64,000 bases of DNA from Acidimicrobiia bacterium (GTDB lineage Bacteria > Actinomycetota > Acidimicrobiia > IMCC26256 > PALSA-610), in contig JBBQTI010000009.1 of NCBI GenBank assembly GCA_038213435.1, positions 15,709-79,708 of the forward strand, given 5' to 3'. The position numbers were made by a program, and so were the translations under genes. This document shows positions 1 to 64,000 of this stretch, one piece after another. Within the stretch, counting starts at the first letter, position 1. The number at the start of each line of letters is the position of its first letter. A model generated the notes under the pieces. That model was not told where the DNA came from, searched no databases, and saw only the letters and a program-made list of their open reading frames with translations.

Positions 1-1283
1 CCGAACATGACGGTGCACAGAACGAGCACGCCGATCAGTTGTGCGACGAGTTGTCCTCCGCCGCCGTGCCCGTAGAACAAGCCCCAAACGTGTGCGGTCT
101 TTGTGCCACCCGACGCTGCGGTCGCGTTCCAGTCGCCGCCGTACTTCCCGTTGGCGAACAGCCCGAGCGCGATGAGACCCCAGACGCCGTTGACCCCGTG
201 CACCGCGACCGCGCCGACCGGGTCGTCGACGCCGCGGCGGTCGATGAACAACACGGCTTCGACGACGAGAACTCCGGCAATGCTCCCGATGAGTGCCGCC
301 GCCCACGGCGTGACGAACGCGCAGGGCGCGGTGATCGCAACCAGGCCCGCGAGCAGCCCGTTGCCGAACATTGCCGGGTCGGGTTTGCCGAAACGCTTCA
401 TGACATAGAGCATCGAAATGACCGTGCCGAACGCCGCCGCGATCGCCGTGTTGGCGATGATGAGGCCAAAGCGGGTGTCGGTCGCGGCCAGCGTCGACGC
501 GCCGTTGAAGCCGAACCATCCGAACAAAAGGACGATCACGCCCATCAGCGCCATCGGAATATTGTGACCGGGTATCGCCTGCGGCCGACCGTCCTTTCGG
601 TACTTCCCGATGCGGGGCCCGAGCACGATGGCACCCGCCAGGGCCGCCATGCCTCCCATCGCGTGCACGACGCCGGAGCCCGCGAAGTCGACGTATCCGT
701 GGCCGAGGCTCGCGCTCGCGCCGAGCTTGGCGAGCCAACCCCCGCCCCACGTCCACGCGCCGAACAGCGGGTAGTAGATCGCGCCGCAGAAGAATCCCCA
801 CACGACGAAGTTGTTCCACTTCCAGCGTTCGGCCATCGCGCCCGTCGGGATCGTCGCGGTCGCGTCCATGAACGCGGCCATGTAGAAGAAGTAGGCGAGC
901 ACCGAAACGGTCGAGGCCTTGCCCGACATGAACAGCGGAGCCCTCCACAAGAACACCCAATTGCCGCTACCGAGCAGCTCGCTTCCGACCCGCACGTCGT
1001 AGCCGAAAAGGTTCGGGAACGAGTAGCCCCCGAACATCAGCCCGTATCCGATCACGAAGAACGCCGCGAACGCCGTGCCGAAGATCGCCACGTTCATGCC
1101 CATCGTGTGCGCGGCGTTCTTCCTGCGCGTGAAGCCCGTCTCGACCAACGCGAATCCGCCCTGCATGAACATGACCAGGGCGCCGCCCACGCAGATCCAC
1201 AGCAGGTTCGTGCTGATGCCCAGACCGCCCGCCCCGCCGTCGATCGCGGGCGGAAGCGGACCGGCGGCGTGCAGGATGTTCAC
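1..1283 (-). CDS. amt: Ammonium transporter (Amt family), runs off the left edge of the window
   Basis: Manual translation from GTG at 1283 (GGAGG RBS upstream): MNILHAAG...LVMFMQGGFALVETGFTRRKNAAH...TIPTGAMAERW...DFAGSGVVHAMGG...GWFGFNGAS. Missing from the ORF track because there is no stop in the window. Confidence 0.95.
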   Translation of the reverse strand, partial: MNILHAAGPLPPAIDGGAGGLGISTNLLWICVGGALVMFMQGGFALVETGFTRRKNAAHTMGMNVAIFGTAFAAFFVIGYGLMFGGYSFPNLFGYDVRVGSELLGSGNWVFLWRAPLFMSGKASTVSVLAYFFYMAAFMDATATIPTGAMAERWKWNNFVVWGFFCGAIYYPLFGAWTWGGGWLAKLGASASLGHGYVDFAGSGVVHAMGGMAALAGAIVLGPRIGKYRKDGRPQAIPGHNIPMALMGVIVLLFGWFGFNGASTLAATDTRFGLIIANTAIAAAFGTVISMLYVMKRFGKPDPAMFGNGLLAGLVAITAPCAFVTPWAAALIGSIAGVLVVEAVLFIDRRGVDDPVGAVAVHGVNGVWGLIALGLFANGKYGGDWNATAASGGTKTAHVWGLFYGHGGGGQLVAQLIGVLVLCTVMF

Positions 1284-1524
1284 AGTGCCTCCCAAGCAGA
1301 CGCTGTTTCGACAGGCACCCCTGAAAGGGCGCCCGGGCCAATCCTGGCGACTCTATGAGTGGCTTCTGACGCGATCCAGCCGGAAGTGTGAACGGCCGAA
1401 TGCGTAATACTGAGCAGAATATGACGCCCTGCGACCGGGGAACCGGCGACGACGATTACCGTCCTCTCCGAGTGCGCTGCGCGGTCAAGTCCCGGCCTCG
1501 AGTCGTGGCCCGAGCGGAAGGTCC

Positions 1525-3105
1525 GTGGTGAGCGGCACCTTCGCGGTTCCGACGCGCTCGCGCCCCGCGCCCCGCCTCGACGGATGGCCCACCGTGGCCG
1601 CGGTCGTCACCGTCGCGGGCGTGCTCGCGGTGCTCGCGATCACGCTCGGTTGGCGCGGGTCGGATCTCCCCGCGCAGGTCTTTCGCGCCGAGTTGTTCCG
1701 CCAAGACGGGTTCGTGCTCTGGAACAGTCAATGGTTCGGCGGCCACGCGCTGCTCGGCTACAGCGTGATCGCGCCGGCAATCAGCGCGCCGATCGGTCCG
1801 CTCGCGCTCGGCGCGCTCAGCGGCATCGCGTCGGCGTTCGTCTTCGAGCGCATTCTTCGTTTCGCATTCGGGTCGGTCGCCTGGCTCGGAAGCCTCTGGT
1901 TCGCGCTCGGCACGGTCATCAATCTCATCGTCGGGCGGACCACCTACGCATTCGGAGTCGCACTCGCCCTCGGTGCGATCTACGCGCTCCAGCACCGCAA
2001 GGCGGCCGTCGCCGTCGGTGCCGCCGTTTTGTGCTCGCTCGCGAGTCCGCTCGCCGGAGGCTTCCTCGCGATCGTCGCGCTGGCGTGGGCCTGTTCCCAA
2101 CGTGCGCAACGCACGCAGGCGCTCGCGCTCCTCGTCGGTGCGCTGGCACCGATCGCCATCGTCGCGTTGCTGTTCCCCACTGCCGGTTCGGAGCCGTACG
2201 AGCCGTGGGCGCTCGTCTGGGACCTGATCCTCTGCCTCGTCGTGGCGATCGCCCTGCGCCGCTACACCGCGGTGCGGTGGGGCGCGGCATGCTTCGCGCT
2301 GCTGGCGATCGGATCGTTCGTCGTGCCGACGGCGCTCGGCGGCAACGTCAGCCGCCTCGGCCAGTACGTCGCGGGCCCGCTCCTCGCGTGCGCACTGCTG
2401 CCTCGTCGACGACTGGTGCTCGCCGTCCTCGCGATCCCGTTGCTCGTCTGGCAGTGGTTCCCCGCCGTCGACGGAATCGCGTTCGCGCGCACCGATCCGT
2501 CGACGCGCGTCGGCTACTACCAGCCGCTCCTCTCGTACCTCGGGAGCCGATCGAGCACAATCGGCCGGGTCGAGATTCCTTCGACGTACCGCCATTGGGA
2601 GGCGGCGTACGCGGCGCCGCACGTTCCGCTTGCGCGCGGATGGGAACGTCAGCTCGATATCGCGTACAACCCGATCTTCTACTCGGAACCACTCACCCCC
2701 TCGAGCTACCGCACGTGGTTGCACACGAACGGCGTGAAGTTCGTCGCGCTGCCCGACGCGCGCCTCGACGACTCGTCGCTCGGCGAGCGTCGGCTGATCT
2801 CGAGGGGTCTTCCGTACCTGCACGAGGTCTGGCACGACGCGCACTGGCGCGTCTGGCAGGTCGACGGATTCGAGGGTCTCGTCGACGGGCCGGCCACGCT
2901 GCAGTCGATGACGCCCGACCGGATGACCCTCTCGGTCTCCGGGGCGGGCGACCTCGTGTTGCGCGTGCGCGCCACGAGCCACTGGTCGGTGCGTCCCGGC
3001 GGCTGCGCCGCGTCGACCGACGACGGGTGGACGCGGCTACGCAACCTGCCGTTGGGCACCGTCACGCTCACGCAGTCGCTCGCCGGAACACCCTGCCCGC
3101 GCTGA
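1525..3105 (+). CDS. Polytopic membrane protein, possibly GT-C-fold glycosyltransferase-like
   Basis: 526 aa with many hydrophobic segments, an N-terminal DLPAQ...LWNSQWFGGH...YS loop and a soluble C-terminal domain. The function is inference only. Confidence 0.6.
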   Translation: MVSGTFAVPTRSRPAPRLDGWPTVAAVVTVAGVLAVLAITLGWRGSDLPAQVFRAELFRQDGFVLWNSQWFGGHALLGYSVIAPAISAPIGPLALGALSGIASAFVFERILRFAFGSVAWLGSLWFALGTVINLIVGRTTYAFGVALALGAIYALQHRKAAVAVGAAVLCSLASPLAGGFLAIVALAWACSQRAQRTQALALLVGALAPIAIVALLFPTAGSEPYEPWALVWDLILCLVVAIALRRYTAVRWGAACFALLAIGSFVVPTALGGNVSRLGQYVAGPLLACALLPRRRLVLAVLAIPLLVWQWFPAVDGIAFARTDPSTRVGYYQPLLSYLGSRSSTIGRVEIPSTYRHWEAAYAAPHVPLARGWERQLDIAYNPIFYSEPLTPSSYRTWLHTNGVKFVALPDARLDDSSLGERRLISRGLPYLHEVWHDAHWRVWQVDGFEGLVDGPATLQSMTPDRMTLSVSGAGDLVLRVRATSHWSVRPGGCAASTDDGWTRLRNLPLGTVTLTQSLAGTPCPR

Positions 3106-3130
3106 ACCCGCACGGCGCGGGTCTGCGGCG

Positions 3131-3511
3131 TCAGTGAGACGTGTAGTCGATCTCCGGAGCGTCCTTCACCGCGACCGCGAAGCAGAAGCAATGGATTGCG
3201 CCGCCACCGGTCGGCCTCAGGCTGTGAATCGTGTCCGGGGGGATGTACACGAGGTCGCCGGGCGAGACGTCGCGGTCTTCCTCATCGATCGTCATCACCC
3301 CTCGCCCTGACATCACGAAATAGAACTCGTGCGTCGGATGCGAGTGCGGGAACACGAAACCGCCGCTCGCGACCTCGAACTCGTTGACGAGCTCGAGGTG
3401 ACCGCCCTCCGTCAGGTCCCTCATCTCTCGGGGGTGCACCAGATACCACACCGGCACGGTCCCGTTGTGCTCGACCTCCGGTTCGACATCGACGATCGAT
3501 CGCACGTCCAT
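3131..3511 (-). CDS. Cupin domain protein
   Basis: PHSHPTHEFYFVMSGRG...PGDLVYIPPDTIHSL cupin motifs; start set at MDVRS (GGGAG RBS). Confidence 0.9.
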   Translation of the reverse strand: MDVRSIVDVEPEVEHNGTVPVWYLVHPREMRDLTEGGHLELVNEFEVASGGFVFPHSHPTHEFYFVMSGRGVMTIDEEDRDVSPGDLVYIPPDTIHSLRPTGGGAIHCFCFAVAVKDAPEIDYTSH

Positions 3512-3615
3512 TTTCCCGGCTCCCTCGTTCGGTCCGACCCCCGCGGCTCGCAGCCGCAGCATCGCGGCGCGAGACCGGCGCGTCAATCCGGCGGCCCGCG
3601 GCAATACACTTTGCC

Positions 3616-4851
3616 GTGCACCGGACCCGACTCCGCGCGGGGACCGCGCTCGTCGTCGTACTCGGTGTGGGCGGCGCCGTCGCCCTCTCGAGACACGCAA
3701 CGACGCGCTCCGCGCGCTCGGTGCACGCGGTCGGGCGCGTCGATCGTGCATCCTCGACGACCGCATCGACAAAACGGTCGACGTCGACGGTCATCACGAC
3801 CTCGACCTCTACCACGACGACCTCTACCACGACGACGCCTCCGCACGACCCCGCCCACGACTTCGTGCTCACCCGCGTCGCCACTGTGAGCGGCGCGATC
3901 TCGCCGAAGTCCGTGACCGCGACCGGGACCGGGCTCGTGTTCGCCCAGAACATGATGTACCGGCACACGATGACCGTGTACGACGCCGGCGGTTCGCTCG
4001 TGAAGACGATTCCCGACAGCGTCGACCTCGCGCAGTTCGGGATCGGCGGCCACCCGGGCGTGGCCCGCGGCGCGCCGGTGGAGGCGGCGGTCGACAACGC
4101 GCACCGCTACGTCTTCGCGACCAACTATTCGATGTACGGCGCGAACTTCGGACCCGAGGGCTCCGACAACTGCCGCGGTCCGGGCGGTTTGAGCCCGAGC
4201 TACGTGTACCGGGTGAGCGTTACGACGCTGGCCATCGACGCGGTCGGCCCCGTCGGGATGGTGCCCAAGTACGTGGCGGTGACGCCCGACGACCGGTACG
4301 TGCTCGTCAGCAATTGGTGCAGCTACGACCTCAGCATCCTCGATCACGACACCCTGCGCGAGATGCAACGCATCCATTTGGGCGCATACCCGCGCGGGAT
4401 CGCGATCGACGGTCGCTTGCAGGTCGCATACGTCGCGGTAATGGGCTCGTTCGACGTCGCCCGCATCGACCTCTCGACGTTCGCGGTGTCGTGGTTGCGC
4501 GGTGTGGGCAATTCGCCGCGACACCTCGTGCTCTCGGCCGACGGCCGGCACCTGTTCGTCACCCTGAACGGCGACAACCGCGTCGTCTCGGTCGACACCG
4601 CGACGAGACATGTGGTCGCGCGCACCGCGACCGGCACGCAGCCGCGGAGTATGGCGATGTCGTCCGACGGTCGCGCGCTCTATGTCGTCAACTACGGGTC
4701 GAACACGGTGTCGGTGCTGAGGACGTCCGACCTCGAAGTGGTGAACACCTTCCCGGTTCCGGATCATCCGATCGGCATCGCGTACGAACCGACGCACCAT
4801 CGAATCTGGGTCGCCTGCTATAGCGGAGCGATCCTCGTCTACGACGCGTGA
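3616..4851 (+). CDS. Secreted/anchored YVTN/YncE-type beta-propeller protein
   Basis: N-terminal hydrophobic segment, Thr-rich linker, repeated PxGIA/YVxN blades (ALYVVNYGSNTVSV). Confidence 0.85.
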   Translation: MHRTRLRAGTALVVVLGVGGAVALSRHATTRSARSVHAVGRVDRASSTTASTKRSTSTVITTSTSTTTTSTTTTPPHDPAHDFVLTRVATVSGAISPKSVTATGTGLVFAQNMMYRHTMTVYDAGGSLVKTIPDSVDLAQFGIGGHPGVARGAPVEAAVDNAHRYVFATNYSMYGANFGPEGSDNCRGPGGLSPSYVYRVSVTTLAIDAVGPVGMVPKYVAVTPDDRYVLVSNWCSYDLSILDHDTLREMQRIHLGAYPRGIAIDGRLQVAYVAVMGSFDVARIDLSTFAVSWLRGVGNSPRHLVLSADGRHLFVTLNGDNRVVSVDTATRHVVARTATGTQPRSMAMSSDGRALYVVNYGSNTVSVLRTSDLEVVNTFPVPDHPIGIAYEPTHHRIWVACYSGAILVYDA

Positions 4852-5426
4852 TTCACGGCGAGGTACGCCTCGCCGCGCGGCGACAAGCGGTAGCCGACCT
4901 CGAGGCTCAGGGTGAGCCCCAGGTTCTTCAGCTTGCGCACGTCGAGCTTGAACGGCTGCGTCTCGCGACCGAAGCTCGCGGCCAGGTCCGCGGCGCGCAC
5001 GCCGGGCCGCTCTGCGATCGTCCGGAGGACATCTGCGGTCCAGCTCCCGTGTGAGCTCGCACGATCGAGACGCGCGAGGCGGAGCCGCAACTCGGTGATC
5101 TCGTCCTCGGAGAGCGTGACCGTTGCCGCGAGCAATGCACGCGGATCGGGCCCGACTGCCGGACGGAACCGGATGCGATAGGTCGGGAGATCGGTCGCGC
5201 CGCGAAGCTCGCGGAGTAGCTCGGCGCGCGAGGAGAACCCGGCCCGCTTCGCATCCGCGTCGGTGATGCGGTCGGGATCGACGACGTCAACGCCCTCGAC
5301 CACGAGGCGCCCGGCTGCGGTGCGATAGGTGTTGCCGGCGACGACCTGAGGACGCTTCCACCGCCGAAACGTCAGCGTGACGGCGCCGCTCGCGATCGCC
5401 TCGCGGAACCGAGCCTGGATCAACAT
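4839..5426 (-). CDS. ASCH-like domain protein with a C-terminal winged-helix
   Basis: IASGAVTLTFRRWKRP...ITDADAKRAGF ASCH-like N-terminus; FKLDVRKLKNLGLTLSLEVGYRLSPRG wHTH-like C-terminus. Confidence 0.7.
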   Translation of the reverse strand: MLIQARFREAIASGAVTLTFRRWKRPQVVAGNTYRTAAGRLVVEGVDVVDPDRITDADAKRAGFSSRAELLRELRGATDLPTYRIRFRPAVGPDPRALLAATVTLSEDEITELRLRLARLDRASSHGSWTADVLRTIAERPGVRAADLAASFGRETQPFKLDVRKLKNLGLTLSLEVGYRLSPRGEAYLAVNHAS

Positions 5427-5486
5427 TGGCTCAATCCTTACCGACTCCGAAGCTTGCCCTTAGGCCGCTGAGCCACCATCGACGCC

Positions 5487-5846
5487 ATGAACAGCCAGGC
5501 CGCGAGCCCCAGAAGCCGGAAAGACCGAGACGCCGGCCTGAAGCGGATCAAGAAACTGACCCGCTGGTCGCTCGCCGGCGCGTTGACCGGGACCGGCGTC
5601 TTTGCGGGGCTCGCCGCCCACGCCGCCGGGACGACCACGAACACCGCGAACAAGGCCGCGGGCCGATCGACCGCCGCCTCGTCCAGCTCGAAATCGACGA
5701 CGAGCACGACCAGCTCCGCAAGCGCCGGGAGCGCCGGGAGCTCCGCGTCCGCGGGAACCGCCGCGACGACGACACCGACCGCGGCGACCCCGGTAACCGT
5801 CGCGCCATCGAGCGGATCGGCCACCATCGTTTCCGGAGCTTCGTGA
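5487..5846 (+). CDS. Small exported Ser/Thr/Ala-rich protein
   Basis: Basic N-terminus plus hydrophobic helix and low-complexity tail; its stop overlaps the next ATG (TGATG). Confidence 0.65.
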   Translation: MNSQAASPRSRKDRDAGLKRIKKLTRWSLAGALTGTGVFAGLAAHAAGTTTNTANKAAGRSTAASSSSKSTTSTTSSASAGSAGSSASAGTAATTTPTAATPVTVAPSSGSATIVSGAS

Positions 5847-6435
5847 TGGGCACCCTGATCCCGAACGCGACGCTGTGGTACCTCGCGCGCGGAACGGGCT
5901 TCGTCGCGGTCGCCTGCTCACGATCAGCGTAACCCTCGGCCTCCTCACGACGATGCGGTGGAGCGCACCCCGATGGCCGCGATTCGTCACCGCGACGCTC
6001 CACAAGAACATCTCGCTGCTGTCCGTCGCCTTCCTCGCGACACACATCGCAACGACGCTCCTCGATCCAGTGTCGCCGATTCACCTGCTCAACGCGATCG
6101 TCCCGTTCACCGGTCGGTACCGTCCGCTCGGAATCGGGCTCGGCGTGGTCGCGGTCGACCTGCTCGCCGCGCTCGTGATCACGAGCCTGCTCCGACACCG
6201 AATCGGGTACCGCGTCTGGCGCGCGGTGCATTGGAGCGCGTATGCGTGCTGGCCGGTCGCGATGTTGCACGGATTGAGCTCGGGAACCGACGCGGCCGCG
6301 CCATGGGCCCGCACCGTGTATCTGTCGTGCGCCGCTCTGGCTCTCGCCGGCGTGGGGTGGCGCGTCACCGCGGCGATCGTCGCTCCCGAATCCGCCTCCC
6401 CGCGCCGCGTCACGTACCCCGGAGTTGCGCGATGA
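5846..6435 (+). pseudogene. Ferric-reductase-like transmembrane protein, frameshifted near 5912
   Basis: MGTLIPNATLWYLARGTGFVAVA is in one frame and LLTISVTLG...LHKNISLL...WRAVHWSAY...LHG continues in another; restoring one C (GCC CTG) joins them. Could be a sequencing error. Confidence 0.75.
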
Positions 6436-6622
6436 CCATGACCACCTTCGTGAAACCACTCGCAGACGCCGGAACCAACGCACCCCGGCTCCTCCCCCGG
6501 CCTCCGGCCTGCGCGGGCGGGGCGGCGCGGGCTTCCCGACCGCGATCAAGATGGAGGCCGTACGCAGTCGCGGCGCGCGCGTGCTCCAAGGCCGGAAGCC
6601 GATCGTGGTCGCGAACGGCACC
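6432..6622 (+). pseudogene. Remnant of a NuoF-like (NADH/FMN-binding) gene
   Basis: MTMTT...PRLLP, then a frame change to SGLRGRGGAGFPTAIK...IVVANGT; breaks off just before the expected EGEP motif. Confidence 0.8.
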
Positions 6623-6800
6623 GACGTGACGATCCCGACCAACGTCAGCGCCACCGTGCACATCGCCGGGTCGAGTGTCGGAACCGTCGAGGAGAGTGGG
6701 CGAAGCGTGGTCGGCGATCCCGGCGTGACCGACGCGCGGGGCGCGCGGGGCGAGGTCGAGGTGACCGTCGGCTCCGGCCACTACGTCTTCACGAGCTCAC
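6623..6800 (+). pseudogene. Fragment resembling the C-terminus of a GH78 alpha-L-rhamnosidase
   Basis: DVTIPTNVSATVHI...VEESG...VEVTVGSGHYVF resembles the rhamnosidase C-terminal pattern (vtiPxNxtAtv...vgSGxyxF); recognised by eye. Confidence 0.55.
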
Positions 6801-6879
6801 CGCCGAACGCCCGTCGCAGCCCGATCTGTACGTCGCTCGGTTGCGGTTCCGATGATGTGCATCGGGCAAGATCACGCCC

Positions 6880-7752
6880 ATGCGATTCAGCTACGCCGAG
6901 ACCTTCTGCGATCCCGCATTCCTCGCTCCCCTCGCGCAGGCGGCCGAAGACGCGGGCTACGACTCGTTCGTCGTGCCCGACAGCCTGATCTTCCCGGCCG
7001 CCTCCGAGACCCTTTATCCCTACACCGCCGACGGCGATCGCGCGTTCCTCGAGGACAAGCCGATCATCGAGCCCTTCACGCTCATTCCCTACCTCGCCGC
7101 GCGCACGAATCGCATACGCTTCACCACCTTCGTGCTGAAGCTCGCGGTACGGCCGGTCGTGCTCGTGGCCAAGCAGGCTGCGAGCATCGCGGTGCTGAGC
7201 GACGACCGGTTACGGCTGGGCGTGGGCATCAGCCCCTGGCCCGAGGACTTCGCGGCGATGGACGTGCCGTGGGAACGTCGCGGCGCGCGCATGGACGAGA
7301 TGGTCGATGCCCTGCGCGGCCTCACGGCCGGCGGTTGGTTCGAGTACCACGGTGAGCTGTTGCAGCTCGAGCGCTGCAAGATCTGTCCCACCCCGACCCG
7401 CCCGATACCGCTCCTCGTCGGCGGTCATGCCGACGTCGCGCTGCGGCGCGCGGCGCGCGCTGGTGACGGATGGATCCACGCGGGCGGCGACCCCGCCGAG
7501 CTCGGAAACATGGTGCAGCGCGTCCACGCGTTGCGCGCCGAATACGGGCGCGCGGTCGACGCGTTCGAGGTGCACGCGATCTCGCTCGACGCGTTCTCGA
7601 TCGACGGCGTGCACCGGCTCGAGGATCTCGGGGTCACCGACGCAATCGTCGGCTTCCGGCATCCGTACACCTCCGAGCCCGACGCCCAACCGCTCCAGGA
7701 GAAGATCGACCTGCTCCGCCGCTTCGCCGACGCGGTCGTTTCACAGGTGTGA
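6880..7752 (+). CDS. LLM-class (probably F420-dependent) oxidoreductase
   Basis: AQAAEDAGYDSFVVPD, LVAKQAASIAVLSDDRLRLGVG, PIPLLVGG...RRAARAGDGW. Confidence 0.9.
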   Translation: MRFSYAETFCDPAFLAPLAQAAEDAGYDSFVVPDSLIFPAASETLYPYTADGDRAFLEDKPIIEPFTLIPYLAARTNRIRFTTFVLKLAVRPVVLVAKQAASIAVLSDDRLRLGVGISPWPEDFAAMDVPWERRGARMDEMVDALRGLTAGGWFEYHGELLQLERCKICPTPTRPIPLLVGGHADVALRRAARAGDGWIHAGGDPAELGNMVQRVHALRAEYGRAVDAFEVHAISLDAFSIDGVHRLEDLGVTDAIVGFRHPYTSEPDAQPLQEKIDLLRRFADAVVSQV

Positions 7753-7795
7753 ACTTGATTTCACAGTCGTGACGCGGCGGCCGTAGTTTCCCGCC

Positions 7796-8902
7796 ATGAA
7801 ATTTGCGATGTTCTACGAGATTCCGGTCGCGAAACCGTGGACACCTCAGAAGGAGTACGAGGCGTACAAGAACACGATCGAGCAGGTGAAGCTCGGCGAT
7901 CGCATGGGCTTCCACTCGTTCTGGACCGTCGAGCACCACTTCCTCGACGAGTATTCGCACTGCTCGAACCCCGAGGTGTTGTACGGCCACATCGCGGCGG
8001 TGACCCAGAACCTGCGTATCGGCTACGGCGTCCGGCTGCTGCCGAAGCCGTACAACCATCCGATCCGCACCGCCGAGAGTGTCGCGGTGCTCGACCTGGT
8101 GAGTGACGGCCGGGTCGAGTTCGGAACCGGTCGTTCGTCGACCCGCGCCGAGATCGAAGGCTTCGGCCTCGACCCGCACGAGACCCGGGAGATGTGGGAC
8201 GAGGCGTTGCAGCACATCGTCGGGATCTGGACCAACGACGAGTATTCGTTCGACGGCAAGTACTGGCAGATGCCGCCGCGACGCGTCCACCCGAAGCCCG
8301 TGCAGCAACCGCACCCGCCGATCTGGGGCGCGACATCGAGCGTCGACGGCCACTACGAGATGGGCAAGCGCGGCATCGGGCTGCTCTCCTTCACAGTGGG
8401 CAATCCTCCCGAGAACCTCGAAGAGCGCATCGTGAATTATCGCCGCGGCCTCGCCGACTGCGACGAGCCCGTCGGCAAGTTCACGAACAGCACTGCCGCG
8501 ACGTTCACGATGGTGCACTGCAGCGACACCAACGAGAAAGCGCGCGCGGAGGCCGAAGAGTCATTCGTCTGGTATCCGCGTGCGGCCGGTCATCACATCG
8601 CGACGCTTGCCGAGTGGATGGAGGAACGCGGCCAGGATCTGGGCAACTACGGCTACGCCGGCGAGGCACGGAAAGGTGAGCAAGCCGGGTTTTTCGACCA
8701 CTTGACCATGGATTACCTCTACGACAGCGGAGCCGGCGTCGTCGGCGACCCCGACCGCTGCATCGAGATCTGCAAGCGCTACGAAGCGGTCGGCTGCGAG
8801 CTGCTGTTCTGTCTCCTGAACCCGTACAACATTCCGCACGAGCAGGTAATGCACTCAATCGAGCTGCTCGGCCGGCACGTCATCCCCGAGCTCGACAAGT
8901 AG
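7796..8902 (+). CDS. LLM-class flavin-dependent (luciferase-like) monooxygenase
   Basis: GFHSFWTVEHHF, HPIRTAESVAVLDLVSDGRVEFGTGR, PKPVQQPHPPIW. Confidence 0.92.
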   Translation: MKFAMFYEIPVAKPWTPQKEYEAYKNTIEQVKLGDRMGFHSFWTVEHHFLDEYSHCSNPEVLYGHIAAVTQNLRIGYGVRLLPKPYNHPIRTAESVAVLDLVSDGRVEFGTGRSSTRAEIEGFGLDPHETREMWDEALQHIVGIWTNDEYSFDGKYWQMPPRRVHPKPVQQPHPPIWGATSSVDGHYEMGKRGIGLLSFTVGNPPENLEERIVNYRRGLADCDEPVGKFTNSTAATFTMVHCSDTNEKARAEAEESFVWYPRAAGHHIATLAEWMEERGQDLGNYGYAGEARKGEQAGFFDHLTMDYLYDSGAGVVGDPDRCIEICKRYEAVGCELLFCLLNPYNIPHEQVMHSIELLGRHVIPELDK

Positions 8903-8944
8903 CGGGCGAGCAGGATTCGCGCTCGGGTGAGCCCTGCGCGCGCT

Positions 8945-10075
8945 CTACGGCGATCCGTCTCCGGGCGATGCGTCGTAGACGTCCTTGCCGAAACACGTGA
9001 GGCCGGGTGCGCCGGCGAAGCCGAGATGCGCGAGCCCGAATACGTTCTCGATGCTGCACAAGAGCGCGTAATGGTTGTACGGAGTCGCGTCGGTCGTTCC
9101 CGCCTTCACCCGCGACGACACCAGGAGCGTACCGACCCGGCCGCCGCCCGGACCGCTGAGCCCGGGCTTCGCGACGTTCGGTGAACGCGGCGTGCGACAG
9201 CACGCTTCCGAGCGCGCGAACGATGCTTCGTCGACAGTTATCACGAGCATCCCGTCGGCCTTGTATGCGGGCGACGCCAGGATCTTCGGTATCTCGGCCG
9301 CGAGGAATCGATCGGCCGAGACGAGCCCGCCGGGCTGGCCGTCGACGCACGGCGCATCGTGTCCGTCATGGCAGAGGTTCGGCGTGATGTAGACGAGGTT
9401 GGGAGTCGCCGCCACCGATTGCAGATCGGTCGCGAGCCGCCTCAAGTCGACGACGCGCGTCGCGCACGCCGGCACGTCGATGATCGAATGGAAATAGACG
9501 AACGGGTTGTGCCGTGTCGCATACATGTCGCCCTTCCGTGCCACCAGTGTCGAGTCGTCTCGACCGATGACCGGATGGCGACACGGCGTGCTCATGTCCT
9601 CCTGGTAGGCGCGCCACGACTTGCCCACCGCGGTGAGCTGATCACCGATCGTCTTCACCGACGCCGGATAGACGCAACCCTGCCCGAGCGCCTGTCCGTA
9701 CGAGCCCGTGCCCGTCGCGGTGAACTCGACATACTTGACGCAGTCGGCCTGCGTCGTCGGGTTGGGAGACTGGCCGCTGATCTGCGCGATGTAATTGTCG
9801 AGGCTCGCGTGCCCTATCCCGAAGTATTGCGTGAGCAGCTTTCCCTGCGCGACGAGCGTGCCATTGAGATAGTGCGCGGGCGAGCTGGCTCCCCACGTCG
9901 TCGCGTAGTCCTCGTTCTCCAGGTTGATCACGAACATGTGACCGATCGAGCGTGGTCCGCTCGCGACCGTTGACGTCGTCGTCACCGCCGAGGTCGGTGT
10001 CGCGGTCGACGTGGACGCGGAAGAGCACGCGCCCACTGCGACGACACAGCCGGCGATTGCGGCAAGTCTTCTCAC
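8945..10075 (-). CDS. Phosphoesterase (acid phosphatase/phospholipase C-like) lipoprotein
   Basis: Lipobox VGAC; HMFVINLENE, HASLDNYIAQISG, YATRHNPF, TPNLCHDGHD, YNHYALL. Start set at GTG 10075. Confidence 0.88.
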   Translation of the reverse strand: MRRLAAIAGCVVAVGACSSASTSTATPTSAVTTTSTVASGPRSIGHMFVINLENEDYATTWGASSPAHYLNGTLVAQGKLLTQYFGIGHASLDNYIAQISGQSPNPTTQADCVKYVEFTATGTGSYGQALGQGCVYPASVKTIGDQLTAVGKSWRAYQEDMSTPCRHPVIGRDDSTLVARKGDMYATRHNPFVYFHSIIDVPACATRVVDLRRLATDLQSVAATPNLVYITPNLCHDGHDAPCVDGQPGGLVSADRFLAAEIPKILASPAYKADGMLVITVDEASFARSEACCRTPRSPNVAKPGLSGPGGGRVGTLLVSSRVKAGTTDATPYNHYALLCSIENVFGLAHLGFAGAPGLTCFGKDVYDASPGDGSP

Positions 10076-10191
10076 CGAGGGAGCTTGCCGCCGACCGGCT
10101 GAGGTACGCAAAGCCAGACGTGGTGTTCGCGGCCGATTCGTGAGTAGCGTCCACGCTGATCGCTCGCAACACCGTCGCTGAAGGAGAGAGC

Positions 10192-11160
10192 ATGGAGTAT
10201 CGACGGCTCGGCCGCACCGCGCTGCGCGTGAGCCCGATCTGCCTCGGAACGATGAACTTCGGACCGCTCACGAGCGAAGCCGACTCGTACGAGATCATGG
10301 ACCGAGCGCTCGAGCACGGCATCAACTTCTTCGACACCGCGAACCGCTACGGCGGTCCGAAGGGCCCAGGTGCGACGGAGGAGATCGTCGGCCGTTGGTT
10401 CGCCCAGGGCGGCGGACGGCGCGAGAAGGTGGTGCTCGCGACGAAAGTCTTCGGCCCGATGACCGAGTGGCCGAATGACGGAGGGCTCTCGGCGCGCCAC
10501 ATCCGCGCCGCGTGCGACGAAAGCCTCCGTCGGTTACAGACCGATCACATCGACCTGTACCAGATGCACCACATCGACCGCGCCGCGCCCTGGGACGAGG
10601 TCTGGCAGGCGATGGAAACGCTCGTGCAGCAGGGAAAGGTGGTGTACGTCGGCAGCAGCAACTTCGCCGGTTGGCACATCGCGCAGGCGAACGAAGCCGC
10701 GAGGTCGCGCCATTTCCTCGGACTCGTGAGCGAGCAGAGCCTCTACAACCTCGCATCGCGTACCATCGAGCTCGAAGTGCTTCCCGCGTGCCGCGTGTAC
10801 GGGCTCGGCGTCATCCCGTGGAGTCCGCTCGCCGGCGGCATGTTGGGCGGCACGGTCACCACCGGCGACACCGCGCGACGCAAGAGCGTGCAACCGCGCT
10901 ACGAACGCATCCGCCCGCAACTCGAGCGCTGGGAGAAATTCTGCGCCGAGCTCGGCGAGGAGCCGGCCGCGGTCGCGCTCGCGTGGCTGCTCCACCAAAA
11001 GGGCGTCACCGGACCCATCATCGGTCCACGCACGCTCGAGCAGCTCGAAGGAGCGTCTCTGCGCGCCGTCGACCTTGCGCTCGACGAGGCGACGCTGGCG
11101 ACGCTCGACGAGATCTTCCCCGGTCCGGGCGGCCGCGCGCCCGAGGCCTACGCCTGGTAG
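10192..11160 (+). CDS. Aldo/keto reductase
   Basis: LGRTALRVSPICLGTMNFG, FFDTANRYG, LATKV, SLRRLQTDHIDLYQMH, PWSPLAGG; AAGGAG RBS. Confidence 0.95.
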   Translation: MEYRRLGRTALRVSPICLGTMNFGPLTSEADSYEIMDRALEHGINFFDTANRYGGPKGPGATEEIVGRWFAQGGGRREKVVLATKVFGPMTEWPNDGGLSARHIRAACDESLRRLQTDHIDLYQMHHIDRAAPWDEVWQAMETLVQQGKVVYVGSSNFAGWHIAQANEAARSRHFLGLVSEQSLYNLASRTIELEVLPACRVYGLGVIPWSPLAGGMLGGTVTTGDTARRKSVQPRYERIRPQLERWEKFCAELGEEPAAVALAWLLHQKGVTGPIIGPRTLEQLEGASLRAVDLALDEATLATLDEIFPGPGGRAPEAYAW

Positions 11161-11182
11161 CAGCCGAGCAACGGAGCGACCC

Positions 11183-11836
11183 ATGGACGTCTACGAAGCG
11201 CTGTACACGACGCGCGCGATGCGTCGTTGCAAGGCCGATCCGATCCCGATCGACGCGCAACAGCGCATCCTCGACGCCGCGATTCGCGCGCCGAGCGGCG
11301 GCAACACGCAGAACTGGCGGTTCATGCTGGTCGACGACACCGACGTGAAGGCACGACTCGGGCCGATCTACCGCAGCTGCCTGGCGCAGCTGTGGGAAAC
11401 GATCTACAAGGACCGGCTGGAGGCCGCGCGAGCAGATCCCACTGATCCCGAGATGGCGCAGCTCTTGCGCATCCAACGCTCCGCGCAACATCTCGCCGAC
11501 CATTTCGAGGAGTACCCGCTGCTGTTGTTCAGCTTCGTGCAGTTCGATCCGACGGGTGGATCCATCTTTCCCGCAACCTGGTCGGCGATGCTCGCGGCGC
11601 GCGCGGAAGGGATCGGCTCGTCGCTCACGAGCGTCTTCATGTTCCAGATCGATGCAGTGCTCGACATCCTCGAGGTGCCCAAGCAGGCCGGCTGGCTCTT
11701 CTCGTCGTGTGTGACCTTCGGCTACCCGACCGGGCGATGGGCCGTCGCGCCGCGGCGACCGGTCGACGAGGTGTCGTATCGCAATCGCTGGGGCGATCCG
11801 CTCGGCTTCGAGGTGCAAGAGCCGCTCTGGCCTTGA
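11183..11836 (+). CDS. Nitroreductase family protein
   Basis: TTRAMRR...ILDAAIRAPSGGNTQNWRF...MLAARAEGIGS...FGYP. Confidence 0.9.
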   Translation: MDVYEALYTTRAMRRCKADPIPIDAQQRILDAAIRAPSGGNTQNWRFMLVDDTDVKARLGPIYRSCLAQLWETIYKDRLEAARADPTDPEMAQLLRIQRSAQHLADHFEEYPLLLFSFVQFDPTGGSIFPATWSAMLAARAEGIGSSLTSVFMFQIDAVLDILEVPKQAGWLFSSCVTFGYPTGRWAVAPRRPVDEVSYRNRWGDPLGFEVQEPLWP

Positions 11837-12014
11837 ACCGAAGGCAGTGCAGCATCGGCGACCGGTCGCACCCGTGGTGCTCGTAACCTTGTGATCCGTC
11901 GATTGGGAGTCATCATCCAGCAACCTCACAGCCCGCTCCCAAACGGGGCGAACAGAATCGGCGTCGGACGCGCCACCCCGGGCGCGAGATCACACGGACT
12001 CGAGGCATGAACCG

Positions 12015-13622
12015 ATGACGGAATCGGACGAGACCCGGAACGCCGACGACCGCGACCCGACCGAGCAGACGCCGGTCGAGCCACTCGAGCCCTGGCCGCA
12101 GTACAGCTGGCCCCCGACGGCCGAGGGTGGGGCGGAGGCAACACCGCCGGCGGAAGCCGTTCCCAGCCCCGAACCCGTCTGGGCTTCGTGGCCACCAACG
12201 CAACCACACCCGACCGAGGCACACCCGACCGAGGCGCACCCGACCGAGGCACACCCGACCGAGGCGCACCCGACCGAGGCGCACCCGACCGAGGCGCACC
12301 CGACCGGCGCAGCGGGCGATCCCGCCGCTCCCCTTCCCGACGCGGGGAGCGGCGGAGCCTGGGGTCCGCCGCCTCCCGCGTGGGGACCCGCCGGTCCGAG
12401 CGGTTGGTCTCCCGCTCCGCCGGCACCGCGAGCGGCGTCGAAACCCCGGCGCGGTCTCGCCGTCCTCGCAGCACTCGCGCTCGTGCTCGCATCCGCGGGG
12501 GTCGGAGCCGGTGTCGCGATCGCGGTGCACAACAACTCCAACACGCGAACCTTCGACGCAAGCGGCACGACCTCCGACAACTCGAACAACTTGCCGCCTG
12601 GCAACAGCGGCAACGGCGGCGGCAACCTCCCCGGCGGCGGCAACGGCGGGACGTCCCCACCCGGCACGGGCTCGCTCGACATGAGCGCGATCGAAGCCAA
12701 GGTCGATCCCGCGCTCGTCAACATCAACACGACGCTCGCGCAGGGTCGCGCCGCGGGCAGTGGCATGTTGATCTCGTCCACCGGTGAGATCCTCACCAAC
12801 AATCACGTCATCGCCGACGCAACGAGCATCAAGGTGGTCATCGGAGGCACGGGTCCGTCGCACGACGCCAAGGTGGTCGGGTACGACGTCACCGAGGACG
12901 TCGCGCTGTTGCAGATCGTCGACAAGGTCTCGAACCTGCCGACGGTGACGTTCGGTGAGCCGTCGAAGGTCCACATCGGTGATCCCGTCGTCGCGATCGG
13001 CAACGCGCTCGGACGAGGTGGGAAGCCGAGCGCGTCACAGGGTCAGGTGACGGCTCTCGATCAGCAAGTTACGGCAGGCGACGCAGGCGGTTCGCAGGAA
13101 ACCCTCGAAGGGATGATCCAGATCAACGCGCCCATCCAGCCCGGCGACTCCGGCGGCGCGCTGGTAGACCGCAACGCCAAGATCATCGGCATGAACACCG
13201 CGGCGGCCGGAGGCGGGCGCTTCAACGCCCAAATCGGGTCGAACATCGGATTCGCCATTCCCATCGACAACGCGGTGGGCATCGTGAGTCAGATTCGCTC
13301 CGGCACCGACACCGACAAGGTCCACATCGGCGACCGGGCGCTCCTGGGCGTGCAGGTGCAGAACGTCGACGGGCAGAATGCCGCGGTCAGCTCGGGTGCG
13401 CTCGTAGTCGGCGTGCAGGACAATACGGGTGCGAGCGCGGCGGGGATGCAGACCGGCGACGTCATCGTGTCGCTCGACGGCAAGCCGATCTCCAACTCCG
13501 CGGCGTTGCGCCTGGCCCTCGTCAAGTTCCACCCCGGCGAATCAGTCATCGTCGGGTGGGTCGACTCGACGGGCAAACGGCACGACGCGAGCGTCAAGCT
13601 GATCGTCGGTCCGCCGCTCTGA
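12015..13622 (+). CDS. HtrA/DegP-type membrane-anchored serine protease with a PDZ domain
   Basis: Pro-rich N-terminus, one TM helix, ILTNNHVI, DVALL, IQPGDSGGAL catalytic motifs, C-terminal PDZ. Confidence 0.95.
   Translation: MTESDETRNADDRDPTEQTPVEPLEPWPQYSWPPTAEGGAEATPPAEAVPSPEPVWASWPPTQPHPTEAHPTEAHPTEAHPTEAHPTEAHPTEAHPTGAAGDPAAPLPDAGSGGAWGPPPPAWGPAGPSGWSPAPPAPRAASKPRRGLAVLAALALVLASAGVGAGVAIAVHNNSNTRTFDASGTTSDNSNNLPPGNSGNGGGNLPGGGNGGTSPPGTGSLDMSAIEAKVDPALVNINTTLAQGRAAGSGMLISSTGEILTNNHVIADATSIKVVIGGTGPSHDAKVVGYDVTEDVALLQIVDKVSNLPTVTFGEPSKVHIGDPVVAIGNALGRGGKPSASQGQVTALDQQVTAGDAGGSQETLEGMIQINAPIQPGDSGGALVDRNAKIIGMNTAAAGGGRFNAQIGSNIGFAIPIDNAVGIVSQIRSGTDTDKVHIGDRALLGVQVQNVDGQNAAVSSGALVVGVQDNTGASAAGMQTGDVIVSLDGKPISNSAALRLALVKFHPGESVIVGWVDSTGKRHDASVKLIVGPPL
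12205..12305 (+). repeat. 15-bp coding tandem repeat encoding (HPTEA) x6 plus a partial copy
   Basis: CACCCGACCGAGGC(A/G) repeated within the HtrA N-terminal region. Confidence 0.95.
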
Positions 13623-13704
13623 GCATCCTCGAAACGCGCCGCAGCCACCGGAGGAGGGGGGCTCTCCGGTGGCTGCTGTGCGTCCGCAACCGCGCTCTTT
13701 GCCC

Positions 13705-14895
13705 TTAGGGCTTGGTCGTGGCGGAGGCTCCGTTACCCCCGCGCACGGTGGTGGCGGTCGTGGCGTCCTGATGCGCGGTCGGCGTCGTGGTCGTCGGCGC
13801 CGGGGCTGTCGGCCCGGCGGCGCAGCACTCGATGCGGAACAAGGCGCTGTGGGAATCAACGGATCGGTCCGCCCGCAATGAGCTGACGCGATACCCGTAC
13901 GCGGTGCCCGCCACGACCGACGGGTCGGTGAAGCTCAGCGCGTTCTCGGTCTCCAGGACCACACGCCCGTTTCCATCGCCGGTGCGAAACAGAACGTAGC
14001 GCGCGTGATCGGCACTGCGCGACGCGCTCCAGCTGCAGGCGATGCGCACCCGGTCGGCCGACAGCGCGCATCGGATCGACAGAAACTTCGCCTTGTTGCC
14101 GTCACCGACGCCGTTGTACACCGTGGTCGGAGTGGTGCCGTTTCCGTCACCGTTGGGCACCGTCGTCGTGGTGTTACCGATCCCATCACCCGTACCGGCA
14201 CCAGTTCCGGCACCTGTACCGGCACCAGTTCCGGTACCAGTGCCGCCGTTCGAACCGTTGCCGTCGTGCCCGATGGTCGTCGTCGTGTGGCCCGCGCCGA
14301 CACCGTCGTGCGCGCCGCCGGTCGTCGGAGTCACGACGGCGCCGTTGCCGTCGTGACTCCGCTCGCCCGGAGCAGTCGTCGTGGTGACCTCGACGACCGT
14401 CGTGGTAGTGGCCTCGCCTCCCGCGAGGCTTCCGCGAACCGGGCCGTGGTGGTGGTCCGGGTCGGGAAAGGAGAACGGTGTGACCTTGCCGATCGCCTCC
14501 GACACCGCGTGCTGGACCGGGCCGGGCAGGACGCCCGCCGCCGCCGCGCCCGTGACCGCGGCCGCCGCGACGCCGGCACCGAGCGCGAGCTTGCCCGCCA
14601 CCCCGAGACCCGCCAGGAATCCCCGGATCCTCGTCGGCAACGTCCTCCATGTCGCGACCGGGGATCGGGCGACTGGTGGTTGGAGAGTGGCGATGGCACC
14701 CGCGGCCATCGCAGCCGCGAGGACGGGAGAAGGCGTAGGAACCGCTCCCACCAGCGCCCGAAGATCCTCGATGAACGACGCCAGGCCGTGGCCGGCGTCG
14801 CCGCGTGCCGTACCCGCGAGCAGGGCATCGATGGCGTCATCGTCCAGGGGACCGGGTCGAGGCATCTCACTCCCGTCATCGCCGGAGGAGCTCAC
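13705..14895 (-). CDS. Membrane-anchored protein coupled to the ECF sigma factor (putative anti-sigma) with an FN3-like C-terminus
   Basis: GTGA overlap with the sigma gene; LDDDAIDALLAG N-terminus, TM helix, Gly/Thr linker, SWSAS...YVLFR...FTDPSV..GTAYGYRV FN3-like motif. Confidence 0.65.
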   Translation of the reverse strand: MSSSGDDGSEMPRPGPLDDDAIDALLAGTARGDAGHGLASFIEDLRALVGAVPTPSPVLAAAMAAGAIATLQPPVARSPVATWRTLPTRIRGFLAGLGVAGKLALGAGVAAAAVTGAAAAGVLPGPVQHAVSEAIGKVTPFSFPDPDHHHGPVRGSLAGGEATTTTVVEVTTTTAPGERSHDGNGAVVTPTTGGAHDGVGAGHTTTTIGHDGNGSNGGTGTGTGAGTGAGTGAGTGDGIGNTTTTVPNGDGNGTTPTTVYNGVGDGNKAKFLSIRCALSADRVRIACSWSASRSADHARYVLFRTGDGNGRVVLETENALSFTDPSVVAGTAYGYRVSSLRADRSVDSHSALFRIECCAAGPTAPAPTTTTPTAHQDATTATTVRGGNGASATTKP

Positions 14896-15488
14896 AGGGT
14901 TACTCCCTCGCGGTCGACGAGCCGCCGGAGCGCCTCGAAGGCGCGCCGTTGGAGTTGCTTCACCGCTCCCGGGCTCTTGTCGAGCGCCTCGGCCACCTGG
15001 TCGACGCTGAGATCACCGACGATGCGCAAGAGCACGACGTCGCGCTGGTCGGGGGCGAGGCGGGCGCACAGCGCAACGACCCGGGCCGATCCGATCGCCC
15101 GGAGCACCTCCTCCTCGGTGCCCCCGCCGCCCGGGTCGCCGACGTGCTCGGCGAGAGACTCGTCGAGCGTCTCGTTGTGGTTGAGCCGCCGGAACCGGCG
15201 GCGGCGCTCGTCCTGCAACCGGCGGTGGGCGATGACGAAGACCCACGAACGGAAGTTGGCCTCGGTCCCCGAAAACGAGCCGATATTCCGGAACATGGCG
15301 AGGAACACCTCGCTCGTCAGGTCTTCGACGTCGCCGGCACCCTGCACTCGGAGATATCCCGCGACCGCCGGCGCGAGCCAGCGGTAGCAACGATCCCAGG
15401 CCGACGGACGGCCCGCCTGCACCTCCGCGAGGAGTGCGTCGAAACCCTCGATTCCGGCGCGAGGCGGCCGCGAGCTGTCCGATCGCAC
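14892..15488 (-). CDS. ECF RNA polymerase sigma factor
   Basis: EDLTSEVFL...FRSWVFVIAHRRLQD region 2; LAPDQRDVVLLR...VAEAL...GAVKQLQRRA region 4. Start uncertain (ORF open to 15587). Confidence 0.92.
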   Translation of the reverse strand: MRSDSSRPPRAGIEGFDALLAEVQAGRPSAWDRCYRWLAPAVAGYLRVQGAGDVEDLTSEVFLAMFRNIGSFSGTEANFRSWVFVIAHRRLQDERRRRFRRLNHNETLDESLAEHVGDPGGGGTEEEVLRAIGSARVVALCARLAPDQRDVVLLRIVGDLSVDQVAEALDKSPGAVKQLQRRAFEALRRLVDREGVTL

Positions 15489-15565
15489 GGTGCGCGTATC
15501 GACCCGTTCGGGTCCACCCTGGAGCCGCGACGGGAGGACCCGCTCGCGTACGCGAACCTGTCGGG

Positions 15566-17665
15566 ATGCGACAGCCGCGAACGACACACGCCCGTCGCGG
15601 GCGCCTGACGCCGGGCGAGCTCGCGGAAGCGGTGGTTCTCGCCGACGTGTCGCTCGCGCTCACCGTCGTCGGTCAGGTCGTACCCCTCGGGAGCGCGCTG
15701 CTCGCGGCCGCCGTCGTTCCGCTCGCCGTCGTCGCGGCGCGTCACCGGCTGCGCGCGGTGATCACCGGCGCGATCGCGGCGTCGGCGGTCGGGTTCTTGG
15801 TCATCGGGACCGCGGCGCTCACCGCGATGGGCGCGTGTGCCGCGCTCGGCGCGCTCGTCGGCGCTGCCGACCGCCGCCGCTGGAGCCGCCGCCGCACGAT
15901 GTTCGTCGGGCTCGCGACCTTGTGGCCCGGCGCATCCGCGCTCGCACTCGTCGCGATGGTCGCGTTCGCGAACCTGCGCACGCTCACGCTCGCCCAGATC
16001 CGCAACGGCTGGCTCGGGTTCTTTCACCTGTTGCGCAACCTCGGGCTCGTGCGCGTCTCACGTCCGGGCGAGAACGTCGTGGCGTGGGTGGTGCGCGATT
16101 GGTGGCTGAGTGTCCCGCTCACGCTGTTCGTCCTCCTCTGGTTCGGGATCTGGCTCGCGCAGAGTCTCTCGACGCCCGCGTTGCGGCGCGTTCGAGGCGC
16201 CTTCGGCAACGCCGTCGTCGAACTGGGGAGCGCCGTCGTCGAGCCCGACGACCTCGCACAACCGGAACCGCTCCCGGTTGCACTGCGCGGCGTGCGCTAC
16301 CGCTATCCGAACGCCCGGAGCGACGCGCTCGTCGACGTCACCCTCGAGGTGCGCCCGGCCGAGCTCGTTGCAATCGTCGGCGCGAACGGATCCGGCAAAT
16401 CGACGCTCACGCGCGTCCTCGCGGGACGACGCGTGCCAACCGGCGGCGAGCTCGAACGGCCCGGCGGAGTAGGGCTCGGGCACCGCGGCGGGACCGCGAT
16501 CGTCTTCCAACGTCCGGAAGCGCAGGTGCTCGGTGTCCGCGTCCGCGATGACGTCGTGTGGGGTATGCCCGATCCCGAACAGGTCGACGTCGACGCGTTC
16601 CTCGATCGGGTCGGGCTGCGAGCCCTCGCGGACAAGGAGACGTCGACGTTGTCGGGCGGCGAGCTGCAGCGGCTCGCAATCGCCGCCGCACTCGCGCGCC
16701 GCCCCAAGCTCCTGATCTCCGACGAGTCGACGGCGATGGTCGACACGGAGGGTCGGACGAGACTCGTCGCGCTCTTGCGCGACCTCGCGCACACCGATGG
16801 TCTCGGTGTCGTCCACGTCACCCACCGTGCGGCAGAAGCCGCGGCGGCGGACAGGACGATCACACTCTCCGGCGGAAGGGTCATCACCGCGCCGCTGCGG
16901 CTGCGAGCGGACGAACCGGGGAAGCCGGCCGAACGCCGTGAGACCGAACGCCGTGAGACCGAACGACGGGCAACGACGTCGATCGGCGCGCCGCTCATCA
17001 CACTCGCCGGGGTCGGTCATGTCTATTCGCGCAAGACGCCGTGGGCGAACCGCGCCCTCGCGGGAATCGATCTCACGATTTGCACGGGTGAGGCGATCGT
17101 CGTCGTCGGGCACAACGGCTCGGGCAAATCAACGCTGGCATGGATCCTCGGGGGCCTCCTCGCGCCGAGCGAAGGAACGGCGAGCCTGGAGGGCCGTCCG
17201 ATCGTCGGGCAGGTCGGCCGAATCGGCCTGTCGTTCCAACATGCGCGCCTGCAGCTGCTCCGGCCCACGGTTCTCGACGAGGTCCGAACGGCCGGCGGCG
17301 TCGACGAAGCCGCGGCCGGCGCGGCACTGACGGCCGTCGGTCTCGACCCGCACCGATTCGCGGACAGGCGTGTCGACGAGCTGAGCGGGGGTCAGACGCG
17401 CCGGGTCGTCCTCGCCGGTGTCCTGGCCGCGCAGCCGCGGGCGATCGTGCTCGACGAGCCGTTCGCCGGGCTCGACGCGAGCGGTCGCGCCGACCTCGAC
17501 ACCTTGCTCTCCGGGCTGCGACAGAAGCGGGACATCGCACTCGTGATCGTCTCGCACGACCGCGACCTGCCCGACGGACTCGTCGATCGGCTCGTCGAGC
17601 TCGAAGCCGGCCGCATCTGCCGCGATGAACCGCTCGAGGACGCCATCCCCGAGGGCCGGCCGTGA
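15566..17665 (+). CDS. ECF transporter: membrane (S-like) domain fused to two ABC ATPase domains
   Basis: Hydrophobic N-terminal domain; GANGSGKST/LSGGELQR and GHNGSGKST/LSGGQTRR...LDEPFAGLD; coupled to an EcfT gene. Confidence 0.88.
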   Translation: MRQPRTTHARRGRLTPGELAEAVVLADVSLALTVVGQVVPLGSALLAAAVVPLAVVAARHRLRAVITGAIAASAVGFLVIGTAALTAMGACAALGALVGAADRRRWSRRRTMFVGLATLWPGASALALVAMVAFANLRTLTLAQIRNGWLGFFHLLRNLGLVRVSRPGENVVAWVVRDWWLSVPLTLFVLLWFGIWLAQSLSTPALRRVRGAFGNAVVELGSAVVEPDDLAQPEPLPVALRGVRYRYPNARSDALVDVTLEVRPAELVAIVGANGSGKSTLTRVLAGRRVPTGGELERPGGVGLGHRGGTAIVFQRPEAQVLGVRVRDDVVWGMPDPEQVDVDAFLDRVGLRALADKETSTLSGGELQRLAIAAALARRPKLLISDESTAMVDTEGRTRLVALLRDLAHTDGLGVVHVTHRAAEAAAADRTITLSGGRVITAPLRLRADEPGKPAERRETERRETERRATTSIGAPLITLAGVGHVYSRKTPWANRALAGIDLTICTGEAIVVVGHNGSGKSTLAWILGGLLAPSEGTASLEGRPIVGQVGRIGLSFQHARLQLLRPTVLDEVRTAGGVDEAAAGAALTAVGLDPHRFADRRVDELSGGQTRRVVLAGVLAAQPRAIVLDEPFAGLDASGRADLDTLLSGLRQKRDIALVIVSHDRDLPDGLVDRLVELEAGRICRDEPLEDAIPEGRP

Positions 17666-18516
17666 GCCGGCCCGACACTGTTGCTCCGCAACGGCCGGCG
17701 AAGTCTCGACGCGACACCGAGCTGACCTTCCTCCGCCTCGTCCCCGGCGATTCACCGATGCACCGGCTCTGGGCGGGAACGAAGCTGCTCGTCGCCACCG
17801 AGCTCGCGCTGATGGTGTCGATCTCGCCGACGTGGGCGATGCTCGCGCTCGTAGGGGGTGCCGTCGCGCTCGAGCTGCTCGCCGCGCGCATCCCACTCGG
17901 CGCGTTCCCGCGCCTGCCGAACTGGTTCTTCGGCGTCTTCGCCATCGCGGCGCTGCTCAGCATGTGGTCGCCGACGAAGCCGATCACCTACGTCGGTGGC
18001 ATCGCCCTCAGCATCGGTGGCCTCGAGGAATGGTTGCGCTTCACCGCGCTCGCGGTCGCGCTCGTGCTCTCGGGCGCGCTCATCGGCTGGACCACTCCCC
18101 TCGGCGAGATCGCGCCCGCGCTCGCGCGCCTCGGTCGTCCGTTGCGATGGCTGCGCCTTCCGGTCGACGAGTGGGTCATCGCGATCGCGCTGGCGATCCG
18201 GTGCCTCCCTCTTCTCATCGATGAGATACGCGTCCTCGGCGCCGCCCGGCGGCTGCGCGTGCACGATCGCGACACGAGCCGCGACCGCCCGCGCGCGATA
18301 GTACGCAACATGGTGATCGAGACCCACGATCTGCTGTCGACCGCAATCGTCGTGTCGATACGACGGGCGCGCGATCTTGCCGACGCCATCGAGGCACGGG
18401 GCGGGCTCGACGCGGGTGCCAACCTCCCCCTCGCCCGCATCCGCGTCACCGACGCTCTGGTGCTCCTCGCGACGACGACATTGTGCGTGGTGACCCTCGC
18501 GGTGGTACATCTCTGA
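17662..18516 (+). CDS. ECF transporter T component (EcfT/CbiQ)
   Basis: PGDSPMHRL..GTKL, AIRCLPLLIDE...AARRLR, RRARDLADAIEARG. Confidence 0.9.
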   Translation: MSRPDTVAPQRPAKSRRDTELTFLRLVPGDSPMHRLWAGTKLLVATELALMVSISPTWAMLALVGGAVALELLAARIPLGAFPRLPNWFFGVFAIAALLSMWSPTKPITYVGGIALSIGGLEEWLRFTALAVALVLSGALIGWTTPLGEIAPALARLGRPLRWLRLPVDEWVIAIALAIRCLPLLIDEIRVLGAARRLRVHDRDTSRDRPRAIVRNMVIETHDLLSTAIVVSIRRARDLADAIEARGGLDAGANLPLARIRVTDALVLLATTTLCVVTLAVVHL

Positions 18517-18517
18517 G

Positions 18518-19510
18518 ATGAAACACGTTCGTCTCGGCCGGACCGGTCTCCAAGTCTCCAGAATCTGCCTCGGCACGATGACCTTCGGCCTGCAGATCGA
18601 CGAAGCGTCGGCGCGCGAGGTCCTCGACAAGGCGGCCGACCACGGCGTGACCTTCCTCGACACCGCCGACGTGTACCCGCTCGGCGGCGACCTCTCCACG
18701 GTCGGGCGGACCGAGGAGATCGTCGGCCGATGGTTGCGCGGACGGCGCGGCGACTATGTCGTCGCGACGAAATGCTTCGGGCCGACGGGTCGAAATCGCT
18801 GGGACATGGGCAACAGCCGCCGGCACATCATGGACGCGATCGACGCGTCGCTGCGCCGGCTGCAGACCGACTTCATCGACCTCTACCAACTGCATTTCGA
18901 CGACCCGGGAGTGCCGCTCGACGAGACGCTCGGCGCGCTCGACGAGGTCGTGCGCGCCGGCAAGGTCCGCTACATCGGGTGCTCGAACTTCCTCGCGTAC
19001 CGGCTGGCGCGCGCGATCGGCCGGAGCGAGGTGCAGGGCTGGGCGCGCTTCGACTCCGTGCAGCCGCGCTACAACCTGTTGTTCCGCGAATTCGAGCGCG
19101 AGCTGTTCCCGCTCTGCCTCGACGAAGGCATCGCGGTGATCCCGTACAACCCGATCGCGGGCGGCATGCTTTCGGGCAAGCACGACCGGACCAAGGCGCC
19201 CGACGAGGGAACTCGCTTCGCGCTCGGCAACGCGGCCAAGACGTACCAAGACCGCTACTGGCACGACAACGTGTTCGATACGGTCGACGAGCTCGTCAAG
19301 ATCGCGAGCGACGCGGGCATTCCGTTGCCGACGCTCGCGGTCGCGTGGACACTGCGGCACCCGGCGATCACCGCGCCGATCGTCGGCGCGAGCCGGCCGG
19401 AACAACTGGACGCGACGATCGCCGCGGTCGACACCGAGCTCGATCCTGACCTCGTCGACCGGTTGAACGAGGTCACCGCCGCATACCGCCGCGGCGACGC
19501 GCCCCGTTGA
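18518..19510 (+). CDS. Aldo/keto reductase
   Basis: LGRTGLQVSRICLGTMTFG, FLDTADVY, VATK, SLRRLQTDFIDLYQLH. Confidence 0.95.
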   Translation: MKHVRLGRTGLQVSRICLGTMTFGLQIDEASAREVLDKAADHGVTFLDTADVYPLGGDLSTVGRTEEIVGRWLRGRRGDYVVATKCFGPTGRNRWDMGNSRRHIMDAIDASLRRLQTDFIDLYQLHFDDPGVPLDETLGALDEVVRAGKVRYIGCSNFLAYRLARAIGRSEVQGWARFDSVQPRYNLLFREFERELFPLCLDEGIAVIPYNPIAGGMLSGKHDRTKAPDEGTRFALGNAAKTYQDRYWHDNVFDTVDELVKIASDAGIPLPTLAVAWTLRHPAITAPIVGASRPEQLDATIAAVDTELDPDLVDRLNEVTAAYRRGDAPR

Positions 19511-19517
19511 CGAGCGG

Positions 19518-20411
19518 ATGCTGGAGATCGCTGAGGCCGTACCGCGCACGATCCGCACCTCGGACGGTCGGGTCACGGGCTATTACGAGTACGGCGACCC
19601 GCGCGGCACACCCGTGGTGGCACTGCACGGAACGCCCGCATGTGGCGCAGGTTTCGCGTGGGCGGATACGCGCGCCCGCACACGCGGGATCCGGCTGCTC
19701 GCGCCCGACCGACCCGGCATCGGCCACTCCGACCCGTGGGACCGCGGCCGCCGCCCGACCGTCGACAGGTATCCGCCCGTCCTGAGCGCGTTCGCCGACG
19801 CGCTCGGCGTCCGGAGGTTCTCGATCGTCGGCTACTCCGGCGGCGGGCCGTATGCACTCGCCGCCGCGCACGCATTTCCCGATCGAGTGCCCGGCGTGGC
19901 CGTCGTCTCGGGTGCGGGACACGTCGGCGTGTGGGCATCCGTCGACGACTTCGAGGCGACCGATCGGCGACTCACCCATCTCGCGAATCGCGCGCCCGCG
20001 CGGGCACGGGTGGTGCTGTCGTTGTCCGCCCGCTTCGCGCGCGTCGCGCCCCTCACCTCGCTGCGATTCGCACAGATCGAGATGGCGGCGGCCGACCGCG
20101 CGGTCATGGCCGGCTTCCCGTCGGCGCGCGCCGCGCTGGCGATGTTCACGGAGTCGTGCCGGCGCGGCGCGGCAGGGGTGGTCGACGACTACGACGCGCT
20201 CGGCCGGCCCTGGGGTTTCAGGGTCGAGGAGATCGCGGTGCCGGTGCGGTGCTGGCACGCGAGCACCGATCGCATCGTCCCGGTCCGCCACAGCGAGGAG
20301 CTCGTGCGGCGCATTCCCGGCGCGCAGCTCTCCCGCTGGGAAGCCGGAGGTCACCTCGCCATCGTCGATCACTTCGGCGAGGTTCTCGACGCGCTGACGG
20401 AGATCGGCTAA
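19518..20411 (+). CDS. Alpha/beta hydrolase
   Basis: LHGTP, PDRPGIGHS, GYSGGG nucleophile elbow, DRIVP, GGH. Confidence 0.92.
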   Translation: MLEIAEAVPRTIRTSDGRVTGYYEYGDPRGTPVVALHGTPACGAGFAWADTRARTRGIRLLAPDRPGIGHSDPWDRGRRPTVDRYPPVLSAFADALGVRRFSIVGYSGGGPYALAAAHAFPDRVPGVAVVSGAGHVGVWASVDDFEATDRRLTHLANRAPARARVVLSLSARFARVAPLTSLRFAQIEMAAADRAVMAGFPSARAALAMFTESCRRGAAGVVDDYDALGRPWGFRVEEIAVPVRCWHASTDRIVPVRHSEELVRRIPGAQLSRWEAGGHLAIVDHFGEVLDALTEIG

Positions 20412-21562
20412 TCGTCGGTCGGGCGCGCGAAATGCTTGCTCAGTGTCTCGTTCTGACCCTGGTAGTTCGATCCGATGCCTTGCCCGTACAGACGCTCGGG
20501 CGCCTCCAGCATGTGCTCGAACGTGAGCTTGCAGACGCGCTGGCCGTGCTCGATCATGAACGGAACGTCGTGCGCGCGGACCTCGAGCGCCGCGCGCGAC
20601 CCGACCGAGTGCCCTCCGGGATCGAACCCGAAGCCGGGATCGAAGAAACCCGCGTAGTGCGTACGCAGCTCACCGCTCGTGGGGTCGTAGGCCGTCATCT
20701 CCGACGCCAGCGTCGGCGGGATGCATACCGCCTCGTTGCTCATCAGCAGATAGAAACGCTGCGGCGTGAGCACCACCCGGTCACCTTCTTCGTGTTTCAC
20801 CGATTCCCAGAAGGCTTCGGGATCGACCGGTGCGGTCGCGCTCTTGGCGACGTCGAGCAGTGGCGCGTTGTCGCGCGCGCGGTGGCCGACGTAACCCTCG
20901 GCGTCGCCGTGGAGGTCGAGCCCGAGGAACAGACCGCCGCCGAACGCGAGCTTCGTCCCCGCGACCGGAATACCGCGGTCGAACAGCACCGGCTGCTCGT
21001 GATGGAACGCGCGCACGTCGTCGTCGCCCAGCAGCGCCGAGCCGACCGACAGCCGCAACTGGTTCAGCGACAGGTCCTCGCGGACGCGTACCGGGAACGA
21101 GAGCGGCACCACCTCGAGGTAGAGCGGCCCGTCGTAGCCGGCTGCGATCTCGTCGAACCGGTAGCTCTCGTCGGTGATCACGCGCGTGAACACGTCGATA
21201 CGGCCGGTCGAGCTCTTCGGGTTCGCCTTCCCCCGAACGCCGGGCGGCAACGACAGACGCTCCTTCAACGGAATCAGGTACGGCCGCTTGGTCTCGAGCA
21301 CGACGCCGTCCCTGCGCAGGTCGAGCTCGTCGATGACGTAGTCCTTCACGCGCCGCTCCACCGCCTCGCGGCCGGGAAGGAAACTGCAACGGATCCGGTA
21401 CGCGACCTCGCCCAGGCGCAGGTCGAGGCTCGCCGGCTGCACGTTCTCCCCCGGAATCGTGAAGCGCCCGGCATCGATCACCCGCGCCGCGATCGCGCGC
21501 TCCAGGTACTGGCACGGCAGCACGCCGGTGCGATCGGCGGGAAGAACGAGATCCACGATCAA
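20408..21562 (-). CDS. dcd: dCTP deaminase, long two-domain type
   Basis: VQPASLDLRLG, ANPKSSTGRIDVFTR, GYDGPLYLEV, THYAGFFDPGFG, LEVRAHDVPF, SNYQGQ. Confidence 0.9.
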   Translation of the reverse strand: MIVDLVLPADRTGVLPCQYLERAIAARVIDAGRFTIPGENVQPASLDLRLGEVAYRIRCSFLPGREAVERRVKDYVIDELDLRRDGVVLETKRPYLIPLKERLSLPPGVRGKANPKSSTGRIDVFTRVITDESYRFDEIAAGYDGPLYLEVVPLSFPVRVREDLSLNQLRLSVGSALLGDDDVRAFHHEQPVLFDRGIPVAGTKLAFGGGLFLGLDLHGDAEGYVGHRARDNAPLLDVAKSATAPVDPEAFWESVKHEEGDRVVLTPQRFYLLMSNEAVCIPPTLASEMTAYDPTSGELRTHYAGFFDPGFGFDPGGHSVGSRAALEVRAHDVPFMIEHGQRVCKLTFEHMLEAPERLYGQGIGSNYQGQNETLSKHFARPTDD

Positions 21563-21629
21563 TCAGCCTACGCGCACCTCGACGCGACGGTGTCCGGCGG
21601 ATGACGCGTTCCTTGCGTACGATTCGCCG

Positions 21630-22892
21630 ATGCGTCCTCCCAAGCTCGTGACGACGGCCGCGGCCGCGACCCTCCTGATCACCGCCTGTTCGTCGTCCGC
21701 GAAGTCGACGTCGCCGACGCCCAACACTGCCGGACCCACGACGACCACGTCGATCGTGCCCGCGCCGAAAGGCTTGCCCTCTTTCTATTCGTTCACCGAG
21801 CCGATCCCGACGAAGCCGGGATCATTGATCAAATCCGAGCGCCTGACGCTGCCGAAGATGCACGGCACCGTGTACCGCGTCATGTACGTGTCGACCACCG
21901 TGCACGGCAAGCCGACCCCTGTCACCGGGTTGATCGCGGTGCCGAACGGCACGCCGCCCGCAGGCGGCTTCCCGGTCGTGTCGTGGGGTCACGGCACGAA
22001 CGGCATGGCCGACGTGTGCGCGCCGTCGTTCAAGCCGGACGACTCCGAAACGGCGGGACTCGCCAACCTCCTGCTCGACAAGGGCTGGGTGCTCACCGCG
22101 AGCGACTACCAGGGTGAGGGCACGCCCGGCATGCTGCCGTACATCGCCGGCGACAGCGCCGCGCGCAACACGATCGACATCGTCCGCGCCGCCCGCGATC
22201 TGCCGGGCGCGCACGCGAGCGACCAGTACGTCGTGTGGGGGCACAGCGAGGGTGGTCAGACGGCGATGTTCGCCGACAAGATCGGTCCGGCATACGCGCC
22301 CGAGCTGCACATGAAGGGCGTCGTCGCAGGCGCGCCGCCGTCGCAGTTCAAGTTCATCTACGGCTTCTTGCTGACGAGCCCGTTCCGCTACTACTTGATC
22401 ATGGCTGCCGGCGGCCTCAACACCGCGTACGGCGACGCCGCCGCGCCCCTCGACCAGGTCCTCACGCCGAAGGGGGTCGCGCTGATACCGAAGCTCGACA
22501 CGAGTTGCGACGTGAACGGGACGCTCGGTCCGCTCGACGTGAAGTCGTTGACGAAGGGCGACCCATTCCAGAACACGCTCTGGAAGAAGGTGCTCGAGGC
22601 GAACGACCCCCAGGACTTCACCGCCAAGAGTCCGGTACCGCTGCTCATGATCCAGGGCGGCAACGACGAACAGATCCCCGTCGCGTCGACGAAGCTCCTC
22701 GCCGACCACCTCTGCGGAATACACCAGGTGTTGCAGCGGTGGGTATATCCGGGCCAGAGCCACGCGGGCGTGATCGGTCCGTCGGCCGGCGACATGACGC
22801 ACTGGATCGCCGACCGTTTCGCCGACGGCGCCAACCCCGACCCGTACAAGCCCACCGGTCTCGCCGACATCGACCAGACGACCTGCAGCTAG
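21630..22892 (+). CDS. Secretory lipase (LIP/CAL-A-like) lipoprotein
   Basis: Lipobox ITAC; VVSWGHGTNG..DVCAPS, DYQGEG, WGHSEGG, QGGNDE, SH. Confidence 0.88.
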   Translation: MRPPKLVTTAAAATLLITACSSSAKSTSPTPNTAGPTTTTSIVPAPKGLPSFYSFTEPIPTKPGSLIKSERLTLPKMHGTVYRVMYVSTTVHGKPTPVTGLIAVPNGTPPAGGFPVVSWGHGTNGMADVCAPSFKPDDSETAGLANLLLDKGWVLTASDYQGEGTPGMLPYIAGDSAARNTIDIVRAARDLPGAHASDQYVVWGHSEGGQTAMFADKIGPAYAPELHMKGVVAGAPPSQFKFIYGFLLTSPFRYYLIMAAGGLNTAYGDAAAPLDQVLTPKGVALIPKLDTSCDVNGTLGPLDVKSLTKGDPFQNTLWKKVLEANDPQDFTAKSPVPLLMIQGGNDEQIPVASTKLLADHLCGIHQVLQRWVYPGQSHAGVIGPSAGDMTHWIADRFADGANPDPYKPTGLADIDQTTCS

Positions 22893-22971
22893 ACCCGTAG
22901 AAGTCGCGCCACAACGACCTGACGCTAACGTCAGGGAACACACCGCCGAGGCCGGCCGAGGGAGCGCTCCG

Positions 22972-24195
22972 ATGGAACTACCGAAGATCGTCAGCGTCGA
23001 CGACCACGTCGTCGAGCCCGCGCACGTATGGCAGACCTGGTTGCCGCAGAAGTACCGCGAGAGGGGTCCGCGCATCGAGCGCAAGCGTTGGGGCGCGTTC
23101 TCGCACAAACCCGGTGCGAAGTACGTCAATACGGAGGACCCCGACGGCCTCTGGGGTGACGCGTGGTACTTCGAAGACCGGCTCATCTACGTGCACAAGC
23201 GGTTCGTCGCGATCCCGTTGGAGGCGACGCCCGGCGGTGACCTCTCCAAGTTCGACCGCACCAAGATGGTCATGGAAGCCCTCACCTACGACGAGATGCG
23301 TCCCGGTTGCTACGAGCGCGACGCGCGCGTCAAGGACTTCGAGCGGAACTGGGTCGACGGTTCGCTCCCCTTCCCGACGTTCCCGCGCTTTTGCGGACAG
23401 ACCTTCCTCGAGGCCGACGATCACGACCTCGGCCTCGCGTGCGTCAAGGCGTACAACGACTGGATGGTCGAGGAGTGGTGCGGCCCGTCCAACGGCATGA
23501 ACATTCCGCTGTGCATCATGCCGCTCTGGGACGTGCAGCTCGCGGCCGCCGAGATCCGTCGCAACGCGGCGCGGGGTGTACGCGCCTTTTGCTTCAGCGA
23601 GCTCCCGCACCACCTCAACCTGCCGACGATCCACAGCGGATCGTGGGATCCGGTGTTCGACGCGTGCAACGACACCGGCGTGACGTTGTGCATGCACATC
23701 GGGTCGTCATCGACGAATCCGGCCGCGTCTCCCGACGCGCCCGGTGGGGTCGGCGGCACCCTCGCGTTCAACAACTCGATGTCGTCGTTGGCCGACTGGT
23801 TGTTCTCGGCCAAGCTCATCGAGTTCCCGAAGTTGAAGCTGGCGTACTCCGAAGGCCAGATCGGCTGGATCCCCTACGCGCTCGAGCGGGCCGACACCGT
23901 CTGGGAGCAGCACGACAGCTGGCAGCACTCCAAGGAGCGCATACCCGAGCCGCCTTCGACCTACTACTACGGCCGCATCTTCGGCTGCTTCACCGCCGAC
24001 TATCACGGATTGCACTCGCTCGCCGAGGTCGGCGAGGACAACATCTGTTTCGAGACCGACTACCCGCACACCGACACGACGTGGCCGACTTCGAAGGAAT
24101 ACGCGGAGAAGATGCTCGCCGACTTCGACGAGAAGGTCGCCTACAAGGTCCTGCGCGGAAACGCGATCAAGATGCTCGAGCTCGACCGCACCTGA
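22972..24195 (+). CDS. Amidohydrolase_2 family metalloenzyme
   Basis: SVDDHVVEP, AYNDWMVEEWC, LCMHIGS, SEGQIGWIP, FETDYPHTD. Confidence 0.92.
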   Translation: MELPKIVSVDDHVVEPAHVWQTWLPQKYRERGPRIERKRWGAFSHKPGAKYVNTEDPDGLWGDAWYFEDRLIYVHKRFVAIPLEATPGGDLSKFDRTKMVMEALTYDEMRPGCYERDARVKDFERNWVDGSLPFPTFPRFCGQTFLEADDHDLGLACVKAYNDWMVEEWCGPSNGMNIPLCIMPLWDVQLAAAEIRRNAARGVRAFCFSELPHHLNLPTIHSGSWDPVFDACNDTGVTLCMHIGSSSTNPAASPDAPGGVGGTLAFNNSMSSLADWLFSAKLIEFPKLKLAYSEGQIGWIPYALERADTVWEQHDSWQHSKERIPEPPSTYYYGRIFGCFTADYHGLHSLAEVGEDNICFETDYPHTDTTWPTSKEYAEKMLADFDEKVAYKVLRGNAIKMLELDRT

Positions 24196-24230
24196 GCGCT
24201 CCCGAGCGCTCCCGAGCGCAGGTTGCGCGT

Positions 24231-25052
24231 TCAGCTCGACAGGAACCGTTTCGCGAACTGTTCGACCGGGTCGCGACCGCCGGAGGGCCAGCCGCACACG
24301 AGGTACTCGATGCCGGCCCTCTCCCACGCATCGATGTTGGTCGCGATCGTGTCGAGATCGTCCTCGACCGAGAGTGACGACGCGCGCGTGATCTCCGCCG
24401 GATCGCGCCCGGCGGCAACTGCGAGCGCGGTCATCCGCTGCGACTTCGCCGTCATCGACTCGGGCGAGCCCCAGGAGTGCCAGACGTCGGCGTAACGCGC
24501 CGCGATGGGCATCATGCGCTTCTCACCCGAGGCGCCGATCCACACCGGCGGATGGGGCTGCTGCACGGGGCGCGGTCGCAACGTCGCGTCGCGCACCTTG
24601 AAGTGCGCGCCGTCGAAGGTGAACCCGTCGGTCCTGAGCAGACCCCGCACGATCTGGACCGCCTCTTCGAACGCGTCGATGCGCGCCCTGAGCGGGGGAA
24701 ACGGGATGCCGAGCTCGCGGTGCTCTTTGTCGAACCACGCCACGCCGTACGCCAGCTCGAGCCGACCGCCGGAAGCGTGATCGATCGTGATCGCCTCGGC
24801 CGCGTACACCGCGGGGTGCCGGTACGTCATGCCCGTGACGAGCAACCCCAGGCGGACGCGTTCGGTGAGCCCGCTCCACGCCGCGAGCGTGGTGTTGCCC
24901 TCGAAGCACTCTCCCGGTCCCTCGCCGTACATCGGCTGGAAGTGATCGAAACCCCAAATGCCGTCGAAGCCCAGCTCGTCGGCAAAGCGCGCACGCGACG
25001 CGACTTCACTCCACGGCATTCGCTGTTGGGCGATGTCCAGACCGAACCTCAC
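24231..25052 (-). CDS. LLM-class F420-dependent oxidoreductase
   Basis: GFDGIWGFDHF, LGLLVTGMTYRHPA, DHASGGRL, PRPVQQPHPPVWIG. Confidence 0.9.
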   Translation of the reverse strand: MRFGLDIAQQRMPWSEVASRARFADELGFDGIWGFDHFQPMYGEGPGECFEGNTTLAAWSGLTERVRLGLLVTGMTYRHPAVYAAEAITIDHASGGRLELAYGVAWFDKEHRELGIPFPPLRARIDAFEEAVQIVRGLLRTDGFTFDGAHFKVRDATLRPRPVQQPHPPVWIGASGEKRMMPIAARYADVWHSWGSPESMTAKSQRMTALAVAAGRDPAEITRASSLSVEDDLDTIATNIDAWERAGIEYLVCGWPSGGRDPVEQFAKRFLSS

Positions 25053-25063
25053 GCTGCGCCCCC

Positions 25064-25831
25064 TCAGCTGAATCGCGACTTGGGCCGTTCCTGGCGCTCA
25101 CCGTCGACGAACAGGTCGACGCGCTCGTCGAAGAACGCAACGAACCCGGCGATCCGCTCGCTCTCCGGCAACGGCGTACGGTACGACCAGACGAGGTTCT
25201 CCTCCAACTCGTCGCCGGCGCGCGCCGACCAGTACTCCGCCTGTCCCTTGTACGGGCAGTGGGTCGCCTTGTCGGTGCTCACGAGCAGGTCCATGCGGAC
25301 GTCGACCTTCGGGAGGTACCAGCGCGGGACCAGCCCGGTCTCGAAGAGCACGCGAGCGCGCGGCGAGTCGGCCAGCACGACACCGTTCAGCTCGACGCGC
25401 ACGTGCCGAGAGGTCGGGAGGATGTCGATGCGCGTGTACGGGCTCCGCGCGTGGGTGAAGACCTCCTCGTCCTCTTCGAACCACGCGTCAATCGCGTCCC
25501 AGTCGAAGCGAATGTGGTCGCGCAGCTCCTCGATCGGTGAATCGCGGTACTGCCACGCGGCATCGACACGCTCCTCGCCGTCGACCCGCACCGCGAAATG
25601 CACGGCATCGCCCCGGCTCGGCGAGTGCGTCACGGTCGACGTCTCGTCGAGAAGATCGGTGCGGACGTCGGCGGCCGGAAGGTAGTACGACGGATAGAAC
25701 GGCGACTCCCACACGTACAGCGGCCGGACGGTGTCGGCGATCGCCACGCCCGCCACGTAGGCGCGTATGCGCTTGGCACCCGGCTCGACCCGGATCCGCC
25801 CGCGAGGTGGCGACGATGTCTCTGATGCCAT
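25064..25831 (-). CDS. Tandem DUF427 domain protein
   Basis: Two copies of the YYLP..DV...THS/CP..G.A.Y/F motif. Confidence 0.9.
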   Translation of the reverse strand: MASETSSPPRGRIRVEPGAKRIRAYVAGVAIADTVRPLYVWESPFYPSYYLPAADVRTDLLDETSTVTHSPSRGDAVHFAVRVDGEERVDAAWQYRDSPIEELRDHIRFDWDAIDAWFEEDEEVFTHARSPYTRIDILPTSRHVRVELNGVVLADSPRARVLFETGLVPRWYLPKVDVRMDLLVSTDKATHCPYKGQAEYWSARAGDELEENLVWSYRTPLPESERIAGFVAFFDERVDLFVDGERQERPKSRFS

Positions 25832-25893
25832 GCGACGGCCAACCCGTGCGCTCGACCTCGCATTCCCGCTCCCAGAGGCACCAAACTGTCGCG

Positions 25894-26265
25894 ATGGCCG
25901 TAAAGCGCGATCCCATCGAGCGCGTACGCGAGTTGTGCCTCGGATTGCCGGAGGTGAACGAACGGCTGAGCCACGGCGCTCCGACGTGGTTCATCCGGGA
26001 CAAGAAGACGTTTGCCACCGCCTGGGACAACCATCACGGCGACCAACGGCTCGGCCTCATCTGCGCGGCTCCGCCGGGCGTGCAGCAGCAGCTCGTCGAC
26101 GAGGAGCCCGACCGGTTCTACGTGCCCGCGTACGTCGGTCACCGCGGTTGGATCGGCGTGCGGCTCGACCGCAAGATCGACTGGAAAGAGATCGAGCAGG
26201 TCCTCACCGATGCTTACACCTGCGTCGCCCCCGCGAGGCTCGTCGCCCAGTTGAACGCGACGTGA
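25894..26265 (+). CDS. MmcQ/YjbR family protein
   Basis: VRELCLGLPEVNERLSHGAPTW...FYVPAYVGHRGWIGVRLD. Confidence 0.9.
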   Translation: MAVKRDPIERVRELCLGLPEVNERLSHGAPTWFIRDKKTFATAWDNHHGDQRLGLICAAPPGVQQQLVDEEPDRFYVPAYVGHRGWIGVRLDRKIDWKEIEQVLTDAYTCVAPARLVAQLNAT

Positions 26266-26278
26266 GACTGCGCCGAGG

Positions 26279-27667
26279 CTAGAGCGCAGCCTCGGCGCCC
26301 GTGATTGCGCGCTGCAGCTCGACGCCCGCGTTCGCGGCCCAGTCACCTTCGGCGCGCGCCGCGGCCGTGAACCCGTACAAGGCTTGCGCGTTGGTACTGA
26401 GAATGCGCTCCTTCACCTCGGCGGTCAGCGCCGGATAGCCGAACTGCGCCTGCATCTGCGCCGGGATGACGAACGCGCGGAACGCGTCGATCAACGGTTG
26501 CGGTGAGCCGTACCAGGCACAATCGGTCCCCCAGACGATGCGCTCCGGGCCGAGCGCGACGAGCAGCTTCCCGAGAACGTGTGCGGCCTCCAGCGGTCGG
26601 CGCAGCATCAGGAACCACGTGGTGCCCAGCTCCGCGTACACGTTCCCGCCCGGGCCGATCCCCGCGCCGGCCAAACTTCGCACGAGGCGGTCGACACCCT
26701 TGGCCGGCTGCGCGCGCTCGAGGTCGTAGGGACCTTCCTGCCCACCCGGATCCCGCTCGTAGCCCGAGTGGTACACCACGAACGTCACGTCCGGAAAGGC
26801 CGCCGCCGCGGGTCCGATGTCTCGCGGCGACGCGGCGGCGACGGACGCGTCGGGGACCGGACCACCGAGACCCTTGTGGGTCGCGACGACGCGTGGCCCG
26901 AGGGCGCGCACCCGTTCCAGGAAGGGGAATCCCACCTCGTCGTCGTCGAGGAACCAACCGCCACTCGGCGATCCCTTGGTCGCCGGACCCCACAGCGTGT
27001 AGCACTTCCATCCCGACGGGTGCAGCGTCGAGCTCCAGTCGACCATGGCATCGAGCTCGCCCGGGCCCAGGTTGGGGTGCACGATCGTATGCGTGAGCAC
27101 GCGTCCGGTTCCGGCGTAACGCTCGACGACGTCGCGCGCGGCCGCGATCTGCCGGTTGGTCAGCACATTGACGTCGGCCCGCCCCGGCGTCGACGTGAGC
27201 AGGGCCACCGACGTCTCCGATGCGCCGAAGACGAGCGCGGCCCACGCGGCACCGTCGATCGCGCGCGGGTCGATCTCGTCCGCCCAGCGGTCGGGATCAG
27301 CCATGCGCAAGAACCCGGCGAGCGCCTCCGCGCCCGCGCCGCTCCAGCGCGCGGGGTCGACGAGATGGGTCTGCACGTCGACGACCGGGCCCGTGCCACC
27401 GAACGCGGCTTCGGCCTCGTCGAGGTCGCGCGTCGCGCGCTCGGGCACCGCGTAGAAACCGCCGCCGTGCGCGACATCGATCGCCCGCAGCGTTGCGGCT
27501 GTGCCGCGGCGGTCGACCGCATACTCCCGCGCTGATCGCGCGAGACCGCGGGCCGCGACCGACGAAATCGCGTCGTATCGCGCGATCGCCTCCCGATCGG
27601 CCGCCGACCAGGGCAATGGCGCGTACTCGTCGCTCGAGCGCGCCCGGAGCAGCGACGGAACGATCAT
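26279..27667 (-). CDS. Amidohydrolase family protein
   Basis: ATGA overlap with the upstream permease gene; VDVQTH, WKCY, THKG, VYHSG, VYAELGTTW, IVWGTD. Confidence 0.85.
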   Translation of the reverse strand: MIVPSLLRARSSDEYAPLPWSAADREAIARYDAISSVAARGLARSAREYAVDRRGTAATLRAIDVAHGGGFYAVPERATRDLDEAEAAFGGTGPVVDVQTHLVDPARWSGAGAEALAGFLRMADPDRWADEIDPRAIDGAAWAALVFGASETSVALLTSTPGRADVNVLTNRQIAAARDVVERYAGTGRVLTHTIVHPNLGPGELDAMVDWSSTLHPSGWKCYTLWGPATKGSPSGGWFLDDDEVGFPFLERVRALGPRVVATHKGLGGPVPDASVAAASPRDIGPAAAAFPDVTFVVYHSGYERDPGGQEGPYDLERAQPAKGVDRLVRSLAGAGIGPGGNVYAELGTTWFLMLRRPLEAAHVLGKLLVALGPERIVWGTDCAWYGSPQPLIDAFRAFVIPAQMQAQFGYPALTAEVKERILSTNAQALYGFTAAARAEGDWAANAGVELQRAITGAEAAL

Positions 27668-28467
27668 CGCCCGCTCGCACCGAGCGCGCCGTCGCTGAGC
27701 CGCTGCGCGAGGTATACGGGAATGATCGACAGCACCACGACGACGGTCGCGACCACGTTCACGAGCGGGAGGTTGTTCGGGCGGAACATGTTGTTGAAGA
27801 TCCACAGCGGCAAGGTCTCGAAGCCACTCCCGGCCGTGAACGTGGTCACCACGATCTCGTCGAACGAAAGGGCGAACGCCAACAACGCGCCGGCGAGCAG
27901 GGCCGATCGCATCAGGGGGAACGTGATGAAGCCGAAGGTCTGGAAGACATCGGCACCAAGGTCGGCCGACGCCTCCTCGAGGCTCGGTGAGAGCCGTCGC
28001 AATCGTGCCGCGACGTTGTTGTACACGATCACGATGCAGAAGGTCGCGTGCGCAACGACGAGGGTGAACAGCGAAAGATTTATCCCGGCGCGGTGATAGC
28101 CCGAGTTGAGCGCGATGCCGGTCACGATGCCCGGCAGCGCGATCGGAAGCACCGCGACGAAGCTCACAGCATTGCGTCCGAAGAAGCGGTGGCGCGTCAA
28201 GGCGAATGAGGCGAGCGTGCCGAGCACCAGCGCGATCGCCGATGCGAGCAACGCGGTCTCGAGCGAGCGAAACAGCGCGTCGCGCGGACCCGACGCATGA
28301 GATGCGGCCCGCCACCACTGCAGCGTGAACCCTTGGGGTGGCCAAGCGTACGAACGCGCCTTGTTGATCGAGAGACGGGCGATGTACAGGATCGGGAAGT
28401 AGAGGACCAACAGCACCAGTGTCGTGAATGTGCAGAGCGCGTAGCGTGCGGCGCGCGACATGTACAC
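27664..28467 (-). CDS. Polyamine-type ABC permease (PotC/YdcV-like)
   Basis: LEEASADLGA...FALSFDEIVVTTF. Confidence 0.92.
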   Translation of the reverse strand: MYMSRAARYALCTFTTLVLLVLYFPILYIARLSINKARSYAWPPQGFTLQWWRAASHASGPRDALFRSLETALLASAIALVLGTLASFALTRHRFFGRNAVSFVAVLPIALPGIVTGIALNSGYHRAGINLSLFTLVVAHATFCIVIVYNNVAARLRRLSPSLEEASADLGADVFQTFGFITFPLMRSALLAGALLAFALSFDEIVVTTFTAGSGFETLPLWIFNNMFRPNNLPLVNVVATVVVVLSIIPVYLAQRLSDGALGASGR

Positions 28468-28470
28468 GAG

Positions 28471-29373
28471 TTACAGCTCCTCGAGCGCGCCCGAGGAGCG
28501 CGCGGCAGTGAGGTAGGCAACCATGATCACGATCGGCAGGGTCGCATAAGCGGCCGCGAAGGGCAGGTTGGCACTGAATTCGCGGTACACGACGTTGCCG
28601 ATGAATTGGGTCGTGCCGCCGACGATTTGCGCCATGTAGAAGTCGCCGAGCGTCAAGGCAAAGGTGAAGATCGATCCCGCCACGATCGACGGCCGGATCT
28701 GCGGCAAGACCACCCGCGCGAACGTGCGGCCTGCCTTGGCGCCGAGATCGGTCGACGCCTCGAGCAACGAGTTCGGGAGCCGCTCGAGGCCGGCGTAGAT
28801 CGGGATAATCATGTAGGGCAACCACAGGTAGCTGAGCGTGAGCACGGTTCCCGACATCCCGAAGCCGGGCGAGTGGCCGAACACCTCGTGCAGGACGCCG
28901 CCGGCAGGGTCGAGCATCGCGCGCCAGGCGTACCCCTTGACGAGATAGCCGGCCCACAGCGGCATCGTCACCGCGACCACGAGGGCGCGGCGTACCCACG
29001 GCGTCGCGACCTTCGCCATGTAGAACGCGACCGGCAGGGCGATCAGCAGGTCGATCACTGTCACGCTCAGCGCGGCGCCGATCGTGCGGAACGCGACGGT
29101 CCGGTACACGTGAATGTCGAGCACCCGCCGGTAGTTCGTCGTGCTCGGCGACGTGACGAGCCGTTGCACCAAACCCGTCGGATCGTTTTCGTAGTGGTAC
29201 AGCGACGTGGCGAGCAAGGCAATGAGCGAGCCGATGTATGCGACGAGGAGCCAGACGAGCGGGCCGCCGAGCAACAGCGCGAGCCGGAGGCGCGGCCGCT
29301 GGTACAGCACGCGGGAGAGCCGTCGCCGAAGTCCGCCGCGCTCCTTCACCGGGTCGATCGTCGTGGTAGCCAT
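28471..29373 (-). CDS. Polyamine-type ABC permease (PotB/YdcU-like)
   Basis: PLWAGYLVKGYAW, LLEASTDLGA, FALTLGDF. Confidence 0.92.
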   Translation of the reverse strand: MATTTIDPVKERGGLRRRLSRVLYQRPRLRLALLLGGPLVWLLVAYIGSLIALLATSLYHYENDPTGLVQRLVTSPSTTNYRRVLDIHVYRTVAFRTIGAALSVTVIDLLIALPVAFYMAKVATPWVRRALVVAVTMPLWAGYLVKGYAWRAMLDPAGGVLHEVFGHSPGFGMSGTVLTLSYLWLPYMIIPIYAGLERLPNSLLEASTDLGAKAGRTFARVVLPQIRPSIVAGSIFTFALTLGDFYMAQIVGGTTQFIGNVVYREFSANLPFAAAYATLPIVIMVAYLTAARSSGALEEL

Positions 29374-29400
29374 CGTGTGATGGTCACCGCTCCGGGTGGA

Positions 29401-30597
29401 TCAGCCCTTGATCTCGTCCCAAGCGGCCGTCCACGCCGCATAGTCCTTGCACGTCACGTCGGTGCGACCGTCGAGACACTTGGCCGTCGGCGTCTCCCAG
29501 TAAGAGAGCCGGCCGTAGAAGGCGGCATCACCCGCGTGGTAGGTGTCGCAGTGTTTCTTGTCGACGGTCAGCGCGCATGCCTTCAGGTTGGCCGGCGCCT
29601 CACCGAAGTACTCGGCGACCTGCGCCTGGATGTCGGGTTTCGTGATCCAGTTGATCCACATGTACGCGCAGTTGGGGTGCTTGGCCTTCGCATCGATCAT
29701 CCAGCTGTCGGACCACGAGGTCGAACCTTCCTTGGGGATGATCGCGGCGACGGGGGGAGCCGTCTTGTCGGCCTGAACGCCGTTCGTCGTGATCTGCCAA
29801 GTGGTTCCGAGCACGAGGCTGCCCTTGATGAAAGCTTCCTGTTCCTTCAGGTAGTCGCTCCAGTACTCACCGATGAGCGGTCGCTGCACCTTCATCAAAT
29901 CGACGGTTGCCTGGAACTGCGTGTCGTCGAGCGCATACGGATCCTTGATCCCGAGGTCGGGCCTCGTCTTCATCAGGTAGAGCGCGCCGTCGGCGATGTA
30001 GATCGGCGAGTCGTAGCCGGTGATCTTGCCCTTGTAGGGCGAGTTGGCATCGAACACCGCGCCCCACGAATCAGGAGCCGGCGTGACGACGTTCTTGTTG
30101 TACATCAACAGGTTGGCGCCCCAACCGTGCGGCACCCCGTAGACGACGCCGTTCAGCGAGTTCCACGGCTTGACCTTCAGGAGCGGATCGAGGTCGTTCC
30201 AGTTCGTCAGCAACGAGGTATTGATCACCGCGGCGTCCCGGTCGGCGACCATGCGCAACGTCGCGTCGCCCGAGCTCGAGACGACGTCGTACTGGCCCGT
30301 CTTGAAGAGGTTGAACGCCTCGTCGGACGTGCCGAAGTACTTCACGGTCGCCTTGCAGCCCGTCGCCGCGACGAAGGGCTTCACCCAGTCGGTCTTCGGG
30401 TCGTTCGAGCCGTTCTCGGCGTATCCCGGCCACGCCAAGATCGAGACGGCACGCTCTCCGGCGCCGATCGCCTGTTGGCCGGTCGGTGTCGTCGTGGTGG
30501 GCCCGCCACCTGTGGTGCTCTTGCTACTGCTGCCGCACGCGGCACCAACGAGCACGAACGCGGCCGTGACGCAGGCGAGCCGGTTTGCCTGTCTCAT
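29401..30597 (-). CDS. Polyamine-type ABC substrate-binding lipoprotein (YdcS/PotD-like)
   Basis: Lipobox GAAC; ILAWPGYAE, YDVVSSSGDA, YGVPHGWGANLLMYN, PKEGSTSWSDSW. Confidence 0.9.
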   Translation of the reverse strand: MRQANRLACVTAAFVLVGAACGSSSKSTTGGGPTTTTPTGQQAIGAGERAVSILAWPGYAENGSNDPKTDWVKPFVAATGCKATVKYFGTSDEAFNLFKTGQYDVVSSSGDATLRMVADRDAAVINTSLLTNWNDLDPLLKVKPWNSLNGVVYGVPHGWGANLLMYNKNVVTPAPDSWGAVFDANSPYKGKITGYDSPIYIADGALYLMKTRPDLGIKDPYALDDTQFQATVDLMKVQRPLIGEYWSDYLKEQEAFIKGSLVLGTTWQITTNGVQADKTAPPVAAIIPKEGSTSWSDSWMIDAKAKHPNCAYMWINWITKPDIQAQVAEYFGEAPANLKACALTVDKKHCDTYHAGDAAFYGRLSYWETPTAKCLDGRTDVTCKDYAAWTAAWDEIKG

Positions 30598-31700
30598 GAA
30601 TCTCCCCTTGTCTTCGCCGAACTGCCATCTGCTACGGCGCGCACGTACTCCGGGCGCCACGAAAAGGTGCATCGTCGACCGGGCGCGAGATCGGCACCGA
30701 TGCCGGTGGCGGTTGGTACGTCGGCCACAAGCCGCGCGCCTTCGTCGGTTTCGGCGCGCACGCGTACGAACGCGCCGAGATACTGGACGGCGCGCACGGT
30801 TGCACGCGTGTGCATCTCGTCGGAACGCGGTTCCGCGCCCGCCGGGAGGATGCGGATGTGCTCGGGCCGGATCGTTGAGGTCTCGTCGCGACCGACGAGT
30901 GGCCGCGCCACTTCGGGCGGCAGGACGTTCGAGGTGCCGACGAAGCCCGCAACGAACTGCGTGATCGGACGTTCGTAGATCTCCGTGGGTGTTCCGACCT
31001 GCTCGATGTGCCCCTCGGCGAACACGGCGATCCGGTCGCTCATGGTCAGCGCTTCCTGCTGGTCGTGGGTGACGAAGATGAACGTGATGCCGACCTGTTG
31101 CTGGATGGCCTTCAGCTCGACCTGCATCTCCTCGCGTAGTTTGAGGTCGAGCGCACCGAGCGGTTCGTCGAGCAGGAGCACGGCCGGTCGGTTCACGAGC
31201 GCGCGCGCGAGCGCGACCCGCTGGCGCTGGCCGCCGGAGAGCTGATGTGGCTGGCGCGATCCGAACGCGTCGAGCCGAACCGTCGCGAGCGCCTCGTCGA
31301 CCCGCCGGTTGCGCTCCACCTTCGGCACCCGGCGAACGCGCAGACCGTACGCGATGTTCTGCGCGACGCTCATGTGCGGAAACAGCGCATAGTCCTGGAA
31401 GACGGTGTTGACGTCCCGGTCGAAGGGAGGGAGCCGGGTGACGTCGCGGCCCTTCAACAGGATGGTTCCGACGCTCGGTAGCTCGAAGCCGGCGATCATC
31501 CGGAGCATCGTCGTCTTTCCGGAACCCGAAGGCCCGAGCATCGAGAAGAACTCGCCTTCCGCGATGTCGAGGTCGACGTTCAGCACTGCGGTCACGTCTC
31601 CGAAGTGCTTGGTCACTCCCCGCAACGACACCGCGTGGCCGGAGGGCATCGGGCTCGGCGCAGCGGCCGACGCATCGTCGACGAGCGCTCGCTCGGGCAA
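30594..31700 (-). CDS. Polyamine-type ABC ATPase (PotA-like)
   Basis: GPSGSGKTT, VFQDYALFPH, LSGGQRQR, LLLDEPLGALD, VTHDQ. Confidence 0.95.
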   Translation of the reverse strand: MPERALVDDASAAAPSPMPSGHAVSLRGVTKHFGDVTAVLNVDLDIAEGEFFSMLGPSGSGKTTMLRMIAGFELPSVGTILLKGRDVTRLPPFDRDVNTVFQDYALFPHMSVAQNIAYGLRVRRVPKVERNRRVDEALATVRLDAFGSRQPHQLSGGQRQRVALARALVNRPAVLLLDEPLGALDLKLREEMQVELKAIQQQVGITFIFVTHDQQEALTMSDRIAVFAEGHIEQVGTPTEIYERPITQFVAGFVGTSNVLPPEVARPLVGRDETSTIRPEHIRILPAGAEPRSDEMHTRATVRAVQYLGAFVRVRAETDEGARLVADVPTATGIGADLAPGRRCTFSWRPEYVRAVADGSSAKTRGDS

Positions 31701-31780
31701 CCTTCGCCTCCCGTTGTCTCGTGGCGGCCAACCCTAGCGAGAACTCGGGGTCCGGCCCGCGATGTCCGCGTGCAATTCTC

Positions 31781-31811
31781 GGCTACGAAATTCGGGCTAC
31801 GAAATTCGTAG
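31781..31811. promoter_or_regulatory. Tandem 14-bp repeat containing a palindrome; possible operator of the ABC operon
   Basis: GGCTACGAAATTCG x2 (31781-31808); CTACGAA-A-TTCGTAG palindrome at 31797-31811, about 80-110 bp upstream of the ATPase start. Confidence 0.5.
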
Positions 31812-34166
31812 TTAGATGTCGACGGCTTCGGCATCGGCGCGAGCCTTCGGAGCGCTCAGGTTGTCGAAGATGCCCGGCGGATCGCGCCATGGTGACGCCG
31901 TGCGCCCGGCCTCCGCGTCGCGCACCGCGGCCCAGACGCGCTCCGCGGTGCACGGAATGTCGATGTGACGCACGCCCAGATGGCTGAGGGCGTCAACGAC
32001 CGCGCTCTGCACCGCGGGCGTCGACCCGATGGTTCCCGACTCTCCGATCCCCTTGGCGCCGAGGGCGTTGCGGGGCGACGGTGTCTCGGTGTTCGAGGCC
32101 TCGAACGACGGCAGCTCGGCCGCGCTCGGCATCGCGTAGTCGGTGAGCGTCGACGTGAGCGGATTGCCGTCGTCGTCGTACACGTACTGCTCCCACAGCG
32201 CCTGCGCCATCCCTTGCGCGATGCCACCGTGCTGCTGACCGGTCACGATGAGCGGGTTGAGAATGCGCCCGCAGTCGTCGACCGCGACGTGCCGGATCGG
32301 CGTGACGCGGCCGGTGTCGAGATCGACCTCCACGACGGCGACGTGCGCACCGAAGGGGAACGTCGCACCCTCTTGCTCGAAGTTGGATACCGCCTGGATC
32401 GGTTGGCGCTGCGCGAGCTGTGCCCACGTGAGCGCGCTCGCGGGGACTCCGGCCACGCCCACGCCGCCGTCCATCACGACGACGTCGTCGGGATTGGCCT
32501 CGAGCATCGTCGCCGCGACCTCACGGGCCTGCGCGATCACCCCGTCGGTCGCGTTCAGCACGGCGGAGCCGCCGAGCTGCAACGAGCGCGAGCCGCCGGT
32601 GCCTCCGCCGGTCGGAACTTCTGCCGTGTCCGACTGCACGAAACGGACGTTCTCGAGCGGGATCTGCATCCGGTCGGCCACGATCATTGCGAACGAGGTG
32701 GCGTGCCCCTGGCCGTGGGCGGAGGTACCGACGCGGATCGTCGCCGTGCCGTCGGCGTTCACCGTCACGGATCCGTACTCCGCGCCCCCGCCGCCCGCGG
32801 TGATCTCCACGTACGCGCTCACGCCGATCCCGAGGACGACCCGGTCGCCGCGCGCTCTTCGCTCGGCTTGCTCACGCCGCAGCTCGTCGTAGCCCGCGAC
32901 GCGCAACGCTTCGGTGAGCGCGGCGTCATAGTCGCCGCTGTCGTACTCGGTGCGCATGACCGTTGTATAGGGAAACTCATCGGGCCGGAGGAAGTTACGG
33001 CGGCGGATCTCGGCGGGATCGATGCCGAGCTCGGCCGCGGCGATGTCGATGATGCGTTCGAGCATCGCGGCGGCCTCGGGTCGGCCCGCGCCCCGAAACG
33101 CGCCCATCGGCGTGGTGTTCGTCAGCGCGACCGCGCACTCGTAGGAGATCCTGGGGATGCGATACACGCCCTGGGCCATCATGCGGGTCGGTCCCATCGC
33201 GAGCGCACCGCCGAAGCCCGCGTACGCGCCCGAGTCGGCGACGATCTGGCATCGCATGCCCACGATCGTGCCGTCGCGCTTGCATCCGAGCTGCACGTAC
33301 TGCACTTGCCCGCGACCGTGCGGCATCGAGATGAGGTTCTCGGAACGGGTCTCGACCCACTTCACCGGCCGCTGTAGGCGCAGGGCCACCGCGACCGCGA
33401 CGCAGTGCTCCGCGGCGAGGCCGGGCTTGCCGCCGAACGCGCCGCCGACGTGCGGCGCCACGACGCGCAGCTTCGTCGGGTCGAGATCGAACATGGGCGC
33501 GACGCGATCGGCGAAGCCGTGCGGCATCTGGGTGGAGACATAGACGGTGAGAGCGTGGGCGGCGCCGTCGCGGCCCGGGATCACCGCGATCGCGCTCCCC
33601 TCCATCGGCACGACCGCGATGCGCTGGTTCTCGATACGGGCCTTGACGACCACGTCGGCGCCCTCGAGCACGTCGCCCCGATCGCGTGAGCCGACCGCGG
33701 CCGCAAGGTTGGAGCCGAGCTCCTCGAATTGCATTGGTGCATCGGGCGCGAGGGCGGCCTCGGGGTCGGCGACGGCGGGCAGCGCGTCGTACTCGACGAT
33801 CACGGCTTCGGCCGCGTCGGCCGCCGCGGCGCCGGTCTCGGCCACCACGACCGCTACCGCGTCGCCGACGAACCGCACCTTCGTCTCGGCGAGCGGCGGG
33901 CGAACGCATTGCGCGTTCAGCTGCATCAACCCCTCGTACGGCGGCAATCCGAGATCGCCGGCGGTGAAGACCGCGACGACGCCGGGCATCGCGCGAGCGT
34001 CGTCGGCGTCGATCGACACCAGTCGCGCGTGGGCGTACGAGGAACGCACGAAGTGAAGGTGCATCGCGCCGGCGATCGGGAGGTCGTCGACGAACTGCGC
34101 ACGACCCAACAGCAGATCGGGATCTTCGACGCGCCGGACAGACGTTCCGAGAATCGATCCGGGCAT
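31812..34166 (-). CDS. Xanthine dehydrogenase-family molybdopterin-binding large subunit (CoxL form II-like)
   Basis: RRVEDPDLL.G, VGGAFGGK, AFRGAGRPEA, HGQGHAT, GGTGGSRS, GQQHGGIAQG, AKGIGESG. Confidence 0.93.
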   Translation of the reverse strand: MPGSILGTSVRRVEDPDLLLGRAQFVDDLPIAGAMHLHFVRSSYAHARLVSIDADDARAMPGVVAVFTAGDLGLPPYEGLMQLNAQCVRPPLAETKVRFVGDAVAVVVAETGAAAADAAEAVIVEYDALPAVADPEAALAPDAPMQFEELGSNLAAAVGSRDRGDVLEGADVVVKARIENQRIAVVPMEGSAIAVIPGRDGAAHALTVYVSTQMPHGFADRVAPMFDLDPTKLRVVAPHVGGAFGGKPGLAAEHCVAVAVALRLQRPVKWVETRSENLISMPHGRGQVQYVQLGCKRDGTIVGMRCQIVADSGAYAGFGGALAMGPTRMMAQGVYRIPRISYECAVALTNTTPMGAFRGAGRPEAAAMLERIIDIAAAELGIDPAEIRRRNFLRPDEFPYTTVMRTEYDSGDYDAALTEALRVAGYDELRREQAERRARGDRVVLGIGVSAYVEITAGGGGAEYGSVTVNADGTATIRVGTSAHGQGHATSFAMIVADRMQIPLENVRFVQSDTAEVPTGGGTGGSRSLQLGGSAVLNATDGVIAQAREVAATMLEANPDDVVVMDGGVGVAGVPASALTWAQLAQRQPIQAVSNFEQEGATFPFGAHVAVVEVDLDTGRVTPIRHVAVDDCGRILNPLIVTGQQHGGIAQGMAQALWEQYVYDDDGNPLTSTLTDYAMPSAAELPSFEASNTETPSPRNALGAKGIGESGTIGSTPAVQSAVVDALSHLGVRHIDIPCTAERVWAAVRDAEAGRTASPWRDPPGIFDNLSAPKARADAEAVDI

Positions 34167-34224
34167 GGCCCGACCCTATCGAGGACGCGGGCCGCCCGGG
34201 TCGGCCGGGCGCATCGAGGTTCGA

Positions 34225-35604
34225 TCAGCTCTCGGTCGCGATCCAGTAACCGGACCCGTCGGGCCGAGCGGCGACGTCGGTGGCGTCGTCCGCGCCGATT
34301 CGGCTGATCGCACCGCCCATGTAGCGCGCGTCGCCGAAGGCCGAGATCCCGCCGTCGGCGGCCACGAACCAGTAGCCCGCGCCGCTCGGGGTCGCGGCCA
34401 TGCCCACGATCGGCCGGTTGAGCGTGATGTCGACAATGGAGCCCGCGAAACGCGCGTCGCCGAAACAGAACACGCCACCATCCGACGCGACCAACCAATA
34501 CCCGCGGCCCGTGACCGTCGCGGCCATCCCCACGATCGGCCGGTTCAGGCGCTCGCCGCCCATCGAACCGTGGAAACGCGCGTCACCGAAACAGAACACG
34601 CCACCATCCGACTCGACCAACCAATACCCGCGGCCCGTGGCCGTCGCGGCCATCCCCACGATCGGGCGGTTCAGGCGTTCGCCGCCCGTCGAACCCTCGA
34701 ACCGCGCGTCACCGAAACAGAACACGCCACCATCCGACGCGACCAACCAGTAGCCGGCGCCCGTCGCAGTTCGCGCCATGTCGACGATCGGGAGATTCAG
34801 GCGTTGGCCGCCCATCGAGCCGTGGAAGCGCGCGTCACCGAAGCCGAACACACCCCCGTCGGCGGCAACGAGCCAATAGCCGTTCCCGGTGCGCGTGGCC
34901 TCCATACCGACGACGGGACGCTGCAGCGCTCCTTCCGGCTCTCCGTGGTCGGCCGCGGCCCCGAACGCTAGCACCGACGAGCTGAACACGTGAAGGCAAG
35001 GTGCGTCGTGGAGCGCGGTCGCGTTCGCGGTCGCGCTCGTCGTCGTACACGTCTCGTCGAAGTACCACGGCGGGATACAAGAGACGACTCGGCACACGAT
35101 CGGCCCGACACACGCGAGATTCTGACTGCACTGCCCGTATCGGAATTCGTTGCAGCACGTGAACCGTTCGTCGCACGTCCCCGACGCGCAGTGGCAGTTA
35201 CATGTCGCGCAACCCGGAGCGCACGTGCCGCCGGCGTCGCACCCGCACGTGCCGCACGACGCGTTGCAGTCGATGTAGTAGCGCGGACCCGAATTACAGA
35301 ACGACGAGTTGTCTGCCTTCCACCACCCCGCGGGAACGGAGCCGGGTGGGCACGTGTTCTTCCCACCGTTGACCGTGCAGCAGAACGCGGTCCATCCCGA
35401 CGAGCAGGACGCGTCGGGTCCGCACAGTGACGCATACGCGGAACCGGGCCGCAGGAGATACCGCAACGGATTGACCGCCAGCGCGGATCCGAAGACGGCC
35501 GTCCGGACGAGGAAGCTACGGCGTGTGACCCCCCGACCGATGCGCCTCGTCAGACCCGCGAGGGCGCGGTCGCCGAGGCGCCTCCGCGGTTCGGTCATCG
35601 TCAC
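34225..35604 (-). CDS. Tat-exported Cys-rich MADH-light-chain-like (MauA-like) domain fused to 42-aa GYWLVASDGGVF repeats
   Basis: TRRSFL Tat motif; 24 Cys; GGKNTCPPGS..GWW...YYIDC resembles MauA GGSLTNCPPGT...SW...YRDC; GTGA overlap with the upstream gene. Confidence 0.7.
   Translation of the reverse strand: MTMTEPRRRLGDRALAGLTRRIGRGVTRRSFLVRTAVFGSALAVNPLRYLLRPGSAYASLCGPDASCSSGWTAFCCTVNGGKNTCPPGSVPAGWWKADNSSFCNSGPRYYIDCNASCGTCGCDAGGTCAPGCATCNCHCASGTCDERFTCCNEFRYGQCSQNLACVGPIVCRVVSCIPPWYFDETCTTTSATANATALHDAPCLHVFSSSVLAFGAAADHGEPEGALQRPVVGMEATRTGNGYWLVAADGGVFGFGDARFHGSMGGQRLNLPIVDMARTATGAGYWLVASDGGVFCFGDARFEGSTGGERLNRPIVGMAATATGRGYWLVESDGGVFCFGDARFHGSMGGERLNRPIVGMAATVTGRGYWLVASDGGVFCFGDARFAGSIVDITLNRPIVGMAATPSGAGYWFVAADGGISAFGDARYMGGAISRIGADDATDVAARPDGSGYWIATES
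34228..34985 (-). repeat. 126-bp (42-aa) coding repeats: five full copies plus two terminal half-copies
   Basis: GAAACAGAACACGCCACCATCCGA recurs at 34462, 34588 and 34714; peptide unit LNRPIVGMAATxTGxGYWLVASDGGVFCFGDARFxGSxGGxR. Confidence 0.92.
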
Positions 35605-36053
35605 GATTGAACGTCCAAGCCGGCGAGCACCGCGTTGACATCGACGACGATGCGCGGCAGGTACGCGCGACTCCCCGCGACGACGTACAAACAGAACGGC
35701 CGTCCGCCGGCGGTGAAGAAATGTTGGCAGCCGAGCTGGCCGGGCAGCGGTCGCTGCAGGCGCTTGGAGCCGAACATGCCTGCGGTTACCCGCGGCACGC
35801 CCTTCGACGCGAACAACGGCGCGTCGCGCGATTCCGGTCCGTACTCGAACAGCACGACGAACACGTCGGTCGACCGCATTGCCGGCGTCACACCACCACC
35901 GAAGTCGTCGCGCTGTTCCGGCAGGGCGAAGTTCGCGAGGTGCACGACCGCACGGGTTCGCTCCGCCGCGAGGGTCACCCCCCGGCGTTGTATCCGCCCC
36001 TCCCAGCCCGGCGGCACCCCGAGCGCGAGTCCGTGGGCCGCGAGGCGCTTCAT
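35601..36053 (-). CDS. Uncharacterised 150-aa soluble protein in the mau-like operon
   Basis: MKRLAAHGLALGVPPGWEGRI...; overlaps both neighbours by 4 bp. Confidence 0.75.
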   Translation of the reverse strand: MKRLAAHGLALGVPPGWEGRIQRRGVTLAAERTRAVVHLANFALPEQRDDFGGGVTPAMRSTDVFVVLFEYGPESRDAPLFASKGVPRVTAGMFGSKRLQRPLPGQLGCQHFFTAGGRPFCLYVVAGSRAYLPRIVVDVNAVLAGLDVQS

Positions 36054-36727
36054 GTCGCCCTCGCGACCGCGAGCGCGACCATGCCGGCGGCGGCCACGCC
36101 CTGCACGGCAGTCGTCGCACGCGCGACCCGCGGCCGCAACCCCTCGAGGCGGCGCACGAGCCCGCGCAGGGTCGACGGATGGCGCACGCCGGCCGCGGCA
36201 AGGATCGGGAGCGCGCGGGCGAGGCCGAAGATCGCACCGATCAGGGCGCCCGCGATCGCATCTCCCGACAGCAGCGCGCACGCGAACGCGACCCACGTTG
36301 CCGACGCGGACACGATCGTCACGAGCGCGAAGCCGAGCTGCGCGCCGAAGCCCGCGCCGTAGACCCACCCGCGGTACGTGACGAGCCAACTCTCGTCGAC
36401 CTGGCGCCGCGGCCCGGGAACTCGCATCCCGAACGCGCGCGCGTCGAACATGATGCCGGCGATCGCCAGCACCGCGACGACAGCGAGCGCGATGATCGGG
36501 ACCGCGACCGGAGCGCCGACGAACCCGAGGGTGCCGCCGAGGAACGCGCCCGCGACGGTCGAACCGATGATGTAGGCCACGACGGTCACCCAGTAGCGCT
36601 GGCTTCGGGACCGCTCCCCGAGCGGATTGATGCTCGCAAGCATCGATTCTCCTCAGGGCGACCAGGCGCTGCGGGCCGCGGCCAGGGCGGCGAGCAAACA
36701 CCCGACGCCGACGACTGCGCCGTTCAC
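36050..36727 (-). CDS. MauF/CcdA-like membrane protein with an in-frame UGA at 36653-36655 (candidate selenocysteine)
   Basis: GTG at 36727 overlaps the upstream stop; reads MNGAVVGVGCLLAALAAARSAWSP-UGA-GESMLASINPLGE... in frame with the 197-aa ORF containing RQVDESW...GAGFGAQLG (MauF-like). Confidence 0.75.
36611..36644 (-). promoter_or_regulatory. Candidate bacterial SECIS hairpins downstream of the in-frame UGA
   Basis: Two perfect 6-bp stems on the mRNA: GAUGCU-UGCG-AGCAUC (36629-36644) and CCGCUC-GGG-GAGCGG (36611-36625). Confidence 0.5.
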
Positions 36728-37452
36728 GTGCGCGAATCCTCGGCGATCTGCGCGGCCGTGCGGTACAGACTCGGATCTCCCGGCACCACGCCCTGGGCAA
36801 GGAGCTCACGATCGATGCGAACTTCCCGCACATCGCCGCGCGCGTCGTCGACCGCCTGGCGCAGGAGGTTCTTCACCTGATCCCAATTGGCGCCGGTACC
36901 CTCACCGCGAACGCGGCCGTCCTGCCCGTCGACGAGCACGAAGTAAGGCGAGCCCGGTACGCGGTAGTCGGACCAGGCCGCGCTCGACATGACAACCGCG
37001 AGGTCCGGGCGCGCGAGCCTCCGCAGCGCCGAGATGCTCTCCTCGCCACCGTCCTTCGTGACGACGACGAGACGAATGTCCTCGGAGAGATCGAGGCCGC
37101 GCCCATCGGCGAACGCGTCCCAGAAACCCTGACAGGTGAGACAGCCACTCGAGAGGAACGCGAGCAGGGTGCGATGGCGGACTCCGACGACCGACACGTG
37201 CACCGCGTCGTCGCGTAAACCGGCGCCATCGAGATCGGCCGCGGCGGCGAAGGTCGCAGGTCCGGGGGTGCGAAGGTCGACGGGACGCGACCTCGCCGGA
37301 CCCCCAGCCGCGGCCGGGGCATCGGGTTCGAGTCCGGCACCGAGCGCGTGCAGGCGCCGCAGGATCTCGGCATGGCTCCGCAGCAGCCCGGCGACGAGCA
37401 AGGTGAGCAGCACGACGACCACCGTTTCCACGACCAGGATTGCGCTCGTCAT
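36724..37452 (-). CDS. MauD-like membrane-anchored thioredoxin-fold protein
   Basis: N-terminal TM helix ending GLLRSHAEIL; FLSSGCLTC (CxxC); VPGSPYFVLVD cis-Pro loop; ATGA overlap with the mauE-like gene. Confidence 0.85.
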   Translation of the reverse strand: MTSAILVVETVVVVLLTLLVAGLLRSHAEILRRLHALGAGLEPDAPAAAGGPARSRPVDLRTPGPATFAAAADLDGAGLRDDAVHVSVVGVRHRTLLAFLSSGCLTCQGFWDAFADGRGLDLSEDIRLVVVTKDGGEESISALRRLARPDLAVVMSSAAWSDYRVPGSPYFVLVDGQDGRVRGEGTGANWDQVKNLLRQAVDDARGDVREVRIDRELLAQGVVPGDPSLYRTAAQIAEDSRT

Positions 37453-37997
37453 GTCGATGTCGCTCCCTCCTTGGCGGCGGCGAGGTTCGACAGCTCCTCG
37501 AGCGCGAGCACGGCGAGCTTCACGCAACACCCGACGAGCACCACGAATATCGCGCCCTCGAGCCATCGCCCGGCGAGCTGTCCGAAGGGTGGACCACCCG
37601 ACGCCGACGCGATCGCGATGCACACCGCGGCGAGGTCGATCGCGACATGCGTGCGCGTCACGACCGCGTTCGTCGAGCCCAGGCACGCGCACGGTGTCGT
37701 CGGCGCACGGAGAAGCAGCCGGAGCGCGAACGCCGTCAGCACGAGGTAGCAGGCGGCAACCGTGAACACGACGCGACCACCGAGCAATGCTCCCGCGCCA
37801 CCGGTAGCCAGCTCGACGAGACCGAATGCGACGACTCCCGAACGGGGAACCTGTAGTCCCGCGGCGCGTGCGGCGGCCCGTGCGGGCGCGGGATGCAAGA
37901 TCTTGCCGGCGCCCGCGATCGCGAGCAACGCGCACGCGCCCAGAAAGGGCCCGGCCAGAGATCGAGCAACATCCGAACCGAGGATCACGTCCGGCAA
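37449..37997 (-). CDS. MauE/DoxX family redox-associated membrane protein
   Basis: LLAIAGAGK, GLVELATG, PCACLG (MauE CxCxG), about 5 TM helices. The start may be GTG 37988. Confidence 0.85.
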   Translation of the reverse strand: MPDVILGSDVARSLAGPFLGACALLAIAGAGKILHPAPARAAARAAGLQVPRSGVVAFGLVELATGGAGALLGGRVVFTVAACYLVLTAFALRLLLRAPTTPCACLGSTNAVVTRTHVAIDLAAVCIAIASASGGPPFGQLAGRWLEGAIFVVLVGCCVKLAVLALEELSNLAAAKEGATST

Positions 37998-38072
37998 ACC
38001 CTACGAACCCGGCGCGGCGGTGGAGGGGATGGTCCCGGCCGGCGTTCCTATCCGCGCGACGATGGGTGCGCC

Positions 38073-39281
38073 GTGAGCACCACCGTCCCCGTCACCCATG
38101 TCGAGCTGATCGCCAAGAACCGGCGCACGTCGCTCGTCATGCTCGCGATCGAGTTCCTGCTCATCGGGATCCTCGGCGCCGCGATCGGAATCCTCGTTTC
38201 CCGCTCGGTGCCGACCGGGATTCTCGTGGGCGCAACCGTCGCCATCGTGGTCGACGCCCTCGGCTGGATGGTCGCGGTGCGCGCCACCATCGCCCTGACC
38301 CACGCGGTCGAGGTCACACCCGAGCAGGCCAAGGTGCTGCACGACGTCGTCGAGGGCCTCTGCATCCGAACCGGCCTCCCGAAACCTCGGGTGTACATCG
38401 TCGACGACCCGGCCCCGAACGCCTTCGCGTTCGGACGCTCACCGGCGAGCTCCGGAGTCGCGGTCACAACGGGACTCCTCAACCTCATGTCTCGGCGAGA
38501 GCTCGAAGGCGTGCTCGCGCACGAGATGTCGCACATCCGCAATCGTGACGTCCAGGTGACCACCCTGGCGGTGACCACGGTCGGCATCCTCGTCGCGGTC
38601 GCGGAGATCGCCGCCCGCATGAGCTGGTTCGCCGACTGGGGCGACGACGACGACAACGGCGGCGCGATCGCGCTCATCGGGATCGCCGTGCTCGCAGGCG
38701 CGCTCGCGTTCGGCGCGCGCCTTCTGTCACTCGCGATCTCGCGCCACCGAGAGGAGCTCGCCGACGTCAGCGCGGCCGAGCTCGTCTCGCCCGACGGCAT
38801 CCGCAAGGCGCTCGAGAAGCTGGAAGCCGACCACACGGTGGTGCACCACGTCTCGCGCGCGACCGCGCACCTCTGGATCGTGACACCGCTGCGCGATGGG
38901 GGCGACGATCGGCACGCCCAGCTCAACAAGATGTTCGACTCGCACCCACCGCTCGACGAGCGCATCGCGATCCTGCGCAAGCTCGAGGGCCTCGATCCGA
39001 AGGAGCGCGGCCCGGTCGACGAGACGATCACCGGCGTGCCCGTCGACCTGCATGCCATTGCGCAGTCAGCTGACAGGCGCGCGAGCTCGCACTTCTCCAA
39101 CGCCGCGGCCGCGACGGGTGCGGACGCCGCGCCGGCGATGGTCCCCGTCGCCGGCAAGAATCCACCCGGCTGGTACCGGACCGACGCGACGACCTTGCAC
39201 TACTGGGACGGCACGACGTTCACCGACTGGACCGCGACCTGGAACGGCACGCGCTGGGTCCAGTCGCGGGCGAACTACTGA
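38073..39281 (+). CDS. htpX: HtpX-like M48 zinc metalloprotease with a C-terminal DUF2510-like tail
   Basis: PNAFAFG, ELEGVLAHEMSHIRNRD, SRHREELAD, FDSHPPLDERI; PPGWY...HYWDG..FT tail. Confidence 0.88.
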   Translation: MSTTVPVTHVELIAKNRRTSLVMLAIEFLLIGILGAAIGILVSRSVPTGILVGATVAIVVDALGWMVAVRATIALTHAVEVTPEQAKVLHDVVEGLCIRTGLPKPRVYIVDDPAPNAFAFGRSPASSGVAVTTGLLNLMSRRELEGVLAHEMSHIRNRDVQVTTLAVTTVGILVAVAEIAARMSWFADWGDDDDNGGAIALIGIAVLAGALAFGARLLSLAISRHREELADVSAAELVSPDGIRKALEKLEADHTVVHHVSRATAHLWIVTPLRDGGDDRHAQLNKMFDSHPPLDERIAILRKLEGLDPKERGPVDETITGVPVDLHAIAQSADRRASSHFSNAAAATGADAAPAMVPVAGKNPPGWYRTDATTLHYWDGTTFTDWTATWNGTRWVQSRANY

Positions 39282-39285
39282 CCAC

Positions 39286-39732
39286 ATGGCGGTTCATTCC
39301 TACGAGGTGACCGCTCGCGCCGCCGCCCCGCCCGAACGGATCTTCGCACTCCTTGCCGATGCGACGAGCTGGCCGCGTTGGGCCGGGCCGCTCATCGCCC
39401 ATGGCAGCTGGGAGCGCGAAGGCGACCCGCCGCCGGGCGGGGTCGGCGCGATCCGCAAGGTCGGTCGCTGGCCACAGTTCGGACGCGAGCACATCGTGGC
39501 GTTCGATCCGCCGACGCATCAGGGTTACACGATGTTGAGCGGGCAACCCACGCGCAACTACCGCGCCGACGTCCGGCTCAAGCCCGACGGCGCGGACACA
39601 ATCATCGTTTGGGGCGCGACGTTCGAACCGTTGATTCCCGGGACCGGTTGGGTGCTGAGCGCGCTCTATCGCCGGCTCATCGGCAGCTTCGCCCGCCGGC
39701 TCGCGGCCTACGCCGCGACACCCGCATCGTGA
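39286..39732 (+). CDS. SRPBCC (polyketide cyclase-like) protein
   Basis: APPERIFALLAD..SWPRW...GGVGAIR. Confidence 0.85.
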   Translation: MAVHSYEVTARAAAPPERIFALLADATSWPRWAGPLIAHGSWEREGDPPPGGVGAIRKVGRWPQFGREHIVAFDPPTHQGYTMLSGQPTRNYRADVRLKPDGADTIIVWGATFEPLIPGTGWVLSALYRRLIGSFARRLAAYAATPAS

Positions 39733-39755
39733 TCCCGTGACCCGCGAGCCTCGTC

Positions 39756-40364
39756 TCAGCGTGCGGCGCGCCACATCGTGGTGACCGCGGGGCGACCCTC
39801 GGCGACGAAGATCTCGCCGGTCGGCTCGAATCCCAGCCGCTGATAACGCGCCAGGTTCGCGGGGTTGCTCGACTCGAGGTACGCGGGCATGTGCTCCGCA
39901 TCGACGCGTTCGAGATTCTCGGCGAGCAGCGCCTCGCCGATGCCGCGCCCGCGGTGGTCGTCGTGCGTGCCGACGATGCTCAGGTAGTAGTGCGGCGCTT
40001 CGTGAGGATGGGCGGCGTCGAATCCGGCGAGCACCCGCAACACCGCGTTGCCGTGGTCGCCGCCGATGAAGTCACCGACGAGCCGGACGAGCTGCGTCTC
40101 GTCCGCGGTGGTCAGCTCCGTCCCACCCGGCCGCGTCCACAACGCGACCGACTCGCACGAACCGGTGACCCACGTCCAGTTGTCGTTGCGGAACGCGGCA
40201 TCGACGAACACGCGCCACCAGATCCGGAACTGCGCCGGCCGTCGCGTCTCGTCGGCGAACGCCCAGCTCCACAAGGGGTCGTTGTGGAACGCCGTCGCGA
40301 TGGTCTCGGTGATCGCGTCCGCGTCTTCGATGCGGGCGCGCCGTGCCCTACCCGTCGAGGACAC
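39756..40364 (-). CDS. GNAT family N-acetyltransferase
   Basis: AFHNDPLW, HYYLSIVGT...RGRGIG, PAYLESSN..N...YQRLGF. Confidence 0.9.
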   Translation of the reverse strand: MSSTGRARRARIEDADAITETIATAFHNDPLWSWAFADETRRPAQFRIWWRVFVDAAFRNDNWTWVTGSCESVALWTRPGGTELTTADETQLVRLVGDFIGGDHGNAVLRVLAGFDAAHPHEAPHYYLSIVGTHDDHRGRGIGEALLAENLERVDAEHMPAYLESSNPANLARYQRLGFEPTGEIFVAEGRPAVTTMWRAAR

Positions 40365-41475
40365 TGCTCGCGATCATCTCCTCGAGGACGCGGTCGTCCC
40401 ACCACGAGATCTGCTGCACCTTGGCCCGGCGGAAATAGAGCTGGATGTCGTATTCGACCGTGAAGCCGACGCCGCCGAACACTTGTTGCGCCATCGCCGT
40501 GACGTCACGGAACGTTGTGCACGCGAACAGCTTCGCCATGGGCGCGAGGCGGTCGCTCGGACGGTCGTTCGCCCGAGCCCATGCCGCCTCGAACATCAGC
40601 GTCTCGGCCCCGTCGACCGCGGTCGCGGCGTCCGCCAGGTAGTGCGAGATCGCCTGGAACGCGCCGAGCGGCTTGTCGAATTGCTCACGATCCTTCGCGT
40701 ACTGCACGGTGATCTCGAGCGCGTACCGCGCGCCTCCGACCGCCTGCGCCGCGAGCATGATGATCCCGTCGAGCATCGTGTCGTGCCAGGTCGTCCAGCC
40801 CGACCTCGCGGCGCCGATACGCGCCGAACCCGGCACTCGCACGCCCGACAGCATGACCTCGTACTGGCAATCGGACGCGAGGGTGACGTGCTGTTGCAGC
40901 GCTACGCCGCCCGCGGACGGGTCGACGAGGAAGAGGTCGACGTCGGTGTCGGCATCGCCGGTGCGCGCCAACACGATCATCGCGGTCGCAGCCTGGGCAA
41001 ACGGCACGTGCAACTTCACTCCGTCGAGCACGAACTCCTCGCCATCGGCCCGTGCGCGCGTCTGCACGCCGCGTGCGCCGAAGCCGTTCTCCGGCTCCAA
41101 CCAGGCGGTCGTGACGATCGCATCGCCCGATGCGATGCGCGGCAACCACGTTCGTTTCTGCTCGTCGCTCCCCGCGCGCAGCAGCACACCGCCGCCCATC
41201 ACCGCGCTGACGAAGTGCGGTGACGGCGCAAGCGCGCGCCCGAGCTCCATGTACACGACTGCGCCCTCGAGCGCGCTCATCTCCGAGCCGCCGTATTCCG
41301 AGGGCAACATGAGACCGATCAAATCGAGCTCCGCCATCTGCTTCCACAGCTCTGCCGGGAAACCAGTCGGATCGTCCTCGAGCGCGCGCACTGTGTCGAG
41401 GTTCGCGTACGAGCTGCAGACGCCGCGCACCATCTCGCGCAGCATCTCCTGCTCTTCATTGAGGTCGAGGTCCAT
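40348..41475 (-). CDS. Acyl-CoA dehydrogenase (short, partner-subunit type)
   Basis: MDLDLNEEQEM, YAKDREQFDKPLGAFQAISH, QVFGGVGFT.EYD.QLYFRRAK. Confidence 0.92.
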   Translation of the reverse strand: MDLDLNEEQEMLREMVRGVCSSYANLDTVRALEDDPTGFPAELWKQMAELDLIGLMLPSEYGGSEMSALEGAVVYMELGRALAPSPHFVSAVMGGGVLLRAGSDEQKRTWLPRIASGDAIVTTAWLEPENGFGARGVQTRARADGEEFVLDGVKLHVPFAQAATAMIVLARTGDADTDVDLFLVDPSAGGVALQQHVTLASDCQYEVMLSGVRVPGSARIGAARSGWTTWHDTMLDGIIMLAAQAVGGARYALEITVQYAKDREQFDKPLGAFQAISHYLADAATAVDGAETLMFEAAWARANDRPSDRLAPMAKLFACTTFRDVTAMAQQVFGGVGFTVEYDIQLYFRRAKVQQISWWDDRVLEEMIASSVLDG

Positions 41476-41486
41476 CCGTTCAGCTC

Positions 41487-41972
41487 CTACGGTCGCCAAT
41501 GGTCGCCGCGGCGGGTCCAGGGATTGTCGTCGTCGGTGGTGGGCAGCGCGATGCGCGCGGTGCAATCGGTCATCAGGTCGCCGTCGACGGTCAGCCGGAC
41601 GAGCACGGTTGCCCATCCGCAGCCCGTCTCGTCGGTCTCGACCTGCTCGACCGTTCCCGCGAGCACCATCGTGTCGCCCGGGAACACGGAACCTTTCATA
41701 CGGAATTTCATGCGCCCGAGCCGGCCCGTCGGCCCCGACCAGTCGGTGAGGAAACGCTCGAACCACGCCGCCTGGTTCGGCGTGTTCATGAAGATGTCCT
41801 TCGTTCCGTTGCGATTGACCGCGAAGTCGTAGTCGTGGTGCATCGGTCGCCAGTCGCGTGCCGCGAGCGCGCCGAGCACGATCGTCGTCGCGGTAACCGG
41901 ATATACGAGGTCGGGCAAGGCGTCGCCCACGTGGACGTCGGCGAGGGTGACCTTCGTCGTGGTCGCCGTCAT
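41487..41972 (-). CDS. MaoC-like (hot-dog) dehydratase subunit
   Basis: ARDWRPMHHD...DIFMN hydratase motif; VFPGD. Confidence 0.85.
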   Translation of the reverse strand: MTATTTKVTLADVHVGDALPDLVYPVTATTIVLGALAARDWRPMHHDYDFAVNRNGTKDIFMNTPNQAAWFERFLTDWSGPTGRLGRMKFRMKGSVFPGDTMVLAGTVEQVETDETGCGWATVLVRLTVDGDLMTDCTARIALPTTDDDNPWTRRGDHWRP

Positions 41973-42481
41973 GCCTCACCTCGCCTGTAGCCGAAGCCGG
42001 TATACGACTCGACGCCGACCAGCTCGTCCTTCTGGTTCAGGTACTCGACCTCGATCACCCAGAACCGGCCGGTGCCGAGCTTGGTGGTCTTCGGCTCGCT
42101 GACCGAGCGCAGGATCTGGCGCGTGCGCAGGCGATCTCCGGGCCGAACCGGCTCGTGGAACACGATCGTGTTGTCGGTCATCACCGCCTCCGGGAGCTCG
42201 AAGATCTCCTTCAAGTCGAAATGCGACTTCAAGGGCACCCCGGGCTCGGTGCGGCCCGGCGACCACTGGTGCGGCCGGAACCACACCGAGATCATCGTCG
42301 GCGGCGCGACGGGACCGCCCGTGAGGTCGTGCGCGACGGCGTCGTCCCAGAACAGCGGGTTACCGTTCTCGACCGAGGAGCACGACGTGTAGACGTAGCC
42401 GCGCTCGACCGGGAACTCCCCCGCTTCCTCGTACTGCCCCTGGTCGATCAACTTCTCGACCTCGGCCGGGAGATCGCTCAC
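41969..42481 (-). CDS. MaoC-like dehydratase N-type subunit
   Basis: VENGNPLFWD...APPTM...FHEPVRPGD; GTG overlaps the upstream stop. Confidence 0.85.
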   Translation of the reverse strand: MSDLPAEVEKLIDQGQYEEAGEFPVERGYVYTSCSSVENGNPLFWDDAVAHDLTGGPVAPPTMISVWFRPHQWSPGRTEPGVPLKSHFDLKEIFELPEAVMTDNTIVFHEPVRPGDRLRTRQILRSVSEPKTTKLGTGRFWVIEVEYLNQKDELVGVESYTGFGYRRGEA

Positions 42482-43632
42482 GCCGCCACTCCTTCGTCGC
42501 GTAGGGCCGCGATCTCCACAGCCGAGTACCCGACCTCGTGCAACAGCGCGTCCGTGTCGGTGATGGTCGGGTCGCGCACGACCGGACCGGGTTGGGCGCG
42601 GTCCATGCCCGCGAACACCCATCCGACCTGCTCGAAGGCGCCCGACGCCGGCGCGCTCGCCTCGACGAACACCTCCCGGGCACGGAAATGCGCGTCGTGC
42701 ACGAGCTCCGGCACCGACGCCACCTCGGACACACAGGTGTCGGCGGGACCGAGCTGCGCGACCCAAGCGTCTCGGGTCCGGGTGACGAACGCGGCACTGA
42801 AATCGGCGCGGATCGCATCCTGCGCCCGGTCGTCGGTCTGGTGCGCGAGCCATTGCTCGCATCCGAGCGCGCGACACAGGTTCGCGTAGAAGCGCGGCTC
42901 GATGGCGCCGACCGCGATCCACCGGTCGTCGGCACAACGGTAGACGTCGTAGCACGCGTACCGACCGGTGAGGATGTTGTGGCCGGGGCCGGGTACTTCA
43001 CCGGTCGCGAGGAACTCGTCGACATAGAGCGACATGAGCGCGACCACTCCGTCGGCCACCGAGACGTCGAGGTACGCGCCCACGCCCGTCGCCGCCCGCT
43101 GCACGAGCGCGGCGAGGATCGCGATCACCGCTTGCATCCCGCCGCCCGCGGCGTCACCGATCGTCGCCCCCGGCATTGCCGGACCGCCGTCGGCCGCGCG
43201 GCCCGAACAGTCGAGGTAGCCGCCGACGCCGAGGTAGTTGAGATCGTGGCCGGCCCACTGCGAACGCGGCCCCGTCTGCCCGAAGCCGCTCGTCGAGCAG
43301 TAGACGACTGCGGGGTTCACCGCGCGCACCGCGTCGTCGCCAAGGCCGAGCCGGCCCATGACACCCGGACGAAAGCTCTCGATCACCACGTCGGCGCGCG
43401 CCGCGAGCCGCAGGAAGGCATCGCGCCCGGCGTCGGATTTCAAGTCGAGCAGCACGCGTTCCATTCCGCGGTGCCCGGAGTACGCGTAGAACGGCGGCAC
43501 GATCTGCACGCCCGACTGCTTCGGCGGCGGGCCGATCTTCACGACGCGGGCGCCGTAGTCGGCCAGCCAGCGCGACGTGCGCGCGGCCGGACCCACCGAC
43601 GCGAGATCGAGAACGGTCACACCCTTCAGCAC
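42478..43632 (-). CDS. Family III CoA-transferase (CaiB/BaiF, AMACR-like)
   Basis: LADYGARVVK, DLKS..G, ESFRPGVM.RLG, GFGQTGP...AGHDLNY, GDAAGG. Confidence 0.93.
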   Translation of the reverse strand: MLKGVTVLDLASVGPAARTSRWLADYGARVVKIGPPPKQSGVQIVPPFYAYSGHRGMERVLLDLKSDAGRDAFLRLAARADVVIESFRPGVMGRLGLGDDAVRAVNPAVVYCSTSGFGQTGPRSQWAGHDLNYLGVGGYLDCSGRAADGGPAMPGATIGDAAGGGMQAVIAILAALVQRAATGVGAYLDVSVADGVVALMSLYVDEFLATGEVPGPGHNILTGRYACYDVYRCADDRWIAVGAIEPRFYANLCRALGCEQWLAHQTDDRAQDAIRADFSAAFVTRTRDAWVAQLGPADTCVSEVASVPELVHDAHFRAREVFVEASAPASGAFEQVGWVFAGMDRAQPGPVVRDPTITDTDALLHEVGYSAVEIAALRDEGVAA

Positions 43633-43671
43633 AGTGTCGTTCCTAGCAAAGTGTCAGTTCCAAGCACAGTG

Positions 43672-44877
43672 TCAGAAGTTCTTCGGGAGACCGAGCCCGC
43701 GGCGGGCGATGATGTTCTTCTGGATCTCCGACGAGCCACCGCCGATCGTGTCGATCACGGTGTAGCGGTACGTCGATTCCGCCCGGCCCTCCATCGGCGC
43801 GGTCTTGGTGCGGACCTGGAGTTGAGTGCCCGGACCACCGATGTCCATCGACGCGTTCGCGAGCCGCCGCGAGAACTCGGTCGCGAAGAGCTTGTACTCG
43901 GACGACTCGATGGTCGGCGGCGGTGTACCCGGAACCTTCTCGCCCTTCATCGACGCCGCGACCACGCGTAGACCGAGCACACGCGCCACTTCCGCGTCGG
44001 TCACGAGCCGGGCAATGCGTTGCCGCACGACCGGGTCGCGGCGCAGGAGCACGCCGTCGCGCTCGGTCGTGCGCACGTAGTCGATCAGCAGGTCGAGTCG
44101 CTGGTTGATCGGCGAAAACGTGAACAGGGTGAAGCGCTCGAGGTCGAGTGCTTGCGAGATGTACTGGAAGCCACGATTCACCTCGCCGACGACGTACTCG
44201 TCGGGCACGAACACGTCTTCGATGAACACCTCGTTGGTACGTTCATCGCCCATCGTCCAGATGCCCTTGATGGTCACACCGGGCTGGTCGAGCGGAACGA
44301 GCATGAGCGTGATGCCCATGTGCTTGTTGCCTGGGTCGGTCCGGGTGCCGAGCCAGTACCACTCGGCGAAGTGCGCGGACGTCGTCCACGTCTTCTGGCC
44401 GTTCAGGATCCAGCCCCGCGTACCATCGCGCTCGCCGCGTTCGGCTTTCAGCCGCATCGACGCCGCGTCGGAACCCGCGTTGGGCTCGCTGTAACCGACG
44501 GCGAACTCCACGTCGTTGCACAGGATCTTCGGGAGGAACTCCTGCTTCAAGAATTCGCTCGCTTCTTTGATGAGCGTCTTGCCGATGATGCCGACGCCCT
44601 TGCCGATCTGGGGGCCACCGCGCGCCGCGAGCGCCTCGTTGAGCAGGTACTCGTACACGCCCTCGCCCTCGGAGCCGCCGTACTCCTTCGGCCACGTCAG
44701 CCCGAGCCAGCCCCGCTCGCCGACCTCGCGCATGAACGCGCGCCGCTTCGGCGTGTCGACGATCTGCGCCATGTTCTCGCGCGTCAGATCGAAGACGTCG
44801 GGATCATCGTGGTCGTCGAGGAACCGCTCGACCTCGGCCTCGAAGGCGCGCTGTTCGGGCGAGAAATCGAAGTCCAT
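43672..44877 (-). CDS. Acyl-CoA dehydrogenase
   Basis: GYSEPNAGSD, NGQKTWTTSAH, NEVFIEDV, LDLER, TIGGGSSEIQKNII. Confidence 0.95.
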   Translation of the reverse strand: MDFDFSPEQRAFEAEVERFLDDHDDPDVFDLTRENMAQIVDTPKRRAFMREVGERGWLGLTWPKEYGGSEGEGVYEYLLNEALAARGGPQIGKGVGIIGKTLIKEASEFLKQEFLPKILCNDVEFAVGYSEPNAGSDAASMRLKAERGERDGTRGWILNGQKTWTTSAHFAEWYWLGTRTDPGNKHMGITLMLVPLDQPGVTIKGIWTMGDERTNEVFIEDVFVPDEYVVGEVNRGFQYISQALDLERFTLFTFSPINQRLDLLIDYVRTTERDGVLLRRDPVVRQRIARLVTDAEVARVLGLRVVAASMKGEKVPGTPPPTIESSEYKLFATEFSRRLANASMDIGGPGTQLQVRTKTAPMEGRAESTYRYTVIDTIGGGSSEIQKNIIARRGLGLPKNF

Positions 44878-44902
44878 GGGCCGGATTGTACGAGGCGCGC
44901 CC

Positions 44903-44952
44903 CGGCCGACGCCCAGTCACGAGGCGGCCGACGCCCAGTCACGAGGCGGCCG
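44903..44952. repeat. Intergenic 22-bp tandem duplication
   Basis: CGGCCGACGCCCAGTCACGAGG x2 plus CGGCCG. Confidence 0.9.
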
Positions 44953-46200
44953 TCAGGAGATGACGCCCCGCTCCCGAAGACCTGCGAGCTCGGCCTCGTT
45001 CAGGCCGAGCTCGGCGCTCAACACGGCGCGGGTGTGCTCCCCGACCCAGGGGACGCGCGTCTCCGGGCCCTCGCTCATCTTCGACAGCTTCACGGGGTTG
45101 CCGGGCACCAGCACGGGCTCGGGCCCGTCGTCGGTGCGCGGCATCTCGACGAGCATGTGCCGCGCCGCGACGTGGGGATCGGCGATCACGTCGGACGCGT
45201 GATTGCTCGGTCCCGCGACCACACCGGCCGCGGTGAGCTCGCGTGCCGCGTCGAGCTTCGTGCGCTTCGAGGCCCACGCGTCGACCGCGGGTCGAATCTC
45301 CGACTCGAGGTGTGCCCCCCAACCCGCGCGCGTCGCGAAACGCGGATCGTCCCTCCACTCCGGATGGCCGACGAGAACGCCGAGGTTCCAGAACTGGTGC
45401 TCCCGCACGATCTGCGCCACGACGTAGCCGTCGGAGGCGCGGAACCCTTCGCAGATGACCTGCAGTCCCTTTTCGGGCTCCGGCCGAACCCCGAGCGACC
45501 AGAAGTTCGTCACGATGTCGGTCATCGCAACCATCGCGTCGAACATCGCGATGTCGACGTACTGGCCAACGCCCGTGGAATCACGGTGCCGCAGCGCGGC
45601 GAGGATGCCGATCACGCCGAACAGCGCCGAGCTGATGTCGCCCAACGCCCCGACCGGGATCGTCACGGGCGGCTCGTCGGGATGGCGGTAGTCGTAGATA
45701 CCCGACATCGCCTCGACGATCGACGCGTAGGCGGGCCAGTCGCGATACGGCGTCTTTACCGTGTTGCCGAATCCGGAGATCGAGACGTACACCGTGCGCG
45801 GATGGCGCGCGGCGATAACGTCGTAGCCGAGACCCATGCGTTCCATCGTGCCGGGCTTGAAGTTCTCGGCCACCACGTCGAACCTCGGCACGAGCGCGAG
45901 GAACAGCTCCCGCCCCTCTGCCCGCTTCAGGTCGATGCCGACGCTGCGCTTGTTGAGATTGTTGCGAAGGTAGGTCGCGCCGACCGCGCGGCCGTCGGGG
46001 TCGAGCATGCCCGGAGTCGACGCGCGACCCGACTCGCCGTGCACCGGGTGCTCGACCTTCACCACGTCGGCGCCGAGGCGAGCGAGGAGCTGCGTGGCAT
46101 ACGGCAGCGCCTGCATCTGCTCGGCCGCGAGCACGCGCACACCGTCGAGCGGCTTGCCGTAGTGCTGCGCTCCCTCGTTCGCCACGTCGCCGAGCCGCAT
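44953..46200 (-). CDS. Family III CoA-transferase
   Basis: LARLGADVVKVE, NLNKRSVGIDLK, ENFKPG, SISGFG, ALGDISS. Confidence 0.93.
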   Translation of the reverse strand: MRLGDVANEGAQHYGKPLDGVRVLAAEQMQALPYATQLLARLGADVVKVEHPVHGESGRASTPGMLDPDGRAVGATYLRNNLNKRSVGIDLKRAEGRELFLALVPRFDVVAENFKPGTMERMGLGYDVIAARHPRTVYVSISGFGNTVKTPYRDWPAYASIVEAMSGIYDYRHPDEPPVTIPVGALGDISSALFGVIGILAALRHRDSTGVGQYVDIAMFDAMVAMTDIVTNFWSLGVRPEPEKGLQVICEGFRASDGYVVAQIVREHQFWNLGVLVGHPEWRDDPRFATRAGWGAHLESEIRPAVDAWASKRTKLDAARELTAAGVVAGPSNHASDVIADPHVAARHMLVEMPRTDDGPEPVLVPGNPVKLSKMSEGPETRVPWVGEHTRAVLSAELGLNEAELAGLRERGVIS

Positions 46201-46274
46201 CTCGCCGATGCTACGCGGAGCGATACGGCAAATCCGAAATTAGTCTTGTTCCTATTGGATGTTTTCGGATGTCA

Positions 46275-46290
46275 TCGAACGTATGTTCGG
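46275..46290. promoter_or_regulatory. LexA (SOS) box overlapping the DUF222 start codon
   Basis: TCGAAC-GTAT-GTTCGG matches the actinobacterial consensus TCGAAC-N4-GTTCGA. Confidence 0.8.
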
Positions 46291-47182
46291 GTCGTTGGAA
46301 GCGCTCGCAGCAGAACGAAGGGCGCTCGACGCGCGTGAAGCCGCTTGGCTCGGTGAAGTCGCGAAGTACAAGCATTCCGACGACTGGCGCGCGGACTGAT
46401 ACGCGAATGCAGCCTCTGCACTACGCCACGCGTGCCGCATGAACCCCGGCGTGGCCCGCGGGCACGTCGAGCTCTCGCGGAAGTTGGAAGACCTTCCGGA
46501 GGTCGCGGACGCGTTCGGTTCGGGCGAGATCTCGCCCGCGCACGCACGGGTGATCGCGAAGGCGTACACACTGGAACGCGCTTCGGAGATGGCCGGGCTC
46601 GAGAAACCGATCGTCGATGCGGCGCGGGTCGCGAACCCGCGCGAGCTGCTCGGAATCATGCGTCACATCACCGACGCGATCGATGGCGACGGCGGCGCGG
46701 CATCCGACGAGGCGATTCACGCCCGTCGGCGCTGGCACATGTCGCTGACGATCGACGGAATGCTGAAGATCGACGGGCTGGTCGACGCGGAGGCGTCCGA
46801 ATACTGGCAGACGGCCGTCAACGCCGAGATCGACCGCGACTATTACGAGGGCGACACGCGAACCCTTGCCCAGCGACGCGCCGACGCGGCCACGAGCCTG
46901 ATCCGCCGACCGCTCGACACCGGCGACGCGAGCAACCGCCGCGCGGCGCGCCCACATCTCGCGGTCGTCGTCGACCTCGACGAGCTTCCCTCCACCACAC
47001 CCGCGTTGATCGCCGTGATCCGCGCCGAGCAGCGCTCCCGCGGTCAGCTGTCGGCAGCCATGCTCGAGCGCATCAGCTGCGATTGCGACATCAGTCGGGT
47101 CATCATGGCGGGACCGTCCGAGGTGCTCGACGTCGGCCGCGCGACCCGCACCATCTCACCTGCACTCTGGAAAGCGACCTGA
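46283..47182 (+). pseudogene. DUF222 (13E12-repeat/HNH-associated) gene with an internal stop and no HNH domain
   Basis: In-frame TGA at 46397-46399 (WRAD*Y); GEISPAHARVI, QRRADA, RISCDC...VLDVGRATRT, then a stop before the RD..C/HNH region. Confidence 0.85.
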
Positions 47183-47194
47183 CCGCAACCTTCT

Positions 47195-47578
47195 TCACGA
47201 CGCCGAGAGACAGAACTCGTTGCCTTCGGGGTCCAGCAACACGATCCGGTGCGCATGCGTGGCGGCCACGACCGCGCCCAGGCCCACGAGCCGCGCCGAT
47301 TCGGCGGCGAGGTCGTCGCACAGGAGGTCGAGATGCACTCGATTCTTCACGACCTTCGATTCCGCGACGCGCTGGAAGAACAAACGTGGTCCGACAGCCG
47401 ACGCCTCGACCAACACGGTCGGGTCGTCTTCGACGTCGTCGATGCCGGCCGCTCGCAGGCGTTCGAGCTCGGCTTCGTCGTACGGCGCGACGGCGTAGCC
47501 GTCGAGCGCGGCCGCCCAGAATCGAGCCAGCGACGCGGGGTGCCGGCAATCGACGACGACGTCGTGAATCCGAGCCAC
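47195..47578 (-). CDS. VOC/glyoxalase-like protein
   Basis: VVDCRHPASLARFWAAAL...FQRV.E.K..KNRVHLD...DPEGNEFC. Confidence 0.92.
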   Translation of the reverse strand: MARIHDVVVDCRHPASLARFWAAALDGYAVAPYDEAELERLRAAGIDDVEDDPTVLVEASAVGPRLFFQRVAESKVVKNRVHLDLLCDDLAAESARLVGLGAVVAATHAHRIVLLDPEGNEFCLSAS

Positions 47579-47643
47579 GCCAGAAGTCTCGCCTGCTTCC
47601 CGGCAGGACGAGAGCTGACAACGGCGTCATAGACTCCCGAGCC

Positions 47644-49050
47644 ATGCGAGGAGTCATCGGCGCCGGCGGCTACGTGCCGTTCCGGCGCCTCCAACGAGCC
47701 GAGATCACGACGACGTTCGGGAGCGGTGGAGGCAAGGGAACGCGCTCGGTCGCGTCGTACGACGAGGACACCACGACGATGGGCGTCGAGGCGGCGCGGC
47801 TCGCGCTGCGCAGCGCACCGACCGGAGCCGGTCCGGACGCGTTGTGGTTCTCCACGGCGTCACCCGCATATCTCGATAAGAACAATGCGTCCACTCTCCA
47901 CGCCGCACTGCGGCTCGACACCGAAGTCTCCGCCTTCGACTTCGGCGGCGCCCTCCGGTCGAGCTTCGGCGCACTGCGCGCCGCGCTCGACGGCGCCAAC
48001 TCCGTTTTGGTCGTCACGTCCGACCTGCGCGGCGGCCTCCCGACGAGCGGCGACGAATCGGCATCCGGCGACGGTGCGGGCGCGCTGCTGGTGGGCGACG
48101 ACAGCGATGGCCCCATCATCGCCGAGTATCTCGGTGTCGCGAGTGCGACCGAGGAGTTCCTCGAGCGGTGGCGCACCCCGGGATCGACACGGTCGCGCGT
48201 GTGGGAGGAGCGCTTCGGTGAGGTGAAGTACGGGCCGCTCGTCGAGCAGGCGTGGAACGCGGCGCTGAAGGCGGCCGAGCTCTCGGCCGACCAGGTCGGC
48301 CGGGTGATCGTCACCGGTATGCACGCCCGCGCGGTGCGTGCCGTGAGCGCGCGGCTCGGAACCGCGAAGGAAGCCCTCGTCGACGACCGCTCGTCAACGG
48401 TCGGCAACACCGGCAGCGCGCACGCCGCGCTCCTGCTCGCCGACACCCTCGAGTCTGCGCCACCCGGCCAGGTGATCGCGCTGGTCGTGCTCGCCGACGG
48501 CGCCGACGTGTTGCTGTTCCGAACCACCGACGCGATCGCTTCCTACGCGCCCGCGCGAACGGTCGCCGCGCAGGTCGAAGGCGCGGCGGATATCCCCTAC
48601 GGCAAGTTCCTCAGCTGGCGGGGCGAGGCGCGGCTCGAGCCGCCTCGGCGACCCGAACCCGACCGCATCTCGGCGTCCGTGTCGGGCCGCACCGAGGAGT
48701 GGAAGTACGCGTTCGTCGGTTCGCGCGACCGTGGCAGCGGCGAGTTGCACATGCCGCCCGCACGCATCTCCCGCGTCGGCGACGCAGTCGACGACATGCA
48801 GCCCGCGCCGATGGCCGACGTGGAGGGAACGATCGCGCTGCTGACGATCGACCGCATCGCGTACTCCCCGAGTCCGCCGGTCGCGTTCGCGGTCGTCGAC
48901 TGGGACGGCGGCGGACGCCTCCCCGTGGAGCTGACCGATGTCGACGCCGCGACCTTGCAGATGGGCGACCGCGTCGAGATGACGTTCCGCAAGCTGTTCA
49001 CGTCGGACGAGATCCACAACTACTTCTGGAAAGCCCGCCCCGTTCGCTGA
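47644..49050 (+). CDS. HMG-CoA-synthase-like domain fused to a DUF35 OB-fold
   Basis: GYVPFRRL...YDEDTTTMGVEAAR, SGDGAGA, VGNTGSA; C-terminal OB-fold ending MTFRKL...NYFWKARP. Confidence 0.88.
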   Translation: MRGVIGAGGYVPFRRLQRAEITTTFGSGGGKGTRSVASYDEDTTTMGVEAARLALRSAPTGAGPDALWFSTASPAYLDKNNASTLHAALRLDTEVSAFDFGGALRSSFGALRAALDGANSVLVVTSDLRGGLPTSGDESASGDGAGALLVGDDSDGPIIAEYLGVASATEEFLERWRTPGSTRSRVWEERFGEVKYGPLVEQAWNAALKAAELSADQVGRVIVTGMHARAVRAVSARLGTAKEALVDDRSSTVGNTGSAHAALLLADTLESAPPGQVIALVVLADGADVLLFRTTDAIASYAPARTVAAQVEGAADIPYGKFLSWRGEARLEPPRRPEPDRISASVSGRTEEWKYAFVGSRDRGSGELHMPPARISRVGDAVDDMQPAPMADVEGTIALLTIDRIAYSPSPPVAFAVVDWDGGGRLPVELTDVDAATLQMGDRVEMTFRKLFTSDEIHNYFWKARPVR

Positions 49051-49077
49051 GTCAAGCGGTGAAACAAGGAGCGCACT

Positions 49078-50274
49078 ATGGGTTCGCACGGGATCAAAGA
49101 CCGCGTCGCCATCGTCGGGATGGGTTGCACGAACTTCGGTGAGCAATGGAACAAGGGCACCGACGATCTCCTCGTCGATGCGGCGGAGGCGACATTCGCG
49201 TCGGCCGGCATCACCAAGGACGACGTCGACGCGTACTGGCTCGGCACCGCGATGTCGGGCATGAGTGGCATGGCGCTCGCGCGACCACTACAGCTGCACG
49301 ACAAGCCGGTCACGCACGTCGAGAACTTCTGCGCGACCGCCTCCGAGGCGCTGCGCAACGCGGCGTACTCCGTGGCGAGCGGCGCGTACGACGTCGCGAT
49401 GGCGATCGGCGTCGAGAAGGTGAAGGACAGCGGGTACCAAGGGCTCGTCGGCGCGGCCAAGACGCCGACCGACGGCACGGGCCGCACGCTCACGGCCGCG
49501 GCGATGTTCGCGATGTGCTCGCCCGGCTACGGCAAGAAATACGGCCTCGACGAAGCTCAGATGCGCGAGGTGCTCGCCCGCATCGCGTGGAAGAACCATT
49601 ACAACGGCGCCCGCAATCCCAGGGCCCAGTTCCGCAAAGAGGTCTCGATGGAAACCATCTGCAACGCGCCCCTGATGGCGGGCGGGCTCGGCGTGTACGA
49701 CTGCTCGGGCGTCGCCGACGGTTCGGCCGCGGCGATCATCGTTCGAGCGGAAGACGCGCACCGCTACACCGACAAACCGATCTACGTCAAGGCGCTCTCG
49801 CTCGTCGCGGGCAACTGCTCCGGTAACGCAGACCCCGACTACGACTACACGACCTTTCCCGAGATCGCGGCGACGGGGCGCGACGCGTACACCCAGGCCG
49901 GCATCACCAACCCGCGCGAGCAACTCGCGATGGCCGAAGTCCACGACTGCTTCACTCCGGCCGAGCTCCTCATCTATGAAGACCTCCAGTTCGCCGAGCG
50001 CGGGACGGCGTGGAAGGAAGTGCTCGACGGTACGTTCGATCTCGGGGCCGCGCTGCCGGTCAACCCCGACGGCGGCCTGAAGAGCTTCGGCCATCCGGTC
50101 GGCGCGTCCGGTTTGCGAATGGTCTTCGAGGCCTGGCTGCAGCTGCGGGGCGAAGCGCCCGCGGAACGCACGATCGCGCACGCCGACCGCGGACTCGCGC
50201 TCACCCACAACCTCGGCGGCTACCCGGGCGAGATGGTCTCGTTCGTCTCGATCGTCGGCAACGATCTCGGTTAA
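49078..50274 (+). CDS. SCP2-type thiolase / acetyl-CoA acetyltransferase
   Basis: VENFCATAS, EVHDCF, NPDGGLKSFGHPVGASG, HNLGG. Confidence 0.93.
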   Translation: MGSHGIKDRVAIVGMGCTNFGEQWNKGTDDLLVDAAEATFASAGITKDDVDAYWLGTAMSGMSGMALARPLQLHDKPVTHVENFCATASEALRNAAYSVASGAYDVAMAIGVEKVKDSGYQGLVGAAKTPTDGTGRTLTAAAMFAMCSPGYGKKYGLDEAQMREVLARIAWKNHYNGARNPRAQFRKEVSMETICNAPLMAGGLGVYDCSGVADGSAAAIIVRAEDAHRYTDKPIYVKALSLVAGNCSGNADPDYDYTTFPEIAATGRDAYTQAGITNPREQLAMAEVHDCFTPAELLIYEDLQFAERGTAWKEVLDGTFDLGAALPVNPDGGLKSFGHPVGASGLRMVFEAWLQLRGEAPAERTIAHADRGLALTHNLGGYPGEMVSFVSIVGNDLG

Positions 50275-50315
50275 CAACTCGCCTCCGGTCGCCGCTACCG
50301 TCTCACTGCTCGGGC

Positions 50316-53168
50316 ATGATGCGGCCCGTGGTCGATATCGGCGAGCCTGAAGTCGTCACCCGCCTCGGGCGGGGCGTGATTGTGGGCCCAAAGACTGTGG
50401 CGCCCGATCACTGGGCCCGCACCGATCGGGTCGTGATCGACGACGCGGCGCTACGCGATCCGGGCGCGGCGCTCGAGACGTTGCACCACCACTGGTCGCA
50501 ACGAATCCCGGTGGTCGTCGAGCTGCGGTGTTCGGCCGACGAGCTCCGGGCCCCGGAGACCGAGCCGGTCAGGCCGCCGTACGCGCTCTCGCCCCACTTC
50601 GAGTTCGGCCGCGAGCGCCTCTACTTCCTCGCCCGCGCCAACAACTACGACGACCGCGCCGGCCGCATGGTGTGGGGTCCGACCCTCGAGGCCACACGGC
50701 TCGGTGCCACAGCTTCCGAAGTCGCCGACGTGCTCATCGACGGCGACACGCCGGCCTGGTGCGACGGAGGTCCGCGCGCGGGCGCAACGCCCGTGCCCGG
50801 CGGTCACGTGCTGGTGCATCGCAACAGCCTCGAACAGCAACTGCTCGTCCCCGATCGGCGCGTGACTCCGCAGGGGGAGCTTGCGGCCGACCAGCTCGCG
50901 GCCGTCGTTCACGACACCGGCGCGGCGCGCGTCATCGCACCCGCGGGCTCGGGCAAGACCCGCGTCCTCACCGAGCGCTTCCGCCTGCTCGTCGACCGCG
51001 GCTGGAGCCCGCGCTCGATCACCGCGGTCGCGTACAACGTCCGGGCGAAGGACACGATGCGGGCGCGCCTGGCCGACCTGCCCGAGGGCGCGCGACGCCG
51101 AGTCCGCACCCTGCACGCGCTGGGCAACGACGTCCTTCGGCGCGCCGGCGGCGACCACGCCCTCATCGACGAGTGGGAGATGCGCCGGCGCATCGAGGCG
51201 CTCGTGCCCGTGAAGCCCCGAGCGAACACCGACATGTACGCCCCGTATCTGGAAGCGTTGGGCGAGGTGCGCCTCGGGCTCGCCGACCCGAACGTGATCG
51301 AGGCGCAACGCGACGACGTTGCCGGCTTCGGCGCGATGTTCGCCGAGTACCGCGACAAGCTGCGGGCCGACCGTGCCATCGACCACGACGAGCAGATCTA
51401 CGGCGCGATCGAGGCCCTCCTGCGCGCCCCCGAGGTCCGCAACGAGTTCCAGCGGGAGGGCCGCCACCTCCTGGTCGACGAGTTCCAGGACCTCACGCCG
51501 GCCCAACTCCTGCTCCTGCGCCTCATCGCCGCGCCGGCTTACGACGTCTTCGGTGTCGGCGACGACGATCAGGTCATCTACGGCTACGCGGGTGCCGATC
51601 CGGAGTTCCTCATCAACTACGACCGCTACTTCCCCGGCGGGGCGCACCACGCGCTCGCGACGAACTACCGCTGCCCGGGACCGGTCGTCGCCGCGACCCG
51701 GAACCTCCTCTCGTACAACCGGCGGCGGATCGACAAGGAGATCGTCGCGGCCAAGACCAGCGGCGACGGCGACGCGCTCTCTGTCGCGACCGCGGCCCCG
51801 GAACGCGTCGCGCGCGCCGCGGTCGACCAGGTCACCGCGTGGCTCGAACGTGATGTCCGGGCCGCCGACATCGCAGTGCTGAGTCGCGTGAATTCGGTGC
51901 TGCTGCCCGTGCAACTTCTTCTCGGCGAGGCGAGCGTGCCCTGCTGGACGCCGGTGAGCGTCGCCGTGTTGAACCGAACCGGCACCCGCACCGCACTCGC
52001 ATACCTTCGCCTCGCGCTCGCGGCCGGCAACGACACCGGTTTCCACGGCAGCGACCTCGCGCTCGCGGCGCGTCGTCCGAGCCGCTCGCTTCGGCGAGAG
52101 GTGCTGCAACGACTCGAGCGCCGCCGGCAGTGGCGCCTTTCGCTGCTGCGCCGCGAGGCCGACGGCCTCAATGCGTCCGCCGCGGGCAAGTTCGAGGCGT
52201 TCTGTGACGACCTCGAATCGCTCGGGCACGCCTTCGAGGCAGGTGCCACCACCAACCAGCTGCTCACCGGAATCCGCGACGATGTCGGCCTTGGTGCCGC
52301 GCTCGCGACCCTCGACCTGTCGGGAAAGGCTCCCGACGCCAGCCACCGCGACGATCTGAACGCGCTGATCGCGGTGGCCACCAACGAATCCGATCCCGCC
52401 GCCTTCGAGCCGTGGTTGCGCGCCCGGCTGCGGGCCGCGAACGAGCCCGCGCGAAGCGACGGTGTCGCGTTGTCGACGGTGCACCGCGTGAAGGGCATGG
52501 AGTGGCCGTTCGTCGTCGTGCTGGGCGCGCACGACGGGCTCATGCCCCACGCGCTCGCCGACGACATCGAAGAGGAGCGTCGTATCTTCCACGTCGCCAT
52601 CACCCGCGGCGACACCGCGGTGCACGTCGTTGCCGACGAGGGGTCTCCTCGGCCGTTTCTCGAAGAGCTCCTCGAACCCGCGCCACCCGAAGCCTCGCGA
52701 CCGGTCCGTGCGGTCGCGAGCGCGACAGCCACGTCCTCCCCGCCCCGCGCCCGCAACACCTTCGCGGCCGAGCTCGGCATGGAGGTGACGTTCGCCGGAT
52801 CGAGCGGTCCGATCGTCGAGCTGCGGACCGAAGCCGCGGTGCTCGAGGATGCGAACGGTGCCCGAGTCGTGATCCCCTTCGGCGAGCGCGTCGAACGCGA
52901 CGGCCGCCGGGCGCAGCTCACGCGCGGAGCGTCGGCCGACGTCACGCACGCGTCACCCGGGCTCGTCACCGCCCTCAAGGCCTGGCGCAAGCAGCGAGCG
53001 TCGAGCGACGGCGTACCCGCGTACATCGTGCTCAGCGACGCGCACCTGGAGGGCATCGCCGATCGCCGCCCCGAGTCGCTGGCCGATTTGGCGCGCTGCA
53101 CCGGCATCGGCCCGACCAAGCTCGAGCGCTACGGCGACGAGATCATCGCGGTGATCGCCGACGACTGA
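50316..53168 (+). CDS. UvrD/Rep-family helicase with an N-terminal extension and C-terminal HRDC domain
   Basis: APAGSGKT, LVDEFQD, VGDDDQVIYG, NYRC, STVHRVKGMEW, EERRIFHVAITRG; HRDC LKAWRK...VPAYIV...GIGPTKLERYG. Start approximate. Confidence 0.92.
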   Translation: MMRPVVDIGEPEVVTRLGRGVIVGPKTVAPDHWARTDRVVIDDAALRDPGAALETLHHHWSQRIPVVVELRCSADELRAPETEPVRPPYALSPHFEFGRERLYFLARANNYDDRAGRMVWGPTLEATRLGATASEVADVLIDGDTPAWCDGGPRAGATPVPGGHVLVHRNSLEQQLLVPDRRVTPQGELAADQLAAVVHDTGAARVIAPAGSGKTRVLTERFRLLVDRGWSPRSITAVAYNVRAKDTMRARLADLPEGARRRVRTLHALGNDVLRRAGGDHALIDEWEMRRRIEALVPVKPRANTDMYAPYLEALGEVRLGLADPNVIEAQRDDVAGFGAMFAEYRDKLRADRAIDHDEQIYGAIEALLRAPEVRNEFQREGRHLLVDEFQDLTPAQLLLLRLIAAPAYDVFGVGDDDQVIYGYAGADPEFLINYDRYFPGGAHHALATNYRCPGPVVAATRNLLSYNRRRIDKEIVAAKTSGDGDALSVATAAPERVARAAVDQVTAWLERDVRAADIAVLSRVNSVLLPVQLLLGEASVPCWTPVSVAVLNRTGTRTALAYLRLALAAGNDTGFHGSDLALAARRPSRSLRREVLQRLERRRQWRLSLLRREADGLNASAAGKFEAFCDDLESLGHAFEAGATTNQLLTGIRDDVGLGAALATLDLSGKAPDASHRDDLNALIAVATNESDPAAFEPWLRARLRAANEPARSDGVALSTVHRVKGMEWPFVVVLGAHDGLMPHALADDIEEERRIFHVAITRGDTAVHVVADEGSPRPFLEELLEPAPPEASRPVRAVASATATSSPPRARNTFAAELGMEVTFAGSSGPIVELRTEAAVLEDANGARVVIPFGERVERDGRRAQLTRGASADVTHASPGLVTALKAWRKQRASSDGVPAYIVLSDAHLEGIADRRPESLADLARCTGIGPTKLERYGDEIIAVIADD

Positions 53169-53174
53169 TTCCCC

Positions 53175-53210
53175 TTGACGAGGCCGGGCTATAACCCCAA
53201 TATAACCCCC
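53175..53210 (+). promoter_or_regulatory. Putative leaderless promoter overlapped by TATAACCCC direct repeats
   Basis: TTGACG-N17-CAATAT-N7-ATG; TATAACCCC at 53190 and 53201 (11-bp period). Confidence 0.6.
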
Positions 53211-53915
53211 ATGCCGAAGATCAACGTGTACCTCCCGGACGACCTCGCCGCCGCGGTGCGCGACGCGCACGTGCCCGTCTCGGCGGTGTGCCAGAGCGCG
53301 CTCGAACGGGCCGTTCGCGACGTCGCTTCGCTGCGAGCGACAGACCTGGCCCCGCCCGAGGACCATCCCGGGCTCGGGACGTTCGGGCGCTTCACGCCGC
53401 GCGCTCGAAGGGCACTCGCGCTCGCCGAGGACGCCGCCCGTGCGGTGCCGCACAACTATGTGGGCACGGAGCACCTCTTGCTCGGTCTCATCGGCGAGGG
53501 CGGGAACCTCGCGGTCAAGGTGCTCGAGGCGCTCGACATCGAGCTCACGGATCTGCGCGCCGATGTGCTGGGTTCCATGGGGCCACCGAGCGATGCTGTC
53601 GAGGGGCGAATTGCGTTCACGCCTTTGGCGAAGCAGGCGCTCGAGGACACAGCTGCCGAGGCGCGCGGCATGGCCCACAACTACATCGGCTGCGAGCATG
53701 TGCTCCTCGGGCTGATCGCGACCGAGAAGGGCCTGGCGAGCGAGGTATTGCGGCGGATGGGTGTCGAACGCATTACCACCCGAAGGGCAGTGATCACCGC
53801 CTTGTCGGGATTCGTGCACGCTCGGCAAAACCCGGCGCCGGCACGCAACACGGCCGACGCGCTGCAACAGATCCTTCAACGCCTCGACATCATCGAACAA
53901 CGCCTCGCCGGCTGA
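53211..53915 (+). CDS. RHH-like DNA-binding domain fused to a double Clp-N domain
   Basis: MPKINVYLPDDL...VSAVCQSAL; RFTPRARRAL...HNYVGTEHLLLGL and FTPLAKQAL...HNYIGCEHVLLGL; no AAA+ domain. Confidence 0.88.
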   Translation: MPKINVYLPDDLAAAVRDAHVPVSAVCQSALERAVRDVASLRATDLAPPEDHPGLGTFGRFTPRARRALALAEDAARAVPHNYVGTEHLLLGLIGEGGNLAVKVLEALDIELTDLRADVLGSMGPPSDAVEGRIAFTPLAKQALEDTAAEARGMAHNYIGCEHVLLGLIATEKGLASEVLRRMGVERITTRRAVITALSGFVHARQNPAPARNTADALQQILQRLDIIEQRLAG

Positions 53916-53935
53916 ATCCAACTGCGCACCACCGG

Positions 53936-55741
53936 CTACCGGTAGGCACGGGCCTGCATCGCGTAGAGCTCGGCGTAGAGCGCGGCCCGCGCGATCAACT
54001 CGTCGTGAGCACCGGACTCGACCACCCGCGCACCGTCGAGCACCACGATCTGGTCGGCCATGCGCACGGTCGAGAACCGATGTGAGACCAGCACCGTGAT
54101 GCGGCCGTCGTCGCTCGCCGCGCGCGACGCGGCTGCGAACCGCTCGAACAACGCGTGCTCCGTCTCGGCGTCGAGCGCGGCCGTCGGCTCGTCGAGAACG
54201 CAGAGGAGCGGATCGTCGCGCATGAAACCGCGCGCGAGCGCAAGCTTCTGCCACTGACCGATCGACAGCTCGATGCCTTCGTTCCACGTCGGCCCGAGCT
54301 GCGTGTCGAGACCGAGCGGCATGCGCGCGACCACGTCCGCGGCGCCGGCGCGCGCGACCGCCGCGCCGACGGCGACCTCGTCGCCGGCGCGATCGAGCTC
54401 GCCCACGCCGATCGAGCGCCGGGCGTCGTACTCGAAGCGGAAGAAGTCCTGGAACGCACCCGAGAGGCGATCGCGCCACTCCTGCGCCGGCATGCGGGCC
54501 ACGTCGACACCGTCGACTGTGATGCGGCCCTCCGTCGGCTCGTAGAAGCGGCAGAGGAGCTTCACCAACGTCGTCTTGCCGGCGCCGTTCTCGCCGACGA
54601 GCGCGACGACCGATCCCGCCCGCAGCTCGAGATCGACGTCGTCGAGCACGAGCGTCTCGGTTCCGGGATAGCGGAACGACACGTGCTCGAAGCGGATCGC
54701 GTCCCGAAAGGAAGTCGGGACGGGGGAATCGGCGGCGTCGAGATTCGTCGCCGCGTAGTCCTCCAGCCAGGCGAGTCGTTGTGACGCGTCGAGCGTCCAG
54801 CGCAAGAACTCCGCCTGACCAACGGTGACGCCCAGGTAACGCGAGAGGTTCGCGCCGGCGGCAAGCGCGAGCAACACGTCACCGGCGGAGCGGTGGAGGC
54901 CCGACGCGACGATCACAACTGCACCGACGTACGCCGTCCCGAAGACCGCCCACGCCGCGGTGTGACTCAGCGCGCTGATCCAGCGGGCGCGAGACACCTC
55001 GGCAAACCACGTCTCCCACGCATCCCGCCGGCGCGTGGTCAGAAGCGCCTCCGTCCGGCTCACCCGGATTTCCTTGCCGGGACCGGCTGCGGTGCCGACG
55101 TCGAACAAGTGGCGAGCGAGCCGAGCATTGGGCGCGGCGTGCTCCTCCGTCCGGCGCTCGACTCCGGCCCGCCAGGTCGAGACGACGGCCGGCGGGATCG
55201 CGAACACGACCAGCAGGACGAGCACGGGATGGATCGACGCGAGCAGCGCGACCGTGATCGCGATCCGTCCCACCGATCCGACGGTGCTCATCAGCGACTC
55301 GTAGAGGTGATTCAGGAGGAACACCTGCTCGCGCAGGAGTTGCAGCCGGTCGAGGTACTCGGGGCGTTCGTGGTGCTCGATGCTCGCGACCGACGCCTGG
55401 AGATGCGCGACGTGGGCCTCGATCTCGATCGTGGCCCGATCGCGGAAGCGGCTCTGAATCCGGTCGCCGAGCGTCCGCAACAGCCAGCCTGCGGCGGCCG
55501 CCGCCGCGAGCCCGAACGCCGACCACATCACGAGCGAACGTCGATGCTCGGTGACGCCGTTCGCGAGCAGCTTCAGCCACAGCGCCCCGAACGCGTCCGG
55601 CAACCACGAGCCCGCGACGAGCACGAAGGACACGATGAGCAGGCGCGGTTCGGCGCGGTACGCGATGCGCATGGAGCGCGCCAACGACCGCCACACGGGC
55701 GGGAGGTCGGCATCGGAGGAGTTGGGGCGGCGGAAGCTCAC
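53936..55741 (-). CDS. ABC exporter, fused permease and ATPase
   Basis: TM domain; GENGAGKTT, LSIGQWQK, LDEPTAALD, SHRFST. Confidence 0.93.
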   Translation of the reverse strand: MSFRRPNSSDADLPPVWRSLARSMRIAYRAEPRLLIVSFVLVAGSWLPDAFGALWLKLLANGVTEHRRSLVMWSAFGLAAAAAAGWLLRTLGDRIQSRFRDRATIEIEAHVAHLQASVASIEHHERPEYLDRLQLLREQVFLLNHLYESLMSTVGSVGRIAITVALLASIHPVLVLLVVFAIPPAVVSTWRAGVERRTEEHAAPNARLARHLFDVGTAAGPGKEIRVSRTEALLTTRRRDAWETWFAEVSRARWISALSHTAAWAVFGTAYVGAVVIVASGLHRSAGDVLLALAAGANLSRYLGVTVGQAEFLRWTLDASQRLAWLEDYAATNLDAADSPVPTSFRDAIRFEHVSFRYPGTETLVLDDVDLELRAGSVVALVGENGAGKTTLVKLLCRFYEPTEGRITVDGVDVARMPAQEWRDRLSGAFQDFFRFEYDARRSIGVGELDRAGDEVAVGAAVARAGAADVVARMPLGLDTQLGPTWNEGIELSIGQWQKLALARGFMRDDPLLCVLDEPTAALDAETEHALFERFAAASRAASDDGRITVLVSHRFSTVRMADQIVVLDGARVVESGAHDELIARAALYAELYAMQARAYR

Positions 55742-57543
55742 GCCCGCTCCTCCAACGACACTTCGTCTCCGTCCACGAGGTCGCCGTCGTCGAAGCGTGA
55801 CGCTTGCAACTCGAACATGGCCCGGTATCGCCCGTCGAGTTCGATCAACTCCTCGTGCGTACCAATCTCGACGACGCGTCCCGCTTCGACGACGCAGATG
55901 AGGTCGGCGCGGCGCACGGTCGAGAAGCGATGCGAGATGAGGATCGTCGTCGCGCCGCGCGTCGCGTCGATGAGGCGTTCGAAGATCTCGAGCTCGCCGC
56001 GCACATCGAGCTGTGCGGTCGGCTCGTCGAGGACGACGACACCCGCGCCCAATCGCACCGCGCACAGGGCTCGGGCCAAGGCCACGCGCTGCCATTGCCC
56101 GCCCGAAAGGTCACGCCCTCCCTCGTAGGCACGCGACAGGACTGTGTCCAGTGAGGCCAGATCGTCGGCGTGGGCATCCGACAGCGCGGCGAGAATTTCG
56201 GCATCGGGCGCGCCGCCGGGCGCGACGTTGTCGCGCAACGGCAATTCGTAGCGCAGGTAGTCCTGGAACACCGCCGCCAGGCGCGAGCGCCACGAAGCCA
56301 GGTCGAGATCGCGCAGATCGACTCCGTCGACGAGGATCGCTCCGGCGGTCGGGTCGTACATCCGGCACAACAGCTTCGCGAGCGTGGTCTTACCGGCACC
56401 GTTCTTGCCGACGATCGCGAGCGAACCGCCGGCCGGGATGGTGAGGTCGAAGCCGTCGAGCACGAGCCGGTCACCGGACGGATATCCGAACCGGACGCCT
56501 TCGAAGCGAATCTCGTGGCTCGGTAGTGCGTCGGCCGATCGGGTTCCCGACGCGAGCGCGCCGGACGAACCCATGCGCGCGGCCAGGTCGAGCACGAGCG
56601 GCACCGGCTGCGCGCTCGTGCGCAGCCACCAGTCGTATTCGCCGAACGCGAGCGCGCTGGCGCCGACCGCGGCCTGCGCGTACACGACGAGTGCTCCCAG
56701 CGCGATGTGCCCCCCGCTCGCGTCGCGACCCAACGACCAGAAGAACAAGCCGTTCGCGACGCCGACGACAACGATCGCGTAGGCCGTCGACCGCGCGCCG
56801 AGCCGGCGATCGGCCCACGAAAGGTCGAGCAACTGCCGGCGGAGCGACGAGAAGCCACCGACGATCCAGCCGGCGAGACCGAACAGGCGCACCTCTTTGG
56901 CGGCCGGCGACTCGACGCTGAGGCGATAGGCGTAGCCCGCGCGTCGCTGTTTTTCGACCATCTCGTCGGTCGTCCGACCGTGCCAGATCGAGGCCGACTT
57001 CAAGAAGTGATGGGTCGATCCCCACGCGCCCCCGAGCAGCAGCGGCGCCCACCAGCGGTAGCCGAACAAAAGCGTCGCCTGCGCGATACCGCCGGCGAAC
57101 GACGCGAACCCGCCGCCGATGTTCGGCATCGACACGATGAGTCCCGGGCCGGAGATCCCGAGATCGAATTCGCGCGCCGCCGACAGGTCGTCCGCGAGAT
57201 CGGAGCGTTCCAAGTGTCCGAGCCCGGGCGGTCGGACGCACGCGTGCATCAGTTGATCGTGCAGCCACGCCGACAGCTGCGCTCCGAGGTTCGACGACAC
57301 TGCATCGTGCACCGGACCGAGCGCCTGGAGCGCGACGAACACGATCCCGATCAGGGTCAACGGGATCGCGAGCGAGTCGCCGTGCTGCACCGCCGACACG
57401 AGGACACCCATCGCCACGACGAATGCCGCCGGCAGCAATCCTCGCAACAGGACAAGCGACCACCATACGATCGAGAGCCGCGGGCTGGCCGAGAAGAACG
57501 CCCCGAACAACCGCCACTCCGCCGACTGGCGAAACCTCCTCAC
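55738..57543 (-). CDS. ABC exporter, fused permease and ATPase (heterodimer partner)
   Basis: GKNGAGKTT, LSGGQWQR, LDEPTAQLD, SHRFST; GTGA overlap with its partner. Confidence 0.93.
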   Translation of the reverse strand: MRRFRQSAEWRLFGAFFSASPRLSIVWWSLVLLRGLLPAAFVVAMGVLVSAVQHGDSLAIPLTLIGIVFVALQALGPVHDAVSSNLGAQLSAWLHDQLMHACVRPPGLGHLERSDLADDLSAAREFDLGISGPGLIVSMPNIGGGFASFAGGIAQATLLFGYRWWAPLLLGGAWGSTHHFLKSASIWHGRTTDEMVEKQRRAGYAYRLSVESPAAKEVRLFGLAGWIVGGFSSLRRQLLDLSWADRRLGARSTAYAIVVVGVANGLFFWSLGRDASGGHIALGALVVYAQAAVGASALAFGEYDWWLRTSAQPVPLVLDLAARMGSSGALASGTRSADALPSHEIRFEGVRFGYPSGDRLVLDGFDLTIPAGGSLAIVGKNGAGKTTLAKLLCRMYDPTAGAILVDGVDLRDLDLASWRSRLAAVFQDYLRYELPLRDNVAPGGAPDAEILAALSDAHADDLASLDTVLSRAYEGGRDLSGGQWQRVALARALCAVRLGAGVVVLDEPTAQLDVRGELEIFERLIDATRGATTILISHRFSTVRRADLICVVEAGRVVEIGTHEELIELDGRYRAMFELQASRFDDGDLVDGDEVSLEERA

Positions 57544-57664
57544 TCTCGCACCCCCTGAGCTGCCGATGCTCGCACACGGTGAGGCGCGCTTGCATCAACC
57601 TGCCCGATCGGATCATCGTCTGAGCCCCGATTCCTCCGACGGCCATCACCAGAGAGGCGCGCCG

Positions 57665-58150
57665 ATGCCCTACCCACGCGACGAGATCCAGGCCACGGTC
57701 GAGCGCTACGTGGAAACGCGCAAGGTGATCGACGCCGGCGGCGCCACCTGGAGCGCCCTCGCCCAGTACTTCACCGACGACGCGGTGTTCATCGACCCGG
57801 CGTGGGGCCGAGTCGAGGGCATCGACGAGATGAACGCGACCGTCTTCGGCGACGCGATGGTCGGACTGGACGAGTGGACGTTCCCCGTCGAGTTCTACGC
57901 GATCGACGGCGACAACGTGATCATCAAATGGAAACAGCTGCTCCCGGGGAAGCGCGCCGACGGGCGACCCTACGAGCAATCCGGCGTCTCGACCCTCATC
58001 TACGCAGGCGACGGAAAGTTTCGCTACGAAGAAGACCTCCTCAACATGGTGCACGTGCTCGAGGACATGCGCGAGAGCCGTTGCAGGGTGCCCGACGTCG
58101 CGATGCCGCCCAAGCATCCCAACCGCGACTTCTCCCGCCCGAATGCCTGA
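57665..58150 (+). CDS. SnoaL/NTF2-like protein
   Basis: YFTDDAVFIDPAWGRVEG...YAGDGKF. Confidence 0.85.
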   Translation: MPYPRDEIQATVERYVETRKVIDAGGATWSALAQYFTDDAVFIDPAWGRVEGIDEMNATVFGDAMVGLDEWTFPVEFYAIDGDNVIIKWKQLLPGKRADGRPYEQSGVSTLIYAGDGKFRYEEDLLNMVHVLEDMRESRCRVPDVAMPPKHPNRDFSRPNA

Positions 58151-58625
58151 CGACGCGCTTCGGGACACGATCGACTACGTCGCGATCACGCGGCTGCAGA
58201 ACGCCTACGCCGACACGGTGACACGCCGCGCCTGGCCGGAGTTCCACGACATGTTCCTCGCCGACGCGCCGGTGCGGGTCGACACGGTCACGAATCCCGT
58301 CATCGAGCTCGTAGGACCGCAGCAGGTCGGCGACTTCATCGGTCAGGCGGTGGAAAGGTTCGAGTTCTTCGAGTTCGTCCCGTTGAGCACGCGCGTCGCG
58401 CTCCGCATCGGCGGAGATCCCGACCACGCCACCGCCCGCCTCTACATCTGCGAGCTCCGTCAGGAAGCAGCGTCGGGCCGCTTCACCAGGGCGTTCGGTG
58501 TATACCGCGACGACATGTCGAAAATCGACGGCCGCTGGTGGTTCGCCCGGCGCGACTACCAGTCGCTCGCGCGCAGCGGCCGCGGTGAGGTGTTCGCGTT
58601 CCCCGAGGAGGACTCTCAGCCGTAG
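58143..58625 (+). CDS. SnoaL-like (NTF2) protein
   Basis: ITRLQNAYAD...GVYRDD...DGRWWFARR. Confidence 0.85.
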   Translation: MPDDALRDTIDYVAITRLQNAYADTVTRRAWPEFHDMFLADAPVRVDTVTNPVIELVGPQQVGDFIGQAVERFEFFEFVPLSTRVALRIGGDPDHATARLYICELRQEAASGRFTRAFGVYRDDMSKIDGRWWFARRDYQSLARSGRGEVFAFPEEDSQP

Positions 58626-58795
58626 CTGGGACGGCGCGACGAATATCGCAGCGCGGTCGGCGGCCGAGGAACCACTGCGACGACGCAACCGGGCGCGCTA
58701 CCACCCACGGCACGGCGGGTGCATCATCTTGGTTGCAGCGCGGCCCTGCATCTGCGAGGGTGCGCGACAGTCAACAACCGCTCGCAGGAGGCCGG

Positions 58796-59935
58796 GTGCC
58801 GGATCCGGAACGAAAGGTCGAGGTCGGCCTCTACGGAGTGACGAAGCGCTTCGGCCCCACGGTGGCGGTCGACGACGTGACCATCGAGGTCGGGCGCGGC
58901 GAGTTCTTCTCGCTGCTCGGGCCGTCAGGCTGCGGCAAGACGACCTCATTGCGCATGATCGCGGGATTCGAAGAGCCCGACTCCGGACGGGTCGAGCTGA
59001 CCGGCCGCGACATCGTCGGCGTCGCGCCCTACAAGCGCAACGTCAACACCGTGTTCCAGTCGTATGCACTGTTCCCACACCTGACCGTCGCCGACAACGT
59101 CGCCTTCGGACTTCGGCGCAAGAAGGTCTCGAGGAGCGAGATCCGCGACCGGGTGAAGCGCTACCTCGACCTCGTGCAACTGCGCGGCTACGACGAACGT
59201 CGTCCTTCACAGCTCTCCGGCGGGCAGCAGCAGCGGGTCGCACTGGCGCGGGCCCTGGTGAACGAACCGGCCGTCCTCCTGCTCGACGAGCCCCTCGGCG
59301 CCCTCGACCTCAAGCTCCGCAAGCAGATGCAACTCGAGCTCATGCGCATCCAACGCGAGGTTGGTGTCACGTTCGTCTACGTCACCCACGACCAGGAAGA
59401 GGCGCTCGTCATGAGCGATCGCCTTGCGGTGATGTCGCAGGGCAGGGTCGAGCAGATCGGGCACCCCGAAGACATCTACGAGCGACCGGCCACCCGCTTC
59501 GTCGCCGGGTTCATCGGCACGTCGAACATCGTCGAGGCCGCGGTCACGGGTCGAGCGGGGAATTTCCTGCAGATCGACGCGGCGCCGGGCGATCGCCTGC
59601 TCGTCCGTGCGCCGGAGGGCCGGTCGATCAGCCCGGGCGACATGCTGGCGTTCACGGTGCGGCCGGAGAAGCTACGCATCGTTGCCGAGAACGAACCCGT
59701 TGCCGACCAGCTCTGCACGATCGCGGGCACGGTCGTCGACGTCGTCTACCAAGGCGTCTCGACCCAGCTCGTCGTACAGACCGAAACGGGCACGACCCTC
59801 GTCGTGTTCCGACAGAACAGCGAACGGGTGAGCGACGCCGGCGTTCCCGGCAGCCGCGCCCGGCTCGTCTGGGACCCAGAGTTCAACGTGGTGCTCGCCG
59901 ACGAGCCCACCCTCGACAAGGAGCTGATTTCATGA
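58796..59935 (+). CDS. potA: Spermidine/putrescine ABC ATPase
   Basis: AGGAGG RBS; GPSGCGKTT, VFQSYALFPH, LSGGQQQR, TOBE-like tail. Confidence 0.92.
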   Translation: MPDPERKVEVGLYGVTKRFGPTVAVDDVTIEVGRGEFFSLLGPSGCGKTTSLRMIAGFEEPDSGRVELTGRDIVGVAPYKRNVNTVFQSYALFPHLTVADNVAFGLRRKKVSRSEIRDRVKRYLDLVQLRGYDERRPSQLSGGQQQRVALARALVNEPAVLLLDEPLGALDLKLRKQMQLELMRIQREVGVTFVYVTHDQEEALVMSDRLAVMSQGRVEQIGHPEDIYERPATRFVAGFIGTSNIVEAAVTGRAGNFLQIDAAPGDRLLVRAPEGRSISPGDMLAFTVRPEKLRIVAENEPVADQLCTIAGTVVDVVYQGVSTQLVVQTETGTTLVVFRQNSERVSDAGVPGSRARLVWDPEFNVVLADEPTLDKELIS

Positions 59936-61098
59936 GCGATCCGGACCGCGTGTCGTTGGCGTTCATCTGGGACACGGGCTCGCCTCATTTCAGCCGTCGC
60001 ACCTTCATGAGGACGATGGCGTTCGCCTCTGCCGCGGGATTCGTGGCCGCGTGCGGCAGCAGCAGCAAGAGCAGCACGGGCAGCAGCGGGTCGACGACCC
60101 CGCCCACGTTCTCGAGCAAGCCGGAGGCGAAGGTCCTCAACTTCTACAACTGGACCGACTACATCGACGACGATCCGAAAACCGGGACGATCCCGAGTTT
60201 CCAGAAGCAGACCGGGATCAAGGTCACGTACGACAACTACAGCTCGAACGACCAGCTGTTCGCGAAGCTGACGGCGGGGAGTACGGGCTACGACATCATC
60301 GTCCCCACCGACGCCACTCTCGTGAAGATGAAGCACGCCAACTTGGTCCAGCCTCTGGATCTTTCGCTGATACCCAATGTGACGAACCTCGACCCCCGCT
60401 TTCGCAACGCGGCGTACGACCCCGGCAACCAGTACTCGATTCCCTGGCAGTGGGGCACGACCGGGATCGGTTTCGACAAGAAGAAAGTCGGTGGCAGCGT
60501 GACCGATTGGGACGCGTTCGAACTGCCGACCGTGAAGGGAAAGTCGTCGTACCTCGACGAGGCCCGCGACGCCTTCGCGATGGCGTTGTTCGCGTTGAAG
60601 AAGGATCCCAACAGCACGAGCGATTCCGACCTCGACGAGGCCAAGAACTACCTGATCGATCTGAAGAAGAAGATCAAGTCGATCACGTCCGACTACCAGG
60701 ATCCGCTCAAGGGCGGCGAGCTCCTGCTCGCGCAGGCGTACTCCGGTGACGTGTTCACGATCCAGGTGGACAAGCCGAACATCGACTACGTGATCCCGAC
60801 GTCGGGCGCGTTCTCGTGGGTCGACTCGATGGCCATACCCAAGGGAGCCGGGCACCCGAAGAACGCAGAACTGTTCATGAACTACATCCTCGAGCCGAAG
60901 GTCGGCGCCGCGCTGACGAACTTCGTGAACTACGGAAGCCCCAACAAAGCTGCGGCGCAGTTCATCAACAAGGACATCCTCGACAATCCGCTGATCTACC
61001 CGCCGGCCGACGTGCTCGCGAAGCTCCCGTTCCAGAAGGACATCGGCGAAGACGAGATCAAGTACTCCGACCGGTGGACACAGGTAAAGACGGCTTGA
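59932..61098 (+). CDS. potD: Spermidine/putrescine ABC substrate-binding protein (Tat lipoprotein)
   Basis: SRRTFM Tat motif plus VAAC lipobox; FYNWTDYI, GYDIIVPT, PWQWGTTGI, WVDSMAIP. Confidence 0.9.
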   Translation: MSDPDRVSLAFIWDTGSPHFSRRTFMRTMAFASAAGFVAACGSSSKSSTGSSGSTTPPTFSSKPEAKVLNFYNWTDYIDDDPKTGTIPSFQKQTGIKVTYDNYSSNDQLFAKLTAGSTGYDIIVPTDATLVKMKHANLVQPLDLSLIPNVTNLDPRFRNAAYDPGNQYSIPWQWGTTGIGFDKKKVGGSVTDWDAFELPTVKGKSSYLDEARDAFAMALFALKKDPNSTSDSDLDEAKNYLIDLKKKIKSITSDYQDPLKGGELLLAQAYSGDVFTIQVDKPNIDYVIPTSGAFSWVDSMAIPKGAGHPKNAELFMNYILEPKVGAALTNFVNYGSPNKAAAQFINKDILDNPLIYPPADVLAKLPFQKDIGEDEIKYSDRWTQVKTA

Positions 61099-61994
61099 GC
61101 AAGACCGAGGCCGAGGTGGGGGCCGAGCCGTCGCGGAGACGGCGAAGGCTCCCGGATTGGATCGCGGGCAATCTGCTGCTACTCCCCACGAGCTTGTGGT
61201 TCGTCTTCTTGCTCGTGATCCCCACGCTGCTCGTGGTCGCGTACAGCCTCGGCAAGCGGGGCGTCATCACGCCGGTCCGCTTCTCGTGGGGACACCTGCT
61301 CTTCTCGAACTACAACACCGCGTTGAACCCCCGCTTCCTGCCGATCTTCACCCGATCGGTCACGTACGCGGCGGTGTCGACGATCGCCTGCGTGCTCCTC
61401 GGCTTCCCGCTCGCGTACTGGATCGCCAGATTCGGGGGCCGCTTCCGCAACGTGTACCTGGTGCTCGTCATCATCCCGTTCCTGACGAGTTACCTCATCC
61501 GCATGTACGCGTGGCAGTTCATTCTGCAGCGCAACGGGTTGCTGAACTCGGTGCTGGGCACGATCGGGCTCGGCGACAACCACATCTTCCTCAACACGCA
61601 CTTCGCGGTGATCCTCGGGCTGACGTATGGCTTCTTACCGTTCATGGTCCTGCCGCTGTACGCGTCGATCGAGCGCATGGACACATCGCTCGTCGAGGCG
61701 AGCTACGACCTCGGCCACGGCAAGGCGTCCACCCTGTTCCGCGTGATAATTCCGACGGTCTCGCCCGGACTCATCGCCGGCGTCCTCCTGGTGTTCATCC
61801 CGGCGGTCGGCGACTTCGTGACGCCGGAGCTGCTCGGTGGCGTGAAGACGCAGATGTTCGGCAACACGGTCTACGACCAGTTCGGGAGCGGCAACAACTG
61901 GCCGTTGGGGTCGGCGATGTCGGTGCTGCTCATGACGCTCATTCTCCTGGGCGTATTCGTGTACCTGTGGCGGGTCGGCGAGGAAGCGCTGTGA
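61095..61994 (+). CDS. potB: Spermidine/putrescine ABC permease
   Basis: PFLTSYLIRMYAW, LPFMVLPLY, LVEASYDLG, FIPAVGDF, NWPLGSA. Confidence 0.92.
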   Translation: MSKTEAEVGAEPSRRRRRLPDWIAGNLLLLPTSLWFVFLLVIPTLLVVAYSLGKRGVITPVRFSWGHLLFSNYNTALNPRFLPIFTRSVTYAAVSTIACVLLGFPLAYWIARFGGRFRNVYLVLVIIPFLTSYLIRMYAWQFILQRNGLLNSVLGTIGLGDNHIFLNTHFAVILGLTYGFLPFMVLPLYASIERMDTSLVEASYDLGHGKASTLFRVIIPTVSPGLIAGVLLVFIPAVGDFVTPELLGGVKTQMFGNTVYDQFGSGNNWPLGSAMSVLLMTLILLGVFVYLWRVGEEAL

Positions 61995-62818
61995 GCACCA
62001 AGAGCGCGCTGCGCCCGCGCTACCTCGTGGTGCACGCCGTCGTCGTGTTCGCGTTCTTGTTCGCGCCGATCGTCGTGCTCGTGGTGTTCAGCTTCAACAA
62101 GGCCAAGAGCGGCACCTCCTGGGCGGGATTCTCGACCCGTTGGTACAGCTCCCTCGCCCACAACCACGACGCGTTGCAGGCCTTCCGGAACACGCTCAAG
62201 GTCGCCTTCATCGCGACGCTGTTCGCGACGGTGATCGGGACCCTCGCGGCGTTCGCGCTCACTCGATTCCGGTTCCGCGGTCGCTCCGCCTACTCGACGT
62301 TGATCTTCATCTCCCTGGTCATGCCCGAGATCATCATGGGAATCTCGCTGACCGCCTTCTTCCGGCGCTTTGCTCATATCGACCTGAGCATCCGGACGGT
62401 GATCGCCGCGCACATCACGTTCTGCATCGCGTTCGTCGTCATCGTCGTGAAGGCACGGCTGACCGCGTTCGACAACCGGCTCATCGAGGCGGCTGCCGAT
62501 CTCGGTGCGACCCCGGTCCAGGCTTTCCTCCGGGTCGTGCTGCCGCTGGCGGCGCCCGGGATCTTCGCGGGCGCGATGCTGGCGTTCACGATCTCGCTCG
62601 ACGATGTGGTGATCACGTCGTTCACGTCGGGCCCCGGTTCGACGACGCTGCCGCTCTATATCTTCGGTCAGCTCAGGTTCGGCGTCTCGCCCTCGATCAA
62701 CGCGCTGTCGACGATCGTGCTGTTGTCCGCACTCCTGCTGCTTGCGGTCGGAGGATTCTTCAGCGTGCGGGCGGCTCGGCGCGGCGTCGGCGCCATCGAC
62801 GCAACAACACTGGGGTAG
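61991..62818 (+). CDS. potC: Spermidine/putrescine ABC permease
   Basis: FSFN...GFSTRWY, MPEIIMG, LIEAAADLGA, FTISLDDVVIT. Confidence 0.92.
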   Translation: MSTKSALRPRYLVVHAVVVFAFLFAPIVVLVVFSFNKAKSGTSWAGFSTRWYSSLAHNHDALQAFRNTLKVAFIATLFATVIGTLAAFALTRFRFRGRSAYSTLIFISLVMPEIIMGISLTAFFRRFAHIDLSIRTVIAAHITFCIAFVVIVVKARLTAFDNRLIEAAADLGATPVQAFLRVVLPLAAPGIFAGAMLAFTISLDDVVITSFTSGPGSTTLPLYIFGQLRFGVSPSINALSTIVLLSALLLLAVGGFFSVRAARRGVGAIDATTLG

Positions 62819-62823
62819 GGATC

Positions 62824-64000
62824 ATGGAACAGCAACGTCAGCTCGTCACCGAGATCCCGGGTCCGCGGTCGCGCGCGCTGTGGGAGCGGCGCACGCGCGC
62901 CGTACCGGCCGGAGTCGGCACGACCTTGCCGGTCTTCGTGCAGCGCGCGCAGGGCGGCATCGTCGAAGACGTCGACGGCAACCGGCTGATCGACCTGGGC
63001 GCCGGCATCGCGGTCGTGAACGTCGGCCACGCGCATCCCGCGGTCGTCGAGGCGATCGCGCAGCAGGCCGCGAACTTCGTCCACACGTGCTTCCAGGTGA
63101 CGCCCTACGAGGGGTACCTCGCGGTGTGCGAGCAACTCGCGGCGCGCACACCCGGAAGCCACGAAAAGCGCTCGCTCCTCGTGAACTCGGGCGCGGAGGC
63201 CGTCGAGAACGCCGTCAAGATCGCCCGTGCGGCGACCGGGCGGCCGGCGGTGGTCGCGTTCGACCAGGCGTTCCACGGCCGCACGCTGCTCGCGCTCTCG
63301 TTGACCGCCAAGGTCGTCCCCTACAAGAAGTCGTTCGGTCCGTACGCGCCCGAGATCTATCGGGCGCCGTTCTCGTATCCGTTCCGCGGCACCGGTGGCC
63401 TCGCGGAGACGATCGCATGGATCGAGGCGAGCGTCGACGTGGCTCAGATCGCGTGCGTCGTCGTCGAACCGATCGCGGGCGAGGGTGGCTTCGTCGTGCC
63501 CGAACCCGGATGGTTCGCCGGGATCGCGCAATGGTGCCGGTCGAACGGAGTGCTCTTCGTCGCCGACGAGGTGCAGACGGGCTTCGGTCGCACGGGCGCG
63601 TGGTTCGCGAGCGAGCACGAAGACGTCGTGCCCGATCTCGTCGCGACCGCGAAGGGGCTCGGCGGCGGTATGCCCATCGCCGGCGTGACCGGTCGGGCCG
63701 AGATCATGGACGCGGTCCACTCCGGCGGTCTGGGGAGCACCTTCGGCGGGAACCCGGTGTCGTGCGCGGCCGCGTTGGCGGCGATCGACGTGATCGAGAA
63801 GGAAGGGCTCGTAGAGCGCGCCCGGAAGCTCGGCGACCGCATGCTCGAGCGGCTGGTCGCGATGCAGCGCGCCTCGTCGGGAGTCGGCGACGTTCGCGGC
63901 CGGGGTGCGATGGTCGCGATCGAGCTCGTGCACGCCGACGGAACACCTGACGCCGACCGCGCCAAGCGCATCTGCGGGTCCTGTCACGAACAGGGTGTGA
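62824..64000 (+). CDS. gabT: 4-aminobutyrate aminotransferase (class III PLP), runs off the right edge of the window
   Basis: Manual translation: MEQQRQLVTEIPGPRS...DVDGNRLIDLGAGIAV...NSGAEAVENAVK...FHGRT...EPIAGEGGF...DEVQTGFGRTG...TAKGLGGG. Confidence 0.93.
   Translation, partial: MEQQRQLVTEIPGPRSRALWERRTRAVPAGVGTTLPVFVQRAQGGIVEDVDGNRLIDLGAGIAVVNVGHAHPAVVEAIAQQAANFVHTCFQVTPYEGYLAVCEQLAARTPGSHEKRSLLVNSGAEAVENAVKIARAATGRPAVVAFDQAFHGRTLLALSLTAKVVPYKKSFGPYAPEIYRAPFSYPFRGTGGLAETIAWIEASVDVAQIACVVVEPIAGEGGFVVPEPGWFAGIAQWCRSNGVLFVADEVQTGFGRTGAWFASEHEDVVPDLVATAKGLGGGMPIAGVTGRAEIMDAVHSGGLGSTFGGNPVSCAAALAAIDVIEKEGLVERARKLGDRMLERLVAMQRASSGVGDVRGRGAMVAIELVHADGTPDADRAKRICGSCHEQGV

Follow-up and report, generated by a model that had tools for sequence, protein, structure and literature searches.

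A candidate selenoprotein gene with an in-frame TGA beside MauE- and MauD-like genes in Acidimicrobiia

The window, the whole 64,000-nucleotide stretch of Acidimicrobiia DNA that was analysed, carries a series of closely packed genes on its minus strand. One of these genes is interrupted by an in-frame TGA. The features of the region, in the direction of transcription, are listed below.

37449 to 37997, minus strand: membrane protein resembling MauE (Pfam PF07291, 31.5 bits, cut-off 27), 182 aa, CxC motif, with an uncertain start codon
36724 to 37452, minus strand: membrane-anchored MauD-like protein of the thioredoxin fold (242 aa, CxxC motif), whose stop codon shares bases with the GTG of the next gene
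36050 to 36727, minus strand: candidate selenoprotein coding sequence, GTG start, 225 residues, proposed selenocysteine (Sec) at residue 25, TGA stop at 36052-36050
36653 to 36655, minus strand: in-frame TGA at codon 25, proposed to encode selenocysteine; the homologs carry Cys at this place
36629 to 36644, minus strand: predicted hairpin 1 (GAUGCU-UGCG-AGCAUC), beginning 8 nt after the TGA; -5.7 kcal/mol alone
36610 to 36626, minus strand: predicted SECIS-like hairpin 2 (CCGCUC-GGG-GAGCGG), with a stem of 6 bp and GGG as its loop, 33 nt from TGA to loop, -8.9 kcal/mol
35601 to 36053, minus strand: 150-aa protein; its start overlaps the candidate's stop (ATGA)
34225 to 35598, minus strand: exported protein bearing a twin-arginine signal, a Cys-rich domain that holds 24 Cys over about 150 residues, and repeats of about 42 aa in tandem

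Standard gene calling reports the candidate as 36050-36643 only, an open reading frame of 197 aa. The first-pass annotation had proposed that the apparent gap ahead of this frame is coding. Translation bears this out in the window: a GTG at 36727-36725, which shares the bases GTGA with the stop of the upstream thioredoxin-like gene, opens 24 codons (ending in RSAWSP) that lead to the TGA at 36655-36653, then to G-E-S and to the ATG at 36643, in the frame of the 197-aa reading frame. The 24 upstream codons are also conserved among 38 aligned proteins. Overlapping junctions had been described for the whole operon. Overlaps are found between the MauE-like and MauD-like genes (ATGA, 37452-37449), between the MauD-like gene and the candidate, and between the candidate and the 150-aa gene (ATGA, 36053-36050); at the junction to the Cys-rich gene, translation gives an overlap only if the start is a GTG at about 35604.

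The expected truncation by gene callers is widespread. Nearly every homolog in the databases is annotated with the Met behind the TGA as its start. Two protein database searches returned 441 and 673 clusters; of the 120 listed for each search, almost every one has a length of 187-204 aa.

Relatives were compared at codon 25 in two samples. The order sample comprises 201 genomes, 84 of which have a match, 43 of them with a TGA inside it; among the matches without TGA, 27 were fetched and 14 were not. The TGA falls at the exact aligned codon in all 43 TGA-type loci, and the 27 fetched homologs without it have TGC or TGT there, so the UGA occupies the Cys position, as had been claimed from the window alone. 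The phylum sample comprises 301 genomes, 58 with a match and 49 with an in-frame TGA. All 20 loci fetched from it carry TGA at that codon, at identities to the query down to about 28%. In total, 63 loci were checked in which orthologs of other species keep the UGA with both flanks. The recurrence of TGA at this one codon is far above chance. A contig scan found 436 further genome loci that encode the Cys motif WSPCG[EQL]SML; it back-translated Cys as TGY, and could thus find Cys forms only.

Conservation extends to both sides of the codon. In the 38 aligned proteins, W22, S23, P24, U/C25, G26, S28, M29 and L30 are invariant, so that the N-terminal 24 codons are kept together with the motif WSP(U/C)G.SML. 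Loss of these upstream codons among homologs had been named as a possible refutation, and the alignment speaks against it. A start codon lies 18-27 codons upstream of the TGA in every TGA locus. The neighbours of five Cys-form loci were unrelated and uninformative.

The two predicted RNA hairpins after the TGA are likewise conserved. All 43 TGA forms have hairpin 1 in full, compared with none of the 27 Cys forms. Across the family, hairpin 2 has a stem of 6-7 bp and a GGN loop. Among 62 RNAs, 95.1% of cells pair, compared with 86.1 +/- 0.7 in shuffled sequences (0 of 500 shuffles reach 95.1%) and at most 50.4% in slid controls. Seven of the 13 pairs in the two hairpins change on both sides, including six of the seven pairs of hairpin 2; in hairpin 1, pair 28:35 occurs as C-G (49 rows) or as G-C (12 rows). 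The pairs flip in step between distant clades. Within the order, four-fold degenerate sites inside the stems (TCG, CCG, CGG) are invariant, and sites outside the stems vary.

The double changes mostly separate two clades, so few independent events underlie them. Hairpin 1 is invariant within the order, and its bases also encode the conserved residues S-M-L-A-S-I. Taken alone, the 50 nt of the window itself fold in a way that is ordinary for their composition (z -0.84).

A model of the bacterial SECIS element (bSECIS) is given in the legend to Fig. 2 of a 2026 review: a loop of 3-9 nt, a stem of 4-16 bp, a G in the first two loop positions, a spacing of 16-37 nt and an energy of -7.5 kcal/mol or lower. 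Judged by its sequence and predicted fold, hairpin 2 fits this published model; hairpin 1 falls just outside it, with a spacing of 14 nt.

Genomes that carry the TGA form usually carry selA. The gene was found in 41 of 43 TGA carriers and 94 of 158 other genomes in the order sample, and in 44 of 48 carriers and 162 of 252 others in the phylum sample; selA being common in both samples, the excess in carriers is modest, and the genomes, being related, do not count as independent cases. No selA match was found in six of the 91 carriers, three of which are rated 95-98% complete. In all five carriers tested, tRNA-Sec scored above the cut-off.

The gene at 36727-36050 is therefore likely to be a selenoprotein gene, whose UGA at codon 25 would be read as selenocysteine under the control of the two-hairpin element. 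This reading is supported by the Cys homologs, the conserved upstream codons and other flanking sequence, the hairpin specific to TGA forms, and the co-occurrence with selA and tRNA-Sec in relatives. The same observations support the earlier proposal of a 225-aa, Sec-containing membrane redox protein. Three other explanations of the TGA have been considered.

A nonsense mutation (TGC or TGT to TGA), a pseudogene or a sequencing error particular to the source assembly would account for the bare presence of an in-frame stop and for nothing more. That 43 order genomes and all 20 phylum loci checked share this TGA, with protein and RNA conservation around it, refutes this explanation, which retains practically no probability, and disposes of the possibility, raised in the first-pass annotation, that the TGA is unique to one assembly. 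It is also very improbable that the UGA is a true stop everywhere and divides a conserved split gene into a 24-residue helix peptide and a 197-residue protein made by coupled re-initiation. In the window, GAGGAG overlaps the TGA and lies 5 nt before ATG 36643; an ATG, four codons downstream, occurs at the same distance after the TGA in all TGA forms; and gene callers accept it as a start throughout the databases. However, the Cys forms keep this Met just as strictly, which marks it as part of the protein sequence rather than a start that evolved. The purine-rich stretch reads GGNGAR within the order and GGCCTN in a distant clade, so there is no conserved Shine-Dalgarno motif, and the ATG (36643-36641) would be paired inside the 5' arm of hairpin 1. 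A split gene would also have its stop exactly on a Cys codon, with selA present in 85 of 91 TGA carriers. An independent restart, which had been left open at first, is weakened by these observations.

The remaining explanation accepts the selenoprotein family as genuine but holds that the source organism has lost selA, selB and selC. The gene would then be stranded: the UGA would end translation after 24 residues, and at most the 197 residues from ATG 36643 would be made, without the first helix and the redox residue. The source assembly (3.88 Mb, 87 contigs) has an estimated completeness of 95.4%, and selA was not found in it. Nor was selB above its cut-off, the best match being EF-Tu-like, or tRNA-Sec by aragorn; the best match to RF01852 is a tRNA-Ser at 43.1 bits against a cut-off of 47. 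A tblastn search of the assembly with the SelA and SelB open frames of congeners gave only an EF-Tu-like match. In two congeners, selA, selB and tRNA-Sec occupy a single region beside tRNA-Pro(CGG), and the region of more than 50 kb that holds them in one congener has no counterpart in the source assembly. The matching place in the source genome holds a 3' fragment of tRNA-Pro(CGG) and unrelated DNA, a rearranged junction with no clean deletion that is compatible with either loss or an assembly gap. Three genomes of the same genus that lack selA carry the Cys form of the gene. A source genome without Sec machinery had been named beforehand as grounds for refuting the selenocysteine reading, and selA, selB and tRNA-Sec are indeed missing from this assembly; selD (401.7 bits) and a SelW-like gene with a TGA at its CxxU motif are nevertheless present. 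The neighbours of selD are unrelated to selenium. In the source genome, selU was not found, no formate dehydrogenase (FdhA) scored above the cut-off, and no TGA-bearing FdhA match was seen.

A stranded gene is unlikely on several counts. The gene shows no decay: its 24 codons, TGA and both hairpins are intact and near-identical to those of selA-bearing congeners. The assembly is also smaller, at 3.88 Mb, than those of two selA-bearing congeners (about 4.6 Mb). In the probable source sequencing run, contigs cover a congener's selA-selB at 82-88% identity, the same range that separates the source genome from that congener (82.5-87.2%). These contigs are all under 1.2 kb, below the shortest contig of the source assembly. 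Together, selD, the second gene with a TGA at a Sec position and the selA-selB contigs of the probable source sample argue for an incomplete assembly.

Under the selenoprotein reading, the single gene on the minus strand would encode a 225-residue polytopic membrane protein. Its UGA would be decoded as selenocysteine at the direction of the two-hairpin element that begins 8 nt past it. The Sec or Cys of WSP-U-G-x-S-M-L, at the end of the first predicted membrane helix, would be its sole conserved redox residue.

The relation of this protein to known families appears to be remote. The window's read-through protein has no Pfam or NCBIfam match at E <= 0.1. Its predicted structure (pLDDT 93, pTM 0.89) finds CcdA (5vkv) at rank 4 in a Foldseek search of the PDB (E 0.36, TM 0.34); the best VIA-align Z, 6.3, is to unrelated transporters, and a profile search of solved structures gave a chance-level match only. 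Other members of the family are more informative. PF13386 (DsbD_2) is matched by 8 of 38 members at E <= 1, the best at E 6.4e-8, and reaches 23.0 bits against a cut-off of 24.9 in a scan of distant members. One distant member matches PF02683 (DsbD_TM) over nearly its whole length (E 8.1e-5, 22.5 bits against a cut-off of 27.1), and two match the DsbD model NF001419 weakly. These matches suggest that the candidate family is a distant member of the DsbD/CcdA superfamily.

In CcdA and DsbD, each half of the protein contributes one conserved redox cysteine, and electron conduits of this type carry a redox PC motif related to WSPCG. The candidate resembles them in being a small polytopic membrane protein of similar length, with thioredoxin-fold partners encoded alongside and a redox residue that comes directly behind a proline where the first membrane helix ends. 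It differs in that this residue would be selenocysteine and that residue 25 is the only invariant Cys/Sec in the 38 proteins; the equivalent position in the second half reads GFGxQLG in the candidate family.

According to the first-pass annotation, MauF proteins also carry a WSPCG motif, and mau clusters are arranged mauF, mauE, mauD, mauA. By gene context the candidate can be likened to MauF: it is a membrane protein whose gene accompanies those of MauE- and MauD-like proteins, close to the gene of a Cys-rich twin-arginine exported protein. However, the Cys-rich neighbour has no match to the methylamine dehydrogenase light-chain family in Pfam.

The genes around the candidate are themselves conserved. 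The MauD-like gene adjoins the TGA gene in 43 of 43 order loci and 18 of 20 phylum loci, and its CxxC is kept in every match that spans the motif; its product matches the MauD model TIGR02661 at E 1.1e-4, far below the model cut-off. The CxC of the MauE-like protein is kept in 31 of 31 matches, and K32, E62, C103, C105 and G107 are invariant in 15 sequences. Following the TGA gene, the 150-aa gene, whose product has no Pfam or NCBIfam match, comes next in 43 of 43 order loci, all of which share the order MauD-like gene, TGA gene, 150-aa gene; it was found in 8 of 20 phylum loci. The Cys-rich gene is kept downstream in most TGA loci whose fetched flank extends that far. The twin-arginine signal of its product is recognised by TIGR01409 at 16.8 bits (cut-off 16.7), and Pfam gives a weak RCC1_2 match.

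A family member is fused to a MauE domain (PF07291, E 1.1e-21) in L200, the single long form that was scanned. Three others (L202-L204) share its length of about 400 aa, a likeness of length alone, and further MauE-bearing long forms occur among the database homologs.

A recent preprint (10.64898/2026.03.05.709764) describes MauE as a DsbB-like disulfide-forming enzyme, a substitute for DsbB, with a CXC active site. In the portions of that preprint available, the CXC, the glycine after it and a conserved Lys and Glu are features of MauE that also appear in the MauE-like neighbour; the CxxC of the MauD-like neighbour likewise fits the MauE-MauD pathway. The same portions describe neither a DsbD-like partner nor a selenoprotein, with 0 occurrences of "MauF" or "Actino" and one of "DsbD". 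By comparison, the present cluster always has a third, putatively Sec-bearing membrane component, and in some cases this component and MauE form one fused protein.

The arrangement of the genes and the occurrence of MauE fusions suggest that the candidate may bind MauE. The candidate may be co-transcribed with the MauE-like (CxC) and MauD-like thioredoxin (CxxC) genes, and its selenol would take part with their products in a thiol/selenol-disulfide relay in the membrane. Such a relay could form or correct the numerous disulfide bonds of the exported Cys-rich protein, whose gene is the second one downstream and which is the likely substrate of these redox genes.

Several membrane selenoproteins appear in Table 1 of the 2026 review: TsoB (a rhodanese/DsbD fusion-like protein, NF045694), YeeE/YedE, a MerT-like transporter and SaoP. 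Like the candidate, these are computationally predicted membrane proteins with Sec in place of Cys. TsoB, as described in the review's table, differs in having a UxxxxU motif with two Sec and a rhodanese domain; the candidate family has a single proposed Sec in WSPUG and another gene neighbourhood. The family is absent from a 2026 list of 119 prokaryotic selenoprotein families, and no selenoprotein model of NCBIfam release 20.0, the library of the review's NF accessions, matches it. Literature searches, within the accessible text of the sources, returned no selenoprotein of DsbD, CcdA or MauE type. The family is thus probably uncatalogued.

There is an even chance that the gene is a first sighting of a phylum-wide, uncatalogued family in Acidimicrobiia and other Actinomycetota: single-Sec, DsbD/CcdA-like proteins of "MauF type" that would be the third, selenium-dependent component of a MauE-MauD disulfide-forming machinery. 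If so, extracytoplasmic oxidative folding in these abundant soil and sediment bacteria would depend on selenium, and Sec would be in use across many uncultivated lineages of Actinomycetota.

Mis-annotation is routine for selenoprotein genes. If this reading holds, some thousand database entries with lengths of about 190-200 aa would be truncated selenoproteins; almost all public calls lack the first membrane helix and the proposed catalytic residue, and could be put right once the family is recognised. The bacterial selenoproteome would also gain a membrane protein of thiol-redox type, selenium use would become connected to the MauE/MauD pathway of disulfide bond formation that has recently been proposed, and the role of MauF-type proteins, long unknown, would become open to experiment.

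Translation of the window confirms the minus-strand layout that the first-pass annotation had proposed: a gene that begins with GTG at 36727 and runs through an in-frame TGA into a 197-aa open reading frame (ORF). It belongs to the following cluster.

Genes of the cluster, in window coordinates
37997-37449, minus: MauE-like protein (PF07291, 31.5 bits)
37452-36724, minus: MauD-like thioredoxin-fold protein (TIGR02661, E 1.1e-4, far below its cut-off)
36727-36050, minus: candidate selenoprotein gene (GTG start, in-frame TGA 36655-36653)
36053-35601, minus: 150-aa protein of no family (no Pfam or NCBIfam match)
35598-34225, minus: twin-arginine-signal protein with a Cys-rich first domain (24 Cys) and tandem repeats (translation and profile scans)

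The GTG (36727-36725) shares bases with the TGA stop of the upstream MauD-like gene, as GTGA. Twenty-four codons (..AARSAWSP) precede the in-frame TGA, and Gly-Glu-Ser separates it from the ATG at 36643, where the 197-aa ORF starts; this ORF ends at 36050.

The read-through protein was searched in six frames against 201 genomes from its order, and relatives were also examined in a sample of 301 genomes across Actinomycetota. In the order, 84 genomes match, 43 of them (own genome included) across one TGA. Tabulating TGA against TGC/TGT, as the first-pass annotation had suggested, places TGA in the pattern ..RS[STAM]WSP-TGA-GESML[AST]SI.P[LF][GV]ER at all 43 TGA-type loci, and TGC or TGT in ..WSP-C-G[QL]SML.. 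at all 27 loci fetched from the 41 stop-free matches. In the phylum, 58 of 301 genomes match, 49 with an in-frame TGA, which stands at the aligned codon in each of the 20 TGA-bearing loci fetched. Among these 20 is a distant clade (..STLF[SG]P-TGA-GLSM[VA]ETI..) with only about 28-36% identity to the query. The tallies rest partly on genomes flagged as unpublished (G093 among the 43 order genomes, and 8 of 48 other phylum carriers). Since the TGA is kept across both samples, it cannot stem from a local mutation or a sequencing error.

Further in-frame stops, or stops other than TGA, occur in four phylum genomes, G217 (one TAG), G359 (one TGA and one TAA), G252 and G201 (two TGA each), and in order genome G090 (locus L048), which has two in-frame TGA, one confirmed at the Cys codon. 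Decay of the gene copy, frame errors or a second recoding site may account for them.

An independent restart at ATG 36643 could draw on GAGGAG, which lies 5 nt upstream of it and overlaps the TGA. The Met used as start by gene callers is invariant in Cys forms also, and is thus a residue of the protein rather than an evolved restart. No Shine-Dalgarno motif after the TGA is conserved across the order and the distant clade; the purine-rich stretch is GGNGAR within the order, whereas the distant clade has GGCCTN. In an alignment of 20 TGA and 18 Cys forms, W22, S23, P24, U/C25, G26, S28, M29, L30, P35 and E38 are invariant, as are 13 positions later in the protein, and at every locus a start codon lies 18-27 codons ahead of the TGA. 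The 24 upstream codons, which the first-pass annotation expected homologs to conserve, carry a start and end in an invariant WSP. Because database homologs of the read-through protein are nearly all 193-200 aa among the matches listed, they are called from the same Met; this fits either the absence of an N-terminal extension or a conserved stop, and the six-frame search decided for the stop. The shortened public gene calls are named "hypothetical protein" or "sulfite exporter TauE/SafE family protein". One homolog, P0067 (290 aa), starts at the Met after the TGA and has an internal duplication of about 95 residues that looks like an assembly artefact, or is possibly a real tandem duplication.

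The nucleotides right after the TGA are constrained far beyond the need of the protein. Four-fold degenerate sites in TCG, CCG and CGG show no variation within the order; those just upstream (TCN, CCN) and in loops vary freely. RNAalifold predicts two hairpins here.

Hairpins after the TGA, in window coordinates
36644-36629, minus: hairpin 1, GAUGCU-NGCG-AGCAUC, with the ATG inside
36626-36610, minus: hairpin 2, CCGCUC-GGN-GAGCGG

Across 62 RNAs from both samples, pairing holds in 95.1% of cells against 86.1 +/- 0.7 in shuffles, none of 500 reaching the observed value, and it falls to 35-50% when partners are slid by 1-3 columns. Both-sided changes occur in 7 of 13 pairs, mostly separating two clades and so reflecting few independent events. 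Pair 28:35 is C-G in 49 rows and G-C in 12; pair 45:55, G-C in 45 and C-G in 12; pair 46:54, C-G in 45, G-C in 12 and U-A in one. Hairpin 1 is invariant within the order, and the stems double as codons for conserved residues. Complete hairpin 1 is found in all 43 TGA forms, as opposed to none of the 27 Cys forms. In the window, hairpin 2 has a 6-bp stem, a GGG loop, a UGA-to-loop distance of 33 nt and -8.9 kcal/mol, values within the bacterial SECIS model in the Fig. 2 legend of review PMC13188914. For its composition, the 50-nt fold of the window sequence is unremarkable (z -0.84).

Carriers of the TGA form usually have selA (TIGR00474): 41 of 43 against 94 of 158 other genomes in the order, and 44 of 48 against 162 of 252 in the phylum. 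Related genomes are not independent in these counts, and the enrichment is modest because selA is common in both samples. Six carriers across the two samples gave no selA match. A tRNA-Sec was found in all five carriers tested (67-72 bits, cut-off 47). The retained TGA, the Cys homologs, the hairpins of the TGA forms and selA/tRNA-Sec in carriers together support the first-pass proposal that the codon is read as Sec, and this is very probably a true selenoprotein family. Replacement of Cys by Sec in thiol-redox proteins is well established.

The main weak point is the own assembly (87 contigs, 3.88 Mb, estimated 95.4% complete). The search of the source genome for Sec machinery, also suggested in the first-pass annotation, succeeded for selD (401.7 bits) and failed for the rest: a profile search of the assembly found no selA, selB gave EF-Tu-like matches only, and aragorn found no tRNA-Sec, the best RF01852 match being a tRNA-Ser(GCT). 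The solitary selD (C2:55592-56524, locus L100) is flanked by genes for an NlpC/P60 protein, a hydrolase-thioredoxin fusion, a GH15 glycosidase and a metallo-beta-lactamase-fold protein, with no other selenium-related gene among these neighbours; selU was not found in the genome.

Loss of the machinery would fit the comparison with two congeners. In both, selA, selB and tRNA-Sec share a contig, and an intact tRNA-Pro(CGG) (L093:2327-2402 and L094:17229-17304) lies within a few kb of selA and selB. Over 50 kb of this region has no orthologs in the own genome, tblastn of the assembly with open frames from the congeners' sel regions found none, and the rearranged syntenic junction (C42:3022-3058) retains only a 36-nt 3' fragment of the tRNA-Pro(CGG). 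Three observations point instead to an incomplete assembly. The candidate gene is intact, as are its hairpins. Outside the window, the genome holds a probable second selenoprotein gene, a SelW-like Rdx gene (PF10262, 52.4 bits; C5:78871-79089, L105:1501-1719) whose CxxU motif contains an in-frame TGA (..YCVP-TGA-DYS..). The selA-selB of one congener is covered piecewise (550-1091 nt per piece, 82-88% identity) by contigs of the assembly's probable source run; the genome-wide identity to that congener is 82.5-87.2%. These contigs are shorter than the assembly's smallest, and could belong to another organism in the sample. The organism probably decodes its own copy as Sec.

The AlphaFold model of the candidate is all-helical and of high confidence (pLDDT 93, pTM 0.89), its first helix of 20 residues ending at WSP-U-G; structure-fold searches with it gave no clear match. 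Judged by profile matches, the family would lie on the margin of the DsbD/CcdA superfamily. PF13386 matches 8 of 38 members at E <= 1 (best 6.4e-8) and PF02683 one, a distant member matches PF02683 below cut-off (residues 9-193, E 8.1e-5), and DsbD model NF001419 matches two distant members weakly. The window's own read-through protein has no Pfam or NCBIfam match at E <= 0.1. CcdA and DsbD have two conserved cysteines, whereas this family has only one conserved Cys/Sec and is therefore not a canonical member.

Some TGA forms of the distant clade (L200, L202, L203 and L204, 400-404 aa) are about twice as long. In L200, the sole form of about 400 aa scanned, a C-terminal MauE domain (PF07291, E 1.1e-21) makes up the additional half, and further long forms with a MauE domain occur among the database matches listed. 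Another locus, L196 (515 aa), is extended by a domain of about 290 aa without a Pfam match.

The order of MauD-like thioredoxin, TGA gene and 150-aa gene holds at all 43 order TGA loci, usually with MauE and a Cys-rich exported protein nearby. The same arrangement occurs in 8 of 20 phylum loci, most of the remainder having the MauD-like gene, and these neighbours are missing at 25 of the 27 Cys-form loci. The 150-aa protein directly follows the TGA gene in 43/43 order loci, and its C121 is kept in 37 of 44 matches. The exported protein at 34225-35598 (minus) has a TAT signal, 24 Cys in residues 59-201 and five or more tandem repeats, each about 42 aa long; its RCC1_2 match is weak, and homologs occupy the same position in most TGA loci.

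The MauE-like CxC is kept in 31 of 31 matches, an alignment of 15 sequences shows no variation at K32, E62 or G107, and the MauD-like CxxC is kept in every match spanning the motif. Preprint 10.64898/2026.03.05.709764 describes MauE as a quinone-linked enzyme that forms disulfides in the manner of DsbB, and MauD as the DsbA-like protein that partners it; the CxC, Lys, Glu and Gly features assigned there to MauE recur in the neighbouring MauE-like proteins. The chance that the candidate acts in this MauE/MauD pathway is about even. The Sec residue would then be a step in a membrane thiol/selenol-disulfide relay that also involves MauD and MauE and acts on the numerous disulfides of the Cys-rich exported protein. 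It could either supply MauE, which has a single CXC, with a second redox site, or serve as a reducing (isomerising) arm as DsbD does.

Among the 119 prokaryotic selenoprotein families or subfamilies in Table 1 of review PMC13188914 (May 2026), no CcdA/DsbD_2/MauF-type protein with a WSPUG motif appears; the nearest entry there, TsoB, differs in being rhodanese/DsbD fusion-like with two Sec residues. The selenoprotein models of NCBIfam release 20.0, the library of the review's NF accessions, match none of eight family members. Searches of literature listings found no such selenoprotein; the deep-Sep and groundwater-MAG candidate lists, from studies cited in the review, may include the family. 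The candidate is most likely a selenoprotein gene that standard gene calling conceals, from a widespread and apparently uncatalogued family.
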